Source: a virus
Taxonomy: Duplodnaviria > Caudoviricetes
Virus record (IMG/VR): IMGVR_UViG_3300035501_000578
Coordinates: 47,956 to 111,955 of that record
Strand: one strand, 5' to 3'
Length of the DNA stretch: 64,000 nucleotides
Of the stretch, positions 1 to 64,000 are shown piece by piece. How positions within the stretch are numbered: position 1 is the first letter of the stretch; each line of letters starts with the position of its first letter. The position numbers and the translations under genes were made by a program. Under the pieces are notes generated by a model that worked only from the letters and a program-made list of their open reading frames with translations, was not told where the DNA came from and ran no database searches.

Positions 1-1059
1 AGCAGAAGAATAGTTATCTGTAATTTCAGTGTCGGAATTGTCATAGATTTTTGCCGTAAGAGTTTTGTAGCTTCCGGCGATTTTGATTGTTGAAGTAGAT
101 GCTGTGATTTTGGAGTAATTGGTTGTGATTGGAATGGTAGAATCGGATGGATTTGTTGGTGTGAGAGATGAATCAGTGATATAATAATCGGCGTACATTT
201 CGCCAGTTTCAAGATTAACATAATCAGTATATTCTGAAAACACATCTTGATAAAATGTAAGCTTCTGAATCCCAAGAGGGGAAGAGTTTTCAACCTTGCT
301 AATAGTCCATGCTGTCGGGTGCTCGGTTAAAGAACCGAGTAACACACGCATATTATTATTAGATTCACCTTTATACCAAATCTTTTCTGTTATTGAATTA
401 AGTGGCAACCAACCTTTATCCTGATTCTCTACTGTGGTCGTACTATATGAAGTCCATAAGCCACTGTTGTAGCTGCTCTGCGAGCGTAAAACACACCACA
501 TTTTTCGTTTAATCCGTTCCTGCCCATTATCTTCAATCCACATCAGATTGTAGTTAATCGGTAAGATTAAATACTTAGGAAATTGGTTTGCAATCTCCTT
601 GCTTATAATCATCCACTTACGATAAATTCCTCTATCATCAGGTATATCTACGTACAATCCTGCAAAATCATTATTGCCATATTTCCGTCTATAATCAGTT
701 TCAAAATAATAAAGTTCGTCACCCTCATTAAATTCAGTCTTTTGAGAAGGACGAAATTGCAAGTAATATTCTACTTGGTCTTTATCTATGGACTGGTAAC
801 TTTTGATTATGAATTTTGCATCAATACGAGTTTTAGTTGTATTCTCGTAGGTCATATGATCTTTAAGTTGGAGCTGATCATCGTGAAAATAATCGTAGAT
901 GTAACAGACTTTTGATTGCGGATCTCTGTCAAAAGTATATTCCATCAACATATCCGAATCACTTTTCAATTTCTCACCCAAAGTAGGATAATTCCTACCA
1001 GTAGAATTAGTATTTACTGTACTGCCAATTTTTCGTTGATAAAAATCGAAAGCCGACAT
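1..1059 (-). CDS. Virion neck/head-completion-region protein, 3' end runs off window
   Basis: Open frame from ATG at 1059 (MSAFDFYQRKLAVQ...) to base 1 with no stop; missing from the ORF track because truncated; lies downstream of head genes. Confidence 0.6.
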   Translation of the reverse strand, partial: MSAFDFYQRKIGSTVNTNSTGRNYPTLGEKLKSDSDMLMEYTFDRDPQSKVCYIYDYFHDDQLQLKDHMTYENTTKTRIDAKFIIKSYQSIDKDQVEYYLQFRPSQKTEFNEGDELYYFETDYRRKYGNNDFAGLYVDIPDDRGIYRKWMIISKEIANQFPKYLILPINYNLMWIEDNGQERIKRKMWCVLRSQSSYNSGLWTSYSTTTVENQDKGWLPLNSITEKIWYKGESNNNMRVLLGSLTEHPTAWTISKVENSSPLGIQKLTFYQDVFSEYTDYVNLETGEMYADYYITDSSLTPTNPSDSTIPITTNYSKITASTSTIKIAGSYKTLTAKIYDNSDTEITDNYSSA

Positions 1060-1060
1060 A

Positions 1061-1405
1061 TTAATCACCAACTTTCAATCGCTGCATTAAAGCACCGGCA
1101 TCAAAAACCAACTTCTTATATCTTCCAAAATCAAAATCATCTGACTTCAAAATAACCAAAGCTGATTCCAAAGTGTTTATAATTTCTACAAAATCCTTGG
1201 GATATAAGAGTAATTCATTGTAACTTGAAATTTCTAACAAAAGATTCTCGTGATATTTAACCACATCAATATTTTCAAAATCTTCTTTTGTATTTTCATC
1301 TGTATACAAAACTAGCCAAAATATTTTCTTACGCAATTTGTTCTGATAATAATCAGTTTGTTCCGGCTTAAATTCGCCGTATTTATGTAACACCATTTTA
1401 TCCAT
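1061..1405 (-). CDS. Hypothetical virion-module protein (114 aa)
   Basis: ORF translationally coupled to upstream gene in head operon. Confidence 0.6.
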   Translation of the reverse strand: MDKMVLHKYGEFKPEQTDYYQNKLRKKIFWLVLYTDENTKEDFENIDVVKYHENLLLEISSYNELLLYPKDFVEIINTLESALVILKSDDFDFGRYKKLVFDAGALMQRLKVGD

Positions 1406-1857
1406 CAGCTTTCACCATAACTTCCAAAATGGTATGAATGCCTTGTCAGTTCCCTTTCAAATTCAGTTTGAAGATTATGAAGTCTTTCCATATTCTGATT
1501 ATAATTTCCAAGAAGTTTCTTTTCTTCCTTACCGCCTATCATTACCGCCAAATTAGCAGTATTTTCAAGTTTAGATGGAAAGTAATTAAGAATAACACCC
1601 TTTGCTAAAATAGAAGTGACAAAATCAGAATCATAATTATCATCAACACTATTTGTTAATGTAAATGTAACCTGCATAATTTCATCATCTAATTCAAAAC
1701 TGGAAAATTTGCTCCTGAATATAATAGAAGAGTAGGCTGAGTGTAACCACTCTTTCATACTCTCATAAAAATCATCTTGCGTATATTGTACTAGTTCTAA
1801 GTCATTGATACGAACCAATGCCCGTTTATATATTTGATCGTATGATATAGAAGGCAT
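1405..1857 (-). CDS. Putative head-tail adaptor protein
   Basis: 150-aa helical ORF with GGAGGT RBS, two genes after the capsid gene; assignment by synteny. Confidence 0.5.
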   Translation of the reverse strand: MPSISYDQIYKRALVRINDLELVQYTQDDFYESMKEWLHSAYSSIIFRSKFSSFELDDEIMQVTFTLTNSVDDNYDSDFVTSILAKGVILNYFPSKLENTANLAVMIGGKEEKKLLGNYNQNMERLHNLQTEFERELTRHSYHFGSYGES

Positions 1858-1876
1858 AATTGGATACCTCCTTTAT

Positions 1877-2545
1877 TTATAAGAAATCCTTGATACAAGT
1901 ACCAACAATATCATCAATTAATTTAATCTTATTTAGTGATGGATAATTCTCATTTCTAATCATTGCTACAGCGGTAGTCTTGATAATTTCAACAATCCAA
2001 GCTGGAGCGTTTTTTAAAATGTCAGCAAATTCATTATCTGATTTATCAAAATATTCCTCTGGATAATCTACGTGATCAAAATACTTATATACATCACCAA
2101 GTTCACGACTCCACTGACTTCTTAAATCATCATCCATAATAATAATATTAGGTTTCATAACATAATCGGTTCTTCTAAGAGCCTGTAAATCACGATATTT
2201 CACGTAATCAATATCTCCAAAGTATTCCCAATGATAAACGGTGTTCTTATCAACACCAACGGCTGTTAATTTCCACGGTGTAACACTCTTACACATAATT
2301 TCATCTTCTGGTTTAAATACTTTTGTAGATTTATTGACAGTAAGTGTATCTGACTTGATGTCTGCCTGAACTTCACTAGAAACTGTTTCAATTTTTGTTG
2401 GTTTCATATCAGAACGAGCTAATTCGATCATTTCATCTGTAGCAGTCTGCATATGGCTAGATACAGAATATCCATGATCTTTTAAGAAAGAAATTAGTTC
2501 TTTATTGGTAACACCTAATTCCTTTGATAACTCTAAAATTTTCAT
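1877..2545 (-). CDS. Protein with N-terminal IF2_N-like (initiation factor 2 N-terminal) domain
   Basis: MKILELSKELGVTNKELISFLKDHGYSVSSHMQT matches the IF2 N-terminal pattern (ELAKELG..SKEL...L...G..VKSH.S). Confidence 0.65.
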   Translation of the reverse strand: MKILELSKELGVTNKELISFLKDHGYSVSSHMQTATDEMIELARSDMKPTKIETVSSEVQADIKSDTLTVNKSTKVFKPEDEIMCKSVTPWKLTAVGVDKNTVYHWEYFGDIDYVKYRDLQALRRTDYVMKPNIIIMDDDLRSQWSRELGDVYKYFDHVDYPEEYFDKSDNEFADILKNAPAWIVEIIKTTAVAMIRNENYPSLNKIKLIDDIVGTCIKDFL

Positions 2546-2565
2546 TCCATTTTTCTCCTTTAATC

Positions 2566-2596
2566 ATAAAAAGGAGAGTAGAATTAACTACTCTCC
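2566..2596 (-). terminator. Intrinsic terminator after major capsid gene
   Basis: GGAGAGTAG-ttaatt-CTACTCTCC followed by TTTTT on the minus strand. Confidence 0.75.
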
Positions 2597-2614
2597 AAAA
2601 TTTATCAGCTAAAA

Positions 2615-3296
2615 TTATTTCATCTTAATTTCGCCAAATACTTCGTTGATAACAACACCGATACCTTCCTGATATGCAAGTTCTGCATCAACGGTCATAT
2701 CCTTCTTTAGACCATCCATACCTGTCTCGTAGTAAATAACGTCTCCCTCATTTACTCTTTTAATTGGAGGTCTATCAGGATTAATTGGCATTACAAAAAT
2801 CTTCTTGTTATCATCTGCTGAGAATACGCTTTCTCTTGTACCAGCCTTATTAACACGGCTAAGAGCAAGGCAGTCATATCCTTCCCAAGAGCCAAGAAGA
2901 CCATTCTGATGTCTTTCATCCTTCATTGCATCAGAGAACATATTATAGTTTACAGTATTCTGAAGCTTCTGAATTGCGGTACGAGTACCAACAAGTAATA
3001 CATCTTTACCAGTTGCGGCTTTAACAGCTTCAATATGCTCGATAATGTCATCCTTTGTAGCTTCTGAAACGGCTGTTTCAAGAACCATATCAGTAGGGAG
3101 AGATTCATCCATAGACATCCAAGCTGTAAAGAGTGCACCATATCTGTACTGCTCAATAGCAGTGTACATCTTGTCAACTAATCCTGCAAAATCAACCTTA
3201 CCTGTCTGGAACAGAGTAAAGTCGGTATATACTTTAATAGTATACCAAGAAGTCTCGATAGAGAATGACTTACCTGGCTTTACGGACTGTCTTACA
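2615..3296 (-). CDS. Major capsid protein, exon 2
   Basis: Frame continues upstream of the tracked ORF (VRQSVKPGKSFSIETSWYTIKVY...); joins exon 1 in frame to give 366 aa; highly-expressed codon bias. Confidence 0.85.
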
Positions 3297-4460
3297 CTTT
3301 AATGTTTAACTTATATTATTCCCCAATATTTAAAAATTTCCAATGATAGCCACCACATGTCTTGCGTTCACCACGGCATACTTTTAATATACCAGAACTG
3401 TCTAAGGATAAATCTTTACTTGCTTCAGTGGCATCATTAAATTGTTTATTTAATTCCAAACAAAACACAGGAGTAGTATTCCTTCTAAATGAACGTATAC
3501 CTTTACTATGTTCACTCATCTTTTTCTTTGATTCTTCGGTATGATGTCTTCCATACATACCATTGTTTTTACCAATTATTTTTTCTTTTATTTCTGGATT
3601 TGTCCATTGATTTAATGCATCAATTCGTCTGACTTCTTTTAAATTTGAATGGCAATAAGATTCTTTAATAGAATTACTAAGCTTTTTTCTTGACTCTTTG
3701 GATAGTGTATTTTTTATAAATTGACCACCTGATTTTAAATTATAACCGCAATCTCTATCCAAAGTATTATATAGTTCTATATAATAAATTTCCCTCTGAT
3801 CAAGTTCGTTTATTTCGCAAGTGTCTAATATATAAAAACTAAAACTATCTTCACCATATTTATTCCAAGCTTTTTGTAAATAATCATTATCATGATTTCC
3901 GTGATTTAATTCACCTTTATGTCTTCTCCATCTATCATAAATATTTTTAGATTGACCAATATATTTTTTGTTTGTTACGGTATTTTCAATGCAATAAATT
4001 CCAGAAATTATTTCATTTTGCATTTACTCATCTCATTTCTGTTATTATTTTGGGAAATAATTTTATAGGGTCGCTACGCCCTGTTGAGTTTAATTGTCCA
4101 GATTAAACTCCACTTACTTTCATAAGTAGAACAGACTATATCATCATCCAATAAAGGATGTGTACCATTTCCATTTAAGGGGGTTTCACCCACTCACTTG
4201 AGCCGTACTTCTATTGCAGATTTCTCTGCCGATGGAATAGTCGTTGAGCCTTACCTTTCGGTCTTGGTTGCTGATTGCCCATTAAAAAAGAACAGGGGAT
4301 TTAACCTCGTTCTCATACAAATAATTTTTTCTGCTTTCGCCACATTCACGTTTATACCATTTAAGGTATTGCGTTGTAGTTTATTTGCCTTTAGGGTTTT
4401 CCAGCAGTTAGATACATATTTTTTCATACAGCTTACGCTATACGGATACTGTAAGAGTCA
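3297..4460 (-). ncRNA. Group I self-splicing intron (1164 nt) in major capsid gene
   Basis: P (AACUGCUGGAAAACCC), Q (GCAAUCAGCAACC), R (CUCAACGACUA) and S (GAUGAUAUAGUCUG) elements; P1 exon GAUAU/IGS GUAUC with U.G; P10 UCUUACA/UGUAAGA; terminal G. Confidence 0.92.
3316..4023 (-). CDS. Intron-encoded GIY-YIG homing endonuclease with NUMOD3/NUMOD1 domains
   Basis: GIYCIEN...KYIGQS motif, YNLKSGG, GRHHTEESKKKMSE (NUMOD3), C-terminal HTH; located 3' of the S element. Confidence 0.92.
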   Translation of the reverse strand: MQNEIISGIYCIENTVTNKKYIGQSKNIYDRWRRHKGELNHGNHDNDYLQKAWNKYGEDSFSFYILDTCEINELDQREIYYIELYNTLDRDCGYNLKSGGQFIKNTLSKESRKKLSNSIKESYCHSNLKEVRRIDALNQWTNPEIKEKIIGKNNGMYGRHHTEESKKKMSEHSKGIRSFRRNTTPVFCLELNKQFNDATEASKDLSLDSSGILKVCRGERKTCGGYHWKFLNIGE

Positions 4461-4879
4461 ATATCATGGTGGTTTCCAGCGAATCTGGATACAGTAAGAA
4501 GAGAATTATCATCAACGAAAAACTCATTTGCATCGCCATCGTTGATGTTGATTTCCTCAACATACTCCATAAATCTTGCATTTGCACTAGACCAGCCAGA
4601 GTTCATTTTATCTACGATTACATCCTCAATAAGAGTTGCAATTTCCTTATTATGATCTCTCCAAGCCTGTCTACGCTGCATCTTAGTTGCGGTCTTAAAA
4701 TTAATACCTAATACTTTATCAAACTGATTTCTAAGAATAGTCTGAGTATCTTCTTTAGAATACTTTTCATATACTCTATTGCTTGCATCTAACATAAGTG
4801 AGTTAAACTCAAGCATATTTTCATATTTGTTATCAAACTGTGCTACAGTATTTGCAGCAAAACATGTAATATCTCTCAT
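4461..4879 (-). CDS. Major capsid protein, exon 1
   Basis: 419 nt ending ...GNHHD-AT at the predicted 5' splice site; strong RBS; follows protease/scaffold and a capsid-associated gene. Confidence 0.85.
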
Positions 4880-4898
4880 TTATTTATTCCTCCTTCCT

Positions 4899-5474
4899 TT
4901 ACGCAATCTGCTTATTCTGTACTACTTCAATACGAACAAGTGTGTAATAAGTTCCAACAGCAAAACTATGAATCTTACCGATAAATCCATAAGTAGAAGC
5001 TTCTGGCTTTTCAGCCTGTGCTACCCATGCACCGTTGCCATCGACAACTACATAAGCACCAACTTTTACAGCATCAGTAGAATCATCTGTAAACTGATAA
5101 GAAGCGATTGCAAAGATATCTTTATGAACATCTACGTCCTGAATCTGATAAGCCTTTACTGGCTTACCAGCAGCATTTGTGTAGTTATATGCCTGTTTCT
5201 GTTCTGTAGTAAGTGCCGTCTTAACATCAGCAGGAGCACCAGTGACAGCAATCTTGTCACCTACACCAGCGATAGTTGCATAAACTTCCTGAAGACCATT
5301 ACCTGTACTTTCACCGATCTTCAAAGCTACACCGTTATCTACTTCGATCTCATTTTCATTTTCATCACGCACAATTGCGTCGTATAAATTTCCGATATCA
5401 GTCGAAGCGAGGCGGCTGCTCTCGAATAATCCATGCAAATTCAAAGATTTGCCTTTTAGATTGGTATATACCAT
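4899..5474 (-). CDS. Putative capsid decoration/stabilising protein
   Basis: 191-aa beta-rich ORF directly before the MCP gene, same codon bias. Confidence 0.55.
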   Translation of the reverse strand: MVYTNLKGKSLNLHGLFESSRLASTDIGNLYDAIVRDENENEIEVDNGVALKIGESTGNGLQEVYATIAGVGDKIAVTGAPADVKTALTTEQKQAYNYTNAAGKPVKAYQIQDVDVHKDIFAIASYQFTDDSTDAVKVGAYVVVDGNGAWVAQAEKPEASTYGFIGKIHSFAVGTYYTLVRIEVVQNKQIA

Positions 5475-5537
5475 AATTTTTTCCTCCTTAAATTTTTAAT
5501 ACAATAAAAAAGACCATTCAATTAAGAATGATCAGAT

Positions 5538-6902
5538 TCAAATAACTTTTTCTAATCTTGTCCAAGTGAGACGTGTTCCGTCTGACAGCGTTCCTGCGAA
5601 TTTCCTATTTTCATCTCGAAAATAATTACTGATATTTCCATGATATTTGTTTTGAGCTTCTTTGAAATTGTGAAATATTTCCCCTGTTTCATTACACATT
5701 ACCAAAGTATTGCGTGGATGATTATATGTTTTAAGCATATGCTGAAAATTTAATTGTTTAATATCTTCAATAGACTCATTAATTACATGATTTTTTGAAG
5801 CCATATATAAATATCTTCGTATTGTAGTATCGGACAATTTAAGTTTATCTTGTAACTCGACAATACTTTTTACTCCATTATTCCATTCATTACAAATACG
5901 TTTAATTAATGGAGTATTAGCTTCAAGCAAACAATTATCCCAATCAACATTTTCTATGTCAATTATTTTTGATAATTCTGAATTAACAATATTTTTCTTG
6001 ATATATTCTTCTCTATTATCAAAATTATAATTACAATCAATTCGTATCATGACATATCCATGTTTTTCAGCTTCAATAGTTTTGAATTTATCTCTAGCTT
6101 TTGTTTCTTTTAATGTCATTCCAGATAAGTTATTATCAAAATAATGCCATCCACCATCCATTTCAATAATATAATATTTATCATTTATTACAATTTGAAA
6201 ATCATATTTATATGGTTTGATCCAGTCCGGTGAAAATTGAAAATTATATTCAATATTTAACTGAGATAAAATACTAGACATTAATCTTTCTGGGAAACTT
6301 ATTCCTGTTCCGCATTTACTACAAGACAATCCATAATTTGCAACATAATAAATTGGAGCATAAATTTCTTCACCACAATCAGGACAAATAAAATACGTTT
6401 TTTCATGACTTAATTCTTTGTATTTATGTCCATCTTTTTTATCTTTTAATAAATTATATAATTTTTTGTTTGTTGCATAAATATCATTAACATACGGAAT
6501 ACAATGATGATTCATTTTTGAATAACATACTGGACAATTGCATTGTTTTCTTCCAAAAGCATTGCTAGGAATAATAGTAAATTCGCATCCACAATTATGT
6601 TTTATTTCTACTGGTGTACGATTGTTTAAGTAATTACCTATCACTTCATAATCATTACCAAATTCATCATAAAAACGTTCTTCGAATTGTTCTTGTGATA
6701 ATTTTATTCCACCATAACAAATACAACAATTAATTCCATTCAAAATATTTTTTGCAGCTTGATTGCAAATGTGCCCACACTTATTATGTTTAAGCATTAT
6801 TTTATTTGTACATCCAGTATATCTACCAAGTATTGTATATTTATTTGGAAATTTCGTTTCTACTTCTTGAACAAATTCTTCATGCGTCTTATTTTTACCC
6901 AT
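5538..6902 (-). CDS. Free-standing Zn-ribbon plus Vsr/PD-(D/E)XK-like homing-type endonuclease
   Basis: Repeated H/CxxC modules, SFPER...YKYDF...IIEMDGGWH nuclease motif, C-terminal NUMOD1-like region. Confidence 0.7.
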   Translation of the reverse strand: MGKNKTHEEFVQEVETKFPNKYTILGRYTGCTNKIMLKHNKCGHICNQAAKNILNGINCCICYGGIKLSQEQFEERFYDEFGNDYEVIGNYLNNRTPVEIKHNCGCEFTIIPSNAFGRKQCNCPVCYSKMNHHCIPYVNDIYATNKKLYNLLKDKKDGHKYKELSHEKTYFICPDCGEEIYAPIYYVANYGLSCSKCGTGISFPERLMSSILSQLNIEYNFQFSPDWIKPYKYDFQIVINDKYYIIEMDGGWHYFDNNLSGMTLKETKARDKFKTIEAEKHGYVMIRIDCNYNFDNREEYIKKNIVNSELSKIIDIENVDWDNCLLEANTPLIKRICNEWNNGVKSIVELQDKLKLSDTTIRRYLYMASKNHVINESIEDIKQLNFQHMLKTYNHPRNTLVMCNETGEIFHNFKEAQNKYHGNISNYFRDENRKFAGTLSDGTRLTWTRLEKVI

Positions 6903-6934
6903 AATCCTTACCTCCTTACAATTAAAAATCCCAA

Positions 6935-7168
6935 CTATTTTGAATAGTTAGGATTTTCACGATTCATAACATATTTATTTTTTGTTTTTGGTCTTTGATT
7001 AAGATAATCTAAAAGTTCATCGCAATATAGGAACATCCAATATTCTCTATTTGTTGATGGATTAATACCTTTTGCAATATATCTTAAATGTACTTTCTCC
7101 ATTAGCTCTTTCTTTAGAGTAGGAGAGTAGCAATAAAAAACCTCGCTCATAAATATTCCTCTTTTCAA
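6935..7168 (-). CDS. Small hypothetical protein (DUF5659-like)
   Basis: FYCYSPTLK...YWMF pattern typical of small phage proteins in this module. Confidence 0.45.
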   Translation of the reverse strand: MKRGIFMSEVFYCYSPTLKKELMEKVHLRYIAKGINPSTNREYWMFLYCDELLDYLNQRPKTKNKYVMNRENPNYSK

Positions 7169-7184
7169 TTAAATTTTTAATAAA

Positions 7185-8939
7185 TTACTTCTTTAACAAT
7201 CCATCTAAAAATGATGTTGTCTGCTCATTTCTGCTAAAAGCAAGGAATGACTGAGCCTTTGGTTTTTCTGTTTTAGTATCATCAGTTTTTGCAAATGTCT
7301 TAGTTGTTCTGTTTAACTTACCAAGAGCTGCGTCAGCCTTTTCAACCAATTCATCTTTAGTAAACTGTTTTAATGTTTCTTTTGCCATAAGAGACTTAAA
7401 TTCTTTTGTTTCAAGATATTCTGCATATGCATCATCAGAGAATACAGTCATCTTATCATCTAATTTCTCTGCTTCCTCATATTTTGCTAATTTCTCAGAA
7501 ATAGCAGAGTAATTAGAACGCATAGAATCAAGTTCTTCTTTTTCAGAAGCATTGACAAATTCTGCAAAAACTTCTTCACGTTCTCCATCAAATGCTACGT
7601 TATCATTATCAACAGTAAATTTCTGCTTGAAATAATTTCCAAGATAAGACTGATAAATGAAATAATTATCATATGTTGATACAATCCAATAGCAGTCATT
7701 TAATGTTTCTTCTAATGGAGCAAGTAAGGTATAAAGAATACCTCTTAAATCTTCATGTGAAACAGAAAATGTTTTTGTAAAAGTAGTAGTATCATTTAAT
7801 GAATGATCTTCTTTGTCTTTATCATCATTACAGCTATTATCTTCTTTTACGATAGTATCATCGTTTGTTTCGTCATCAGTTTCAGAATCATCATCTGTGT
7901 CGTTGTCTGCATCACTAGAACCTTCATCTGTTACAGTATCATCTTCCGGATCATCTTTCGCATCGTCCGTATTATCTTCGAATAACTCCGCAAATTTTAC
8001 TTGAAGTTCTTCGTCAGACATACTTTCATAATCAAATGTGATATCTTCAACTGTTTTGTTATATTTTTCTAATAGAGATTTAAACATTACTTTGTCGTTT
8101 CCTCCTTTCTCTTGTTCATTATCTAGTTGACTTTGTGAATTTATATTGAAATTAGATAGAGTAGTCAAAGTTATATTTAACTTATCTAATGTTTCAATTA
8201 ATTTAGATTGTTCTATTTCTGAAAAATCAGAAAATAATGAATTGTTTTCTTGAGAAAAGTCTTTAAGTGTTAGACGACTTCCAGCCATACCAGGTGCATA
8301 ATTAGCTCCTAATAAAGTGCAGCCTTGCACGTAAAAGTCATCAAGATATAAGACATGCTCTGTTGCATTCCAGTGCATTTTTCTAATACACAATTCTACC
8401 GAACAGTCAACAGTCTGTCTCCTACGCAATATTTCGCAGGTATCAGTATATTCTTCATAGATTACAATATCAGAAACAACGAAATTTCTTTCATATTCTT
8501 CGTCATATTCTGTGTGTATATTTTCAGGATTTACAAAATGACCAACTGGTAATTCCTTGTAAACAAACTTATCAAGTTCTTCATTATATTCCATTGTATG
8601 ACCAGAAAAATCTTTAATAGGATTTCCGTCTTCGTCAACTTGGTCTGTCTCAATAATATCAGCCATAATAGGTCTGTCTTTGAGAGACATCATTTTTTCT
8701 TCTAATATATCTGTTTCAATATGACTTTTGTTATTATTGGTTAAATCGTGGAATGCACGAATTTTTCCATATAATAAACCCTCAGATAAACCATCGGACA
8801 ATTCAAATTTTGCATCAGTTTGTACGGCAATAGTGTATCCTGATTTTTCTTCACTAAATGTCAATGAATTCTTTTTAGAACTATAAAAATTATATAAGTC
8901 ATTTATTGTCAATAACTTTTTTTGCTTTTGTCTCGGCAT
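7185..8939 (-). CDS. Prohead protease-scaffold fusion
   Basis: H..N.N.S motif, SVEL, G.TLLG...PGM protease motifs; acidic linker; coiled-coil C-terminus; between portal and MCP. Confidence 0.75.
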   Translation of the reverse strand: MPRQKQKKLLTINDLYNFYSSKKNSLTFSEEKSGYTIAVQTDAKFELSDGLSEGLLYGKIRAFHDLTNNNKSHIETDILEEKMMSLKDRPIMADIIETDQVDEDGNPIKDFSGHTMEYNEELDKFVYKELPVGHFVNPENIHTEYDEEYERNFVVSDIVIYEEYTDTCEILRRRQTVDCSVELCIRKMHWNATEHVLYLDDFYVQGCTLLGANYAPGMAGSRLTLKDFSQENNSLFSDFSEIEQSKLIETLDKLNITLTTLSNFNINSQSQLDNEQEKGGNDKVMFKSLLEKYNKTVEDITFDYESMSDEELQVKFAELFEDNTDDAKDDPEDDTVTDEGSSDADNDTDDDSETDDETNDDTIVKEDNSCNDDKDKEDHSLNDTTTFTKTFSVSHEDLRGILYTLLAPLEETLNDCYWIVSTYDNYFIYQSYLGNYFKQKFTVDNDNVAFDGEREEVFAEFVNASEKEELDSMRSNYSAISEKLAKYEEAEKLDDKMTVFSDDAYAEYLETKEFKSLMAKETLKQFTKDELVEKADAALGKLNRTTKTFAKTDDTKTEKPKAQSFLAFSRNEQTTSFLDGLLKK

Positions 8940-8994
8940 TTCTTTCCTCCTTCCTTTAGTTTTTGTATATAAATAAAACTCCTAGTGGAAGGAG

Positions 8995-9183
8995 TTAAAT
9001 ACATAATATATTGCTATATTTGATTTTTGATTGGTCTATATCATTGGAAAATTGTAATTTGTTATTATTGATAAATGTTATCCAATCATTTGAATTATCC
9101 ACTTGCTGAAATCCTAATTTAGATAGGGTAGTAGCAGTAGAAGTATCTTTTGTTTTTAAAAACTTTTGTTTTTTATTATCCAT
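8995..9183 (-). CDS. Small hypothetical protein
   Basis: 62-aa ORF coupled to portal stop. Confidence 0.5.
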   Translation of the reverse strand: MDNKKQKFLKTKDTSTATTLSKLGFQQVDNSNDWITFINNNKLQFSNDIDQSKIKYSNILCI

Positions 9184-10730
9184 TACTTATTTCCCTTATC
9201 TTCATTTTTCCCTGCATTTCTCGTAGACTGTCCTTCTTTAGACAACTCATCTTCTGAAACCTCTGGTCTACCACCTTCGCTAGACTGTGTATAAGTAGAA
9301 GCAAATGGAATGGCATAATCATTTAAATTAAGAGCAAGTGCATCGAATCTCAATTTATTATAAGCTACATATGGGGTATCACCCAATGCACACATATAAT
9401 CCATTTTCCCAATACCAAACGCACAAGCATTTTTCTTTTCATCAATAAAATCCTGTCTATTGAACTGAGTTTGATCAAATATTTGTAAATATAATCCATC
9501 AGTAATATTATTCTTAATCCAATAGTTTAACCATGATTCAATTCGTCTTACATAAATTGAGATTTTGCCAAGATCGTTGGCATTAGAATATTTAATACCA
9601 TTTGCGTTGCTTGAATCTCCGGAACTTACAATAAGCTTATTAATACCAGCATTAGCAAATAGATTATTCATTGCTTTATTTAATGAATCTGTATCAGCAG
9701 TTGATGTGCTACTTTCGAAATCTATTACGGTTGTGTCTTCATACGGAATCGTTCCAACTCCAACTAGGTCAGGGACAATTTCATTAAGAATTGCATCAAA
9801 CTGATTTACTAATTCAAGAGATATTGCAAAGTCATCTACATTGTCACTATTCTTCAAAAGTGGAATCTTATTAAGAATCAACTTATAATTCTGCAATTCC
9901 TCTTTTGCAACCACTAAGTTCTCAGTGTCTAATAAATTCAAAAGGCTTTTAAATATTGGCAAGAAATAGGGCAGTGGCATATAAAATTCATCATCTGTAC
10001 TTGCAATTAAACACAGTGTTTTTTCAGGTGGTAGTCTAAACCATTCATAATCCCTACCATTATTTTTATATGTTTCATATCCGTCTATGAATGGATCTTT
10101 TTCCCATGTTCCAACACCATCATTATTAACACCATAGATGAAATCCGTATTGTTAGATTTATCAAAATATGCAGCGTCAAAATATACAATCCATTCGCCC
10201 TCTTTAGTTTTGCCATATATACGGCAATATTGCACATCTAATGGCATTAGGAACATTCCTTCATTATCACTATACTGCATCCATCCAACATATATACCGT
10301 CTCTAATGGTGTTAGCAATTACGTTTTGTAATTCTTTTGCCATCTTGAAATTATGAAATGCTTTTAGTACCTTTTCATAATTTTTAAGCTGTTTTTGTGG
10401 ATCATAATCTTTAGTATAATCTGCAAGCGGAGTGATGTTATATGTATAAAGTGGCATCGTACTGAAATAAGAAATCATCTGCTTATAAAGCATTGATACT
10501 CTTGTCAAGAAACGAGATACTTCACGAATATTATCAAGGTTGGTCAGCGGAGATTGTGCATATGTATCAAGTAAATCTCTTGTATATTGTGTAAATGTTT
10601 TAGAAACTGTTTTTGAAACATTGCGCTGTAACAATTCCTGTATTTTTTCAAAACTGATTTTCTGTGCTTTTTTTCGTTCTACAGTATAATCAGATTCATT
10701 TGATTTTGTTATAATTTTTCGTTCATTCAT
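9183..10730 (-). CDS. Portal protein
   Basis: 515 aa directly after TerL; C-terminal STYTQS..GGRP tail typical of SPbeta-like portals. Confidence 0.8.
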   Translation of the reverse strand: MNERKIITKSNESDYTVERKKAQKISFEKIQELLQRNVSKTVSKTFTQYTRDLLDTYAQSPLTNLDNIREVSRFLTRVSMLYKQMISYFSTMPLYTYNITPLADYTKDYDPQKQLKNYEKVLKAFHNFKMAKELQNVIANTIRDGIYVGWMQYSDNEGMFLMPLDVQYCRIYGKTKEGEWIVYFDAAYFDKSNNTDFIYGVNNDGVGTWEKDPFIDGYETYKNNGRDYEWFRLPPEKTLCLIASTDDEFYMPLPYFLPIFKSLLNLLDTENLVVAKEELQNYKLILNKIPLLKNSDNVDDFAISLELVNQFDAILNEIVPDLVGVGTIPYEDTTVIDFESSTSTADTDSLNKAMNNLFANAGINKLIVSSGDSSNANGIKYSNANDLGKISIYVRRIESWLNYWIKNNITDGLYLQIFDQTQFNRQDFIDEKKNACAFGIGKMDYMCALGDTPYVAYNKLRFDALALNLNDYAIPFASTYTQSSEGGRPEVSEDELSKEGQSTRNAGKNEDKGNK

Positions 10731-10757
10731 TACTTAGTGATGTGTACCTCCTTTCTT

Positions 10758-12533
10758 TTAGTATTTTGTCACTTTCTTTGGCGCACGAACTGAGAAGAGT
10801 TGGGTAGGGGAGTAGATAGGAGATTGTTTTGGTTTAAGTTTTAAAGCCAATTCTTGACACACATGATAATTCATCATTGCGGCAGAATATCTATCCTTCC
10901 TCATACCAGATTTTTCTTTGATTTTTATATTTGTTCCTTTTACTTCATGGTCTAAATTAATCAACTCATTTACAAGCAAAGAAGTTTGTATATATGGTAA
11001 TTTTAACATCGCTTGTTCCCTAGAAGTAAATTTAGAATAACCTCTAACTTTTGTAATAATATCCTCTGCCTCATATTCAGAAAGTAAAAGATTTATATTT
11101 CCATTCTGAAATCCTGCTCTCAATGCAAGTGCTGCTTTAGTATTAAAATCAGCCGTAGCCTTAATAGACCAAATAACCTTATTCGCATTTTTTATACGAC
11201 AACGACTAGCCATATTATCATCATTCAAACAAGTCATAGCATCGTATGTAACTGCATACTCTGCGTCATACTGTGGTTTTGTGCAAAAGTCGTACACACC
11301 TAATCCCTGACCATTCGTATCTAAAACTAAATCTGTACACTGATATTGATAAAATGTTCTCATTACAATAATTCCTAACTCATCAGTCGTGAGTCCTTCA
11401 TAAGATTCTTCGTAAACAAAATTAGAAATATAATCATTGTTATCAGTTGGAATGGCTGAATTTATAATCAAAGCTGAAGAATCATTATTATGGCGTTTAC
11501 TTGCCATTAAAGCAATATCCACAGATAATATTCTTTTTTCGTTGGTTTGTAATTCTGGAATTTTTATTTGATGATTTTTATAAATTTCAAGAGGATAAAA
11601 AGAATTTTTGATTTTCCTTCTTGCTGATATATCATCGTATTTGAAGAAAGCTCCATCTGTATCGCCATACCATTCTGCACCCATTTCCATTTTAAAAGAA
11701 AGTGGATCAAAATCAGCCTCGCTCATCTCATCCTCAACCTGTTCACGAGATAAAAGACCTTCTTTAATCGCTAAATTGTAAGGAAGCCCACAACAAAAAT
11801 AGCGTTTTGCATCATCCAACATATTTGCGTAATATGCTTGTAATTTTGAATAGCTCCAATGACTTTTAAACCACGCTGAACTCATATACATCTCGATGTT
11901 ACGCTCTGTAAGATGAGCATATTCTGGATTATTTAAATATCCAGGAGAGCGAGGAGCTGTTAAGAATTTTCTTAATACAGTATTTATTGTGTTTAAATCA
12001 ACCATCCGAAATTCATCTACGACTATGAGCGTGGCTCGGTTGTGCCTTGCCGAATCATTAGAACTAACTATTTTAATCCAACTACCATTTCTAAAATCCA
12101 CATGAGCATTATTGATTGAAGTTGAAATATCACTTATTTCAGCTCTAAGATTAGCCGACCCCCAACTATAATTTTTCATAAAGTCATCATTTATCTTTTG
12201 AATTATTTCTAGCGATTGTGCTTTAAAACCTGATGCCACACAGATCTTGGTTCCAGGGTAAAGTATACATCTTACAACGCAGTACAAAGAGGTCAACCAT
12301 GTCTTGCCAGAGCCACGACTTGCAATATACATGAAATTTGTACTAACCATCATCATATATATTAAAATTTTTTGGAATAGTTTAAGCCGAACGTTCAGGT
12401 AGTTACACACAAATCTTTGCGGGTTTTTTCTAAAATAAGAAGCCCAATATGCTACACCTTCAAGAACTCTTTCAGATTTTTCTTGGTAAACCTCTTGTAA
12501 TGTTTTTTTGTTTTGTTTATTTTTAGAAGCCAT
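10758..12533 (-). CDS. terL: Terminase large subunit
   Basis: Walker A ASRGSGKT, Walker B IVVDE, nuclease LSVDIA and RKDRYSA motifs. Confidence 0.93.
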   Translation of the reverse strand: MASKNKQNKKTLQEVYQEKSERVLEGVAYWASYFRKNPQRFVCNYLNVRLKLFQKILIYMMMVSTNFMYIASRGSGKTWLTSLYCVVRCILYPGTKICVASGFKAQSLEIIQKINDDFMKNYSWGSANLRAEISDISTSINNAHVDFRNGSWIKIVSSNDSARHNRATLIVVDEFRMVDLNTINTVLRKFLTAPRSPGYLNNPEYAHLTERNIEMYMSSAWFKSHWSYSKLQAYYANMLDDAKRYFCCGLPYNLAIKEGLLSREQVEDEMSEADFDPLSFKMEMGAEWYGDTDGAFFKYDDISARRKIKNSFYPLEIYKNHQIKIPELQTNEKRILSVDIALMASKRHNNDSSALIINSAIPTDNNDYISNFVYEESYEGLTTDELGIIVMRTFYQYQCTDLVLDTNGQGLGVYDFCTKPQYDAEYAVTYDAMTCLNDDNMASRCRIKNANKVIWSIKATADFNTKAALALRAGFQNGNINLLLSEYEAEDIITKVRGYSKFTSREQAMLKLPYIQTSLLVNELINLDHEVKGTNIKIKEKSGMRKDRYSAAMMNYHVCQELALKLKPKQSPIYSPTQLFSVRAPKKVTKY

Positions 12534-13591
12534 TATTCTTCGCTACTTCCAAAAATTTTATCGAATAGAACTTCGCTATCAGTTTCCTCATCGTACTCAG
12601 GAGGTTTGACTGCGTACTTTGACATGAATTTTTCGTATAAGTTTGAAAATCTATTCTTTAAACCGAGCATTTTACAAGCATGCCCCCTATAAAAAACATC
12701 AATATAGGTTCCAATTTTATCAACATCCTCTAACTCCGGATCTATATCTGGAAGTGGTCTAGTTTCTTCATATTTTTGAATAAGAGTGCCTAGTGTCTGT
12801 GCGTCAGAAAATGTATCCAGCATATTTTGCTTTGGTTTTAAATTTCCAGTATCAAGCCAATCTTGATATGCTTTATCAATATCTTTTGTTGATTGACCTT
12901 TTTTCAAAGCAACTCTTTTCATAAGTTTTAAAATTGATAAGTTCTCAAAAGTTTCTTCTTGAGCCTTTTGAGAACATTCATATCTGGAAACCCAATCTTG
13001 ATATTCGTTTTCAAGAAACATAAGCTCTTCATTCGTATAATCTGAACCGAACCTTTTCTTTGCAGATTTAATAGTTTTTTGAATAATTTTAGTATTTTCC
13101 TCAGTATTATTATCTATATCTTCAATATCAAACTCCGAATCAGAAAACTTTTTTAAACGATATTGAGGCAATGATTTGATCATTACCGTAAATTGTTGAA
13201 CTGCTGTAGAACGTATCTTTTCACCTGTTCCTTCAGACAAAATATCTAATTGTGCTTTATAATCTTTATCACTGAAATACCAATTTAAACGCCTAAAAGT
13301 TTCAATCGTTTTTTCTCTATTATCAATTCTAACTCCATTTTTATCTATGTCTGTACACATATCAAGTAAACATTCTTTACAAGCATAATGCTCGATTCCA
13401 CTTTTGGTTTCAGTAGAAGAGTAAAACGCTTTTGAAGTCTTCCATTTTCCACAATGCGGACAATACACATAATCCAAATCTAAAAGCCGGTTGTAATCAG
13501 CGGCTAATTCGTTATATGCTTTTTTGACATTATTTACAGTTAATTTCTTAATCTCATCCTCGGTCTTAGCTTGTCGTAAATTAGCCATCAA
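12533..13591 (-). CDS. Zn-finger protein upstream of TerL (putative terminase small subunit)
   Basis: CPHCG...CKEC; coupled to terL; synteny. Confidence 0.5.
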   Translation of the reverse strand: MMANLRQAKTEDEIKKLTVNNVKKAYNELAADYNRLLDLDYVYCPHCGKWKTSKAFYSSTETKSGIEHYACKECLLDMCTDIDKNGVRIDNREKTIETFRRLNWYFSDKDYKAQLDILSEGTGEKIRSTAVQQFTVMIKSLPQYRLKKFSDSEFDIEDIDNNTEENTKIIQKTIKSAKKRFGSDYTNEELMFLENEYQDWVSRYECSQKAQEETFENLSILKLMKRVALKKGQSTKDIDKAYQDWLDTGNLKPKQNMLDTFSDAQTLGTLIQKYEETRPLPDIDPELEDVDKIGTYIDVFYRGHACKMLGLKNRFSNLYEKFMSKYAVKPPEYDEETDSEVLFDKIFGSSEE

Positions 13592-13632
13592 TTCACCTTC
13601 TTTCCTCTTAATCTATATAAAAAGAGAAGTAG

Positions 13633-14649
13633 TTAAGCTGTTTTAACCACTTCTCCAAATTCAGGTATATATTCTTTCCATAAATAATTTTTGTGATATG
13701 CACGATTGCCATCACAGACTTTATTTATACTATAAATATCATAATAATCATGATTAGCCAAATCTTCCGATTTCCATGTTCGTATATAATTCATATTCAT
13801 ATCGTATTGATTTATATAATATTTTCCGCAACTTCTCCTACTATGTAAAAGATATTCTTGTGAAAAATCATTCTCTTTTTCAAATTTATATCTCCAAATA
13901 AATCCATCATATGAATTTCGTTCATGCCTACAACATCTTGTAATTGAAGAAAATTTTTTGTAACTATTTTTTAAATCTAAATAATCCCATTCTTTTATTA
14001 ATCTGCCATATAAGTCATATTGTAGGATTGGAATATTAAAAAATCTACTATACTTTAACATATATTGTTCAACATCAAAATTTTCTATTTTATCAAATTC
14101 GTCTTTATAAAACCAAATATATCCATTTGCTTGATGCGTAATATGTCTACAACATTGTAATATGGATCTTGCTCTTATATTATTATATGTTCTTTGAACA
14201 TGAGTTGCACTTCTCCATATACGAACTACATTTCCATTAAAATCAATTTGAACAACCTTTTCAGGATTTTTAACTTTTGACATATATTCTTTTTGTTCTT
14301 CAGTTAAAATAGTTCCTCTTGATCCACCTCCACCATCAGATAAATTATATCCAAATTCAGGATTTTTTGAATCATACTTTGAAATCCAATATATTTCTCT
14401 GTCATCCAAATCCTTTTCTTCACATAATTCTAATATTGAAAATTCAAAATTTTCTTTACCATACTGATTCCAAGCACCTTGTAGATGTCTATTTGAATGA
14501 ATTTGCTTGTTTAATTCATACTTATGATGCCACCAACGTTGTCTTATATCTGTGCTTTGACCTACATATACTTTGCCATTAATAACATTTGTTATGATAT
14601 AAATGCCACATACATTTTCATCTAATTTAGTCCATAATTTTGCACCCAT
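13633..14649 (-). CDS. Free-standing GIY-YIG homing endonuclease with NUMOD1 repeats
   Basis: GIYIITN...VYVGQS, GYNLSDGG, three repeats of Q(Y/I)D..G....W...CC...GYIW. Confidence 0.9.
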   Translation of the reverse strand: MGAKLWTKLDENVCGIYIITNVINGKVYVGQSTDIRQRWWHHKYELNKQIHSNRHLQGAWNQYGKENFEFSILELCEEKDLDDREIYWISKYDSKNPEFGYNLSDGGGGSRGTILTEEQKEYMSKVKNPEKVVQIDFNGNVVRIWRSATHVQRTYNNIRARSILQCCRHITHQANGYIWFYKDEFDKIENFDVEQYMLKYSRFFNIPILQYDLYGRLIKEWDYLDLKNSYKKFSSITRCCRHERNSYDGFIWRYKFEKENDFSQEYLLHSRRSCGKYYINQYDMNMNYIRTWKSEDLANHDYYDIYSINKVCDGNRAYHKNYLWKEYIPEFGEVVKTA

Positions 14650-14700
14650 ATTTCATCATTTCTCCAATCTCCCCATATCAAAATATTTACATCAAAAGAG

Positions 14701-14769
14701 AAGAGAAGGGCGACTGGATATGGAGTACAGTCATTTATAGAGTTTGCAAATCTCTATTATCCTTCTCTT
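14701..14769 (-). promoter_or_regulatory. Three-way-junction RNA leader (copy 1) upstream of GIY-YIG gene
   Basis: P1 AAGAGAAGG/CCTTCTCTT, P2 ATAGAG/CTCTAT, P3 TGACTG/CAGTCG; loop CTCCATATC complementary to GATATGGGG near the RBS; covaries with copy at 20535. Confidence 0.6.
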
Positions 14770-14772
14770 GAT

Positions 14773-14851
14773 CGCCAACCATCAGACTCGAACTGACAAA
14801 AGCCCATCTACCACAACCGACAAGCCGTTTTCCCATTTAAACTACATTGGT
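14773..14851 (-). tRNA. Degenerate tRNA-like element (enlarged anticodon arm, GTG in loop)
   Basis: D arm GTTT/AAAC, T arm GTCAG-TTCGAGT-CTGAT; acceptor stem has 2 mismatches. Confidence 0.5.
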
Positions 14852-14956
14852 ACACTATATATTTCTCTATTTCAATTTCATTCCAAACAAAAAAGAGCCG
14901 TATAAACGACTCTTTACCGATTGATCGCAAAATCAACCACAACTGTATTTAATATT

Positions 14957-15130
14957 TTATTGCGGACTTACCTGAACCATCAATTCCTTAGAATCCCTAT
15001 CAATAGAAACAGAAAAGTCATGCGAATCCATGAACTCTACAATTTTTCTGTTTTCTTCTGTAACAGGAGTCCTTTTTAATTCTTTTCTTGCAACAAACGG
15101 TAATCTAGGCTTTAAAACATATCCATTCAT
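14957..15130 (-). CDS. Hypothetical protein
   Basis: MNGYVLKPRLP... start with GGAGG RBS inside tracked ORF. Confidence 0.5.
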   Translation of the reverse strand: MNGYVLKPRLPFVARKELKRTPVTEENRKIVEFMDSHDFSVSIDRDSKELMVQVSPQ

Positions 15131-15152
15131 ACAATTCCTCCAAAAATGATTA

Positions 15153-15398
15153 TTAAAACATACCGCCAAATATAGAATTAAAAGCATCCGTAAAATCAGA
15201 TTTCCCCTCTTCTAAAACATCAATTAATTTATGCTCACCATATAAATTTCTCAATACTTTGAAACTATCAGCTTTTGCTTGCCATAAAGTTTTTTCGTAT
15301 TCATCGTCTCCATATATACCAACTGGATTTCTACGTTTCCATGAAGAATCTAAAGCAGCTTTGTATTGTATAAGTTTAGAATATTTACGTTGATTCAT
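15153..15398 (-). CDS. Hypothetical protein
   Basis: 81-aa ORF with AAGGA RBS. Confidence 0.55.
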   Translation of the reverse strand: MNQRKYSKLIQYKAALDSSWKRRNPVGIYGDDEYEKTLWQAKADSFKVLRNLYGEHKLIDVLEEGKSDFTDAFNSIFGGMF

Positions 15399-15454
15399 AT
15401 TGTTTATCCTTTCAATCTTTATATATATTAAATTTTCTAAATAGAACTACACAT

Positions 15455-15670
15455 TTATTTATTCTTATCTTTTCTACGTTTAATATCATCAATAATACAA
15501 GAGACAATACCGCCAACCACAATAAACGGCATTATCAAAGATTTATATATTATTTGATACCACTTGTCATCATTGTCTAAAACAATTAATGCCCAAGGGA
15601 AACAGAATATACCATCTATACATAGATATATAACTAAAAATTTAAGAATGTAATACCAAATACTAAACAC
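15455..15670 (-). CDS. Small membrane protein
   Basis: Two hydrophobic segments and a basic C-terminus. Confidence 0.5.
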   Translation of the reverse strand: MFSIWYYILKFLVIYLCIDGIFCFPWALIVLDNDDKWYQIIYKSLIMPFIVVGGIVSCIIDDIKRRKDKNK

Positions 15671-15690
15671 CTCTTTTGTTTATTAATTAG

Positions 15691-15763
15691 TGGAAGCGTT
15701 GGGACTTGAACCCAATACGATAGCCATACATTGATACTTGACTTCGTTACCTAATTCACTCCC
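15691..15763 (-). tRNA. tRNA-like element lacking a D stem
   Basis: Acceptor GGGAGTG/CGCTTCC, T arm TTGGG-TTCAAGT-CCCAA, 3' ACTA; long irregular hairpin replaces the anticodon arm. Confidence 0.55.
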
Positions 15764-15782
15764 ATGATAGAAGAGGATGACA

Positions 15783-15923
15783 TCAAATTTCTTCTAAACA
15801 ACACATTACAGCATCCCAATCAGTGTCATAATATTTACCACATTCACTGCAAATATAATGAATTCCATCATCATCACAAATATATTCAGATGCTACATAT
15901 AATTCTTCTTCATTTTCAATCAT
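15783..15923 (-). CDS. Small acidic Zn-ribbon protein
   Basis: YICSECGKYY...AVMCC. Confidence 0.45.
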   Translation of the reverse strand: MIENEEELYVASEYICDDDGIHYICSECGKYYDTDWDAVMCCLEEI

Positions 15924-15972
15924 ATTTTTTATTCTTTCTGAAACAAAATTTTTATCCAATTTGTGCGTTGCG

Positions 15973-16042
15973 CAAGCCATATCAGGATTCGAACCTGTAT
16001 TTCCGATTATGTCGGCGTTCTTTCCGTTGACACTAATGACAC
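15973..16042 (-). tRNA. Degenerate tRNA-like element (5-nt anticodon loop CATAA)
   Basis: T arm CAGG-TTCGAAT-CCTG, CCGA-CATAA-TCGG arm, partial acceptor GTCAT/ATGGC. Confidence 0.5.
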
Positions 16043-16370
16043 GTACAAATTGGATAACAGCACAAAGTACTAACTAACTACATCTAGGATTTCCGGTTAA
16101 TCCACTTCGAGTTAGTTATTATGCTGTGTTCATACTTTAAAAATCAGTAACAGAGATAATTAATCGCTATTACTTCCAAAACTTATATGATGAGTTTTCA
16201 ATCGTTATCTTAAAAAACAGCTATAATTATAGTTATCTGTTTATTGCCGACTCTGACGGTTACTTTATTACAAATAATAATTGTAGTGTGAATTTCACTA
16301 TGGCTATGCCGCCACAAATCAAGTTTGTCATAATGTGGATTATGCCATCCAATATATTTTAGTTACCCAT

Positions 16371-16520
16371 GTGAACTGCTCACGAGACTAAAGCCTCGGA
16401 GCTTCTTGTTTCTGCCTCAACGGTTATTGTCACACCTTATAGGTAGTTTTCCCATCAAGTCCACAAGCGTATAAGTTCGGCTAGTTCCTAACCTACTATT
16501 TATGTGCCTTAGACTATACT
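16371..16520 (-). ncRNA. Putative TnpB omegaRNA (reRNA) scaffold
   Basis: Non-coding right end between tnpB stop and the RE hairpin; established architecture of IS605 elements. Confidence 0.6.
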
Positions 16521-17603
16521 TATAAGCCTAAACCCTTCATTTTTTATATTTATTGCTGAATTGTAATCTCTATCTATTGTAAGACCACAACACTCACAAT
16601 GATATATTTTGTCTGATAACTCCATAGGGTGTCTGTTACCACAACTTGAGCATAACTGAGTAGATGGAAACCACTTATCTACTTTTACAAGCTGTTTACC
16701 TCTGCCTGCAAGTTTATAATCTAACATTGTTAGAAACATACCATTTCCGTTATCCATTGTGGCTTTACCGTTGCCAAAACCTTTATTAGACATAGCTTTC
16801 ATATCAAGAGTTTCTACGCATACAATATCGTACTGATTGGCTATCTCAGTAGACTTTTTGTGCAAAAAATCTTTTCTCTGGTTTGATATATGAGTATGTA
16901 TCTTAGATATATTTTTCTGTTGTTTATAATAATTATTGCTGCCTATCTTTTTATGTCTTAATTTTCTTTGTGCTTTAGCAAGTCCGTCCTGAGACGTCCT
17001 GTAATATTTAGGGTTTCCACATACATTACCCTCGCTGTCAGCATACAGTCCGTCTGACTTATAATCTAAGCCGATACACTGAGTTCCTGTTGATTTTACA
17101 ATCACGGTATCGTATTCAAAAAGAACCGATACATAATATTTACCGTCACTGCTTTGTGATATGGTTGCAGATTTAAGTACCCAGTCTGTATCTGGTTTTC
17201 TGTGTATCTTAGCTTTTACAACACCAAGTTTAGGTAGTTTTATGCCTTTGTCATAAATGGTAACTGAACCCTTCTGGTTATTGGTAGTATAGGCTTTCTT
17301 ACTGTGTTTAGCCGACTTATACTTTGGGAAACCTGTCTTTGGGTTAGTGAAGAAGTTTTTGTATGCTGTCTGTAAGTATATCTGAACATTTGCAAGAGCC
17401 AAAGAGTCTACTTCCTTTAAGTATGTATATTCTTTCTTATACTGAGCAGGTGTAGTCTGTAACATCTGTTTGTTTATCTGATAGTAAGCTATTTTATCAG
17501 CAAGCATTAAGTTCCATATCTTACGGCAACAGCCAAATGTCTTAGCAAATAAGATTTTCTGTTCTTCTGTCGGATATAATCTGTATTTGATTGCTTTATT
17601 CAT
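16509..17603 (-). CDS. tnpB: TnpB RNA-guided endonuclease
   Basis: MNKAIKYRLYPT start with its own GGAGGT RBS; RuvC D (IGLDY), E (VETLD), D (DRDYNSAINI); CxxC/CxCC zinc finger. Confidence 0.93.
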   Translation of the reverse strand: MNKAIKYRLYPTEEQKILFAKTFGCCRKIWNLMLADKIAYYQINKQMLQTTPAQYKKEYTYLKEVDSLALANVQIYLQTAYKNFFTNPKTGFPKYKSAKHSKKAYTTNNQKGSVTIYDKGIKLPKLGVVKAKIHRKPDTDWVLKSATISQSSDGKYYVSVLFEYDTVIVKSTGTQCIGLDYKSDGLYADSEGNVCGNPKYYRTSQDGLAKAQRKLRHKKIGSNNYYKQQKNISKIHTHISNQRKDFLHKKSTEIANQYDIVCVETLDMKAMSNKGFGNGKATMDNGNGMFLTMLDYKLAGRGKQLVKVDKWFPSTQLCSSCGNRHPMELSDKIYHCECCGLTIDRDYNSAINIKNEGFRLISIV

Positions 17604-18013
17604 AACTACACCTCCTTGATTTTCTATATACTCTTTGAGAGTCTTTTCACTAACATTACCTACTGAACAAATAAAATAACCGTCTGTCCAGAAGGTATGC
17701 TCTTTCCAAAAATAATTACTAAGATATGCTGAATATTTTTGCCATATATGATAAGTTGTATAGCTTTTCATAGTCCTAACAAAATCTGATAAGTTTATGT
17801 TTAGTCTGGTTTCTATCATATAATGAATATGGTCTTTGTCTATTTCCATATACTTTATAGAAACATTATGTTTAGAACATATCTCTCTTGATAATCTTTT
17901 TATATCATTAGCAATATACTGATTTATCAATAGCTTTTTCTGTATTTACATACAAATATAAGATGATACTGTAACAAATATTTATTATGACTTGCAGATT
18001 TCCAATTACCCAT
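17604..18013 (-). pseudogene. tnpA: IS200 TnpA (Y1 HUH transposase), frameshifted near N-terminus and fused in frame to tnpB
   Basis: MGNWKSASHNKYLLQYHLIFVCKYRK then AGA AAA AGC TAT TGA; the other frame carries DHIH, FWTDGYF, EYIENQ and runs into tnpB without a stop. Confidence 0.8.
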
Positions 18014-18129
18014 AAGCATTACCTCCTATGAATAATAGAAATGTCTGAGTTTATTACAACACAATCTGAGTTTTTATGTGCCGATTCATTCCACGAACCT
18101 AAAGGTTCGGGGAGTTCTTGGCACTATGC

Positions 18130-18350
18130 TTAAATAATCTTCCAGTCTTCTTACAAGAATCAAGAAATTCATCAGAAACCAAATGACTATTGTATTCTCT
18201 AGGATTGATTGGGGATGATAGAATATTTTTGTTGTGTTTTCTATATCTATCCATAGTTTTTTTAAAATTTTCATTGTTCTGGTTTAGAAATTTATCTGCT
18301 TCTTGTGAGCTGAGAATGAAAGTATGATTTATTTCTATAGTTTGTTTCAT
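18130..18350 (-). CDS. Hypothetical protein, C-terminus interrupted by the IS
   Basis: Removing the IS restores ...GRLFK-WVTKIYWMA stop using sequence below 16371. Confidence 0.5.
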
Positions 18351-18472
18351 AATATCAACTTCTTTTTTATTCTTTTCTTTGATTGATAAAATTTGGGATT
18401 AAGATTGTTTTAATTAGACATATATGGCGTGATAAGTGGGAGATAGAAGAGTAAGTGGACAGATGTGGCGAG

Positions 18473-19426
18473 TTAGATAATTATTGAATCTTTGATTTTT
18501 CTAACCTTAGTCGTGTCTGTTTTAAGATAGAACTTTTTCGTGACATCAGTACCGGAATGATTCAACATAGTTGAAATATCCTCAAGACTGACTCCCTCAG
18601 ATTTCATGAGGTTACTATAAGTGTGGCGAAAATCATGACAGTGAAGTGTAGGCTCACCAATCATCTTACCAATCTTTTTACACCAATCATTCAATGTACC
18701 ATTAGCAATAGGTTTCTCTGGAGTAACATATGGACTTAAAAATACCCAACCATAATCATCTATATTGTTTTCTTTTCTATATTCAACAAGTCTCTCTAAA
18801 TATCCTTTTGCTTCTTGTGAAAAACTTAATTCTACAATTTTCCCTTCTTTTTCTAATACACCAGAAAATATACGTTCTTCCCAGTCAATTTGTTCCCATC
18901 TTAAATGTGCAATTGCATTTACTCTTCCCATAGTAGTAAGAGATACAAATGCATATGCTTGAAATTGAATATCTCCATATTCTTCCAACTTTTCACGCAT
19001 AAGTTGTACTTCTTCTTTTGTAAGATATGTTTGAACAACAATAGCTTGTCCCTGTTTCGGACGCTCAATAAATTCAACCGGAGATTCTTTTATTAATTTC
19101 TTTTTCCGTAAAAATTTATAAAAAGCAGAAATAGAAGACATTACACGCTTTTGTCTATTTACATTATTTCCTTGCTGCTTTCTCCAGTAGTAATATTCGA
19201 TTATGTCATCGTCTGTCGCTTCTAATACACTTAAATTAAATTGATTATCATGCATAAAGATAAACCACTGCATTAAATCTGTATTATATCCATAGACTGT
19301 GTTATGTGATAAATCACGAATTGACATATCTATTTGATATTTCTGAAACAGTTTTAATGTCTCAGGATTTATCTGTTTTGCCTTTTCTTCGTCATATAAA
19401 CAAATTCTTTTACTTCGTTCAGCCAT
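18473..19426 (-). CDS. Tyrosine recombinase (XerC/D-like)
   Basis: SAM-like N-domain, TMGRV (R), HDFRH (HxxR), LNHS, catalytic Y in KKFY. Confidence 0.9.
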   Translation of the reverse strand: MAERSKRICLYDEEKAKQINPETLKLFQKYQIDMSIRDLSHNTVYGYNTDLMQWFIFMHDNQFNLSVLEATDDDIIEYYYWRKQQGNNVNRQKRVMSSISAFYKFLRKKKLIKESPVEFIERPKQGQAIVVQTYLTKEEVQLMREKLEEYGDIQFQAYAFVSLTTMGRVNAIAHLRWEQIDWEERIFSGVLEKEGKIVELSFSQEAKGYLERLVEYRKENNIDDYGWVFLSPYVTPEKPIANGTLNDWCKKIGKMIGEPTLHCHDFRHTYSNLMKSEGVSLEDISTMLNHSGTDVTKKFYLKTDTTKVRKIKDSIII

Positions 19427-19473
19427 CTATTTCCTCCTTTCACTCAAATAAAAAAGAAACAGTAATAGTAATT

Positions 19474-20520
19474 CTAAAATGCTTCTTGTTTTCTCATTTC
19501 TATATATTCATAAATTTGTTCTGGTGTATTATTTCTTTCTCCATAAATTGAATGAAAACTGTTTGGATAATTTATAAGATGACATGGTTCACATAGAGTA
19601 GTCCCATTTGTCACTTCGTATCTTAAATTCTCATACTCTGCAAAATTATATAAATGATGAGCATTTAAATTACCACCACGTTTACCACAACATTGGCAAG
19701 TATAATTATCTCTTTTAAAGACTTTCCGTTGCCATTCTTTATAATAAGTATTATTTCTAGCCATATGTTGTTCTGTAGTAGAAAATCCATCAAAATCTTC
19801 AACTGAAATTCCACGCTGCCTACAAGAAGATTTAATTCTATTTTCCATTGTAGATTGCGACAATCTCACTTTTTCATATCCATCTTTTTCGTTATAGTAA
19901 ATAGATAATAATTCACTTCTGTTTGGTATTTGATATCCGTAAGAACGAATAACATTGATAACAGTATTTCCAGTTAAACCATACATATCTCCGATTTCTT
20001 CAGAAGTCTTATGTTGCTTAAAATACAAATCTTCAATAACATCTTTTGTTAATTTCTCTGTTTTTGATTTATATTTATTATTTAATTGAAAATATGAAAT
20101 CCACTCTCTAAGCGTTCTTTGGTTAATACCGCATTCTTTTGCAATATCATTAGCATCTCTGCCTTTTACAATATATTCACTATATAGCCAATCTTTGTTT
20201 CTGTATGGGATTTCAACGAATATTAAATTTCCATTCTCATCTCTTGTTTTCTTTTTATGAGTAAGACATTCTGGACAGCAATATGTATTTCCACGTAAAT
20301 GTAGATAATCTTTCCAAATAATTTGTTTCAATTTTCTACAATAATCACATTGTATCGTGACTTCTTGTACGGAACCATTACTTAAATCATTAACATCAAT
20401 TTCAAATTCATCACCATAATTAGTAAATATATATCCACACTCAATATAATGCTTTTTATTCGCTGGAAACCATTTTACTTTTAGTTTTTTTGTAATTAAC
20501 ATTTTCACAACTTTCTTCAC
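19474..20520 (-). CDS. HNH homing endonuclease with Zn-ribbon and HTH domains
   Basis: VFKRDNYTCQCCG...LNAHH...NGTTLCEPCH. Confidence 0.88.
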   Translation of the reverse strand: MKKVVKMLITKKLKVKWFPANKKHYIECGYIFTNYGDEFEIDVNDLSNGSVQEVTIQCDYCRKLKQIIWKDYLHLRGNTYCCPECLTHKKKTRDENGNLIFVEIPYRNKDWLYSEYIVKGRDANDIAKECGINQRTLREWISYFQLNNKYKSKTEKLTKDVIEDLYFKQHKTSEEIGDMYGLTGNTVINVIRSYGYQIPNRSELLSIYYNEKDGYEKVRLSQSTMENRIKSSCRQRGISVEDFDGFSTTEQHMARNNTYYKEWQRKVFKRDNYTCQCCGKRGGNLNAHHLYNFAEYENLRYEVTNGTTLCEPCHLINYPNSFHSIYGERNNTPEQIYEYIEMRKQEAF

Positions 20521-20534
20521 ACTTAAAATATAAA

Positions 20535-20601
20535 GAGAGGGCGATAGGAAAGTGTGTGAATACTATCATTCAATGAGTTCATGACGCTCATTTATCCTCT
20601 C
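20535..20601 (-). promoter_or_regulatory. Three-way-junction RNA leader (copy 2) upstream of HNH gene
   Basis: P1 GAGAGG/CCTCTC, P2 AATGAG/CTCATT, P3 TGATAG/CTATCG; loop TTCACAC complementary to GTGTGAA in the translation-start region. Confidence 0.6.
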
Positions 20602-20604
20602 AAT

Positions 20605-20693
20605 AAAAAGAAGACTAGCCTTTGACAACTAATCTTCCTAAAAAATATGTTTAAAACAATCAAAAAAGCCTATGACCTTTGACAGTCATAGAC
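20605..20693 (-). terminator. Two tandem intrinsic terminators with identical TGTCAAAG loops
   Basis: GTCTATGAC-TGTCAAAG-GTCATAGGC-T6 and GAAGATTAGT-TGTCAAAG-GCTAGTCTTC-T5. Confidence 0.7.
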
Positions 20694-20710
20694 CCTACAT
20701 ATATAATTCC

Positions 20711-21391
20711 TTATAAATACAAAACTTTTCTCCATTCATTCAATTCATCCTGGATAGCAGAGTATTTCAGTAATATATCACGCACAGAATCTTCATACAT
20801 ATCATCTATGCGCTTAACTACCTTATCAAATTCTTCCTTACTAACAGCCTTACCATTTACTTTATAAGAACTTTCATTCTCATTTTCAGTAGTAACTGCT
20901 ATATTATCTGACTTATTTTTATCTTTATCTATATCAACAGAATCTTTACATTTATACTTATCAGGACAATTTTCGCAATCTGAACCTGTTTCATAATCAA
21001 TGCTTACTTCATAGATTTTTCTTCCTTCTAATGATTTAAGTAATTTTGAAGAACAATTATCAAATACATAACAAATATTTGATTCATCTATAAGATACTT
21101 TTCGTTATCTCTTAACATAGGTTCAACCCATATTTCGCCATCAGGATTACTAAAACCTGTTAATGAACAAATATATTCATCATCATATCCGTTACACTCA
21201 ACATCATCTATCTCAATGGAATGTATATAAAAACCTGAACGTATAAGTAACTCAATTACACGTATCATTTCTTCATATTTTGCAATTATACTTATTTCAT
21301 TATCTTCAATATTCAAATCTTTAATTATGTCAAATTTATATGATACTTCTTCAACGAAATCTACGTAGTTATCAAATTCCAATCTTTCCAT
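20711..21391 (-). CDS. Acidic hypothetical protein
   Basis: Likely start MERLEFDNY with GAGG RBS; the tracked ORF over-extends into hup. Confidence 0.6.
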   Translation of the reverse strand: MERLEFDNYVDFVEEVSYKFDIIKDLNIEDNEISIIAKYEEMIRVIELLIRSGFYIHSIEIDDVECNGYDDEYICSLTGFSNPDGEIWVEPMLRDNEKYLIDESNICYVFDNCSSKLLKSLEGRKIYEVSIDYETGSDCENCPDKYKCKDSVDIDKDKNKSDNIAVTTENENESSYKVNGKAVSKEEFDKVVKRIDDMYEDSVRDILLKYSAIQDELNEWRKVLYL

Positions 21392-21404
21392 AATACAGTA
21401 CCTC

Positions 21405-21677
21405 TTAGATTTCTTTGAATACCTTACTAAGCTTGACAGTAACAACATCTTTAGGTTCAGTTGTCCATTCTCTTTCTGTATCACCAATTCTAGTAACACC
21501 TGATTTTGCATCGACATGTTTCTTGTCAAATGAAACAAAGCCTGATAGAGATACCTTTTCGCCAGATACAACAGTATCCTTAATCACATCCTGTAATGCA
21601 TCTATAACTGTAAGTATATTCTTCTGTGACAATTCTGTTCTGTTTGCAATTTCCTTAACTATTCCCTGTTTATTCAT
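21405..21677 (-). CDS. hup: HU-family DNA-binding protein
   Basis: MNKQGIVKEIA...GEKVSLSGFVSF...VKLSKVFKE. Confidence 0.85.
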   Translation of the reverse strand: MNKQGIVKEIANRTELSQKNILTVIDALQDVIKDTVVSGEKVSLSGFVSFDKKHVDAKSGVTRIGDTEREWTTEPKDVVTVKLSKVFKEI

Positions 21678-21866
21678 GTTTCCTTTATCTCCTTTTAAAA
21701 ATTTTTCATAAAAATAGAAGAGTAGTTATTAACCACTCTTCTAAAAAATTAAACTGTTATAATTCTGTACTTAGACATATCTATGTATTTCCTAACAAAT
21801 TCCGTCGCCTTTTCAACAGGAATAATAATTTCATCATAGATTTCTGCTCCTAATGGTTTAGATATG

Positions 21867-22106
21867 TCAATGATTATAATCCTCAACATTATTCGAATCC
21901 CTCCAATCTAAACAAAAAATATCAGTTACATCCATGTGTAATGCATGAGCAATAGATATCATTGTAGATTGTTTTGGGTCTGTCTTATGATTAGCAATAT
22001 TATTGAGAGTAGATATAGAAAGTCCACATAATCTACTTAGTTCCCTGTAAGTCATATTTTTCTCAAAAAGTATTATTGATAATCTATTCTTTGCATACAT
22101 ATACAT
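21867..22106 (-). CDS. XRE-family HTH regulator
   Basis: MTYRELSRLCGLSISTLNNIANHKTDP...IAHAL. Confidence 0.85.
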   Translation of the reverse strand: MYMYAKNRLSIILFEKNMTYRELSRLCGLSISTLNNIANHKTDPKQSTMISIAHALHMDVTDIFCLDWRDSNNVEDYNH

Positions 22107-22159
22107 ACTCCTTGTTAAGAAGTATGCTTATTTCCAATTAGAAATATTATAGGAATATA

Positions 22160-22369
22160 TTACCTAATTTCTTGTTCGTTTTGGAGAACAATTTCATCTA
22201 TATCTGTTTCACATAATCTTTCCATTGCTAACAACTGTGCAGAAACAGAAGTGGACATATCTACCAATTTTCCCAGACTTTTTACATCTTCAAACTCAGT
22301 AAGACAGATTAACTTCTTTAAATGTTGAAGAATTTCTTCCATACATTCTTTGTTTATATTATTTTCCAT
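22160..22369 (-). CDS. Hypothetical protein
   Basis: 69-aa ORF overlapping recU stop. Confidence 0.5.
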   Translation of the reverse strand: MENNINKECMEEILQHLKKLICLTEFEDVKSLGKLVDMSTSVSAQLLAMERLCETDIDEIVLQNEQEIR

Positions 22370-22871
22370 TTTTACTATCTAACAAAAATTTTTCTACATC
22401 ATATCTGTAATTTACCTTTAATTTTTTCTTCTCAATTTTGATTGGATTACCAAATTTTAACAAGTCACTCTCGTTAAATGATTTTTTATCCAGATTATTT
22501 ATCATACTCATAAAATCATCTATTGAACAAAAATACGTACAATCGCTTAATCTAAAATCCAATATGAATCCACTTATAATATTTGTATACGTAGAAAATT
22601 TTATTAAATTTTCAATTTGATGCTTATGTATAACATCATTATCTGTTTTTTCTCTCTCAAACGAAATTGATTTTGTTCCAACCGTTTTTAATTCAAGTGT
22701 ATATAGCACCTTTCCATCGTATATAAAACAATCACATGGGGATTTAGCACTAAATCTTAAATTTTGGTTATTTCCAAAACTTTGCGCACTATCAGGAGGT
22801 CGGTAATAAAACACATTATCTGGTATGGATTTCTTCCAATTTTGTTCAAAAACTTTACCAACATTTTTAAT
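22359..22871 (-). CDS. recU: RecU-like Holliday junction resolvase (probable ATT start)
   Basis: GKVFEQ, SPCD, LELKT and HQIENL motifs; the conserved GK.FE segment lies upstream of the tracked start and is reachable only from ATT at 22871. Confidence 0.8.
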   Translation of the reverse strand: MKNVGKVFEQNWKKSIPDNVFYYRPPDSAQSFGNNQNLRFSAKSPCDCFIYDGKVLYTLELKTVGTKSISFEREKTDNDVIHKHQIENLIKFSTYTNIISGFILDFRLSDCTYFCSIDDFMSMINNLDKKSFNESDLLKFGNPIKIEKKKLKVNYRYDVEKFLLDSKNGK

Positions 22872-22877
22872 AGAAAA

Positions 22878-23495
22878 TCACCCTACATTTTTATCCTTAT
22901 TTTCTTCTTTGATTACTTTGCTTTTTGCAGGAAGAATAGGTAGATTATTTATACAATAATTATATTTTGCTTCTGCTCCGTGATTTCCATTAATAGATTT
23001 ATAAGCATTAAACAACCTTACAAAATCCTCATATTCATCTTCAGGAATACCCTTTAAATCATTAATATAATAGCGTGTTTTCTGTCCAATACGGTCACAC
23101 ATTTCTTCCATCATGGCATTCCTTTGTGTATTATTCAATTCTATAATTTTTTCGATTAATAAGGATAGTTCTTTCTGTTCTGATTTTATTTCTGATACAG
23201 ACTGTTTTATTTCAACCATGAAATTTGATAAATTATTTTTTATCTCTTTGTCATGTTTAATGGATTGCTCTACACTTTCCTTATGTTCTTTTTGTAACAA
23301 AGCAAGGTCTTTAGTGGTTTGGGTAAGTAATTCATGGTCTTCACGCTTTTTCTTTATCCAATTTGTTTCAATACCAAATTTAGTTATGAACCACTCAAAT
23401 AATGATATAATTGCTTTAATTCCAACTAGAATGATAAAGACCGATATTAGAAGAGAAGAGAAGTCTTGTTTAAATAATTCTAATATTTCTTCCAT
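22878..23495 (-). CDS. Membrane-anchored coiled-coil lysis-module protein
   Basis: N-terminal TM helix, coiled coil, YKSINGNH motif; next to endolysin. Confidence 0.55.
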   Translation of the reverse strand: MEEILELFKQDFSSLLISVFIILVGIKAIISLFEWFITKFGIETNWIKKKREDHELLTQTTKDLALLQKEHKESVEQSIKHDKEIKNNLSNFMVEIKQSVSEIKSEQKELSLLIEKIIELNNTQRNAMMEEMCDRIGQKTRYYINDLKGIPEDEYEDFVRLFNAYKSINGNHGAEAKYNYCINNLPILPAKSKVIKEENKDKNVG

Positions 23496-23512
23496 TTCAT
23501 ATAATACCGCCT

Positions 23513-23896
23513 TTAACTATTCTTTAAGTCATAAAGAGCAGTATCGATCAAACTATCAAGATATTCTTCAAAATCAGAATTTTCTTCTTTAAGAGATTGA
23601 TATATAGCAATTGGAAGTCCCTGAATAGCCTTATCTTTTGCAATTTCTTTAACATTATTCTGTGCATCTTCATTCCAATTATCAGTACCCTTTATATCTT
23701 TAACAATTGTTTCATAAACACTTTTGCATGACTCAACTACTTTTGTATAAAGTATGTCATTATTTTTCTGAATTCGTTTGGATTTAATGTAATTAGAAAA
23801 TTGTGTACCTATGTATGTAAGTATAGGTAACAAAATAGCAGTCCAAAGTGTATAAATTACAGAACTCCAATCTAAATTTTCAATAAATTCTTTCAT
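23513..23896 (-). CDS. Putative holin
   Basis: Single N-terminal TM helix, directly downstream of endolysin. Confidence 0.55.
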   Translation of the reverse strand: MKEFIENLDWSSVIYTLWTAILLPILTYIGTQFSNYIKSKRIQKNNDILYTKVVESCKSVYETIVKDIKGTDNWNEDAQNNVKEIAKDKAIQGLPIAIYQSLKEENSDFEEYLDSLIDTALYDLKNS

Positions 23897-23912
23897 AATT
23901 CATACACCTCCA

Positions 23913-24815
23913 TCAAGACAAATTAAGCAATTTTTTCCAAGTCGCACATTTAGCATCAATAATTCCGTCACAATTTTTAGCTGATGCTTTTACTACATTT
24001 TTCTGATAAAGCTTCACTGCATCTTCAGACAAACTACCAAAATCCCTATCCGGTGTTCCTTTATAATAACCTAATGCTTTAAGATATTTCTGGATTGGTA
24101 ATACTAAAGCATGTTTTGAATTTTTGGATTTACTTATTGTAATAGTCTTTTCAAGTGCTGCTTTTGCTGTTTTCACATTAAGAATTGAACATACATCTTT
24201 AATAAAATCTGATTGTGTATATTTAGTAGATGAAGCTGATGTAAGAGTAGTAGACCCATTAGAAGTTGCAGATTCTACACCTGTTACAACAATTCCTATA
24301 TGACAAGGACTTCCAGAACTGTCCTTAAAAATTATTACATCACCAAATGTTGATTTTGAATAATCTGTAATTTTAGTTGCACCTGCTTTTGCAAAATAAC
24401 CATTAGAAGTTGTGCAAGAAGCTGACCAGTCATATAAAAGTTCTTTTGCTCTTTTTACACCTAACGCCCTAATGAACATGTCATCTTCAAACATATCACA
24501 CCAAGCATATCCATTTACATAGACACCACTTCCTGTTGCATTTTTTGCATGAGGTGCAAACATATTGTAATTATTATATCCGGCGTTAGCTTTAAAATCT
24601 TCAAGTTGACTATTTGATTTCTTTTCAAGATAGCCAACATACTTTAATGCTTCCTGAGCGACTTTTAATGCTTCACCTGACTTATATTTAGGTCGCCAAA
24701 TAGTATATATACGAGAATATGAACTATTATAACTTTTCTTGGCAACACCACCACCATTGGCTACTAGAGTGCTGCCACCAGAGGTATTACCCTCAACTGT
24801 GTATATTGTACTCAT
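23913..24815 (-). CDS. Endolysin: circularly permuted CHAP domain plus peptidoglycan-binding domain
   Basis: AWCDMF (Cys), GDVIIF...HIGIV (His); the TVEGNT...NGGGV...RPKY strand set is at the N-terminus; C-terminal LQ..L..LGY..G..D..FG..S..AV..YQ...DG PG_binding_1 motif. Confidence 0.85.
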   Translation of the reverse strand: MSTIYTVEGNTSGGSTLVANGGGVAKKSYNSSYSRIYTIWRPKYKSGEALKVAQEALKYVGYLEKKSNSQLEDFKANAGYNNYNMFAPHAKNATGSGVYVNGYAWCDMFEDDMFIRALGVKRAKELLYDWSASCTTSNGYFAKAGATKITDYSKSTFGDVIIFKDSSGSPCHIGIVVTGVESATSNGSTTLTSASSTKYTQSDFIKDVCSILNVKTAKAALEKTITISKSKNSKHALVLPIQKYLKALGYYKGTPDRDFGSLSEDAVKLYQKNVVKASAKNCDGIIDAKCATWKKLLNLS

Positions 24816-25130
24816 AATATCTCCTTCTTTCCATAAAAATAAGAGGGTAGTATACCCTCTACACATGTGTTTCATAGGCTTGTCGCCAAATATATTATTT
24901 TATATTGCAGGACGGCTTGCAACCAGTACAAGACGCTATTCACTATACGTCAATTCGTACCTTTAACCTGCTAATGTCCTTAAAAGAGGACGTAGTTTTA
25001 TTAACAAAATATACACCCTAACAGCACTCCTCTTGAATTACCAATTGGTCTGTCACCCGTAGGTTCATGGATTCTGGTTTGGTATATGTTACTATAATCC
25101 ATTTTTCGCTTGTTAAAATTAAGATTCTAT

Positions 25131-25295
25131 CTAATCAATTAGTTCATCATACGAAATAATTCCAATGCTATTAAGGTAATCTGTTTCTAATTCAAGAATA
25201 TCAATAATTGTTTGGTCATCATAATCAGAATTTTCATGAATATATTTTACAATCTCATCAAAATCTACACATGTAGTTTTGTTGCTTTCGTTCAT
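25131..25295 (-). CDS. Small acidic hypothetical protein (54 aa)
   Basis: MNESNKTTCVDFDEIVKY... with GGAGGG RBS; below ORF-track cutoff. Confidence 0.5.
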   Translation of the reverse strand: MNESNKTTCVDFDEIVKYIHENSDYDDQTIIDILELETDYLNSIGIISYDELID

Positions 25296-25399
25296 TTATT
25301 CCCTCCGTTTAATCCAATGGTATGTGATATGTCGATTCACGACCATCTTTTAAATTAAAAATCATCAGTGTTTGTCCAGATTTAGAATATAATCGCTTT

Positions 25400-26149
25400 T
25401 CATTTGTGATCTTTATATTTAAAAATATAGCCCTTATGATATTTTATTTTTCCCTTACAGCACTTAATTACTGAAGAACCATCAAAACCTTCGTTTTCTG
25501 TTTGGGTTGCACTGTCCCATGTTTTTACATATTCACCATTTAAAGTGTATTGTAAAATTTTTCGAGGTTGTGTATTTTGGTTTAAATAATCATTAATATT
25601 AAATCCTTTGTTATAATCATCAACACTAATCCATATAAAATTTTTATATGTTTTTCTACTTTTATTAACACACGTCCAAATTACAGATTGTCCTATATTT
25701 AACTTTTTAGATGCTTCCCTTGCACCATATTGCCATGTATTCACAATATTACCATCGAAATCTATCTGATAAATAGGAATTGATTTGTGCGCTTCTCTAA
25801 ATATTTGACGTCCTTCTTCTGAAAGATTTTTAACACCTTCTCCACCAATCGTGAGATTATAACCTTGTTTATTATCAGTATAAATATATGAGTTATAATA
25901 ACTTATGTAATATATTTCTTTATTATCAAGTTCATTTTCTAAACATTCTTCAACTATATAAAACTTAAAATTATTTTCTCCATATTTATTCCATGCATTT
26001 TGTAGATACTTATTATAATGAGAATTATTATTTAGTTTGAATTTATGACTATACCATCTTGTATATATATCCTTACTTTGACCTATATATTTTTTACTAT
26101 TTACTAAATTTTCAATGCAATAAATTCCACATATTTTTTCTTTCGCCAT
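25400..26149 (-). CDS. Free-standing GIY-YIG homing endonuclease with NUMOD1 repeats
   Basis: GIYCIEN...KYIGQS, GYNLTIGG. Confidence 0.9.
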   Translation of the reverse strand: MAKEKICGIYCIENLVNSKKYIGQSKDIYTRWYSHKFKLNNNSHYNKYLQNAWNKYGENNFKFYIVEECLENELDNKEIYYISYYNSYIYTDNKQGYNLTIGGEGVKNLSEEGRQIFREAHKSIPIYQIDFDGNIVNTWQYGAREASKKLNIGQSVIWTCVNKSRKTYKNFIWISVDDYNKGFNINDYLNQNTQPRKILQYTLNGEYVKTWDSATQTENEGFDGSSVIKCCKGKIKYHKGYIFKYKDHK

Positions 26150-26242
26150 TAATCATCCCTTCTTTATTTTCAATAAAAGAAGAGATGGATTTAATGCTGT
26201 CTCACGACATGTACCATCTCTAAAATAGAATTTTATTAAATT

Positions 26243-27463
26243 TTAATCTAATTCAATTGGATAACAGCATTTAATACCTTTATCATTCACAACCAATACG
26301 GTTTGCGAAGGCTTACCAGTAAGTCTCTTTTGACGAGTATATTCATCACCAGAGCCGCAAAGACATCCAGATTGAATGATTTTAATACCTGACACATCCT
26401 CCATTGCAGGATAATGTTTATGACCGCATAAAATACAATATGGTGTCATTTTTGCCCATAAACATAATTTAGCAATAGATGTATCAGATGTAGAATCGAA
26501 ATCTCCATGAATAGCAAAATACAACTTTTCTCTCACTAAAAATGTTGATAATGTATCATCAATTGATTCATCAATAACAGTGATATTTTTTGCGTTTTTA
26601 AGCATAGATTTAATAAACCATATAATAAGAGTATCCAAACGTTCACCTAATAAAGCGTCCTCTTTCTCATCTAAACGACTATGGTTTCCAGATACACCTC
26701 TAAGTTCTACAGTATTGAAACATTTTCCTAATTCATATACAAAATCAGAAATATATTCGCAAGCCAGTTTGACTTGTTCAATGACATTTTCTTTATTTGT
26801 TACGGAGATTACTTTGTGTATAGATCCTGATATGAGATCTCCTAAAAGAACACAAACGCAATTTTCTGCTTTATGAGTTTTTTGGATTTCAATAATTTCA
26901 GATAAATATTGATTTAAACGTTCTTTTGCAATTTCTGAATCATAAACACCATTAAAATTATAATATGCAGCACCAATATGTAAATCTGATAAACAAACAA
27001 TCATGTCGTTTTTGCTATAGGAAACGAGTGGCGTATAAGATAAATATCTATTATCAGAAATATCAGATAACATATTTTCTAATTTTTCAACAGTTGTTTC
27101 AAGACGAGATTCTTCACGTAATCTACGATTTATGTCAAGCCTTTCATCAAAAAGTTTTCTTTTTTCTTTCTGAATTTCTTGTTTTTCTAATCTTAATTTT
27201 TGAAAATATTCATCATCTTTATCATCAGTTTTTTTCTGGCTTTCTTTCCACTTATAATATTCAGATACAAAAGAACCGCCAGTAATAAACTGACTACTCT
27301 TGCGTAGAGTATCATAGTGAATATTTAAATCATATTTTTCTACAAGTTCATTCCATTCTACATCTGTTATTTTTTGAACCTTATCAGAGCAGTCTTTTAA
27401 TAGCTGTTCATAAGTTTCTGGTGTTAATCCATATTTTGCTAATTCTTCTTCAAAATTATACAA
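26243..27463 (-). CDS. Calcineurin-like metallophosphoesterase (SPbeta YonJ-like)
   Basis: SDLHIG, LGDLISG, GNHSR, HGD, GHKH motifs. Confidence 0.85.
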   Translation of the reverse strand: MYNFEEELAKYGLTPETYEQLLKDCSDKVQKITDVEWNELVEKYDLNIHYDTLRKSSQFITGGSFVSEYYKWKESQKKTDDKDDEYFQKLRLEKQEIQKEKRKLFDERLDINRRLREESRLETTVEKLENMLSDISDNRYLSYTPLVSYSKNDMIVCLSDLHIGAAYYNFNGVYDSEIAKERLNQYLSEIIEIQKTHKAENCVCVLLGDLISGSIHKVISVTNKENVIEQVKLACEYISDFVYELGKCFNTVELRGVSGNHSRLDEKEDALLGERLDTLIIWFIKSMLKNAKNITVIDESIDDTLSTFLVREKLYFAIHGDFDSTSDTSIAKLCLWAKMTPYCILCGHKHYPAMEDVSGIKIIQSGCLCGSGDEYTRQKRLTGKPSQTVLVVNDKGIKCCYPIELD

Positions 27464-27478
27464 TTAAACACCAACTCT

Positions 27479-27682
27479 CTATTCTTCATCGTCAGGTATT
27501 TCAAAGGTAAGTTTGAAATTGACAGTAGTAATCCCATCTGGAATTTCTGCGACCACTTCATCAGTTATATCTTCACCGGTATCAGTATCTACTAGCTTTA
27601 GATTTTCAACTGAAATGTTCTTTAAATCTAATACCTTCTTCTTTGGTGTTGTCTTTGATTCTGTAATTTTCTTCTTAAACAT
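27479..27682 (-). CDS. Small protein (YonK-like position)
   Basis: 67 aa directly upstream of the phosphoesterase. Confidence 0.5.
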   Translation of the reverse strand: MFKKKITESKTTPKKKVLDLKNISVENLKLVDTDTGEDITDEVVAEIPDGITTVNFKLTFEIPDDEE

Positions 27683-27719
27683 ATATTGTTTTCTCCTTTT
27701 AATCCTTACTTTTTTATAT

Positions 27720-27770
27720 ATTTGAGTAAATATCGGTAAAAATGATAGTTTTACCGATATTTACTCAAAT
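27720..27770. repeat. Perfect 22-bp inverted repeat with 7-nt spacer
   Basis: ATTTGAGTAAATATCGGTAAAA-atgatag-TTTTACCGATATTTACTCAAAT. Confidence 0.9.
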
Positions 27771-27810
27771 TAGAATAGAGTAGGATAGCACCTACTCTAA
27801 AAGATATTTA

Positions 27811-28440
27811 TTATAAAATTTCATCTACTAATCCTTTTTCTAGCATCTCATCAGAATCCATATAAGCCTCATATCTTTCGATAGCAGCATAATCTTCATC
27901 TGTTAAATTTGTATGAGATACTATGAAATCAGCAATTCTCTTTTCAAACTTTTCATTAAATTTAAAATAATCCTTAACTTGTGAGCTGGTTCCAGAAACA
28001 AATGAGGAGCCTCCGTGTATAAGAGCAGTACTAAATGGATAGCAATATCTTTTTACATTTGGATTATTCTTTCCACTCATAAGTATAATTGAACCCATAC
28101 TATACGCATACCCTAATGTAATTATATCTGTTGGTGATTTTAGACGTTCAATGATATTGCATAGAGCAAGACCATCATACACAGAACCCCCATTTGTGTT
28201 TATATAAATAGTAATTTTTTCATTACTACCATCATTATCCATTTGTAAAAGTGGCATAGCAACTTTATCAATAGTAAGTTCACTAATTACATCATTGATA
28301 AGAATTATTCTATTCTTTAATAAATTTTCATATTGATTGTTTATAATATCTGTATCTTCAAGAATAACTTGTTCGGCATCTAATTTTTCTGCAAGTTCAA
28401 CATATTCTTTATCAGATAATTCCATATTCCTCTTATTCAT
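27811..28440 (-). CDS. clpP: ClpP-family protease subunit
   Basis: YINTNGGSVYDGLA, AYSMG (Ser), LIHG (His), GLVDEI. Confidence 0.9.
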   Translation of the reverse strand: MNKRNMELSDKEYVELAEKLDAEQVILEDTDIINNQYENLLKNRIILINDVISELTIDKVAMPLLQMDNDGSNEKITIYINTNGGSVYDGLALCNIIERLKSPTDIITLGYAYSMGSIILMSGKNNPNVKRYCYPFSTALIHGGSSFVSGTSSQVKDYFKFNEKFEKRIADFIVSHTNLTDEDYAAIERYEAYMDSDEMLEKGLVDEIL

Positions 28441-28484
28441 ACGAGTTTTTACCTCGTGCTTTCTAAATATTTCTCACAATGAGA

Positions 28485-29507
28485 TTAAATTACTTCTTTA
28501 TAAATCCTATATTTATCCATATTTTTTTCATCAATAATATTTTTATTACTCATATCATAACGAAATTCTTGAAATAATTTTAATTCAGCATTTTTTCTTG
28601 TTTCAATTGCTTCTTCAATAGTATTAAATAATCCTAGACGTGCAGTTTTCCCTTCGATTTGTATAGAGGCTAACCATTTATTATTTTCTTTCCTTACACC
28701 TACATAACCTGTCGAAGACATATATGAATAATCTTTATTATATGCATTTTGACTAGACGTGGCTCTACGTAAATTGGTTTTCCGGCAATCATATCTTATA
28801 AGATTCTTATGATCAATTTCAATATCCTCTCTATCTTTTATATCCATAACAATTCTATGCATACGAATTATTTTAGTAGTATATTTATCATTATCAAGAC
28901 TATGAGCTATAACATATCTACCGTCATACCACCAAGAATACTTTTTGATTTTGTCATAATCTTCTTTATCAAAGAAAAAATACGTTCCATTGCTACAATA
29001 ACCTATTCCAAAATCATAATTATCTAAATCATACGTATTATATTTTTTAGCAATTTCATATCTACTATCGTCATATAAACATCCACATGAACGTACACCG
29101 TTAGGAGTAATTAAATTATATCTGCTGTAATAACAAATATTTCCGCAATCACACAAACATTCCCATAAATATGCTCCGTTGTCACATGCTCTAACACTTT
29201 TCATGTTAGTTTTCCTTAATACAACTAACCTACCAAATTTTAAATCAGTGATATCTTCTGGATAACTATTATGTGTATTTCTTGCTTTTATTTTTGCAGA
29301 TTTAGAATTTCTAGCACATCCACATGATTTTGTATAACCCCGTTTTCTTGTCAGACTTGTCGATTGGATTGATTTTCTTCCACCACAATCACAATCACAC
29401 CACCAATAAACTTTCCCATCACCGCTACGTTCTTCATCTACACAATCAACTACTAAACTACCAAATCTTTTTCCACTTAAATCTTTCCTCATTAATGCTT
29501 TCGCCAT
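28485..29507 (-). CDS. HNH-AP2 homing endonuclease
   Basis: Two GRL/GSL..W.C.CDCG...SCGC repeats, MHR...IDH...NLR...QN, SSTGYVGV...W.A.I...LG.F...EEA AP2 domain. Confidence 0.88.
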   Translation of the reverse strand: MAKALMRKDLSGKRFGSLVVDCVDEERSGDGKVYWWCDCDCGGRKSIQSTSLTRKRGYTKSCGCARNSKSAKIKARNTHNSYPEDITDLKFGRLVVLRKTNMKSVRACDNGAYLWECLCDCGNICYYSRYNLITPNGVRSCGCLYDDSRYEIAKKYNTYDLDNYDFGIGYCSNGTYFFFDKEDYDKIKKYSWWYDGRYVIAHSLDNDKYTTKIIRMHRIVMDIKDREDIEIDHKNLIRYDCRKTNLRRATSSQNAYNKDYSYMSSTGYVGVRKENNKWLASIQIEGKTARLGLFNTIEEAIETRKNAELKLFQEFRYDMSNKNIIDEKNMDKYRIYKEVI

Positions 29508-29547
29508 AATATTTGTCCTTTCTTGCCCTTTTTTACAATAAAAAAGA

Positions 29548-29715
29548 CTAATGTTTTTCAACACTAGCCATATCATTCTTAAATTTTTCTGTTTCTTCAA
29601 AAACAAAAATAGTTTTATTATTATTCTTTTTATCTGGTTTTATATCATAAATTGGATTTCCTAATTTTAAAAGATATCTTGCTACACCAGCAGTAAATAT
29701 TGATTTATATGTCAC
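29548..29715 (-). CDS. Small DUF5659-like protein (55 aa, GTG start)
   Basis: KSIFTAGVARYLLKLGNPIYDIKPDK...TIFVFEETEKF; below ORF-track cutoff. Confidence 0.6.
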   Translation of the reverse strand: MTYKSIFTAGVARYLLKLGNPIYDIKPDKKNNNKTIFVFEETEKFKNDMASVEKH

Positions 29716-29716
29716 T

Positions 29717-30970
29717 TTACATACCCTCTGCCACTTGACTTATTTTACTTCTGTAAATATTCTGCAATTCAACTTCACCATAGAAATCTTGTCCTCTAAA
29801 CACTTCAGACATTCTACGCATACCGTTATTATTCCCTGCATATTGATTAAGATCAACTTGTGCAGAATAATCTCCATCAATAATACAAATTGAATCATCA
29901 CCAATTCTTTGTAATGCTAATTTCATAAGTGAAATATCCATATTTTGTGCTTCAGTAATATAAATACCTGCATTCATTCCGCTTGTATCAAAACCTCTAA
30001 TATCTGACATAGGAAGTAATTGAATTTTCCCTTGTGATATCATTTGTTCTAATGCAAATGAATCTCCAAGCTTTGAAGAAAGCATATTTCCAATTGCTGA
30101 ATCAAGCAACTTTTCATCTTTGGTTCCAGGATAATATCCGAGTTTCGCTGAATTTGCGGTTGCAATTGTATTGCAAAATACTATAATTTTGTCTATTTTT
30201 CGTTTCTCTAACAACCACATCAAATATCCAACTGCTAAATAACTTTTACCAGTTCCAGCAGAACCTTTGATCATAGTTAATTGATTATTAGATAAGCTAT
30301 TTAATACCATTTGTTGATAGATATCTCCATTATAAGGTTTAACTGAACCAAAATAGTTTGATTTAATGATTGGAAATTTTACATTTTGATATTCATATCC
30401 ATTCCATCTAAATTTATCAATTATTTTTCCCATTGTATCTTTTAATACCAGATATTCATTTACCAATAAATCATAAGTATTTTCTGTTAGATGTTCATAA
30501 AAATAAGCCATATCTTTTTCTGTCAAAGAAATATCCTCAAACCCTTTATATTCATCATCAGAATTATTTCCAACTGATTCAACATCCAACATAAAAATTT
30601 TTTCAGCAATAACCTTACAAGAAATATCATTAGTAATAAATACTAAATTTTCATCTTGTTCAAACAAATTTCTAATAAATGCGGCAGATGCTACAATTTT
30701 GCTATCAGGCGTAATTTCAATATTTTTTAAATTAATATATTCCTCAATAGTATTCGTATAAACTATTACATCATATTTATCAGAGTTCTCATCTAATAAA
30801 TGTAAAATCTTCCTTGCATTATATTTTGTTTCTTCGTCTTTTCTATTCGATGTTTTTATAGACTCCAATTCTTGTAATGTTATGGAAGATATAACAAATT
30901 TATTTTCAAATATTTTATTTTGTAATTTTAAAATGGCGTTTGTATCATAAAAATAAACTTTTTTACTCAA
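29717..30970 (-). CDS. phoH: PhoH-family ATPase with N-terminal PIN domain
   Basis: FYDTN, LQELE and FITND (PIN); GSAGTGKS, IRG, TEAQN, QVD, RS motifs (PhoH). Confidence 0.92.
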   Translation of the reverse strand: MSKKVYFYDTNAILKLQNKIFENKFVISSITLQELESIKTSNRKDEETKYNARKILHLLDENSDKYDVIVYTNTIEEYINLKNIEITPDSKIVASAAFIRNLFEQDENLVFITNDISCKVIAEKIFMLDVESVGNNSDDEYKGFEDISLTEKDMAYFYEHLTENTYDLLVNEYLVLKDTMGKIIDKFRWNGYEYQNVKFPIIKSNYFGSVKPYNGDIYQQMVLNSLSNNQLTMIKGSAGTGKSYLAVGYLMWLLEKRKIDKIIVFCNTIATANSAKLGYYPGTKDEKLLDSAIGNMLSSKLGDSFALEQMISQGKIQLLPMSDIRGFDTSGMNAGIYITEAQNMDISLMKLALQRIGDDSICIIDGDYSAQVDLNQYAGNNNGMRRMSEVFRGQDFYGEVELQNIYRSKISQVAEGM

Positions 30971-31015
30971 CCGGCGTTACCGCCTTTCTTTATTATTTTT
31001 AGTAACTGTGAACTA

Positions 31016-31201
31016 TTACTTTATTGTTTCTAGTAAGTCCACATACTCATCTTGAATATAACGTTTCCGAGCAGAACTTTTTGTGCGATAGAATCCTACT
31101 TCGTATCCGTTTTTATTCACATAACCACGATTGGTATTACGAATAATTCCATTCGCTAATAATTTCTCAACGTCTTGTTTAGAAATATACTTGATTTTAA
31201 T
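31016..31201 (-). CDS. Small basic protein (61 aa, probable ATT start)
   Basis: Open frame KIKYISKQDVEKLL...KRYIQDEY after a purine-rich RBS; ATT is the only plausible start near the RBS. Confidence 0.45.
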   Translation of the reverse strand: MKIKYISKQDVEKLLANGIIRNTNRGYVNKNGYEVGFYRTKSSARKRYIQDEYVDLLETIK

Positions 31202-31306
31202 TCACTTCACTTTCCTTGAATTTCCTATAATGAAAAAGAAACATATTTTCAATGTCTCTTTAAAGGTGATTCCGTCTTTTAATAATCAACACCTTCGTTG
31301 ATATGT

Positions 31307-31385
31307 ATTGCTACGCAACAGAGTTGAACTGTTTTGATCAAATTAATGGGACTTGATGAGATATCCGACCTCCCGCCAGCTACAA
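31307..31385 (-). tRNA. Degenerate tRNA-Met(CAT)-like element
   Basis: ATCAAGT-CCCATTA-ATTTGAT arm with central CAT, T arm AACAG-TTCAACT-CTGTT, bulged acceptor, enlarged D region. Confidence 0.5.
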
Positions 31386-31470
31386 TATAATTTATTTACA
31401 GAAGAACAAATGACGATGCCTTCAGAACGAAAACACCGCCACCTGTATAAGATATGTTTAAAATAATTTT

Positions 31471-32009
31471 TAATTATCAGGTATCTATAAGAAAACTGAA
31501 TTCCTTTCATAACTCCAACCAATTTCTATTGTTCAAAAAAATATATTTTATATAACCAAAATGATAGTTATATAATTTATAATTTCTTCCATTTTTCTTC
31601 TAAGCTGGCATAGCAGCAATGTCTTATTTCTTCTCATTTTAAGAACACAAACCCTTATATAGGGATCATCTTAAATATAATTAACTGAATACGAATAACG
31701 AAACGATTAAAGTATTAACAAAATATCATATTCATGAATTTTCAAAATTACAAAATTATGAAATAGCAAATCACAATACGCTTTGCGACTCTATTACTTT
31801 GTTATTTGATTTATAAAATCAAATTCCTCTTTTACAAAAAAATTTATAATATGTAAAGTAAATGTTGTTTACTTAGCCTTCATATTCTATATTGATATAT
31901 TAGTATTATATAGTTAATACAAAACTTTGCAGCGTTATAGTTCATCTGCAACTGAACCGGTTGACAATTATAATTCTTATTCAGTTCCCTTATACATACC
32001 TGATAATTG
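31471..32009 (-). ncRNA. Candidate ~540-nt structured ncRNA downstream of the 204-aa gene
   Basis: 30-bp terminal stem, second long-range stem, H-type pseudoknot, several hairpins, ~8-nt periodic tract; no ORF of 60 aa or more. Confidence 0.7.
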
Positions 32010-32033
32010 TATGGGGAAGGGAGAGTAATAGTG

Positions 32034-32648
32034 TTAAGCTACTACTACATCCTCGAATTTATCAGTTACGTCATAAGTTGGTTCAAAATCAACAATAGTA
32101 TTGATTTCAATAGCATCTAGTTTAGTCGATACTTCATCACATTCCTTAGATAACTTCTTGATCAATCCCTTTACATCATTACGATTAAAGTCGATAGAAG
32201 TCTTTTCGGTAACATTGTAATAATACTTAATCTGATTACCATCCTGCAAATTGAACTTATAGTCAGAACCTTGTTTCTGTTTTTCGGAAGGCTTAATATT
32301 AGCAATAGAATTCAATACAAATATAAACTGTTGCTTTTTCTTATTCAGTGCAATTGCATTATCTATATTGATTTCTGTACCAGATTTTGCTTTTGCAATA
32401 GCATCTGCAAGAGATTCCTTTTCTCTAATTACCTTTACAACAAAATTAATAACATCATTTGGTGTAAAGTCAACATCATATGGTTTCTGTGCAACAATCA
32501 CTTCATCAGGTGCTTCGCTATTTGCTTTTGAGCGTAAGTGTTCCTCTGTTATAGTTGTTACGAAACCCTTGCTCCCAAGATATATATAAGCTGTTTTTAA
32601 TAAATCATCAAGATAGTTAGCGTAACGGTATGATTCCTTTAAATTCAT
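32034..32648 (-). CDS. Helical/coiled-coil protein, remote DIP1984-like architecture
   Basis: MNLKESYR...IDNAIALNKK...DVKGLIKKLSKECDEVSTKLDAIEINTIVDF; strong RBS; highly-expressed codon usage. Confidence 0.6.
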   Translation of the reverse strand: MNLKESYRYANYLDDLLKTAYIYLGSKGFVTTITEEHLRSKANSEAPDEVIVAQKPYDVDFTPNDVINFVVKVIREKESLADAIAKAKSGTEINIDNAIALNKKKQQFIFVLNSIANIKPSEKQKQGSDYKFNLQDGNQIKYYYNVTEKTSIDFNRNDVKGLIKKLSKECDEVSTKLDAIEINTIVDFEPTYDVTDKFEDVVVA

Positions 32649-32677
32649 TGTTTATTTTTCTCCTTTAAATCCTTTAT

Positions 32678-32998
32678 TTATTTCAATTTATTATGATTAT
32701 TTCTAATTTCTTGCCTAAAATAATCACTAAAATTTGCGTTCAAACTTAATACGTAGTCTAATTTTGATATATTCAAATTAGACCTTGATTGTTCTGGTGG
32801 TATATATCTTGAAGTTACCTTTAGTCCAGGAAATAATTTTATTTCAACATATTCATCACTATCACTAAATTTATCCTTTACCACATCTCTTAATGAATCC
32901 AAAACTTTTGTAATATCATTAAATGAACAATCAGTTCTATTATGTATTTCTGAAATAACTTTTTTTTGATTATAATATTTTTTCTTTTTTTCTTGTAT
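32678..32998 (-). CDS. Divergent HU/IHF-like protein (probable ATA start)
   Basis: Frame open back to GGAGGT RBS: YNQKKVISEIHNRTDCSFNDITKVLDSL...IKLFPGL. Confidence 0.55.
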   Translation of the reverse strand: MQEKKKKYYNQKKVISEIHNRTDCSFNDITKVLDSLRDVVKDKFSDSDEYVEIKLFPGLKVTSRYIPPEQSRSNLNISKLDYVLSLNANFSDYFRQEIRNNHNKLK

Positions 32999-33136
32999 TG
33001 TAATACCTCCTCTGATACAATCATCTAATAGAAAATTTTACAATAGAGTAGGGTAGTAGTCATTAAATAATAAGATAAAAACTACCCTCTCCTATGTAAA
33101 ATAAAAATCACTTTCATACGAATGGTAAAATAAAGA

Positions 33137-35971
33137 CTAAATTTGCGAATTTACTTTATTTTTTGTAATTTTGTAGTTTATATTAAACATTTTTAAATCA
33201 TTTCCACCTACTTCTAACTGTTCAATTTCAGATGAAGATTGAATTATTGCATTATTAAAACTTTCATTACTACATAGGTATAATACTTGTAATAAAGTAT
33301 TTTTTATTTGTGAATTTTCTTTATCTTCAAGAGAACTAAGTAACCTAAATAAAGTTGAAAATCCAATAATTTCACTTTCAATATTAGAAATCAAATTATC
33401 ATATAGTAAATGTGATTTTTCTGATTTGTCTTCTTGATTTAATTCTGAACCAAAAATGTTTTTTCTATCAGATATATACTTCTTTAAAATACTATATATC
33501 TTGTTAATTTGTTTTTGATTTACATGTGTACTATAAAATTTTGAATTATCCAATACTGAGACAAATGGCAACCAATCCTTTTTGTATGGATTTTTAATCT
33601 TAAATCCATTAACAACTGTTTGCAAATAGTCCATAGAAGTATTATATTTACAATAATTTTTCTTCTCTGGATTGTAATATCCTTTTTGTCTTGAAATATG
33701 TGCAAAGAAATGTGGCATTTTCTTTTTGTTATACTCATCACTAAGTTCTTCTTTATATTTTTCTCTCATTTTATCTAATTCTTTACTATTATCAATGTCA
33801 AATTCTTTTTTTGCTTTATCAATTTCAATACCAGACATTACATCCAATTGACAAATATCATAATACAATTCTTTAATATTATTATAAGTTTCACCATGAT
33901 ACATTTTGTCCCATAACAATGAATTAAGTTCCTGTGATAAATTGATAATCTCACCAATCTTATTTACAGATGTTTTTATATCTAAATCCGCTTGTTCTTC
34001 AGGTGTATAGTATCTTTTTACTTTTTTTGCAGTGACAAAAGAAGTAGGAGTTTTAAATACAGTATAATTACGTTTTGCAGCTCTAATCAGTATCTCATTA
34101 TCTGTAAGTAGCACTGTGTCACTGTCAAAATCAGCACCCGAAAGTCTTTGTAATACGTTTTCTCCGATAGAATTAATACACACAATCTCATCAGTAAGAT
34201 TAAAATAACAATCAATTAATTTATTCTCTTTGTTATTTGCTAACCAAATGTTTCCCATTGTCACATGAGGACTTCGTGAGCCAAGTAATGTTTTATCATA
34301 TCCAAATCTTATATTATGAATATTACCTATACCAATTTGACTTTTCCCCTCAAATACTCCGATTGATTGTTGCAACATTTCAATTGGGTTCCCCAATAGA
34401 GTAGAATAATTACCATTTACATATACATGTCCATTTTTTAAATTTTTGTAATATGATGCTAATAAATCATGCAAAAATTCCTGATAATATTTTGTCTTAG
34501 TAAAATTATCATTAATACACATAAGATTATATACAACATCATTTTTATCTATCATTGGTTTAGTCATTGGTTCAAAATCATTGATGTCCGGGTATTTAAT
34601 ATAATATCTTACAACTGCTGGATTATCCCTTAATAACTGAGCGAAGTCTAAAGATTGTTGTAAAAATTCTTTTACTTCGTCCTTAGAAAGTTGAAGAGTA
34701 TTAATTAATTGGTAATGAGTCTGTACTAGCCGACCTCCAAAAAAATGTGTCTTTTTATCATGTTTAACAACACCAAATTCGGGATAAAGATTATCTAACC
34801 AATTATCCAATGTATCAAACTTTAAATATTTTATACTATTTGGTGTAGTAATTAATTTTACATCCTCAATACATTTTGCCCTTGTTTTTCCATTTAATTG
34901 TGAAACATCAGTAATATTATTATCTTTAAACCATTGCTGAATATTACAATTGAAGCAACAAGATTTAAACATAAGATTTCTTAATAATACCATTCCATAG
35001 CAAGAATATTCGCCCATCAAAGATACATCAATTAATGATTGCCCATCCCAAATACTATTAGTAATTTCACAATTCTTTTCAGATGTAGTGAGCCATCCAT
35101 TCTCATTATGTGTTTCTATTACATCTTCTTTAAAAACACTTTCATAATCATCAATTAATAAAATATTTTCAGGAGAGATTGGAAGAGTATCAATAATACT
35201 ACTTGATGGAAGAGATATATAACTTTCATAAGCTGCTAAATCAACTTCCTGTCCTTCTTCTAAAACAATAGCACCTGAACTGAATTTTAAAATTGGTTTG
35301 AATAATGATTCATTAATGAATAAACACTTTCCAACACGAGCAGAACCGGAAGAACGTTTCATTCTACAATATTTAATGCCATTACAAACAAAACCGTTTT
35401 TATAAAGTTCTTTTCGTAATTCTGCATTTGTTTTAATTGTTTTTGGCTCTTTTGATTTTTTGTATTGTTTTTGTACTTCTTTAACCTTTGTTTTATCTTT
35501 TTTATCCATAATTTCAATATCTATAATACAAAAACAGTTTGGAAGTTCGTCAGTAGGAGATGAGATTTTCTCCCCAATTTGTATTCCGACAATTTCACCG
35601 TTATCATTTTTAGCAATACAATCATTAAAAACCAAATTTCTGTAATCATATCCAAACTTTACGAAAGTATTTCTATTCATCTGATTCCATTCTTTAACAG
35701 AATATTTAAAAGTTAAATTTATAACATTTGTTGTATAAGAATGCTTTTTTATTTTAAATGAAAAGTCATTGCGTCTATATTTCTTATAATAAATATCTAA
35801 TAATTCAATTAAGTCCAAACTATAATCAAGGCTATTAATAAATTTTCGTAAATTATACTGTCCGTCTTTGAGTTTCAAATTATATCCTTCTGGATTATCC
35901 TCAATATAATGTGCTAATAAATAAATATCTTTTGCATCAATAGACGGTATGTACACTCCTTTATGTTCCAA
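33137..35971 (-). CDS. YonO-like single-subunit DNA-directed RNA polymerase
   Basis: KRSSGSARVG, WDGQ, LLRN..FK, RSPH and catalytic GADFDSD (DxDxD) motifs of the SPbeta YonO/RdRP-like family. Confidence 0.88.
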   Translation of the reverse strand: MEHKGVYIPSIDAKDIYLLAHYIEDNPEGYNLKLKDGQYNLRKFINSLDYSLDLIELLDIYYKKYRRNDFSFKIKKHSYTTNVINLTFKYSVKEWNQMNRNTFVKFGYDYRNLVFNDCIAKNDNGEIVGIQIGEKISSPTDELPNCFCIIDIEIMDKKDKTKVKEVQKQYKKSKEPKTIKTNAELRKELYKNGFVCNGIKYCRMKRSSGSARVGKCLFINESLFKPILKFSSGAIVLEEGQEVDLAAYESYISLPSSSIIDTLPISPENILLIDDYESVFKEDVIETHNENGWLTTSEKNCEITNSIWDGQSLIDVSLMGEYSCYGMVLLRNLMFKSCCFNCNIQQWFKDNNITDVSQLNGKTRAKCIEDVKLITTPNSIKYLKFDTLDNWLDNLYPEFGVVKHDKKTHFFGGRLVQTHYQLINTLQLSKDEVKEFLQQSLDFAQLLRDNPAVVRYYIKYPDINDFEPMTKPMIDKNDVVYNLMCINDNFTKTKYYQEFLHDLLASYYKNLKNGHVYVNGNYSTLLGNPIEMLQQSIGVFEGKSQIGIGNIHNIRFGYDKTLLGSRSPHVTMGNIWLANNKENKLIDCYFNLTDEIVCINSIGENVLQRLSGADFDSDTVLLTDNEILIRAAKRNYTVFKTPTSFVTAKKVKRYYTPEEQADLDIKTSVNKIGEIINLSQELNSLLWDKMYHGETYNNIKELYYDICQLDVMSGIEIDKAKKEFDIDNSKELDKMREKYKEELSDEYNKKKMPHFFAHISRQKGYYNPEKKNYCKYNTSMDYLQTVVNGFKIKNPYKKDWLPFVSVLDNSKFYSTHVNQKQINKIYSILKKYISDRKNIFGSELNQEDKSEKSHLLYDNLISNIESEIIGFSTLFRLLSSLEDKENSQIKNTLLQVLYLCSNESFNNAIIQSSSEIEQLEVGGNDLKMFNINYKITKNKVNSQI

Positions 35972-35973
35972 TA

Positions 35974-37857
35974 TTATTTTTCCTCCATAATTCTTATTTT
36001 AGGATAAACTGTATCATTCCCATTAAAAAATGGTAATCCTATTTCTAATTTTTTATGTAGTATTTTCATCGCTTCTAAAATTCGCTGTTTTATATATTCT
36101 TCCAAATTTTCATCTGGAAAAATTGAATAGTCGGGTTCAAAATACATTTCATAACCAAATAAACTAATAATCCATCTTTTCCTATAATCTAATTCAAATG
36201 TCCATTGTTTATTATTACAATTATTAATAATTTTTCCATACCTGTTAATAATTCTTGTTATTCTTGACTTTTTATTTCTATTTATTTTCATTGAGGATAA
36301 ATGAGAATCTATTCTTTTCATAAAACGTCTTAATAATTCTTTTTCAAATTCACCAAATATACAACTGTCATCAAAATACCAATCTATCAAATTAGAAGAA
36401 CGATAATATAACCTAATATTTCTATAATCATCCGAAATTTCCAAACTAAAACCTCTTGTAGAATCACATTTATCCTTAATTAAAGATATTACTTCCATAA
36501 ATTGCTTATCACTATTTAATATAAACTCATAAAATTCATCTTTATAGAAATCTCTTTTTGCTGACGACAAATAATATTGGTATTGACTATTCAAATATTC
36601 TTGTGTTAATTTACTTCCTTTAATCCAAGTATCAATTCCTATTCTATTAGTTACATATTTATTATAAATATTCCCCTGATAATAAATTTTAAAATATATA
36701 TTATCAATATCATATTGCGTTTTTATATAATTTAAGTGGGGAACTATTTTTTCTATATAGAATATTTTTTCTAAATCATTAATAAAGTGTAATTGATTAT
36801 CTAAATATATAGAATTTTCTTGGCATATAGATAATACATTTTCAATATCTTCTTTTATCCATATTTTCTTTTTACTAATAAATTTCTTTGAGTAAACGGT
36901 TATATTAAATTCTTTTTTACAGTAATTAATATTAAGTATATATATTCTTTCAGATTGTTTATAATATTCTACCTGAAAGCCTTTACTATCATATGTATTT
37001 TTTAATGTTTCCAACCATTTAATAAAGTCTTTATTAATTATTTTCTCAAAGCTTATTTTTGCATCAATACAACTTTTGTTTTGTACATTTAAATATATAT
37101 AAATTTTATCAGTATAATCCAATTCCATAAATGAATGTTTTAGCTCAGTGATAGTACACTTTTTTAATTTATACTTTCTTAAATTTTCCCAAAACCAATC
37201 TAATTTTTCCCACTGAATCTTATAATTTAGTTTATCTTGACGTTTCCATTCTTGTTTTCTTTTTGCAATAGTATCTTCATAATCAGCTCTTGAATAACTT
37301 TTAATAAAACATTCTCCATCAGAATAAATAAGATTAAATATTGGAATGTCATTTTTAAATTTTTGATTAATAAAATATCTTGTATCAACTTCCACAACAT
37401 CATTCCCAAGTTCATCCCATTTTGGCACATAGAGTTCAGTTTTTTTATTTGTTGTTTTGATTTCAAAAAAGAAAACTTTTTCATCAGTAGTAGCAACAAT
37501 AATATCTGGTCTATAATTACCAAAAGACGTATGTAAAGTTTTTTCTGTTTCTATACTGTCTACTTCATATTCAATGTTATTGATAATAAATTTACATCCT
37601 TTTTTAAATAACCATGTCTTACAAATAAAATGAATATAAGTTTCATTACTACATCCACCTGTTTCATGATAGTAGTGTGGTTGTACTTGATAATCAATAC
37701 CTTTTTTATAGGCTCTTGGTTTAATAATTCCTCCACAACAAGGGCAATAATAATTGACATTTTCTTTTGCGTCTAAAATATGAATATAATTTGCGTCTCC
37801 TTCTAAAGAATCCAACCCAACTATTAATTGTGGTAAATCCTTTTCAATAACTTCCAA
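35974..37857 (-). CDS. CoiA-like Zn-finger/PD-(D/E)XK nuclease-domain protein
   Basis: YYCPCCG...HYYH...CSNETYIH...K, RPDII...FEIKTT. Confidence 0.65.
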   Translation of the reverse strand: MEVIEKDLPQLIVGLDSLEGDANYIHILDAKENVNYYCPCCGGIIKPRAYKKGIDYQVQPHYYHETGGCSNETYIHFICKTWLFKKGCKFIINNIEYEVDSIETEKTLHTSFGNYRPDIIVATTDEKVFFFEIKTTNKKTELYVPKWDELGNDVVEVDTRYFINQKFKNDIPIFNLIYSDGECFIKSYSRADYEDTIAKRKQEWKRQDKLNYKIQWEKLDWFWENLRKYKLKKCTITELKHSFMELDYTDKIYIYLNVQNKSCIDAKISFEKIINKDFIKWLETLKNTYDSKGFQVEYYKQSERIYILNINYCKKEFNITVYSKKFISKKKIWIKEDIENVLSICQENSIYLDNQLHFINDLEKIFYIEKIVPHLNYIKTQYDIDNIYFKIYYQGNIYNKYVTNRIGIDTWIKGSKLTQEYLNSQYQYYLSSAKRDFYKDEFYEFILNSDKQFMEVISLIKDKCDSTRGFSLEISDDYRNIRLYYRSSNLIDWYFDDSCIFGEFEKELLRRFMKRIDSHLSSMKINRNKKSRITRIINRYGKIINNCNNKQWTFELDYRKRWIISLFGYEMYFEPDYSIFPDENLEEYIKQRILEAMKILHKKLEIGLPFFNGNDTVYPKIRIMEEK

Positions 37858-38095
37858 TAATATCCTCCTTTATGCTTAACTAAAAATACAAGATTGTATA
37901 AATTTATGTGAATCACGAATATATGTCATATGTATTATTTCTCTAAAAATATCCAATTCTGCGCCAACAAAATTAAATATTGATTATTCATTATCTTATT
38001 TTTTAATATACCATTCATATTTTAGCCAGTTCACATATATAACTTCTGGAAGATTATGTATATGTGGTGTTATTTTCCACAACAATTCCTTAAAA

Positions 38096-38335
38096 TTATC
38101 CATCCTCATCCTCCATAGTCTTAACCTCTCCACCATACCATTGGACAAAATCTGACAAAAACATATTATCCAAACATTCATAATGAGCATATTCACCATC
38201 AGGATTTACTATATATTCTTCACCAGGATATATACCTTCATCACAAATAGAGCAGTAGTAACTAGCTTTTGGTGGGACATAATTAGGACATCTATAATCA
38301 TGACCTTTGGTATATCTACAATATTCACAAGCCAT
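38096..38335 (-). CDS. Small Zn-binding protein
   Basis: CEYC..H..C, CSIC...HYEC. Confidence 0.55.
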   Translation of the reverse strand: MACEYCRYTKGHDYRCPNYVPPKASYYCSICDEGIYPGEEYIVNPDGEYAHYECLDNMFLSDFVQWYGGEVKTMEDEDG

Positions 38336-38766
38336 TAAGCGACACTTCCTTTATTACTTTTTAACTTTTCATACACAAAGCCCTCATCAGATGTATAATA
38401 TATTTCCTTTATACCTAAGTCTTTAATTGCTGCCATACAAGATTGACATGGACGAGCCATACCACATGGTTGATCTTTGCGAAGCCGGTATATGTAAAGT
38501 TTTACTTTTGAAAAGTTAATATTTAAATGTTTAATTCCATTAAGACAGCTAATTTCTGCATGAAGTTTTGGTAATAAAGCATCATCATTACAACGGTATT
38601 GGTTATAATATTTCTGCATTGGATGTGTTTTATTACAGTTACAACCAAGTCCAATAATCTGTCCTTGGTATACAGCTACACATCCAATGTGAATTTTAGG
38701 ATAATCGGAAATATCAGCAATATTTTTAGCTTTTTCAAAATATCTATAATCTGAATTAACTAGCAT
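38335..38766 (-). CDS. Cytidine/dCMP deaminase-family protein
   Basis: HAE and PCQSC zinc motifs. Confidence 0.85.
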   Translation of the reverse strand: MLVNSDYRYFEKAKNIADISDYPKIHIGCVAVYQGQIIGLGCNCNKTHPMQKYYNQYRCNDDALLPKLHAEISCLNGIKHLNINFSKVKLYIYRLRKDQPCGMARPCQSCMAAIKDLGIKEIYYTSDEGFVYEKLKSNKGSVA

Positions 38767-39124
38767 TTGCAGTCCTTTCTGATTCTAATAATTCATTACC
38801 CTTATCAAAACATTTCAACATATAGTCGTAACGAGATATATATTTTTCATAAAAACCTTCAGATAGAAGATTAGCAACATGTTTTAATATTGCTGAATTA
38901 ATAATTTTATAATCTACATCAAACTCAATCTTTTCCTGTTCTTCGATTAAGTCATGTAAATCAACTGAATTTTCTTTTAGGTAAAAAGTAACTTCATACT
39001 TCTTTGTTTCATAGTTATATAATTCCATAGCAATAACTGTATAACCATTATGTAAGTCAATTGCAATTGAATCATTTCCAATTTTCTTATAAATAAGTTT
39101 CTCCATAATATTTTTCTCCTTCAA
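38756..39124 (-). CDS. Hypothetical protein
   Basis: ORF with RBS, overlapping deaminase start. Confidence 0.55.
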   Translation of the reverse strand: MKEKNIMEKLIYKKIGNDSIAIDLHNGYTVIAMELYNYETKKYEVTFYLKENSVDLHDLIEEQEKIEFDVDYKIINSAILKHVANLLSEGFYEKYISRYDYMLKCFDKGNELLESERTANAS

Positions 39125-39245
39125 AATTCCTACAATGCCCTTTCTACCTCTGAGACATTCTTATTTTAAATAAATCACGAACTAAAATTCTTCCAAGGTA
39201 AAAGTTATTGTCTAACATACTTTTATTAAAATTTAATTTACTAAT

Positions 39246-39608
39246 TCAAATCTGAGAGGTAAGTTTATTTTTTCTTCCCTCTTGCATTTTCTCTTTTTGT
39301 TCTTCAGATAACACTCGACTCTGACGTTTTGGACGTTCATACTTACCAATACTGATGGATTTACAAGGAGCCTCGTAGAATTTTGTGCAAACAGTTCCGT
39401 CCTTATAATATTCTGTACGTGTGCATTTCCAGCCTTGCTTTTCAAATTTTCGCATATAAGTGGGAGAGGAACAGCTTGCATACCAGGTTCTGTCCTTGTC
39501 GTCCATTACTAGAACAACTTCACGTTCTTCGGGTGCTAGTTTATAACAAGTCTTATTGTCAGGTTTTATTTCTTCAATATTTTCGTTATATCCTGTTTTC
39601 ATATGCAC
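39246..39608 (-). CDS. Hypothetical protein
   Basis: EERE...LSEEQKEKM pattern common in Firmicute phages. Confidence 0.55.
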   Translation of the reverse strand: MHMKTGYNENIEEIKPDNKTCYKLAPEEREVVLVMDDKDRTWYASCSSPTYMRKFEKQGWKCTRTEYYKDGTVCTKFYEAPCKSISIGKYERPKRQSRVLSEEQKEKMQEGRKNKLTSQI

Positions 39609-39798
39609 CTCTCTGTTTCTTTGCTCTATCTCTTAGTTCTACATTTTTCTTACACATTTTGTTAAAATTTTCAGCACTAACTATCTTTTGTGCCATAGTT
39701 CCCATAGTATGATGACCCTCAAAGTCAAATAATGAGAGTTCACCTGAATACTTGGTATGGTCTGGTTTATAAAAACCGGTCTTGCATTCTTCTGTCAT
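39586..39798 (-). CDS. Hypothetical protein
   Basis: ORF in operon; exact start uncertain. Confidence 0.4.
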   Translation of the reverse strand: MTEECKTGFYKPDHTKYSGELSLFDFEGHHTMGTMAQKIVSAENFNKMCKKNVELRDRAKKQRGAYENRI

Positions 39799-39985
39799 CT
39801 AATTAAAATTAATTCCTTTCTTTGTTTCTTTATTTTTGTTTTTTAGTGTTTTTAGTATTTGTAGTATTAATCTTAGTTGTCATTGGCGGTTGACAACGTA
39901 GATTTACTTTATATATTTAAGTAAGATAATGGTAGTGGTTATGTTGTGTTGTAAAAAATAATAGTAACTGTCACAAGTATTATTT

Positions 39986-40792
39986 CTACTTTTTATATTG
40001 ATTTACTTCCAACAATTCTAACTGCTCTGAAATTTCTTTTTGATAATCATAATTAGAATCAATTACCTGATCACCATTTTCATTTTTTATATAGTGAATA
40101 TAATCAGCGAAAACTTTTGGAGTTGTTAAGAAGCCATATTTATCATCATCTTTTTTATACCTAATACGTTTGCTTTCTTGATACTTAATTATGTTCATTA
40201 CATCTAATATTTCTATAATCCGAGATATGTAACGTACAGATAATCCAATATCTTCTGAAATCTTTTGATATAACCGATAGCAGCATAATGGTTTATCTGA
40301 ATTGTGATTCATATTTACACGAAGATAGGATAGAAGTAGCAATATATAAGCGGATGACATTCTTGATAAATCAATCTCTTTATCATTTATTTTCTTGTCT
40401 TTTAATTCTTCTTTAAAATTTAAAATTCGTTCTAACTCATCAAAGTAGATAATTCCAAAACTATCCAGTTTATCAAATTTTTCTATATCCAAGCTTATAT
40501 TGTAATAATCCGTTGAATTTTTTTTCTCTTTAGCAAGCTTCTCAAAATCAGGACAGTCAATAAAATATCCATAGCGAGAGAGGAGTTTTAACATTTCAAG
40601 ATATTTATAATTTATTTTTCCATCATGATAGTTTGGTTTTAAGTGTGACCAGTGACACAGCTCTGAAATACTGAATGCCACTGTATCATCTAATGCTCTA
40701 CGAGAGCATAAGTAAGAAAAAATAATTACCCGTTTGTCACCAATATCTTTATCATAGATTATTTCTCTTGGTATCTTTACATAGTTAGGCAA
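39986..40792 (-). CDS. Tandem winged-helix protein (replication-initiator-like)
   Basis: YVKIPREII start and two HTH-like segments (ISEDIGLSVRYISRIIEIL). Confidence 0.5.
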   Translation of the reverse strand: MPNYVKIPREIIYDKDIGDKRVIIFSYLCSRRALDDTVAFSISELCHWSHLKPNYHDGKINYKYLEMLKLLSRYGYFIDCPDFEKLAKEKKNSTDYYNISLDIEKFDKLDSFGIIYFDELERILNFKEELKDKKINDKEIDLSRMSSAYILLLLSYLRVNMNHNSDKPLCCYRLYQKISEDIGLSVRYISRIIEILDVMNIIKYQESKRIRYKKDDDKYGFLTTPKVFADYIHYIKNENGDQVIDSNYDYQKEISEQLELLEVNQYKK

Positions 40793-40804
40793 ATAATCAC
40801 CTAC

Positions 40805-41677
40805 CTACTTTACAAATAATTCACAAGCAATCTTCAATAAAACATCGCCATCACCAACTTCTTTAACAAGATAAGTAATCATAGTTGGTTTATATTGTGT
40901 GTTTGGATGTTCTTCCATATATTTATCTACATATTTTTTATGGTCGTTCCAAAAATTTGGATGATCTTTTTCGTAGATTTTATAAATCAAAGACCATTTT
41001 TTCTTATCATAAGAACCATTGGCACTAGTTCCACAAATAATTCCAATTTCTGTTTGAAAGTTTTTAATTTCTACTTCTGATAAATGTTGTTTTGATTCAT
41101 TAAATTGTTTTTGCTTTCTGACATATCTGGAAATTGAATCTTGTAATCTACTAGAATTATTCATAAAATAATCCAAAATATCTTTATCAAACGTAATAAT
41201 GCCGTCTGAAACATGAATATACTTTTTAATTTCAGAATCAGAATTACTAAAATTATCAGAAATTCTATATGTATTACGAATACGATTGATTTTTAAATCT
41301 AAAATATTATTTTCATATAAATAATACTTCAAGCTTGTCTGATCTAAATAAACAAAACCAGTCAAAGAATCAGCAACTTCTTTACAAGTCAATGTATCAG
41401 GAAGTTCTTTTTTTACTTCTTTTGTCGCAATTTCCTCTTTATTTTGTTCTTCTTTCCATTTTTTGAATTCAACAATATCAGAATTCATATGTTTTACAAA
41501 ATCCCAAACTTCATTAAACTGTTCATTAATTGAAGATTTATAATTTTTAAAATCTAAACCAAAGGCTACAATATCACCGTTGTTCTTATTTGTTTTTTCA
41601 GAAATCTCATTCTGTTTTTCATTTAATAATGCAATGGCATTATCATAGTTCTTTTCATTTGTCCCAAAAAATTTCAA
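40805..41677 (-). CDS. Hypothetical protein
   Basis: 290-aa ORF coupled to parB-like gene. Confidence 0.55.
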   Translation of the reverse strand: MKFFGTNEKNYDNAIALLNEKQNEISEKTNKNNGDIVAFGLDFKNYKSSINEQFNEVWDFVKHMNSDIVEFKKWKEEQNKEEIATKEVKKELPDTLTCKEVADSLTGFVYLDQTSLKYYLYENNILDLKINRIRNTYRISDNFSNSDSEIKKYIHVSDGIITFDKDILDYFMNNSSRLQDSISRYVRKQKQFNESKQHLSEVEIKNFQTEIGIICGTSANGSYDKKKWSLIYKIYEKDHPNFWNDHKKYVDKYMEEHPNTQYKPTMITYLVKEVGDGDVLLKIACELFVK

Positions 41678-42858
41678 CTATTTTCCTCCGTTTCAATATC
41701 AATAATATTTTCATCGTAATTTTCTTCTCCAATATAAGAGAGCATTGTCAAATACCAGTCGTTTAGCATAGATAAGGTATTTAATAGATTCTTTTTTAAA
41801 AGTTCATTGTTTTTTACAGCAAACATATAAGGTTGGTATTTAAGTGGTGCAAGATTGTTTTGTAGTAAATCGGACAGTTCGTTATTTAATTCTGTAATTT
41901 GGACAGTTGCTTGGAATGTATTGTAATCACCTTCCGGCTCTAATCCCATATGAGCAAGTTTTTTCTTCACTTCCATATATTCTTCAGATTGTGATTTGTA
42001 TTGTGCAGCAAGGTCATCAGATATCTTTTTTTGCGCTTCTAATATTTTATTCTCTGATTCAAGCCTTTCGTTTTCTACTTTTAACGTAGCAATTTTTTCT
42101 GTATTGGGTGAAGAATTATAATCTTTCAACTCCTTATTCTCTTTTTTGAGGGTCTTTATCTCGTCAATATATTTTTTTGCTTCTTTTTTTGTTATCTTTT
42201 TTGTGACATCCATTGATGATATAAGTTCTCTTTGTTCATCATTTGATAGATTCCGAATAATGGCAAGAGCAGTATCTTTTGTAACAATTCCAGTATCAAC
42301 TAAATCTTCTAGTTCAGGTATCATCTTTGCCATACGCATATAGTTATTCATGGTTTGATGTGTAATACCATAAGATTCTGCAAGTTCTGTTTGGTTTTTA
42401 GGATAATCAGAGCTACGCAAAACTTTTGCTATGCTATGTTGATTAGTTCCCTTATTGAATCCATACCAATCGTTCAAAAATGAAAAACATCTTCCGAGTT
42501 TGACCGGATTTGTGTTTCCTAAAACTCTTTGGCGAAGATTAGATTCAATTAGATCTTTAATCTCTTTTTCTTCATTTTCATAATGAATCATCTTATAAGA
42601 GACTTCCTCAATTCCTAATACATTACATGCACGAATACGTTGATGACCACTGATAATCATCTTATTTTCATTGATAGTGACTGCATTAGTAACGCCAGAC
42701 GTACTGATTGATTGCAATAGAGAATCCCACGCATCACCTTCCATATCATCAAAATAATAATTATTTTTTGGATGTGGACTTAATTCTGATACTTTTATTC
42801 TACCTTCATTATTCATTTGTTTTTTCATCCAACTCCTTTCCATAAAATATACAGTCAT
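41674..42858 (-). CDS. ParB N-terminal domain protein with HTH and coiled coil
   Basis: LSPHPKN, IISGHQRIRAC, IESNLRQR, QTELAESYGI. Confidence 0.85.
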   Translation of the reverse strand: MTVYFMERSWMKKQMNNEGRIKVSELSPHPKNNYYFDDMEGDAWDSLLQSISTSGVTNAVTINENKMIISGHQRIRACNVLGIEEVSYKMIHYENEEKEIKDLIESNLRQRVLGNTNPVKLGRCFSFLNDWYGFNKGTNQHSIAKVLRSSDYPKNQTELAESYGITHQTMNNYMRMAKMIPELEDLVDTGIVTKDTALAIIRNLSNDEQRELISSMDVTKKITKKEAKKYIDEIKTLKKENKELKDYNSSPNTEKIATLKVENERLESENKILEAQKKISDDLAAQYKSQSEEYMEVKKKLAHMGLEPEGDYNTFQATVQITELNNELSDLLQNNLAPLKYQPYMFAVKNNELLKKNLLNTLSMLNDWYLTMLSYIGEENYDENIIDIETEENS

Positions 42859-43516
42859 ATCTTTGATCTATTTCATTTGCGATTTTTAATAAATCTTTAG
42901 TATCAGTTTCGCCATTTGAACATAAGAGAAATATAATATCTTTATTCTCTTCGTGTATTGCTTTTAACATTTGTTTTAATTCTTCCATGTGTGGTTATTC
43001 CTTTCTTCAAAATATTTGTTTATAGTTATGTAAAACATCAGATAGATGTCCTAACTTGTATTTCTACATTTCAAATCCGTTTTTACCTCGTTTCTTTCGT
43101 TTGTAAAAATCTTAAAGCTACATTTTTCAAATTTCACTCAAATACGTTTAGGTCTGCTACTGAAGACCCAAAAGTTAAAATTTATTTCATTTGGGTCTGC
43201 TACAGAGGTCATTTTGTGACAGTCAATATCTATATATACTCATATTATCTAAAGAAGAATATTCGTAACTTATTCCGCTTCGCTACATAAGTTACTCTAT
43301 TATTTTTTCTTTAATTGTTATTGTTTGATTGTTTAAATACATTTCTACTTTTTATTTCTATTTACATTGAACAATTCTCTTCATGAAGATATTGATAAAT
43401 GTTTTCTTTCGTATTTATTATTCTTTATTTCTTTCAACGATTTCTCCAATTCATATAAAAATTTTTGTTTTTCCATTCCATAATATTATTTATCATTATT
43501 TCTATTATTTCTTTTT

Positions 43517-43705
43517 TCATTTAGATTCATAACAGTTACATCTATATTCTTCTTTTGGTGAAATATGTTTTCTTATTATTGGAATATTCTTACATACCTG
43601 ATAATTTAATTTACCTATTTTGTTATTTAGTTCATTAAGGCTGCAAGCAGTCAGTATATCTTTATAATCTTTATAGATACAGGTTTTGCATTGTTCCATA
43701 ATCAT
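43517..43705 (-). CDS. Small Cys-rich hypothetical protein
   Basis: CKTC...C...CNCY with AGGAG RBS. Confidence 0.45.
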   Translation of the reverse strand: MIMEQCKTCIYKDYKDILTACSLNELNNKIGKLNYQVCKNIPIIRKHISPKEEYRCNCYESK

Positions 43706-43737
43706 TTCTCCTTTATTACTTTATTCATTTCTCTTAT

Positions 43738-44565
43738 TTATTCTGTTTTTATCTTTGCAGCGAGTTCGTCAAATATATTCCTTTTGTGAGAGTTGGATTT
43801 ATCTGTTATATTTAACTTCTCCATAATTGAATCTAATGTTAATGAAAACATTTCTCTTATTTCCTTGTAATAATTAATTACATCTATTGCGTAAGGATTA
43901 ATATCTAGTTCAAATTCTGATTTATAGGCATCAACAAAATCATTAATTTCTATTCCATATGTATCTTCAGTTTCATTAATTACCAGATGAATGATTTCTG
44001 ATAGTTTTAGTGTCTCATCCGAGTGAGTATTTACATAGGATAGAAAAATATTAAGTTTTGCAAATGTATTGGTTTTCCAACGTGAATATTTCTTTTCAGG
44101 TAATTTCTTCTTATTGGATTGTTCTTCTAATGCTGAGAGTCGGGTATTAATATCTTCTCTCATCAAATTTATAGTTTCTGTGATTGTATTTAAAGCTGAT
44201 ATGAAAGAAGTAGTAATATTTTCTTCTTCTAATTCATGGAACTTATTAACATATCTAGCTGTAAATTCAGTGCCTTTTTGACCTGTTAGTTTATTTGCTA
44301 TAAATTCACAACCTTTACGAATTACATTAAAACAAGGTAATTCCTTATTCTGTTCTGATATGTAAGTAAATTCAATAAAGAAATCGGAGTGTCCAATTTT
44401 GGCTTCTCCTAATTGATTAGTATATCTACGAATATCTCTTATAAGCTTGTTATGATCTTTTTCAACCATAGTTGCTACTTCCATTGAAGTGATTGTCTCT
44501 GTGTTTTGATTTGTGATAATGTTATTCATAATATTTGTCTCCTTTTTATAAAAATATTTGTTCAT
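43738..44565 (-). CDS. Rha-family regulatory protein
   Basis: ITSMEVATMVEKDH..LIRDIR, RKGCEFIANKLTGQKGTEFTARYV. Confidence 0.9.
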   Translation of the reverse strand: MNKYFYKKETNIMNNIITNQNTETITSMEVATMVEKDHNKLIRDIRRYTNQLGEAKIGHSDFFIEFTYISEQNKELPCFNVIRKGCEFIANKLTGQKGTEFTARYVNKFHELEEENITTSFISALNTITETINLMREDINTRLSALEEQSNKKKLPEKKYSRWKTNTFAKLNIFLSYVNTHSDETLKLSEIIHLVINETEDTYGIEINDFVDAYKSEFELDINPYAIDVINYYKEIREMFSLTLDSIMEKLNITDKSNSHKRNIFDELAAKIKTE

Positions 44566-45641
44566 AATATGTATTTCTCTTTTTATCTTTAGTTGTTATA
44601 AAAATTTTCCCTGTATTTTTATTGTCTGGTAGGTATTTATATATTTGATTTTTGCCATAGTTTAAAAGCACCCCCTATACCTATATAGAGTGAGATGTGA
44701 GATTAAAGATATTTATGTTTATTAAAATTGACATAGATTATAAGTTTGTTTATTTTTATTGACGTTATTCATTTTATTTATTTTCATAAAAAATAGGGCA
44801 GGAAAAATATATTTTTTGAGTTTATTGAAAAAATGACCTTGTATAAAGCCTATACAGGGATTATTTTTGAATATTTGATAAAATATTCGTCTAAGAAGTA
44901 AAATTGAAATTTGACGTGTTTAAATGTGCTTGAGAGGGTGTTGGTAATTTTGAGGACTGATTTGAATGAATTTTGAGATGATTTTTAAGTAATTTTATGA
45001 GTTCAGTATGTGAATTATTGATAAAATGATTGGTGTTTGAGTAGTTAAATTTGTGTATTTTGACGGAGAGATGGTACTGTGATTGGTGTTTGTGCTATGG
45101 ATAGGGTTATGGGTTGGTGTGGTTGATGTATTAGTGTATTTTTGGTGATTTTTTGGATATCGGATTTTTAGTGGGAGATTATAGGATAGATTAATGATTG
45201 TGATGGTGAGGGCGAGTATTAAAAAGTAGGATGTGGTTATGTATTCTGTTGGAAAAACAGGGGATTTTCGATAAATGTGACGATAATGGGGTTTTAGGTG
45301 GAGTGTTGGGATTTTTGATTGATATTGTAGGGATTTTGGAGGTTGGAGATGAGAGATGGGTTTTTAGGGTGATAGTTTTTAAGTTGGTGTGTAGAAGAAG
45401 CAGCTTACCCCTCTGCAAAAACTGACAAGTCACTTGTTAGTTTTAACTACCCCCGGTTAGCCTAAAAAACGTCGGTATTTGTCCATTTTACCGATAACTA
45501 CGACTAACTAATATTAGCAATACCTAACATATATTGAGCTGCTCTATCCAGCTTTGACAAGGTGAATTGTGTCAAGTGTTTTTTCTTGACAAAAAACATA
45601 TCGGAGCAAATATACCCCCTAGGGGTATATAAATGTTTAAT

Positions 45642-45692
45642 TTTTCCACCTATCAACAAGTTATCCACATATTATCCACATTTTGTTGATAA
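45642..45692 (+). promoter_or_regulatory. DnaA-box cluster
   Basis: TTATCCACA at 45661 and 45672, CTATCAACA at 45650, inverted TTATCAACA at 45684. Confidence 0.7.
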
Positions 45693-45767
45693 TGCACAAA
45701 CAAACCACACAAAAATATACAAATGTAACAAAATGATAAAAATACCAAAAAAATACCAAAAAATAGT

Positions 45768-45795
45768 TTGACAAAATCTGAAAAAAGACTATAAT
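45768..45795 (+). promoter_or_regulatory. Consensus sigma-A promoter for the rightward region
   Basis: TTGACA-16 nt-TATAAT with A-rich UP region. Confidence 0.8.
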
Positions 45796-45801
45796 GTTCT
45801 T

Positions 45802-46915
45802 AAATCAATAAAAAAGCCCCACCCACTCGGGCGAGGCATGGACTATTGATATATAATAGCCGGTCGCACGTCTATTATATCTCAAAAAGTCATTTCTGAC
45901 AATAGTCCATATTTGATTTTAACAAAAAAATTAAACACCTGTAATAGCTGTGATATTAGCATGTTGGAAACAGTGAGAATCTTGCATTAACTAGCTTTTA
46001 ATTTACATTAACAAAGGCGAGGACAACGGGACGGTGAGAGTTCCCCATCCATAGAAGGCGATAGTATCAATTTTTTACCTATTTTTAATTTTTTTAAATA
46101 GGGTAGGCATGTGGTGAAGTGCATTAAACAGTACGCAGGGTATAGAAGGCAGTGTTGACAAATGCACCCAACACACAAGCAACCCATTTAATTTAAGATT
46201 GACGGGCACTCCGTCGGGAATATCTGAAAAGTGGTAAGCAAGTAAAAAGCCTTTTATAGATACAGCACCTTAGAATCTAACAAGGTAATAAGGCGGTAGA
46301 CAAGTAAACGAACATATATATAACTGGATGATAGGTTGTGTGGAAGCCCACACGCGCCAATGATTTTGTAAAGTGGTAAATGATACTAACAGGATTAAGC
46401 GCAAGATTTCAGACTAAAGATAAAGTTATTTGTTTAAGGCATAGGCACAAAGCCTAAAGCGCATATAGACAGGATTAGACAAGGCACAAAAATACATGTA
46501 TTTTTTAAAATCGGGTAAAGCTGGTTTTTAAAAAAATCTAATCTTAAAAACTAATCTATTCCACGGACTTAATTGTTCGGGCTTGTATTTCCTTTTTTAT
46601 CCTGTATAAATAACACACATACAAACATCACTGAAAAAAATGGTGGTATGGCTGGAAAAAATGAAAAAATATCCAGCTTTTTTCTATTCTGTATTCCCGG
46701 TTGACTTGTCCCGGTTTAGAAAAAATGTGAACCTTTAAAGGTTAAAAGGCTTTGACTTTGCAAGATGTGGCATTGTCCGTTTTTAAGGCTTAAATGCGTT
46801 CTTTTAAAGTAAAAAAGAATGATTTACATATAAAATACAGTAATATGCTTTATGCATAGTACAGGCACATAAGAATATATCTTGTGTGTCTGCTAGTGTG
46901 CATAAACACACTAAA
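45802..46915 (+). ncRNA. Candidate long structured leader/ncRNA
   Basis: About 1.1 kb ORF-free, raised GC, many hairpins, a pseudoknot and a long-range 8-bp pairing. Confidence 0.5.
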
Positions 46916-46979
46916 TATAAATTTAATTTATTATTTTTGTGGATGTCCCCACATTAAAAATGGGATGGATGGAGTTAAT

Positions 46980-47810
46980 ATGTTAAACATTAATTTTTTA
47001 AACAAAAACATCACAAATGAGCAGACAATTGAATTATTTAAAGCTGTACAGTATGAATTAGCCGACATGAATTTGGCTGCTACAAATGTAGCGCTTGAAA
47101 AACAGAATACTATCATTACCAATGAAAACGGTACCCGTTCTGAAGATGATATTAAGATTGCCATTATCAAACGTGACAAGCTGGAAAAAGAAGCAAAGGC
47201 TTACCAGCAGACAAAAGCCGACAATGAGGAGGTATATAACTCAGTTATTGAAGTTATGAGCACCGACAATGAGAAGGGCTTTCACAATGAGAAGGACACT
47301 GTTAGAACAGTTTTGCGAGTAATTGCATGTGCTGAGAATCAGAAGTTATATAAGTATGCCATCATTCCAGCTTTTGAGAATGCCGATTTATACAATGCCC
47401 TTCAGACACTCCATGTTGATAATGCCGTAACTGATACCGGCTATAGTACCATGTCCAAAGAACGTGTAGCAGAATATAAGAAGGCGCAGGACGAACTAGA
47501 CAACATCATGCGTGAGACATTCTCTCTCTCTATTACTACTCCTTACACTGAAGCTATCCGTGTCAAGCTCAATGCACAGGATAGAAAATTGATACATGAC
47601 TGCTATGTAAAGGGCTTCTCTAATAGTATCAAACCTAACAAGAAGGATGGTTCATATACTTTCAAGGGTCGTACTATCAACACGGCTGTAAAGAAGGATA
47701 AAAAGGGTAATGTTGACTACTCCGGACTTGCTACTGATATAGCAAAGATTGTTATAGCACACTACTCAAAGATTGTTGAAAACGCCGACAACAAAAAGGC
47801 TACAAAATAA
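46980..47810 (+). CDS. First early-region protein (276 aa), unknown function
   Basis: GGAG RBS before MLNINF; distinctive codon usage. Confidence 0.7.
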   Translation: MLNINFLNKNITNEQTIELFKAVQYELADMNLAATNVALEKQNTIITNENGTRSEDDIKIAIIKRDKLEKEAKAYQQTKADNEEVYNSVIEVMSTDNEKGFHNEKDTVRTVLRVIACAENQKLYKYAIIPAFENADLYNALQTLHVDNAVTDTGYSTMSKERVAEYKKAQDELDNIMRETFSLSITTPYTEAIRVKLNAQDRKLIHDCYVKGFSNSIKPNKKDGSYTFKGRTINTAVKKDKKGNVDYSGLATDIAKIVIAHYSKIVENADNKKATK

Positions 47811-47952
47811 TTCGGCTATCAATATATAGTGCATAGTTTAAAGGCATACTCTAGGAGTGTGCCTTTACTAGTGTGCATTATCACACTAAAAATCTATACT
47901 TTAAATTAGATTTATGTTAATATGGAGGTGAACAAAAAAAAGAGGTGATAAA

Positions 47953-48273
47953 ATGCAAATATTATATTATAAGCTTTTTAACGAACTAAAAAATAGAGGC
48001 ATAATGCAGAAAACATTTATAAACGATTTATTTATAAGTGGTGTAACTATGCAACATCTACGTCACAATGAATCTGTCACTATGGAAACTATAGGGAAAA
48101 TCTGCGAATACCTACAATGTCAACCTAGTGATATTGTAGAAATTGTTTTTGATGATGGAATAACAGATGAATATAAAAAAAGGCAGATTGCAGAACTTGA
48201 AACACAAATAAACGACTATAAAAGGCAAATTGCAGAAAATGAAACGCAAATTGCCAAACTAAAAACCCTATAA
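47953..48273 (+). CDS. Cro/C1-type HTH regulator with duplicated coiled-coil tail
   Basis: YKLFNELK...ISGVTMQHLRHNESVTMETIGKICEYLQCQPSDIVE; repeat KRQIAE(L/N)ETQI twice. Confidence 0.85.
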   Translation: MQILYYKLFNELKNRGIMQKTFINDLFISGVTMQHLRHNESVTMETIGKICEYLQCQPSDIVEIVFDDGITDEYKKRQIAELETQINDYKRQIAENETQIAKLKTL

Positions 48274-48971
48274 ACCCACATACTAACGCAAACAACGTCT
48301 TACATAAGTAAGGCGTTATTTTTATGCCCAAAAATAAGGCAAACGCAAAACTAAACACAAAAAAATCAATCCAGGAAGGAGGTTGACACCATGATAAAAG
48401 TTGAAATTATCTTAAATGGTACGCCAATAGCCATAACAAAAATGACATCAACAGAAATTCGCAAGGCTGAATATGCCGGTTTCACAGTCATAACAAAATA
48501 ATCATATCAATAATGCAAATATCAAAAAGAGACACACGATTAAACTCTGTGTCTTTTTTTGGTGCTGAGAATGATTAACTAAAAAGGCAAAACCAAAAAG
48601 AAGGAGTACAAAACAACCATGAGTAAAGTAGAAGCTAGGCATATTATATCTGCCATTCAATCACTAATTGACATTGATACATTCTTTGAAGAATGGGAAA
48701 ATGTCGCACTTTGGAAAGAACAATTAACAGAAGCACAGGAAATTTATAAAACACTGAAATAAATCAAGAAAAATCAAGGAGGATACTACTATGAGTAGAG
48801 AAGAATACAACTATAAGAGACATGCAATCAAGGCAGCTAGAGAATTATGCTATGGAGAAAACACCATTGAAAAGCTCCACAATGCAAAAACTGAAATAGA
48901 AATCTTAGAAATTATGAGTGAAGCACGTAGAAATTGTAAATAAGGGAAAATAGGGAGACATCTTGCCTCCC

Positions 48972-49021
48972 TTCCGTCTTACGGTGAGAGTCCGTAACCG
49001 ATGAGCAGAAGCGAAACGGAA
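48972..49021 (+). ncRNA. Type III hammerhead ribozyme (core variant CCGAUGA)
   Basis: TTCCGTC | TTACGG-tgagagt-CCGTAA | CCGATGA | GC-agaa-GC | GAA ACGGAA; GUC cleavage triplet ends at 48978. Confidence 0.8.
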
Positions 49022-50546
49022 CAAATTAATTATAGAAAATAGGGAGGATTCAATATGAAAATCAAAAAGTTAATTGAAACAATGGAAAAGCCAATTGTTG
49101 CAATACCACTAGGCATATTAATAATAGGCTTGTTAATCATCTATGGACTTAAAAATCCATCTGATTACAGATACGCAGTTGCAAGCGAAAATTACGAAGG
49201 CAGGGCATACGAATATTACACACAAGCAATCTGCGAAGTTGTAGCAATATCTGAGGATGAAACAGAAGTCTACATTAACCACAAGGGAAATGTGTATTGC
49301 TTCTACACGGATGGATGCACCAATTGTAAAGTAGGCGACAAATGGAACGTAACATTTAATGAAGCTATGGAAATTGTAAACGTAAGGTAAAGGAGGCAAA
49401 TTATGAAGGGATATTGTGTAACATTTTATTTAAATGATGGAATTATAGGTATTCCAGTATATGCAGAAAACAAAATAAAAGCAATTAAAAAGGCAAAACA
49501 GGAATTAAATGGGTCAATACAGACATTAAAGATACAGGTATCAAATTTTAAGGAAATTGTTCCTTTAAGATAGCAAGGAGGTAAATGCAAAATGAAACAA
49601 TGGAAAGTTATAACACCATCATATGAAGAAGGTGTAAAGGAAATTATAGTTGATGATGATTGGCTGGATGCAATACCCAGAAAAGGCATAGCAGAATTAA
49701 CTCTACTTGATGGAGGCAGAAAATTAGAAGTTAAATACGCAAATGGAAACTCCGTGTTTTATCAGAACATACACGGAACATGGGGGTTTCCAACAGTTTT
49801 TGAATAAGCAAAGGAATAAGCAAAGGAGGTTGAGCTTATGCAACACGGAAATTACAGAATTAAAATAATACACACATCAACAGGCAGACAATGGGAGATA
49901 CAGAAAAGGGAAATAATAGTTGTTGATGGTGTGGAATACGTAACATGGAAAGTAATCAACAAATTTCCTAATGAAAGATTCGCAAGGGAAATAATGTTGA
50001 AATTATGTATTACAGAAGGGTAAAGGTGAGGCTTATGGAAATAAAAGGTTATTATCTTAATTCGGTTTATATGGGTTATATCCCATCTATAGGCAAATAT
50101 TGGCAGTTTGAAAGCGAAACAGCTTATATAAATTATATAAGAGAAATGGAGGAATTATTATGAAATTTACAAAAAATAATCAGAAGCGAAAACGCAAGCC
50201 AACAAAGGAAAGTGCGGAAATTTTCGCAATCAAAACAATGCTCGACCATAAGGCAAACGGAGTTGAATTATCTAGTAACTTTTATGAGAGTCTTGCAAGA
50301 AAAAATGAGACCGGCAAATGGGATAAAGAATAGGAGGCACAAAATGTCAGATTTAACACATTTATTCAAGGTAAACCAAAAAGTTCGTTGCAAATTAGAC
50401 AACAGATTCTACAACGGGACAGTAAGGGAAACCTATGCAGACCATATTATAGTAGATATTCCGGAAATTTCCGACCATTGCTATTTTGAGAACGGCTTCA
50501 ATATGGACTGTGTTTTTCCTGATTACAATTTTAAAGGGAAGGAGGA

Positions 50547-50756
50547 GTGACAATGCAAAACATAGCAACACGAGATTTTCAACGGAAATTGTCTGCTAAT
50601 GGTTATGAACCAGTACGCAAAAATGGCAGTCATACTGTCTATGAAGCGAAACGAACCATAACAGATAGTATGTCAGTGCCGACAGCCGACAAGACAATAA
50701 ACGGTTGTATGGCAAAGCGACTAGAAAAGCAAATGAACGATTTTTTGAGGAGGTAA
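50547..50756 (+). CDS. hicA: HicA-family toxin-like protein
   Basis: RDFQRKLSANGYEPVRKNGSHTVY...SVP...I....KRL. Confidence 0.75.
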   Translation: MTMQNIATRDFQRKLSANGYEPVRKNGSHTVYEAKRTITDSMSVPTADKTINGCMAKRLEKQMNDFLRR

Positions 50757-53700
50757 GGCAAATGAAACAAAAAATAATCAAAGTAACGGACTTAAAAAGT
50801 AATTCAGACTTCCATCCTTATAAGGCAAATGGTTTTGAAAATTTGCGAGTGCGTTACCGGATTGAGTATATAGATAATAAGTATGACTGGGATATGTCTA
50901 ATAAGGCAACTTTAAGAGGTTCGGATAGTGAACCTTGGGAATGGTACACAGTTAAAATATTTGATGACCCAGGAACTGCCTTATCTGTTTATACTTCATA
51001 CCTTATTCATTGTCATATATATGATGTCAAAATGTGGATGGAAATTTATAACGGAGATGAAATGATTTATGAGCAATACATCGAACCGGAAAGCACATAT
51101 AAATATACTATGATGCAAATACTCAATACAGATATGAGAAGTGAAATGGATAGCAAAAGAAGTGAAATTTCTAAGTTATCAAATGCAATTATGAGATATG
51201 AAAAGTTTACAAAAATGATTCCTAAATTATGGGAACAGTTTATAGAAATGGAGGGAAATTAATATGACATATAAATTTGCATGGGAAAAGCGAGATTACG
51301 CAAAAATTGACAAGCTAAACGCATTAACAAACCTTGAAACATTCTGGGATGATGTACGGAAATTAACTCGGAATGTAACAAGTGACCATTCAATACACAG
51401 TTGGCAGTGTTTAGCTGAACAGAGATATGCTGAAATTCTGACAGATTGTGAAGATGTTAGAAGGGAATATGCTGGATATGGAAAACCAGTTGAATATTAT
51501 AATGAAAATTGGAACCGAGTTTATCTAAAGGAGGCGAGCTAGATGCGAGAAAGAATCAGTTATAGTTTTTATAAATATGCACCTGAAACATTTGGATGCT
51601 CTTTAAATGGAAAACATATTGAACTTACACCTAGAGAGAAAGACGAGATTACAATAACTTGCTTTGACCCAAAGCAAACAGAAGATAAGATTAAACGTGT
51701 TATACGTAAACGCAGAACTCAACGTAGACGTGTTACATTCGGTTTTTATAAGGTAAATGATAATAAACAATATATGTTCACAAGAGAATTGTCCGCATTT
51801 GATGACGATTTGCAAGGCAAACTGCGAATCTATAAAGAATGGAAAAGATATTGTCTGTCTAAGGATTGTGATTTGTCGGTCGCTACAATTACATCCGGAA
51901 CTTTTGACGGGAAGAAAATGTCAGAGGGTAAAGAATATAAATCACATGATATTATAGATATTACAAGACCTGTAAAAATTAGATACGCATACAATAATGA
52001 AGTAATATGAGGAGGTATAAGGCAAATGTATAGAATCTATGGAGTAGACGGATATCCAAAACCGTGTGCTTATTTTGATAACCTTGAAGAAACGATAGAA
52101 TTTGCAAAGGCAAACTATGATTTATCAAGTGTAAAAAATATGGAAACCGGTTACATTGAATGGAGTAATTTTCTAGCACTTTGAAGGAGGATAATGCATG
52201 TATAAATATGAAATATGGAATGAATCAGGCTTGCTATATGACAGCCTAAAAAATAGTGAAGCGACATATTATGATTATCATGAAGCACAATATGAAGCGA
52301 AATTATATATACAATCAGAGGTTGCAGATGCAGAGCCTGATGTAACAGAAGATGATTATTTGTATAAAATTATAGAATTAGACCCTGATGTTTATTGCGA
52401 ATACGAATGAGGAGGTAAAGCGTATGAAAGCAATTCAATTATGTTACAATACAAAAACAAACCATTCACTTGTTGTATTATTACGAGATGATGATTCAGT
52501 AAAGGAATTTGTAGTTTGCAAAAATTTCAACACAAACGCAAAAGAATATCAATGGTGGGATTATGGGCATTACTTCAATACTCTTGAATTAGCACTTGCT
52601 TACTGGCATACGGAAATTATGAATGAGCCATCATATGAACGATTAAGCGAACTTGCAACACTTTTCAAAGACGGACTTATTAAAGATGATGAACAGTCAG
52701 CAATGGAATACTTTGAAGATACCTGCGAAATGACAGAAAGCGAAATGAAATGGTTTGGAATTATAGAAAGCGAGGATGAATAATTATGAAAAATTATAGT
52801 TTTAAATTTAATGAAATAGGTTATGAAGTAAAGGCAAACACTGAAGAAGAGGCAATGGAAAAGGCAGAACAAGAATTAAATAAAATCAGTTACGGACTTG
52901 GTGGCGAGGTTGAATTAGTAAAAGAGGAGGAACTGTAATGGAAATTATAAAACAATATCCAGAATGTCGGCTAGTTGAAACAATCGGAAACTATATGGAA
53001 TGCAGATATGAAGTACAGGCAAAAAGCAATGATGGTTATGTAATAATGATGATAACACATGGAAAACAAGGATTAAAATTTGCTTATGAATGCCTTGAAA
53101 AATATAACGCATATCCATATAGGGAAAGGATGCGTGATAGAAAATTACAGAACCAACATATAAGAGAAGCGAAAAGAAAATATGGTCTTTATAAAGAGTC
53201 AGATGAATTTCCATGGTATCAAGAAGGAGGTAAACGATTATGATGATGTCACGAGAAGAATTTAAAAATACAGGCTGGAAGTGTAGCTATGAGGAATATG
53301 TAAAATGTTATTGCACCGACTGTAAAAGGGAAAACTGCATACATAGAGGTGCATTTAGAAGAATGCCAGAAAATACTGGCGGTTTGGGATTATGCCCTAA
53401 TCTGAAAGAGAGGTAACGCATGAAAACATATACGGTTTCAAAAGATACTAAAAGTGGTATGTGGTATGCACATGCAAAAGGATATTCGTATATTCCTGTT
53501 GCCGGTAGTTTCAGTGAAAAGAAATCGGAAGCAATGGAATATGCAAAAATGTATAATAACATGCCACATAAGGTAGAAGAGATCGAACAGAAACGCAGAG
53601 AAAAATTTATGGTTTCACTGGCTGAATAATAAAAAGGATGGTTGATTAATATGAAAGTAGCAGTAACATGGGAAATGTGTGGATATGTAGATATTGAGGC

Positions 53701-54171
53701 AAAAACAATGGAAGAAGCAATGAAAAAATTCAATGAAAGTTCAGATTACATTAAGCTTCCCACAAACGGAGAGTATGTAGATGGAAGTTTTCAATTATCT
53801 TCTGATGACATAGAAGAAATGGAAATGATGGGTAAATAAAAGAGCGATTTTAAAAGGGAAATGAGGTGATTATATGTTAAGTACAATAGAACGAGACTTA
53901 TATAAAGTCAACGGAATGATGGCAATAGGCTGGAAAGAGTTGCCAAACTATTGTGGAATCCCAGATATAGGATATATATGGCATAATGAATGGGCAGACC
54001 CTGAACTTGAATATAAAGGCAAACGAGTAAACGCTGCCAATGTAGAAATGTCAATGTGGGAAGATTATAACATTGAATGTGAGTTTCTAGGGACTGAGCC
54101 AACGGATGACGGATTTGCAGAATATATAAGACAGAATAAAGAAGATGTATATGAATTGATTGAATTACTTT

Positions 54172-54203
54172 AAAGACATTAGCAAAAAGCTAGTGTCTTT
54201 TTT
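54172..54203 (+). terminator. Intrinsic terminator
   Basis: AAAGACATTAGC-aaaaa-GCTAGTGTCTTT followed by TTT. Confidence 0.75.
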
Positions 54204-57200
54204 GTTGGAAAGAGAAATATATAAAGGCAAATGAAAGGAGAAAAAATTATGGCAGATATGATTAAAGCGAAAAAAGGAAATCACTTTGTATTAACGGAAT
54301 ACGGAAAGACATATGCAAGTTACCGAGATTGTGAGGTTGGGAAGCCGATAGAGGACGACGATGATTTATGGGCTTTGGAATGTCATGTAAAGAATGGTGT
54401 AGTTAAGGAAATACCTGATCCTGATTGGGTTACAACGGAAGGTTATTCAGTTAAGTATAGCCATAATGGATATGAGTTTTATGCTGGTAATCCGATTGTT
54501 TTTCCAGAACGGAAACTTGCAGAGAAATATATGAAATATTATCAGAGTAAACCTTGGTTTCATCATGAATTATACATTAAAACAGAAGTTTATGAAGGCA
54601 AGGACTTGAAACCTTGTAGGGAATACAATGGAAAGCGAATTTACAATGAATCATGGCTTTCTGATTTGAATTGTTTGGAAATCGGTGATCTTGTAGAAGG
54701 GAAAATTGTAGATAATTTAATGAATGCATTACCACCTGCTTGTATGAGAAGTGATTGCTGTCAGCTCGGTGAGCCACACGATAGCCGAATAGATGAAAAT
54801 GGAAAAGGTCACAACACTTATGAAACATTCAAGCGAATTGCAGATGGAATTTGGGAGTATTGTGGTGATTGCTTTAGAGGTGAAAATGTGCAGCGTGGAA
54901 CTGAATTACAGTATATGTAGAAAGGAACGGTAAAATTATGGCATATAAAAGAAAAACAGTTGATTGCTATGCAATTGAGGGAAATAACGGATATGGATGG
55001 GACATTGAGTGTAATTGTGAAGATTACAAAGACGCTAAAAAACAGTTGAAAACCTACAAAGAGAACATAGATTATCCGGTTAGAATTAAAAAATGGAGAG
55101 AAAGGATTGGTGAATAATATGAAAAATATGAATATTGATGAAATTGAGGCATTAACATTTGACGAAGCGAAAGTAAATGCTTTAGAAATCATACAGATAA
55201 AAGAACATGATTGTATATTTGTAGATTTCGAAGGTTATTTTGGCTATTCTTGCTTAGTTTTCAAGAACGGAAAACATATCTATTATGCAGATGATTATGA
55301 ATTACATCACGAATATATGATGAAAGAAGAAAACGGTCGAGAGAAATTAAGGCAGTGGTATATTGATGCAATGAATCGTATCTTATATACGGATAAAGAG
55401 TTGTTAGAAGAACCGAAAACATACGACGAATACCAAGCAAAAGATTATTTCTTACGCAATTATTGGATTATGAGATACGACTATGTATCAGCTTTTTATA
55501 TTGGAGACAAACAGTTAAAGGAATTGGAAAGAAAAAGAAGAAAGAAGAATTATCCGTATTATAATCCAGTTTCATTCTGCTATGTTGCGGATGAAAATAT
55601 TGTAAAACAATCTATAATGTACCGTGATTTTTTAGAGAAATCTTTTGAAAAATTACAACAGAGTGATGAAGCATTCAGAGAAATGGTAAGTTACGAACTT
55701 GCAAATCACGAAGCTTGTATAACCAATGATGTTACAGATGGATTGAGTGCGCTTGGAATGAGATATGAAGATTTGACGGAAGAAAGACAAAAGATTGTAA
55801 GAGAAGAATTAAAGAAACAGATTGACTATTATAACGCCGATTAAGGAGGTTGATTTGTATGAAAGTATTAGAACGATCAAAGTTACCAGATGGAACAGAT
55901 ATTCAGTTAGAAGATTGGCATGAAAATAATACGCCGGAATTTCCAGATTTATATGGATTTACAATCGGTGCATATCCAATCGCAAAAAATACAGGGAAGT
56001 GGAAAATTATTCGAGGTGGTGAAAAATTTAGATTGTCAATTAACCAGAATAAATATCATAATTACACAAACGAAAATGTCAAGGCAGATTACGAAGCATT
56101 AAAATCTGGTGAAAAGACATTACAAGATTTGGTGAAATATTTTCATGACGGTGAACAAGATATGTGGTATTTAGGTATGGATGTTGAGTATAAAGGATGG
56201 TGATAGTATGGAAAATTACATCATAGTCACTCATAGCGAAAGAACAACAGTTTCAATGTCACAGAAGGTAGCAGATAACTTACAGAAATACAAGTTAAAG
56301 GGTTGCCCATTTAAAAATTACACAATGCTTGATTTATTAAAGGATTGGGTGAGCATGTATTCGTGGCAAATTGAGCGAAATAAAAAGGTGTTGCTTATTG
56401 ATTTTATAAAGGAAATCAAGACAGACGGAAAATGGATTTATAAGAAAGATATGATTGAATTGATTAAGGAGGCAGTTTAAATGAAGAGAAATATTTATAT
56501 AAATTTTACTGATTTAAGTGAAGAGACACAACAGGAAATTATGGAAATAGCAAGACAAAATGTAATTGAAGAGGATGAGGATGAAATAAGAGAAAATTAC
56601 GATGATGATATGTTTGAACAAATTGTGTCTGAGCGAGCAGAAAGAGAAATATATAATATAAATTATGTTTTTAATGTGTAGTTAAGAGAAAGAAAATAAA
56701 ACAGAGTTTCTATAAAGAAAGTGAGATGGGCGAATGAATATTAAATCATACATTATAAACTTGCAGGAAGATGGAATTACATATACTGCGAGTTTAGATA
56801 TTAAGAATGCAATTCTTGAATATTTGAAGGGAAACAACACGATATATGTTTGTACTATGGATGATAACTTCCAATACACAATACAATTAATGTAAAGGAT
56901 GGTGTGATTATATGGATAATACAATTGAAAAGGCAAAGGAATATATTTCTGATTATTTTATAAGAGAATTTGATGATTATGATGATTCTGATTTTTCGGA
57001 TTTACATAACGTTCCATTAGCTTATACAACTTTAACTGATGAAGAAATTCCTATCAATGTAAAAATTGATTTAATCAATATGGAATTCAAAACATACATA
57101 AATGAGGATTTTGAAAATCCGGTAGTTGTTGAGAAAACGGAATTAGAAACTTTAAAGTGGCTTGATTTTGATATGCTGATTGCTGGTTGGCAAGGATATA

Positions 57201-57911
57201 TTGAAGCTCATATGGAAGAGTATATAGGAGGATAAACAGAATGGAAATCAAATATATTGATAACGAATTAATATGTGGTTGGTACTGTGTTAAAGAAGGG
57301 CAACCTTATGGAGATGGTACTAAAGAAGGTGCAGTTAAGGTGATGGAATATTTACGAGAGGAGACAGGTATATGATAGAACGTAAACAATGTATCAATGT
57401 ATGGTCAGATATGAATACATGGATTGACTTCTGTATTATAGTATTTGAAACAGATTTAGAAAAAGCAGAAGAGATTATCAAAAAGGCATATGATGAATGG
57501 TGGGAACTTCCAGATATTCAGTTTGAGCCTTTGGCAGATTGGGTATGTAGAAATTTAAACAAAAACGAAATTAAGTATGATATCTATTTTAAAAATGAAA
57601 CGGAGGAGTGAATATGAAACATTATAAAGAATGTGATAGAAGATATATTGGTGGAAGTGATATTGCTGCACTGATTTTAGTAGGTTGTCAGAATGATAAA
57701 GGTCTTGTAACTGATGTGTTAGATTTTGGAGAGGACGGAGTATATGGAGCCTACATTATAGATGAGAATACGGAAATTGGCTCACACTATTCTAAAGTGG
57801 CAACATTTAATGACTGGTTAAAAATATATGATGATGATGAACTTACATATAAAGTATATGCAGAGGAAATCAATATCTACAGAGCCGGTGATTTTGGTTG
57901 TATTATTCAGG

Positions 57912-58337
57912 TTATAAAGTAGCAATTATATTATCCATTCGCTCATGAATTTTATCCTTAACGGAATCAGATAATCCTTCAAATAATGGTTGTAAATGGA
58001 AAAAGTCAATCATTATAATATCGGCAAATGCATTTGCATCTATCTCAGCAATTTGAAGATTATATAATTCTACGGAATCACATAAATCAATAGGCTTATA
58101 TGAAGCAAAATAAAATACTTCATCAGTCTGTGCTTGCCATATGTGACGGAGTTCATGAGCAATGGAAAATAAATAATCTGGATTTGGTTTATTACATTTC
58201 TTCAGATAGATGGTGTTACCTGATGGATTACATTGTGCCATCATAGTATCAGAAGCGAAATGTGAAGTATCATAAGATACAGTTGGAACAGAAATATTAA
58301 GTAATTCACAAATATCCTCTATATATTCATTAATCAT
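57912..58337 (-). CDS. HExxH zinc metallopeptidase (ImmA/IrrE-like), antisense to surrounding array
   Basis: IAHELRHIWQ...EIDANAFA; GGAG RBS. Confidence 0.75.
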   Translation of the reverse strand: MINEYIEDICELLNISVPTVSYDTSHFASDTMMAQCNPSGNTIYLKKCNKPNPDYLFSIAHELRHIWQAQTDEVFYFASYKPIDLCDSVELYNLQIAEIDANAFADIIMIDFFHLQPLFEGLSDSVKDKIHERMDNIIATL

Positions 58338-61032
58338 GACGTGTCTCCCATTCGTTTGATTAGAGAATATTATAGGGGATATTATATTAAAAGTAAATAT
58401 TAAATAAAAACGGAGGAATTAAAATGAACGAAAATATAAAGCGTACAGAGGAATGGCTTAATGAAAGATATTTCATTTCTAAAATGGAAGATACAAGACC
58501 ACAAGATATAAGTTATTACAAAGGTGCGTTGGCAGCTTGTGAGTTTCTTGGTTACGAATGGAAACGAGATGAAAACGGAAAGCATACATTGATAAAGTCG
58601 ATATGAAGAAATGATAATTAAAGAATGATTTTATGTGCAAATCCACTTTTAAAAACCCTTAAAAATAGGCACTTTTGGAAGTGGATTTTTAGAAAGGAGA
58701 CGATAATATGAGAGTATCAAAGAAAGAACGCAAAGAAAACGCAAACAAATGGTATCAGATTTTTATGAATAGTAATTGTAATAAATCAGCCATAGTTGTC
58801 AAGAGATATGAAAGTACAACTAATCCTAATATACATAGAGTTCAGTTTTTAGCGGTCGCATCTTCATTAGCATTTATGGAAGAACCAATTGTAATTGCAG
58901 AATCAAATGCTTTAGGAATTCAAGGTTGCTTTATAGAACTGGTTGAATTTATAAAAGGTGGAATTGTACAGAAAACATATTATGAAGACGGTTTCAATGA
59001 GTGGTTAATGGAAACGATGAATTTTAGAATCACTTATAAAGACGGTCTTGTATTTATGTTTGAAAAGGGAATAGATGAATACTAGGGAGGAAATCACTAT
59101 GGCTAAATACAAAATGGTAATAAACACAGATACTTATAAATGTGGTAGATGTAGCAAGAAAAATTGGGAACCTGGAACACGAAACGATTATATGATTGCA
59201 ATAAACGGAATCACAAGAACGCTTTACAATATGCGTGAGGTTATGTGGCAGCTTGAATTGTTCCGTGGAAATTCATTTGTATCTTCAGAATATTCTGATG
59301 ATAACCCAGAAGAAAATTATGGGTTATCAGATAGATATGTGAAGTTTTTGAAGAAAAACACTGTAACATATTACGATAGATTGTGTGAATTTGAGAGAAC
59401 ACAATATTTGTCTGGCTACGGATGGATGCAAGGTTATTTTAGCGTTGGCGAAGTAATGGAAAAATTAAAAGCAGAAGGAATAGTAAGAATACCTTTCAAA
59501 TGGCTTTATGATATTAGACAGTATGATAAAGCAATGGATGGCTGCTATATGGAGATAACGAAGTTTTTATAACAAGATAGAAGTTGAAAGAAATGGAGGA
59601 ATGAATATGAGTACAAGAGGTCATGTGGCAATCAAGGAAAATGGAAAATATAGATACATCTACAACCATAGTGACAGTTATATTGATGGGCTTGGAATTA
59701 TGCTTTATCACTATTACAGAGATGTAAAAAAGGTCAAGACATTGATTGATTTAGGAGACACATGTTCAATATATAAGACTGTTGAAAATACCGCTAACTC
59801 TTATCAAGAACATATGAATAGAAATAGAGACAAGCGTGGAACAGTCGCAGATTTTCGAGAAGGAAAAAGATGGGAAGATTTAAATTCATATGATGTTACT
59901 TGGGATGAATGTAAGCCAAGAGAAACGAAAAATATAAAAGAAGTATGTGGTGAAGAATATACTTATATATTTGATACTGATGAAAATAAATGGTATGTTG
60001 CATATTACGGAGACAATTATAAAGTAAGAGAGCTAGAAGTAGTGTTGCATTCAAAGGAGCTACTGGAAAAATTGTTCTCAGAGAATTATGTAGCAGGTTA
60101 TCTGCCGGAATTTTACAATAAATGTTTAAATGCATAAGGCAAATAGAAGTAAGAATTTATGAAAGGATAGATGATTATGAAAACATATACAATAAGATTA
60201 AATTTCTTTTGGGACGACGGTAATGATATGCGAGAGTTTAAGATTACTGTTCCTGGAAATATAACAGAAGGTAAAATCACAGAAATCTTATTAAAGGAAC
60301 ATAAATATCTTAGCGTTGATGACAAAGAAGATTTTTATGGAATACAAGGAAGAGACCCAGAAACATTAGTAGATTATGTTTGCGAAAAATATAATTGGCA
60401 GTGGCAAGAATTTGAATATGATATTGATCTGAATTTTGATTAAGACAAATAGAAACAATATTTTAAAAAAGGTGTCGATATGGAAGATATTTTAGAAATT
60501 ACAGGATATTGCGTACTTGGGTATGATAAAGATAATAGTGTATTTGAAAATTACGGAAATATAAAAGAATTAGATAAGGCAATCAGTAAGGCAAAAGAAC
60601 TAACAGTAAAATGCAAAGCTGATGAATTAAGACGATTAAATGGAGAGCCGATTGATTGGATTGAAGTTGTAGATGCTAAAAACTGGGATGTGATTTATTG
60701 GGCAAGTTATGAGGAGGTCGATAATCATGATGATGACATTTGATATTCCTACGCCGGAAGAATTAAGCAGTGTAGATTATGAAACTGCTGTACAGTTAGG
60801 TGTAAATGAAGTCGTAAAGAGCATTAAAAAGGCAAAAATAAGAGGTGAAAGAAAGACAATGTGGCTTGGTTATCATAAGCAAACGGTAAATGGAATTTCT
60901 TATGAAGTAGAAGGAGCATTAAAAAAGATATTCAAGACAAAAGGATACTGGCTTGAACCTTATGGATATAGTGGAGGAGTTTGGCAGGAAGATACATACA
61001 ATATTTGTTGGTAAGGAAACGAGGTGTGAATA

Positions 61033-61236
61033 ATGTCAGATAAGGAATTAGAAAAATTATGGGATGAACTTGAAGATGTCCTGTTTGATGAAGATGAAAA
61101 TGGTGAACTTGTATTGGCAGGAGATTGGAACGTCTTTGAAAAGGGAACTGACAGAGAGTCAATTTAGGACTGGTTCGATGAGCATCATAGCAAGGGAGTA
61201 GGTTGGTTGATGAATGAATATGAAAGCGAGGAATGA
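61033..61236 (+). pseudogene. Small gene with internal amber codon
   Basis: MSDKELEKLWDELEDV...RESI*DWFDEHHSKGVGWL; TAG at 61165, frame continues to TGA at 61236. Confidence 0.6.
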
Positions 61237-63498
61237 TTATATGGAAGAAATTAAACAGAAAATCGAAGATTATGTAAGTAATATATTATTTCAACATGAT
61301 TTATCACCATGGAGAAATGAAACTAATAAAGCTATTATGGATAAAATTATTGCTAAATGTATGAGTGATTTGGAGACAAAGGATGGTTTGTTAGAATTGT
61401 TTGAGAACGATAAACAGGTCGAGTATTTTGTAAGGCAAACAATTTTATATTTAGTGTTGCAATAAATGCAGAATTTTATCAAGGATAAGGAGGAAATGAT
61501 ATGTATATTTGTAAAGATTATAGTTATATAAAAGGAACTGAAACATCTCTTATAGATGCAGGATATGGAGAATTGACGGTACATTCAATTCATTTCGATA
61601 GATATTTTTCGGAAAAACAAAAAGAGAAAAATAGTAAACTCGCAGAATCAATGACAAGAGATGAATGGAGTGTTCATTGTGATGAAATTTCAAAATCTTT
61701 AGATAAGAATATGAAGGAAATTATAAATATACTTGCTGGAAAATATAGTGTCTATCAAGCTTCAGAGATAACTGGAAAAAATGTATCATATGACAGTGAC
61801 TGGGATTTGTTCTTTTGGAGCAATAGAGGTTGGAACGGAAAAGATTATATGGACTGTTTTAGTCTTACATTTAATAAAAATAGAACACCTGAGAAAAATT
61901 TGGAACTATTACAAGAAATTGTTCCATTAGTAGAATCAATGCAGTATGAAAATATAAATATGCGTATTCAGTATGATGCAGAAATTAACCAGACAATGAT
62001 TAAAGAAACGGCAAACAAAATTTGTGAAAATCTTGTAGGGAAATTTATTGAATACCAAGGAATGACGGGCAAAATTAAAGTTGTTAGTGAAAATAATGGA
62101 GCGGTCAAGTATGGATTTTTTAGAAAGAATGCAAGAAGTAGATATTATCAAATATCAAACGAAACTCTTGTGGCAATGAATTTATAAAACGGAAATAAAA
62201 TTCGCATTCCATACAGATGCGACAAAAAAACAAAAGTCTTATTGGTTAGAACTTAACTGATAAGACTTTGTGTTTTCAAGGTAAATATGATATTATAAGA
62301 AACGGAGGTAGATATTATGCATATATCAACAGTAGAAGAAGATTATGAATATAGAATGAGACATATAGTAGATAAATTCCTGAATGATTATTCACAGGAT
62401 TTTGAAGATTTAAGTCCAGAAGAAGTATCAGAGAAATTATGGGAAGATTTTCCAAAGGAATTTGGCAGAGCAGTTTTGGAAGATATGGTTGATTTTGCAA
62501 ATGATGAATTGTTTGCTGGTGTTGTAGAAGATTAGAATGGAGGTTAATATTATGGGAATTACATTTGTAACATTTAAATCAAATAGAGAATTGGATATTA
62601 ATGAACTGAGAGAAATTTTATTATTGATGGAGAATCAGGAAACCACAGACAGATATAAAAATATATCTATGGAAATCAATGGAGATTTTGCAAAAATTAA
62701 AGTAGATATAAATGAAGATGGAAATGTTACGATATTATAATGGAGGTAGATTTTATGGAAATTACAAAAAATGCTTTAGAAAATTTGATGCTTATTTATG
62801 TAGACCATAAGAAAATGATGATAGAATATGAAAATCGAAATTTGACAGATTGTGAGGATTATGGTTTCCGTAAAGGATGCTGCAATACAGCAGAAAATTG
62901 GATGAGAGCAGTAGGTGTGAGTCCATATTGTAACTTTATTGAAGAGAGATTGTATGGATAGAACGTATTTTATTAAAAAATATGTAGATATATTTAGAAA
63001 GGGAAATGGTGATAATTATGGGAACAATAAACAAAAGCGTTAAAGACGTAAAAGAACAAATAAAAAATGATTGGGATGCTGAAAACATTGAAAATGTAAT
63101 TGAAGATATAATTGAAGATTTAACTTTTGATGATGATCTGAAAGTTGGCGATATTGTAGGACTTAATGAAGTTTGGAACGGTGAAGGAGATATTGATACT
63201 TGCCGAGACACTGAAAACAACAAAAGAGCCGGCTGGGCTGAATATTATATATTTGGTTATAATGAAGTTCGTAGCTCTATAAATGTCATATGGGAATATG
63301 AAAAAGATTTGGTTGATTTGCTCCCAGAATTTGATATTGAATATGACGAATTAAGCGAAGATGAAAAAGAAATAATTGATGGAAATTATTACGGCTCTTT
63401 TATTAATCGTTACGGTTGGGAATACGCAGAAAAGATAAAAGTTAAAATTCTGGATATAGAAGAAGTTTAAATATAAAATTAAATGAAAAGGTAATTAT

Positions 63499-63534
63499 AA
63501 AGCCACTAGATTAGAAGTAGTCTGGTGGCTTTTA
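63499..63534 (+). terminator. Intrinsic terminator
   Basis: AAAGCCACTAGATTA-gaag-TAGTCTGGTGGCTTTT. Confidence 0.75.
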
Positions 63535-63580
63535 TAATGGAGAAATAAATAGTAAGAATATTGGAAAGGTGGTATAATAT

Positions 63581-64000
63581 ATGTCAGATAATAGATATGC
63601 AACGAAGAAAAAAGGAAAGACAGAAGTTTATCCATTTTGGAATCTTGAAGATGTCAAAAAGATGATTGATTATTTCAAGGACAGAAACGATTGGGATAAT
63701 TATTTAACCTTTATGTTGGGATTACTTCTTGGAAGGAGAATTGGTGATACTGTAATGGTTAAATGGTCTGACTTCTTTTATGAGAATGGAAAACATAAAG
63801 AAGAAATTACAACTATTGAAGAACAGAAAACAGGAAAGATTACAGGCTTACCGGTAAGCAATATGGTATTTGAAGCAATTAATACCTATTGCGAGAAAAT
63901 AAATTTTAATCCGATGGAACATTATAATGAGTATGTGTTCAATATTCCAACAAAAACAGCTTGGATAAAACGTGAAGGGAATGAAGTTTATGCAGAAAAT
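63581..64000 (+). CDS. Tyrosine recombinase/integrase-family protein, partial
   Basis: MSDNRY...LGLLLGRRIGD...KWSD...EQKTGK; runs off window. Confidence 0.8.
   Translation, partial: MSDNRYATKKKGKTEVYPFWNLEDVKKMIDYFKDRNDWDNYLTFMLGLLLGRRIGDTVMVKWSDFFYENGKHKEEITTIEEQKTGKITGLPVSNMVFEAINTYCEKINFNPMEHYNEYVFNIPTKTAWIKREGNEVYAEN

Follow-up and report, generated by a model that had tools for sequence, protein, structure and literature searches.

The window, a stretch of 64,000 nt from an uncultured gut phage of the Caudoviricetes (positions 47,956 to 111,955 of record IMGVR_UViG_3300035501_000578), encodes two homing endonucleases, proteins whose genes are among the commonest mobile genes of phages, each preceded by a structured leader. 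All genes of the region are carried on the minus strand, as are all features described below. The first homing endonuclease gene (HEG) encodes a GIY-YIG protein of 338 aa (13633..14649) with matches to Pfam PF01541 (3e-13) and several PHROG homing-endonuclease families. Its leader, copy 1 (type III; 14701..14769), forms a three-way junction (3WJ) of P1 (AAGAGAAGG/CCUUCUCUU; 14769-14761 with 14709-14701), P2 (14757-14737; loop AUUUGCAAA) and P3 (14733-14711; loop UACUCCAUAUC at 14727-14717), joined by the junction strands J12 AUA, J23 AAA and J31 C. When copy 1 is folded alone, the 3WJ is both the minimum-energy and the centroid structure (-20.1 kcal/mol, z -2.8). The P3 loop sequence CUCCAUAUC is complementary over 9 bp, including one G.U, to target site 1, GAUAUGGGG (14671..14679; duplex -12.7 kcal/mol), and the CUCCA of this loop is complementary to target site 2, the Shine-Dalgarno (SD) sequence UGGAG (14662..14666), located 12 nt before the AUG. 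A third complementary site, AUAUGGG (14645..14651), spans the start codon, and when the entire leader is given a nested fold this site is the partner of the P3 loop. Copy 1 is directly preceded by a tRNA-like element (14776..14850) with a T-arm-like hairpin, GUCAG-UUCGAGU-CUGAU, in place of which relatives carry a 45-nt minihelix; neither ARAGORN nor the Rfam tRNA model identified either this element or the 3WJ as a tRNA. Comparison with the empty site places the start of the cassette just past the intrinsic terminator of the upstream gene (14892..14915), and the next genes after the cassette are a 352-aa ORF and then the large terminase.

The second HEG encodes an HNH homing endonuclease of 342 aa (19474..20502) with Pfam HNH and helix-turn-helix (HTH) domains and matches to PHROG HNH families. 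A preliminary description of this DNA had placed its start at GTG 20520, however alignment with homologues at 56-94% identity sets it at ATG 20502. Leader copy 2 (type IV; 20535..20601) begins 6 nt past the second of two tandem intrinsic terminators with the identical loop UGUCAAAGG (20608..20696), and is likewise a 3WJ, consisting of P1 (GAGAGG/CCUCUC; 20601-20596 with 20540-20535), P2 (20592-20572; loop CGUCAUGAA) and P3 (20568-20542; 15-nt loop at 20562-20548) with J12 AUA, J23 GAA and J31 C. The 3WJ is again both the minimum-energy and the centroid structure of the copy folded alone (-15.1 kcal/mol, z -1.65). Target site 1, AAGUGUGAA (20516..20524), is complementary to the P3 loop (duplex -9.1 kcal/mol) and includes GUGUGAA (20522-20516), which pairs with UUCACAC of the loop. 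Target site 2, GAAAGU-UGUGAA (20504..20515), faces the loop sequence UUCACA-C-ACUUUC in a duplex of 12 bp with one bulge, and stops 2 nt short of the AUG.

The two copies share 82% identity and each folds as a 3WJ, bearing out the preliminary description's view that the same covarying fold precedes a GIY-YIG and an HNH gene. In their alignment P2 and P3 carry two double changes each, while P1 has an indel of one pair that is compensated; the compensated stems quoted in that description are correct. Its quoted pairs between the P3 loops and the initiation regions are also correct, however these involve only the distal sites, and sites nearer the start codon exist. The arrangement of target sites in tandem, the self-complementarity of the P2 loops and the position of the leader within a mobile cassette had escaped that description.

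Covariance models were built from the two window copies, and the resulting family model, R3, scores copy 1 at 59.9 bits and copy 2 at 57.4 bits. The preliminary description had held that a lack of further instances would speak against a portable element; R3 matched 24 of the 52 viral records that share a related terminase or HNH gene, all SPbeta-like phages, with one or two copies per record and with covariation. The leaders usually lie directly 5′ of HEGs, and the genes behind them encode HNH proteins, GIY-YIG proteins (one with NUMOD1), Zn-finger nucleases (PHROG "homing endonuclease") and a HEG-associated 392-aa protein whose Atlas cluster has an HNH_repeat domain in part of its members. 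Across 17 distinct family members, 97.4% of helix cells pair and 17 of the 19 base pairs contain double changes, giving a covariation score of 0.81 compared with 0.09-0.15 in slid controls, a value that no shuffle equalled (0/500). The helix cells include 21 G.U and no A.C combinations, indicating that the fold is that of the gene-strand RNA. This roughly 65-nt 3WJ is therefore well supported as a conserved, covarying RNA that is portable across nuclease families, and it is a candidate new RNA family for Rfam. The portability proposed in the preliminary description holds, with leaders found before unrelated nucleases and with P3 loops that covary with the initiation region of the gene downstream.

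This second kind of covariation extends over seven P3 loop types, each complementary to two tandem sites in its own leader. The sites lie in the same 5′ UTR, 10-24 nt past the 3WJ, and a short stretch of purines, in many cases GAAA, stands between them; site 2 overlies the SD region, 2-12 nt before the AUG, while site 1, away from the SD, usually matches the loop better. The loop complementary to the SD belongs to a 3WJ 25-60 nt upstream, which implies a pseudoknot topology. Mean duplex energy is -11.8 kcal/mol for cognate loop-leader combinations versus -5.9 kcal/mol for non-cognate ones, and none of 1854 derangements matched the cognate arrangement. Shuffle p-values for the complementarity of single loops are modest (0.001-0.1) because the loops are pyrimidine-rich and the leaders purine-rich; strong values come only from the combined test and the cognate test, and the family-wide covariation together with the cognate versus non-cognate comparison excludes chance. 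At least seven loop/site "address" types thus co-evolve as matched pairs, two of them, mutually orthogonal, in the window. SD accessibility, calculated from nested partition functions for 10 representatives, was lower with the real than with a shuffled leader in eight, falling from 0.85 to 0.27 for copy 1 and from 0.65 to 0.35 for copy 2; types II and VI had no loss of accessibility in this nested model, which leaves out pseudoknots.

These features suggest that free-standing HEG cassettes of SPbeta-like phages infecting gut Firmicutes carry the 3WJ as a portable leader RNA that acts in cis and keeps the nuclease translationally repressed, a reading to which we assign a probability of about 0.65. 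Pairing of the P3 loop with its sites would form a pseudoknot with the 3WJ and block the ribosome-binding site (RBS), so that little nuclease is translated; an alternative, nested helix would, in part of the types, additionally draw in the pyrimidine-rich 3′ strand of P1. Low translation would matter because the transcript must extend past the cassette into the essential late genes behind it, and the leader suggests a way for such cassettes to sit harmlessly upstream of these genes. The regulatory outcome is one that we infer from complementarity alone. Because one loop fills one site at a time and site 1 is usually the better partner, the nuclease may be only partly repressed, or site 1 may serve as a decoy and so leave the SD free.

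To our knowledge, control of HEGs has otherwise been described for only a handful of T-even genes, every one of which has a hairpin of its own. The precedent invoked in the preliminary description is stated in the literature: in the T-even HEGs I-TevI, I-TevII, I-TevIII and segB and in mobE of Aeh1, RNA hairpins sequester the RBS (PMC2988022). In T-even phages a structure in the leader RNA pairs with the SD region of the HEG, so that transcripts running through the gene yield little nuclease, and the window leaders are predicted to behave likewise. The T-even SD, however, lies in a simple local hairpin particular to each gene, and a late promoter within that hairpin lifts the block, whereas in the window leaders a conserved 3WJ offers an anti-RBS loop to two tandem sites, and this scaffold is common to, and exchanged among, unrelated HEG families. 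A search for sigma-70-like promoters detected none between the 3WJ and the sites in either copy, leaving T4-style relief by a short late transcript without support here, although phage-specific promoters may differ from this consensus. The leader most likely acts as the RBS-hiding hairpins of T4 HEGs do, but on a new conserved scaffold. It represents a conserved, modular RNA device with a programmable loop/target pair, one that accompanies the nuclease gene and is swapped between unrelated families. Two-site repression by a pseudoknot, mutually orthogonal RNA "addresses" and kissing-loop dimerisation, if it occurs, are questions that it opens to experiment. The orthogonal loop/site pairs are potential natural parts for translational control in Firmicutes.

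The simple cis model does not account for the P2 loops, all of which hold a self-complementary core of 6-8 nt (UCAUGA, UGAUCA, UUUGCAAA, UAGCUA or, with G.U, GUUAUGAC) that is present in none of the P3 loops. The core is off register from the symmetry axis of the stem and its pairing is kept through G.U, pointing to RNA rather than DNA, and it hints at RNA dimerisation. The dimerisation initiation site (DIS) kissing loop of HIV-1 has a 6-nt self-complementary core with flanking unpaired bases; the P2 loops are similar, with about 2+6+1 in a loop of 9-10 nt, in an entirely different context and with dimerisation putative here. An antisense-like action is thus conceivable if unlikely, in which a P2 kissing dimer, or a 3WJ excised as a small RNA, would bring a P3 loop to the sites of another molecule and silence them. 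Such a mechanism would account for orthogonal address types and for the presence of two sites on each mRNA, and different address types do coexist in one genome without cross-pairing. Many copies follow a tRNA-like element or minihelix that may be cut by RNase P or RNase Z, however the tRNA-like element is missing from copy 2 and from the copy in the related record G001. Per-loop shuffle p-values for P2 self-complementarity reach only 0.05-0.1, processing and dimers are putative, and cis pairing would be kinetically favoured. Action in trans concerns the same pairing as the cis-repression reading and is compatible with it.

A natural parallel is c4 antisense RNA of phages P1 and P7, which controls an antirepressor operon and whose loops match two sites of the transcript that encodes it, one over an RBS; loop and target covary to give distinct specificities, and after processing, which is tied to tRNA-like elements, the RNA works as a free molecule. 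The leader similarly is encoded on its target transcript, has two complementary sites, one at the RBS, and a covarying loop and target, and is linked to a tRNA-like element, but it precedes nuclease genes rather than an antirepressor operon, differs in fold and has no match to Rfam C4. A more elaborate and decidedly speculative scheme is a self-limiting circuit made of RNA only, in which P2 would dimerise, the P3 loop of the partner would lock the twin sites, and nuclease translation would drop as transcript builds up. Orthogonal addresses would allow several HEGs per phage without cross-talk, and the upstream tRNA-like element would be the processing signal that releases the module.

The leader could also be a bistable switch or timer, an improbable reading in which the loop on site 1 leaves the SD free (ON) and the P1 3′ strand with the P3 loop across both sites closes it (OFF), the state being chosen by co-transcriptional folding, temperature or a phage factor. 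The minimum-energy folds of the full leader in most types keep P2 and exchange P1 and P3 for a long helix over the initiation region, and for copy 1 the 3WJ plus the site 1 duplex (about -20 plus -12.7 kcal/mol) nearly equals this alternative (-32.9 kcal/mol); the P1 5′ strand, by eye, also looks like the site region. This predicted helix, however, pairs a pyrimidine tract with a purine tract and arises easily by composition, it is absent from the predictions for types II and VI, and its trigger is hypothetical.

A three-way junction of about 65 nt in a 5′ UTR has the shape of purine and other riboswitch classes, and the preliminary description had suggested a riboswitch-like or protein-bound element. 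The junction residues that it called invariant are so between the two window copies, but across the wider family (alignment A8) they vary by leader type, with J12 AUA, ACA, GCA or AG, J23 AAA, GAA, GAC, UAU or UGUA, and J31 C or absent, so that no conserved ligand pocket is visible. The proposed check against Rfam 15, which includes C4, tRNA, hammerhead, twister and purine riboswitch models, gave no gathering-level match across the window, and scans of the window and L115-L121 leaders with E limits of 10 and 5 brought up nothing relevant. The int-alpA motif (RF02996) is similarly a small structured RNA of phages and prophages, of about 70 nt, and its model had no match at E<=10 in the leader-bearing G000, G002, G003, G011 and G036; no description of the fold was found in the literature searched. 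With no hammerhead-type core and with selfish nucleases rather than metabolic genes downstream, a small-molecule riboswitch or self-cleaving ribozyme is very improbable, and nothing points to a bound protein.

In HEG-less relatives, homology breaks off precisely where the GIY-YIG ORF ends, and in L225 the insert is bordered by a duplication of about 30 nt; comparison with these relatives shows the leader to be part of the HEG cassette that was inserted. Leaders from a Zn-finger-nuclease cassette and a GIY-YIG cassette are 98% identical over 151 nt while their coding parts are unrelated, so that leader, sites and start codon form one module moving between unrelated nuclease genes. Although such recombination of modules and a position at the cassette edge would suit a DNA-level element, that is, a nuclease recognition, recombination or homing site seen as inverted repeats, scarcely any weight can be given to this reading, as the excess of G.U over A.C, the free change of stem sequences with pairing retained, the same leader before nucleases of unrelated DNA specificity and its absence from the HEG-less site all stand against it. 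G001 offers a "natural experiment" that supports the cis-regulatory reading, as its HNH gene no longer has the cognate 3WJ and both target sites of that gene have decayed.

The window takes up the final 64 kb of an IMG/VR virus record of 112 kb, whose completeness is 67%. Its large terminase is approximately 48% identical to the SPbeta and phi3T terminases and 86% identical to one from a Lachnospiraceae MAG; because of these identities, the source is classed as an SPbeta-like phage of gut Firmicutes. Every gene near the two leader copies lies on the minus strand. Copy 1 (14769-14701, minus strand) is found 52 nt 5′ of a GIY-YIG gene (14649-13633, minus strand), and copy 2 (20601-20535, minus strand) 33 nt 5′ of an HNH gene with its start ATG at 20502 (minus strand), as placed by homologue alignment. 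Situated between the two nuclease cassettes are a single minus-strand ORF (16509-17930) fusing an IS200-type Y1 transposase to TnpB (OrfB_IS605 and zinc-ribbon), of the IS200/IS605 TnpA-TnpB type, and the tyrosine integrase beside it (18473-19426, minus strand).

The two copies share 82% identity, and each alone folds, in both its minimum-energy and centroid structures, into a common three-way junction (3WJ; helices P1, P2 and P3). The compensated stems claimed in the preliminary description are borne out, with double compensatory changes in P2 (n = 2) and P3 (n = 2) and a compensated indel in P1. A strict DNA pattern derived from the two copies returned 107 stretches from IMG/VR, 80 of which were fetched, the real ones among them being two near-identical relatives only; the first covariance model (R1), built from the two sequences, was also too narrow and recovered near-identical relatives only. 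Diverged versions of the 3WJ were seen before fetched homologues of the HNH gene. MAFFT alignments of these divergent members misplaced P3 and were replaced by two rounds of iterated, model-guided alignment, yielding the last model, R3. With R3, hits were obtained in 24 of the 52 viral records related through their terminase or HNH gene, with one or two copies apiece at 35-75 bits; these are the further covarying instances sought in the preliminary description. Among 17 distinct sequences, 97.4% of helix cells are paired and double changes are seen at 17 of the 19 pairs; the covariation score of 0.81, compared to 0.09-0.15 with slid partners and reached by none of 500 shuffles, comes from an alignment fitted to the model and hence biased towards the structure. 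Most members reach the 3WJ unaided by free energy. Our own 3WJ descriptor alone gave as many matches in reversed as in real sequence, becoming specific only once the two-site condition described below was added, and R3 found no copy in three MAGs from a terminase search of bacterial genomes, where few candidates were scored. The helices contain 21 G.U cells and no A.C cells, a composition indicating that the structure belongs to gene-strand RNA rather than DNA. The leader is a real, conserved and portable RNA of homing-endonuclease gene (HEG) cassettes.

The P3 loop defines at least seven leader types, and each leader carries two tandem complements of its own loop 10-24 nt 3′ of P1, separated by a short purine spacer that is often (R)GAAA. 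Site 2, positioned 2-12 nt 5′ of the AUG, covers the Shine-Dalgarno (SD) sequence; the better match to the loop is usually site 1, yet the SD falls outside it. The loop complementarities quoted in the preliminary description are correct, but they are just the distal members among two or three sites: the P3 loop of copy 1 is also complementary to the SD UGGAG (14666-14662) and the start-codon region AUAUGGG (14651-14645), and that of copy 2 to 20515-20504, ending 2 nt before the AUG. Shuffle tests of individual leaders gave modest support for complementarity (p 0.001-0.1). Exchanging loops between leaders gave a mean predicted duplex energy of -11.8 kcal/mol for cognate and -5.9 kcal/mol for non-cognate pairs, with none of 1854 derangements matching the cognate set; copies 1 and 2 (types III and IV) do not cross-pair, at about -4 kcal/mol compared to about -12 kcal/mol for each cognate pair. 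As a comparison of modelled energies, this cross test is decisive for loop-site complementarity.

These data suggest that the leader acts as a translational repressor through pairing of the P3 loop with the ribosome-binding site (RBS), a reading to which we give a probability of roughly 0.65 from sequence and predicted structure. Pairing between the loop and its sites would occlude the RBS and keep nuclease translation low, which would matter on transcripts that must run on into essential late genes, for copy 1 a 352-aa ORF and the terminase. In nested partition functions, with the pseudoknot outside the model, 8 of 10 representatives have a less accessible SD with the leader than with its shuffled counterpart.

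Other modes of action were considered. Every P2 loop has a self-complementary core (UCAUGA, UGAUCA, UUUGCAAA, UAGCUA, or GUUAUGAC with G.U), and none of the P3 loops examined carries one. This feature suggests that leaders may dimerise through kissing loops or act in trans, as does the c4 RNA of P1/P7. Pairing of the P2 loop with the 5′ leader works in type I only and was rejected. A two-state switch in place of plain repression is possible, since in most types the minimum-energy fold keeps P2 but, in place of P1 and P3, forms a long helix spanning the initiation region. The riboswitch-like element suggested earlier is disfavoured because the junction strands differ between leader types, which argues against a ligand pocket. 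Leader peptides encoded in the repeats (small ORFs occur in some types, with inconsistent frames and stops) and CsrA-type GGA sites (absent from types II and IV) were rejected.

Repression by loop-RBS pairing would follow a principle described for T-even HEGs, where hairpins sequester the RBS (PMC2988022). The leader is proposed to work in the same way; however, its SD lies outside any local hairpin, and no sigma-70-like promoter site lies between the 3WJ and the pairing sites. On this reading the leader gives a known regulatory principle a new structural form. Against Rfam 15, neither the window nor four related loci gave a relevant match at gathering or permissive thresholds, and a direct test of RF02996 (int-alpA motif) gave none in five leader-carrying records. 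Megablast and blastn searches of cultured-phage records with the region and two leaders returned no real match, and full-text literature searches found no prior description of this leader.

Portability across nuclease families, as originally put forward, holds well beyond the two copies, the same leader type preceding genes with unrelated coding parts. These genes include several HNH families, at least two GIY-YIG families (one with NUMOD1), Zn-finger proteins matching PHROGs annotated as HNH, homing or intron-encoded nucleases and, as a lead only, a 392-aa protein with an HNH_repeat domain in part of its Atlas cluster. The leaders of a Zn-finger-nuclease and a GIY-YIG cassette are 98% identical over 151 nt, and those of an HNH and the 392-aa cassette 87% identical over 134 nt; in both comparisons the coding parts are unrelated. 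In relatives without the GIY-YIG gene, homology to the window stops exactly at the end of its ORF; in one of these, G010, the next gene directly adjoins a tRNA cluster and a terminator. At a related locus, L225, an insert comprising a minihelix, 3WJ, sites and nuclease is flanked by an approximately 30-nt duplication of the insertion junction (L225 ~1407-1436 and 2939-2968). These arrangements make the leader part of the mobile cassette. The duplicated sequence consists of the next gene's terminator tail and RBS region, with window counterparts at 14854-14881 and ~13600-13625. The 'AGAGAAUAAAUAU' box, conserved 5′ of many leaders, is the left copy of this duplication in decayed form, so that a promoter role, dropped also for lack of enrichment in the window, is not required.

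Nucleases that follow leaders of types I, III, V and VII are unrelated, yet all open with AUGGG (Met-Gly; window 14649 and loci L213, L216, L218, L220, L224 and L121), which suggests that the exchanged module extends into the first codons. In the related record G001, the cognate 3WJ of the HNH gene (94% identical to that of the window) has been replaced by another leader and a small ORF. This replacing type (locus L154, G001:C1:40100-41700, minus strand) has the loop UCACCUAC and sites GUAGGUG/GUAGGU, followed by an ORF of ~60 aa and the HNH gene; the cognate loop is gone and both orphaned type IV sites have decayed.

A tRNA-like element or minihelix lies 5′ of many leader copies, at the 5′ boundary of the inserted cassette. 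Copy 1 directly follows one such tRNA-like element, which includes a T-arm-like hairpin (14776-14850, minus strand), and ARAGORN detects no tRNA within the window. In L222, L223, L225-L227 and L235-L239, a minihelix of ~45 nt is located just 5′ of the 3WJ, with an 8-bp outer stem, in which a single pair has changed from A-U to G-C in a compensatory manner, and a T-loop-like UUCGAUU segment. These elements may be processing signals for RNase P or RNase Z, or relics of a tRNA target.

Four clear nuclease genes are present in the record, two with the canonical leader and one with a reduced variant (26181-26221, minus strand) preceding a GIY-YIG gene (25400-26149). In this variant, to which R3 gives no match, P1 (AGAGAUGG/CCAUCUCU) encloses one GNRA hairpin, the same U-rich linker comes next, and an unpaired segment, CAUUAA-AUCC, has complementarity to both the SD and the start codon. 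An additional GIY-YIG gene (3316-4023, minus strand) is without a 3WJ; its AUG directly follows a tandem AUGAG-AUGAG, and two unrelated hairpins lie 5′ of the gene. The two terminators on the minus strand near copy 2 have one loop sequence in common, UGUCAAAGG. Read on the plus strand, the first matches the sigma-70 consensus promoter perfectly (20679-20707; TTGACA-17-TATAAT, 12/12) and the second scores 10/12 (20622-20651), both promoter-like sequences facing antisense to the upstream gene.

Follow-up and report, generated by a model that had tools for sequence, protein, structure and literature searches.

A Large Structured RNA Co-inherited with the Gene of a DIP1984-like Protein in Phages and Bacteria

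Introduction

Sequence comparison shows that the 537 nt following a gene for a 204-amino-acid (204-aa) protein in a gut phage genome constitute the gene of a large structured non-coding RNA, read in the direction of the protein gene. Across the relatives compared, RNA and protein gene are shown to be co-inherited as a self-contained two-part cassette, which is carried by many large phages and, sporadically, by the chromosomes of some bacteria of gut and rumen. A class of large structured RNAs co-inherited with the gene of a DIP1984-fold protein is new. With regard to function, the reading preferred here, put at a little short of an even chance, is that the cassette specifies a protein–RNA particle whose RNA would be cut out at a long stem, with protein dimers possibly seated on an array of 8-nt units.

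Genomic Setting and Architecture of the Element

The locus was studied in a window of 64,000 nt (the whole stretch of DNA that was analysed), taken from a virus record in IMG/VR that runs to 111,955 nt, with an estimated completeness of 67%. The window is AT-rich, with minus-strand genes up to about 44.5 kb. The surroundings of the 204-aa gene include a YonO-like RNA polymerase, which carries the motif GADFDSD, and several other genes (Table 1). Between the 204-aa ORF and the PIN-PhoH gene lies a stretch of 1063 nt without long ORFs. This stretch holds the RNA element, which begins 25 nt past the stop codon.

Table 1. Features of the RNA–protein cassette and of its surroundings, in window coordinates.
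Feature	Position	Strand	Remarks
204-aa protein gene	32034..32648	minus	ORF
Whole structured RNA element	31472..32008	minus	537 nt, both arms of the closing stem included
P1 closing stem, 5' arm	31979..32008	minus	
P1 closing stem, 3' arm	31472..31501	minus	
P2 second long-range stem, 5' strand	31959..31973	minus	
P2 second long-range stem, 3' strand	31509..31520	minus	
PK1	31927..31958	minus	compact H-type pseudoknot; most conserved part
PK2	31902..31926	minus	small second pseudoknot, AGUU/AACU crossing GUAUU/AAUAC
Single-stranded periodic tract	31712..31776	minus	7-9 units, exact 8-nt period; UG/AAUUY-type units
AAUCGUUUCGUU motif	31695..31708	minus	directly after the periodic tract; read from sequences
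Terminator-like hairpin	31406..31446	minus	19 bp, G.U-rich, then U-rich tail
YonO-like single-subunit RNA polymerase	33137-35971		944 aa; phrog_8308, weak phrog_4291 'RNA-dependent RNA polymerase'
74-aa ORF			near the 204-aa gene
PIN-PhoH gene	29717-30970		
HNH endonuclease and ClpP-like protease			also near the 204-aa gene

The element is closed by an inverted repeat found at the site where the first-pass annotation of this DNA had placed it. Its 30-nt arms are complementary at 27 of 30 positions (90%) and are separated by 477 nt; the internal differences, read on the minus strand, consist of two G.U pairs and one G.G mismatch, as had been described. A second long-range stem, P2, had likewise been proposed and is present in both the minimum-free-energy and the alignment folds. 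P1 and P2 together form a closing helix of about 45 bp, which brings the RNA ends together. The sense strand folds with −131.5 kcal/mol (z = −6.4 relative to shuffles), and the antisense strand likewise folds well (z = −5.85). Since both strands fold stably, energy alone is uninformative and the strand was decided by comparative evidence.

The most conserved part of the RNA is PK1, which appears in both folds with exactly the pairings that were originally claimed. Its stem S1 joins GGUUCA (31958-31953) to UGAACU (31944-31939) over 6 bp, and stem S2 joins UUGCAG (31951-31946) to CUGCAA (31932-31927) over 5-6 bp; a single G makes up loop L1 and a single A the junction, with six purine-rich nucleotides in L3. 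Both crossing helices undergo compensatory change, which is the mark of an H-type pseudoknot. In S1, the second pair is G-C, C-G, or U-A and the last pair A-U or G.U. In S2, UGCAG/CUGCA switches to UGUGG/CCACA in four loci, and the sixth pair is U-A, G-C, A-U, or G.U. Phages that share only 58-66% identity in the protein are about 85% identical over a 76-nt block surrounding PK1. The PK1 loops are so invariant that they suggest a tertiary core or a site for specific binding.

Less widespread is PK2, which is confined to the AT-rich phage and Lachnospiraceae group, with variants read in five loci (L005, L033, L072, L078, and L084). This second pseudoknot and the terminator-like hairpin downstream of the element had both been missed at first, and the "about six local hairpins" described inside the element proved mostly not to be conserved.

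A degenerate repeat tract of about 13 units had also been described at 31686-31780. The periodicity is real and has a step of 8 nt; the tract is narrower than claimed and holds 7-9 units. A lag of 8 gives the highest self-identity (0.58), a value attained at any lag by 2% of shuffles. The same lag is the best self-match in the window and in L004, L008, L072, and L075, with at most 2% of shuffles matching it at any lag; L075 is a distant Selenomonadaceae locus. In the window's clade, UG recurs at exact 8-nt steps up to nine times, and L075 and L125 use AAUUC units spaced 8 nt apart, so that the exact period is found in distant lineages despite differing unit sequences. The tract is predicted to be unpaired. 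In L033, L077, L078, L081, and L084 the periodicity is weak or absent, which counts against a particle built on the array. Within the site of the AAUCGUUUCGUU motif, the sequence ACGYKUCG, read by eye, recurs in most lineages.

Evidence for an RNA on the Sense Strand

Two lines of comparative evidence identify the molecule under selection. The first is covariation. In an alignment of 13 sequences, scored against a named structure of 74 pairs (P1, P2, the stems of PK1 and PK2, and the 3' hairpin), 96.4% of the cells form standard pairs, as compared with 32-43% when the partner columns are slid, and changes on both sides are seen in 24 pairs, as compared with 1-7. None of 500 shuffles reached the observed values, and RNAalifold independently reported 23 compensatory pairs. 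The signal is spread over the structure: P1 has compensatory changes in 11 of its 25 pairs, P2 is paired in 99.5% of cells with double changes in three pairs, each of the two PK2 helices has double changes in two pairs, and the terminator-like hairpin is paired in 97.9% of cells with double changes in five.

The second line of evidence is the strand asymmetry of the closing helix. For 30 distinct helices, GC-rich bacterial ones included, the 3' arm was reverse-complemented and aligned with the 5' arm of the same element. On the sense strand, these helices contain 1104 Watson-Crick pairs, while G.U pairs number 159 and A.C mismatches 18. The latter two classes should be equally frequent in a DNA repeat, and the excess of G.U therefore points to RNA in the sense of the protein gene. 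The sequence of the helix differs between lineages. A search with the 204-aa protein retrieved 27 related viral loci in which the closing stem is found at the corresponding position with a different sequence, for example with TCAGG/CCTGA exchanged for TCGGA/TCCGA or TAAAG/CTTTA, and in GC-rich genomes a stem of unrelated sequence occupies the same place. On this comparative evidence, the element is an RNA made from the sense strand of the gene, in line with the preference for RNA over a DNA repeat that was initially drawn from the G.U pairs of the window alone.

The 204-aa Protein

No Pfam, PHROG, NCBIfam, or PADLOC family was found for the protein. The sole Pfam match was a sub-threshold DUF2624, NCBIfam offered nothing relevant at E up to 1, and a sequence search of the PDB with the protein profile gave no match. 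The protein belongs to a family of more than 1000 homologues (1056 clusters at 50% identity), all unnamed and none with a Pfam family. Searches of GenBank phages, with the region by blastn and with the protein by tblastn, were empty and thus revealed no cultured-phage relative at the sequence level. In phage T5, neither the protein profile nor the model of the RNA family RAGATH-27 returned a match, an empty answer that carries no weight.

The AlphaFold (AF2) model is confident (pLDDT 93.8) and consists of four long helices and a long β-hairpin. Its sole whole-domain match in the PDB is DIP1984 (3KDQ), with VIA Z 10.1, rmsd 4.1, and 145 of 152 residues aligned over model residues 1-187; Foldseek gives the same pair a probability of 0.97 and TM scores of 0.47/0.60. 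The 204-aa protein differs from DIP1984 in being about 50 residues longer. Neighbours of the model in a structural atlas carry DUF6847 (TM 0.68) or DUF7873. At the sequence level, neither Pfam PF20935 nor the NCBIfam DIP1984 model matched, and a Foldseek search of BFVD returned marginal, uncharacterised phage proteins only, the best from Vibrio phage Vp_R1 (TM 0.51/0.58, E 1e-3). The predicted structure supports a DIP1984-like fold, a resemblance that had been noticed from the layout of the protein. In the papers found, DIP1984 and septicolysin appear as annotation mentions only, and no paper turned up on DUF6847, on DUF7873, or on the RNA. To our knowledge, no function is known for the DIP1984 fold, which hence gives RNA binding no support.

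A symmetric homodimer is predicted with an ipSAE of 0.71, as compared with 0.01 for the best of three controls; contacts agree to at least 97% between runs, and the partner pLDDT is at least 89. In a calibration, the same mark was reached by 20 of 30 proteins solved as same-chain pairs and by 1 of 23 solved as single chains, counts that are only rough here because a separately built alignment was used. As judged from these models, the protein probably multimerises, which had been part of the original proposal.

The family is acidic (pI 4.8-5.7, and 5.1 for the window's protein). In this it differs from most RNA-binding proteins, and its acidity counts against simple RNA binding. The best-conserved stretch is an aromatic β-hairpin, with Y130, F132, Q139, and Y142. 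No nuclease-like fold is found among the structural matches, absence from a list of folds being weak evidence.

Coupling and Distribution

Homologous elements of 350-640 nt occur in about 70 other contigs. A search with a degenerate PK1 pattern retrieved 45 viral contigs, each with one copy, and 11 genuine bacterial loci, from Lachnospiraceae, Lachnoclostridium, Eubacterium, Ruminococcus, Limivicinus, Selenomonadaceae, and Anaerovibrio sp. RM50, as well as two chance matches. Overall, about 25 bacterial genomes carry the PK1 core, those of Lachnospiraceae and Selenomonadaceae among them. The core is preceded at every genuine locus by an ORF of 203-231 aa on the same strand, which encodes a clear homologue with 32-82% identity, and the gap between ORF and RNA is about 50-70 nt in all loci of this search except L078 (139 nt).

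The linkage, which had been surmised from the single locus, holds in both directions. Starting from the RNA, a protein HMM detects a same-strand homologue no more than 1100 nt upstream at 75 of 76 PK1 loci, the 76th being truncated with only 63 nt of flank. Starting from the protein, PK1 lies downstream of 15 of the 16 strong matches in Negativicutes, and the exception is a broken gene. These 16 matches come from 301 Negativicutes species genomes; 400 Clostridia genomes yielded two. The cassette is present once per genome in all five genomes tested, and no second copy of the element occurs in the virus record.

The closing stem recurs beside the protein gene along with PK1, as the idea of a conserved downstream RNA would have it. 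Every lineage has a closing helix of 28-49 bp around 350-640 nt, and the sequence of this helix is unrelated from one lineage to another. A more distant homologue (L125, E 1e-33) is accompanied by an RNA without the canonical PK1 which retains a 28-bp closing stem and the 8-nt AAUUC array. The other neighbours are unrelated from locus to locus (gltX, cydA, leuA, pyrC, a nitroreductase, an Eco47II endonuclease, Rha, and a β-CASP protein), and no conserved third gene was found among the neighbours at the examined loci; the cassette thus consists of two parts only.

Two observations concern the more remote relatives. At L125, a pseudoknot can be read by eye in the 5' part of the RNA. A remote branch of the protein in Negativicutes (E ~1e-8) is also followed by conserved hairpin-rich sequence.

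Transcription and Expression

In most loci, the gap of 25-70 nt between gene and RNA contains no conserved promoter, and a scan with promoter consensus sequences found the region no richer in sites than shuffles. The last codons of the gene form part of the closing stem's 5' arm in some bacterial loci. For these reasons, gene and RNA are taken as one transcription unit. The unit is followed by the terminator-like hairpin, which is conserved in relatives. As an isolated observation, TGTATAAT precedes the stem in L075 and L083.

According to ARAGORN, the next gene downstream on the same strand is a tRNA gene in 11 of about 14 phage lineages, at a distance of up to about 170 nt (L007, L008, L021, L024, L025, L033, L045, L065, L072, L084, and L086). 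No tRNA adjoins the element in the bacterial loci or in the window, and the 64-kb window contains neither tRNA nor tmRNA.

Metatranscriptome contigs from three animal-gut runs of three studies map solely to 31526-31973, that is, inside the closing stem. They measure 151-233 nt and are mostly 95-99% identical to the window, hence from relatives. Coverage limited to the interior of the RNA fits a stable processed RNA, with the contigs showing presence only and no ends, strand, or processing; DNA carry-over is possible, and the uncovered gene and flanks need not be silent. The contigs on the region contain no inverted joints, which is weak evidence.

Comparison with Known RNAs and Systems

The element could not be matched to a recognised family when it was first noticed, and the searches bear this out. 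Rfam 15, with ROOL, GOLLD, and OLE among its models, gave no match at gathering score in the 64-kb window, three chance-level matches in 30900-32100 at E up to 10, and, for six distant loci searched at E up to 0.1, none that falls on the element. RAGATH-27 (RF03100), with 86 model positions and a cut-off of 76.1 bits, did not match the element itself; its best match in the record was elsewhere and scored 18.5 bits (E 0.29). The literature on ROOL and GOLLD does not describe the element.

Several known systems share parts of the arrangement. SmpB and tmRNA, which form a particle, are encoded by a small protein gene followed by a structured RNA with paired ends and H-type pseudoknots. The present cassette likewise has a small protein gene directly before a pseudoknotted RNA of 350-600 nt with paired ends, but its protein is not SmpB by Pfam and its distribution is sporadic, whereas smpB-ssrA is universal. 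A tmRNA was rejected because ARAGORN found none in the window or in 35 loci, and the element has neither a tRNA-like end nor a tag reading frame.

GOLLD and ROOL are large, elaborate RNAs of Firmicutes and their phages whose reported context is beside tRNA genes, and which form RNA-only assemblies. Such a location, in a phage and adjoining tRNA genes, is seen in the 11 phage lineages and not in the window. Neither RNA has a dedicated protein neighbour, in contrast to the strict tie of the present RNA to one protein family, and the covariance models of ROOL (RF03087) and GOLLD (RF01998) match neither the window region at E up to 10 nor the six loci at E up to 0.1. OLE, at about 600 nt, is another large structured bacterial RNA with dedicated partner proteins, the Oap proteins, encoded alongside. 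The OLE partner is a membrane protein, whereas that of the cassette is a predicted soluble helical dimer; gene order and host range are also unlike, and the OLE model of Rfam finds no match.

Evenly spaced single-stranded units that are read by a symmetric oligomer are found in the trp and hut leaders of Bacillus, which are bound by TRAP and HutP, respectively. Those units are triplets in 5' leaders controlling attenuation, whereas the units considered here have an 8-nt period, reside in a closed RNA, and lie downstream of the gene. The proteins are also unrelated. The leaders offer a model of how the 8-nt array might work. The type III toxin–antitoxin systems ToxIN, CptIN, and TenpIN pair a protein with a pseudoknotted repeat RNA and are sporadic in chromosomes, plasmids, and phages; their RNA lies upstream with units of about 34-45 nt, whereas here it lies downstream with units of 8 nt. 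Along with these differences, the lack of a PADLOC match and of a ToxN/AbiQ-type fold among those listed led to rejection of this class. A retron ncRNA was set aside as well: no reverse transcriptase (RVT_1) is encoded in the virus record (67% complete) or among the neighbours at the loci examined.

Function of the Cassette

In the preferred reading, gene and RNA would be made as a single transcript, from which a double-strand-specific nuclease such as RNase III could release a stable RNA by cutting the long closing helix. The dimeric DIP1984-fold protein would then bind the released RNA and so build a ribonucleoprotein particle, in which several dimers would most plausibly be docked on the 8-nt array. 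The adjacency of gene and RNA is also expected from a cis-acting 3'UTR and, in this respect, counts against the particle. The sporadic, mobile-like distribution and the tRNA and RNA-processing genes that neighbour the cassette in phages point to a role in RNA metabolism or in phage–host conflict. A broader version of the same idea is more doubtful: the cassette may be one branch of a very widespread, undescribed class of ribonucleoproteins, common to large phages and some bacteria, in which DIP1984-fold dimers would occupy 7- or 8-nt arrays in pseudoknotted, end-closed RNAs. Such a particle would influence the RNA metabolism of host or phage in trans.

The strongest competitor, although somewhat unlikely, is an RNA-only machine in the manner of ROOL and GOLLD, with the protein serving the same pathway or the biogenesis of the RNA rather than being a stable partner. 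The tRNA genes downstream in phages, as for GOLLD and ROOL, would fit well, as would the size and ornate structure of the RNA, a core better conserved than the protein, and the acidity of the latter. What speaks against it is the two-way linkage to a single protein family, which is too strict for a mere pathway neighbour, in addition to the absence of a ROOL or GOLLD match in Rfam.

It is also conceivable, but unlikely, that the structure stays on the mRNA as a cis-acting 3'UTR which controls stability, termination, or translation, possibly with feedback by the protein. Two pseudoknots and a near-invariant core within 350-640 nt exceed the needs of known 3' stabilisers. Moreover, in L094 and L103-L106 the RNA is intact although 160-300 nt of other sequence, with GC repeats rich in hairpins, lie between it and the gene, and RNA contigs fall on the element and none on the coding region. 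The short distance from the stop codon, the lack of a conserved promoter, a closing stem that can overlap the last codons, and the terminator-like hairpin would all be natural features of such a 3'UTR.

Lower still in probability, and quite unlikely, is an antagonistic pair, either a toxin–antitoxin or a defence/counter-defence system, in which the RNA array would neutralise the protein as ToxI does ToxN and the cassette would act as a selfish or immunity module. A stand-alone two-part cassette with a repeat array in its RNA, scattered over few genomes (16 of 301 in Negativicutes and 2 of 400 in Clostridia), present in phages and chromosomes at varying insertion sites, and adjoined at one locus by a restriction endonuclease would be in character. 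However, PADLOC finds nothing, the protein has no nuclease-like fold, the RNA follows the gene instead of preceding it, and its 8-nt units differ from the processed repeats of roughly 36 nt of type III systems.

A DNA-level element, be it an invertible promoter segment, a MITE-like remnant, or an origin with iterons, is highly improbable: a 30-bp inverted repeat around a 477-bp AT-rich segment with short repeats, and an antisense strand that also folds well, might suggest one, but the mismatches are strand-asymmetric (159 G.U and 18 A.C), covariation extends to the internal helices and to both stems of the pseudoknot, the element is single-copy in each genome, the neighbours include no conserved recombinase or transposase, and the contigs lack inverted joints (weak evidence).

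Large structured RNAs without an assigned function are seldom found in bacteria and phages, and every one of them has opened a field of research. The comparative support for the present RNA is unusually strong. The DIP1984/DUF6847 fold has been without a function since 2009, and a dedicated RNA provides a handle on both orphans, as each partner can be used as bait to pull down the other. If the 8-nt array is indeed a track for protein assembly, it would represent a new way to build an RNA–protein particle. Cultured carriers exist for such studies. Homologues of the protein are named in Lachnospiraceae bacterium A4, Thomasclavelia cocleata, and Romboutsia ilealis, and the cultured Anaerovibrio sp. 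RM50 (L076) holds the full cassette.

Genes around the cassette

Upstream of the cassette, nearly all phage loci carry a homologue of the YonO-like polymerase of the window, at 20–78% identity, and none of the bacterial cassette loci has such a homologue in this position. On the other side, the place after the RNA is occupied in the window by a PIN-PhoH protein gene, whereas in two phage-like loci (L072 and L084) a beta-CASP gene comes next; both are RNA-acting kinds of protein. In the Selenomonadales locus L083, the surroundings of the cassette, which include a restriction endonuclease gene, may represent a defence-island context. In L094 and L103–L106, inserted GC-rich hairpin repeats of 160–300 nt separate the protein gene from the RNA, which they leave undisturbed. 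Across the window, gene orientation and GC skew switch at about 44500, with genes on the minus strand below this point and on the plus strand above it.

Features in the window and in related loci
Feature	Location	Strand	Basis or context
YonO-like single-subunit RNA polymerase, 944 aa	window 33137-35971	-	phrog_8308, weak phrog_4291, motif GADFDSD
Block with 69% conservation	window about 31030-31230	-	comparison with relatives
Beta-CASP/metallo-beta-lactamase RNA-specificity protein (RNase J/CPSF type)	L072 1630-3081		gene after RNA
Same type	L084 2888-4285		gene after RNA
Eco47II-type restriction endonuclease	L083 4907-5683		two genes upstream of cassette, Selenomonadales genome

Sequence directly downstream of the RNA

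In relatives, the terminator-like hairpin that follows the RNA is directly succeeded by a gene for tRNA-Lys, tRNA-Met or tRNA-Thr. The corresponding position in the window (31300-31400, minus strand) holds instead a GC-richer stretch, GCTGGCGGGAGGTCGG...GTTCAACTCTG, possibly a tRNA that has decayed; neither ARAGORN nor Rfam recognises a tRNA in it. The conserved block further downstream reads in relatives as a small ORF of ~60 aa with a GTG start after AGGA, and in the window the same frame has no canonical start where relatives have GTG.

A remote branch in Negativicutes

The protein homologues encoded in the Negativicutes loci L109–L114 (227–237 aa, E about 1e-8) form a remote branch of the family, and their genes are followed by a conserved downstream sequence of their own, which may constitute a sister RNA class. 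Hairpins within this downstream region show compensatory differences among L109, L110, and L112.
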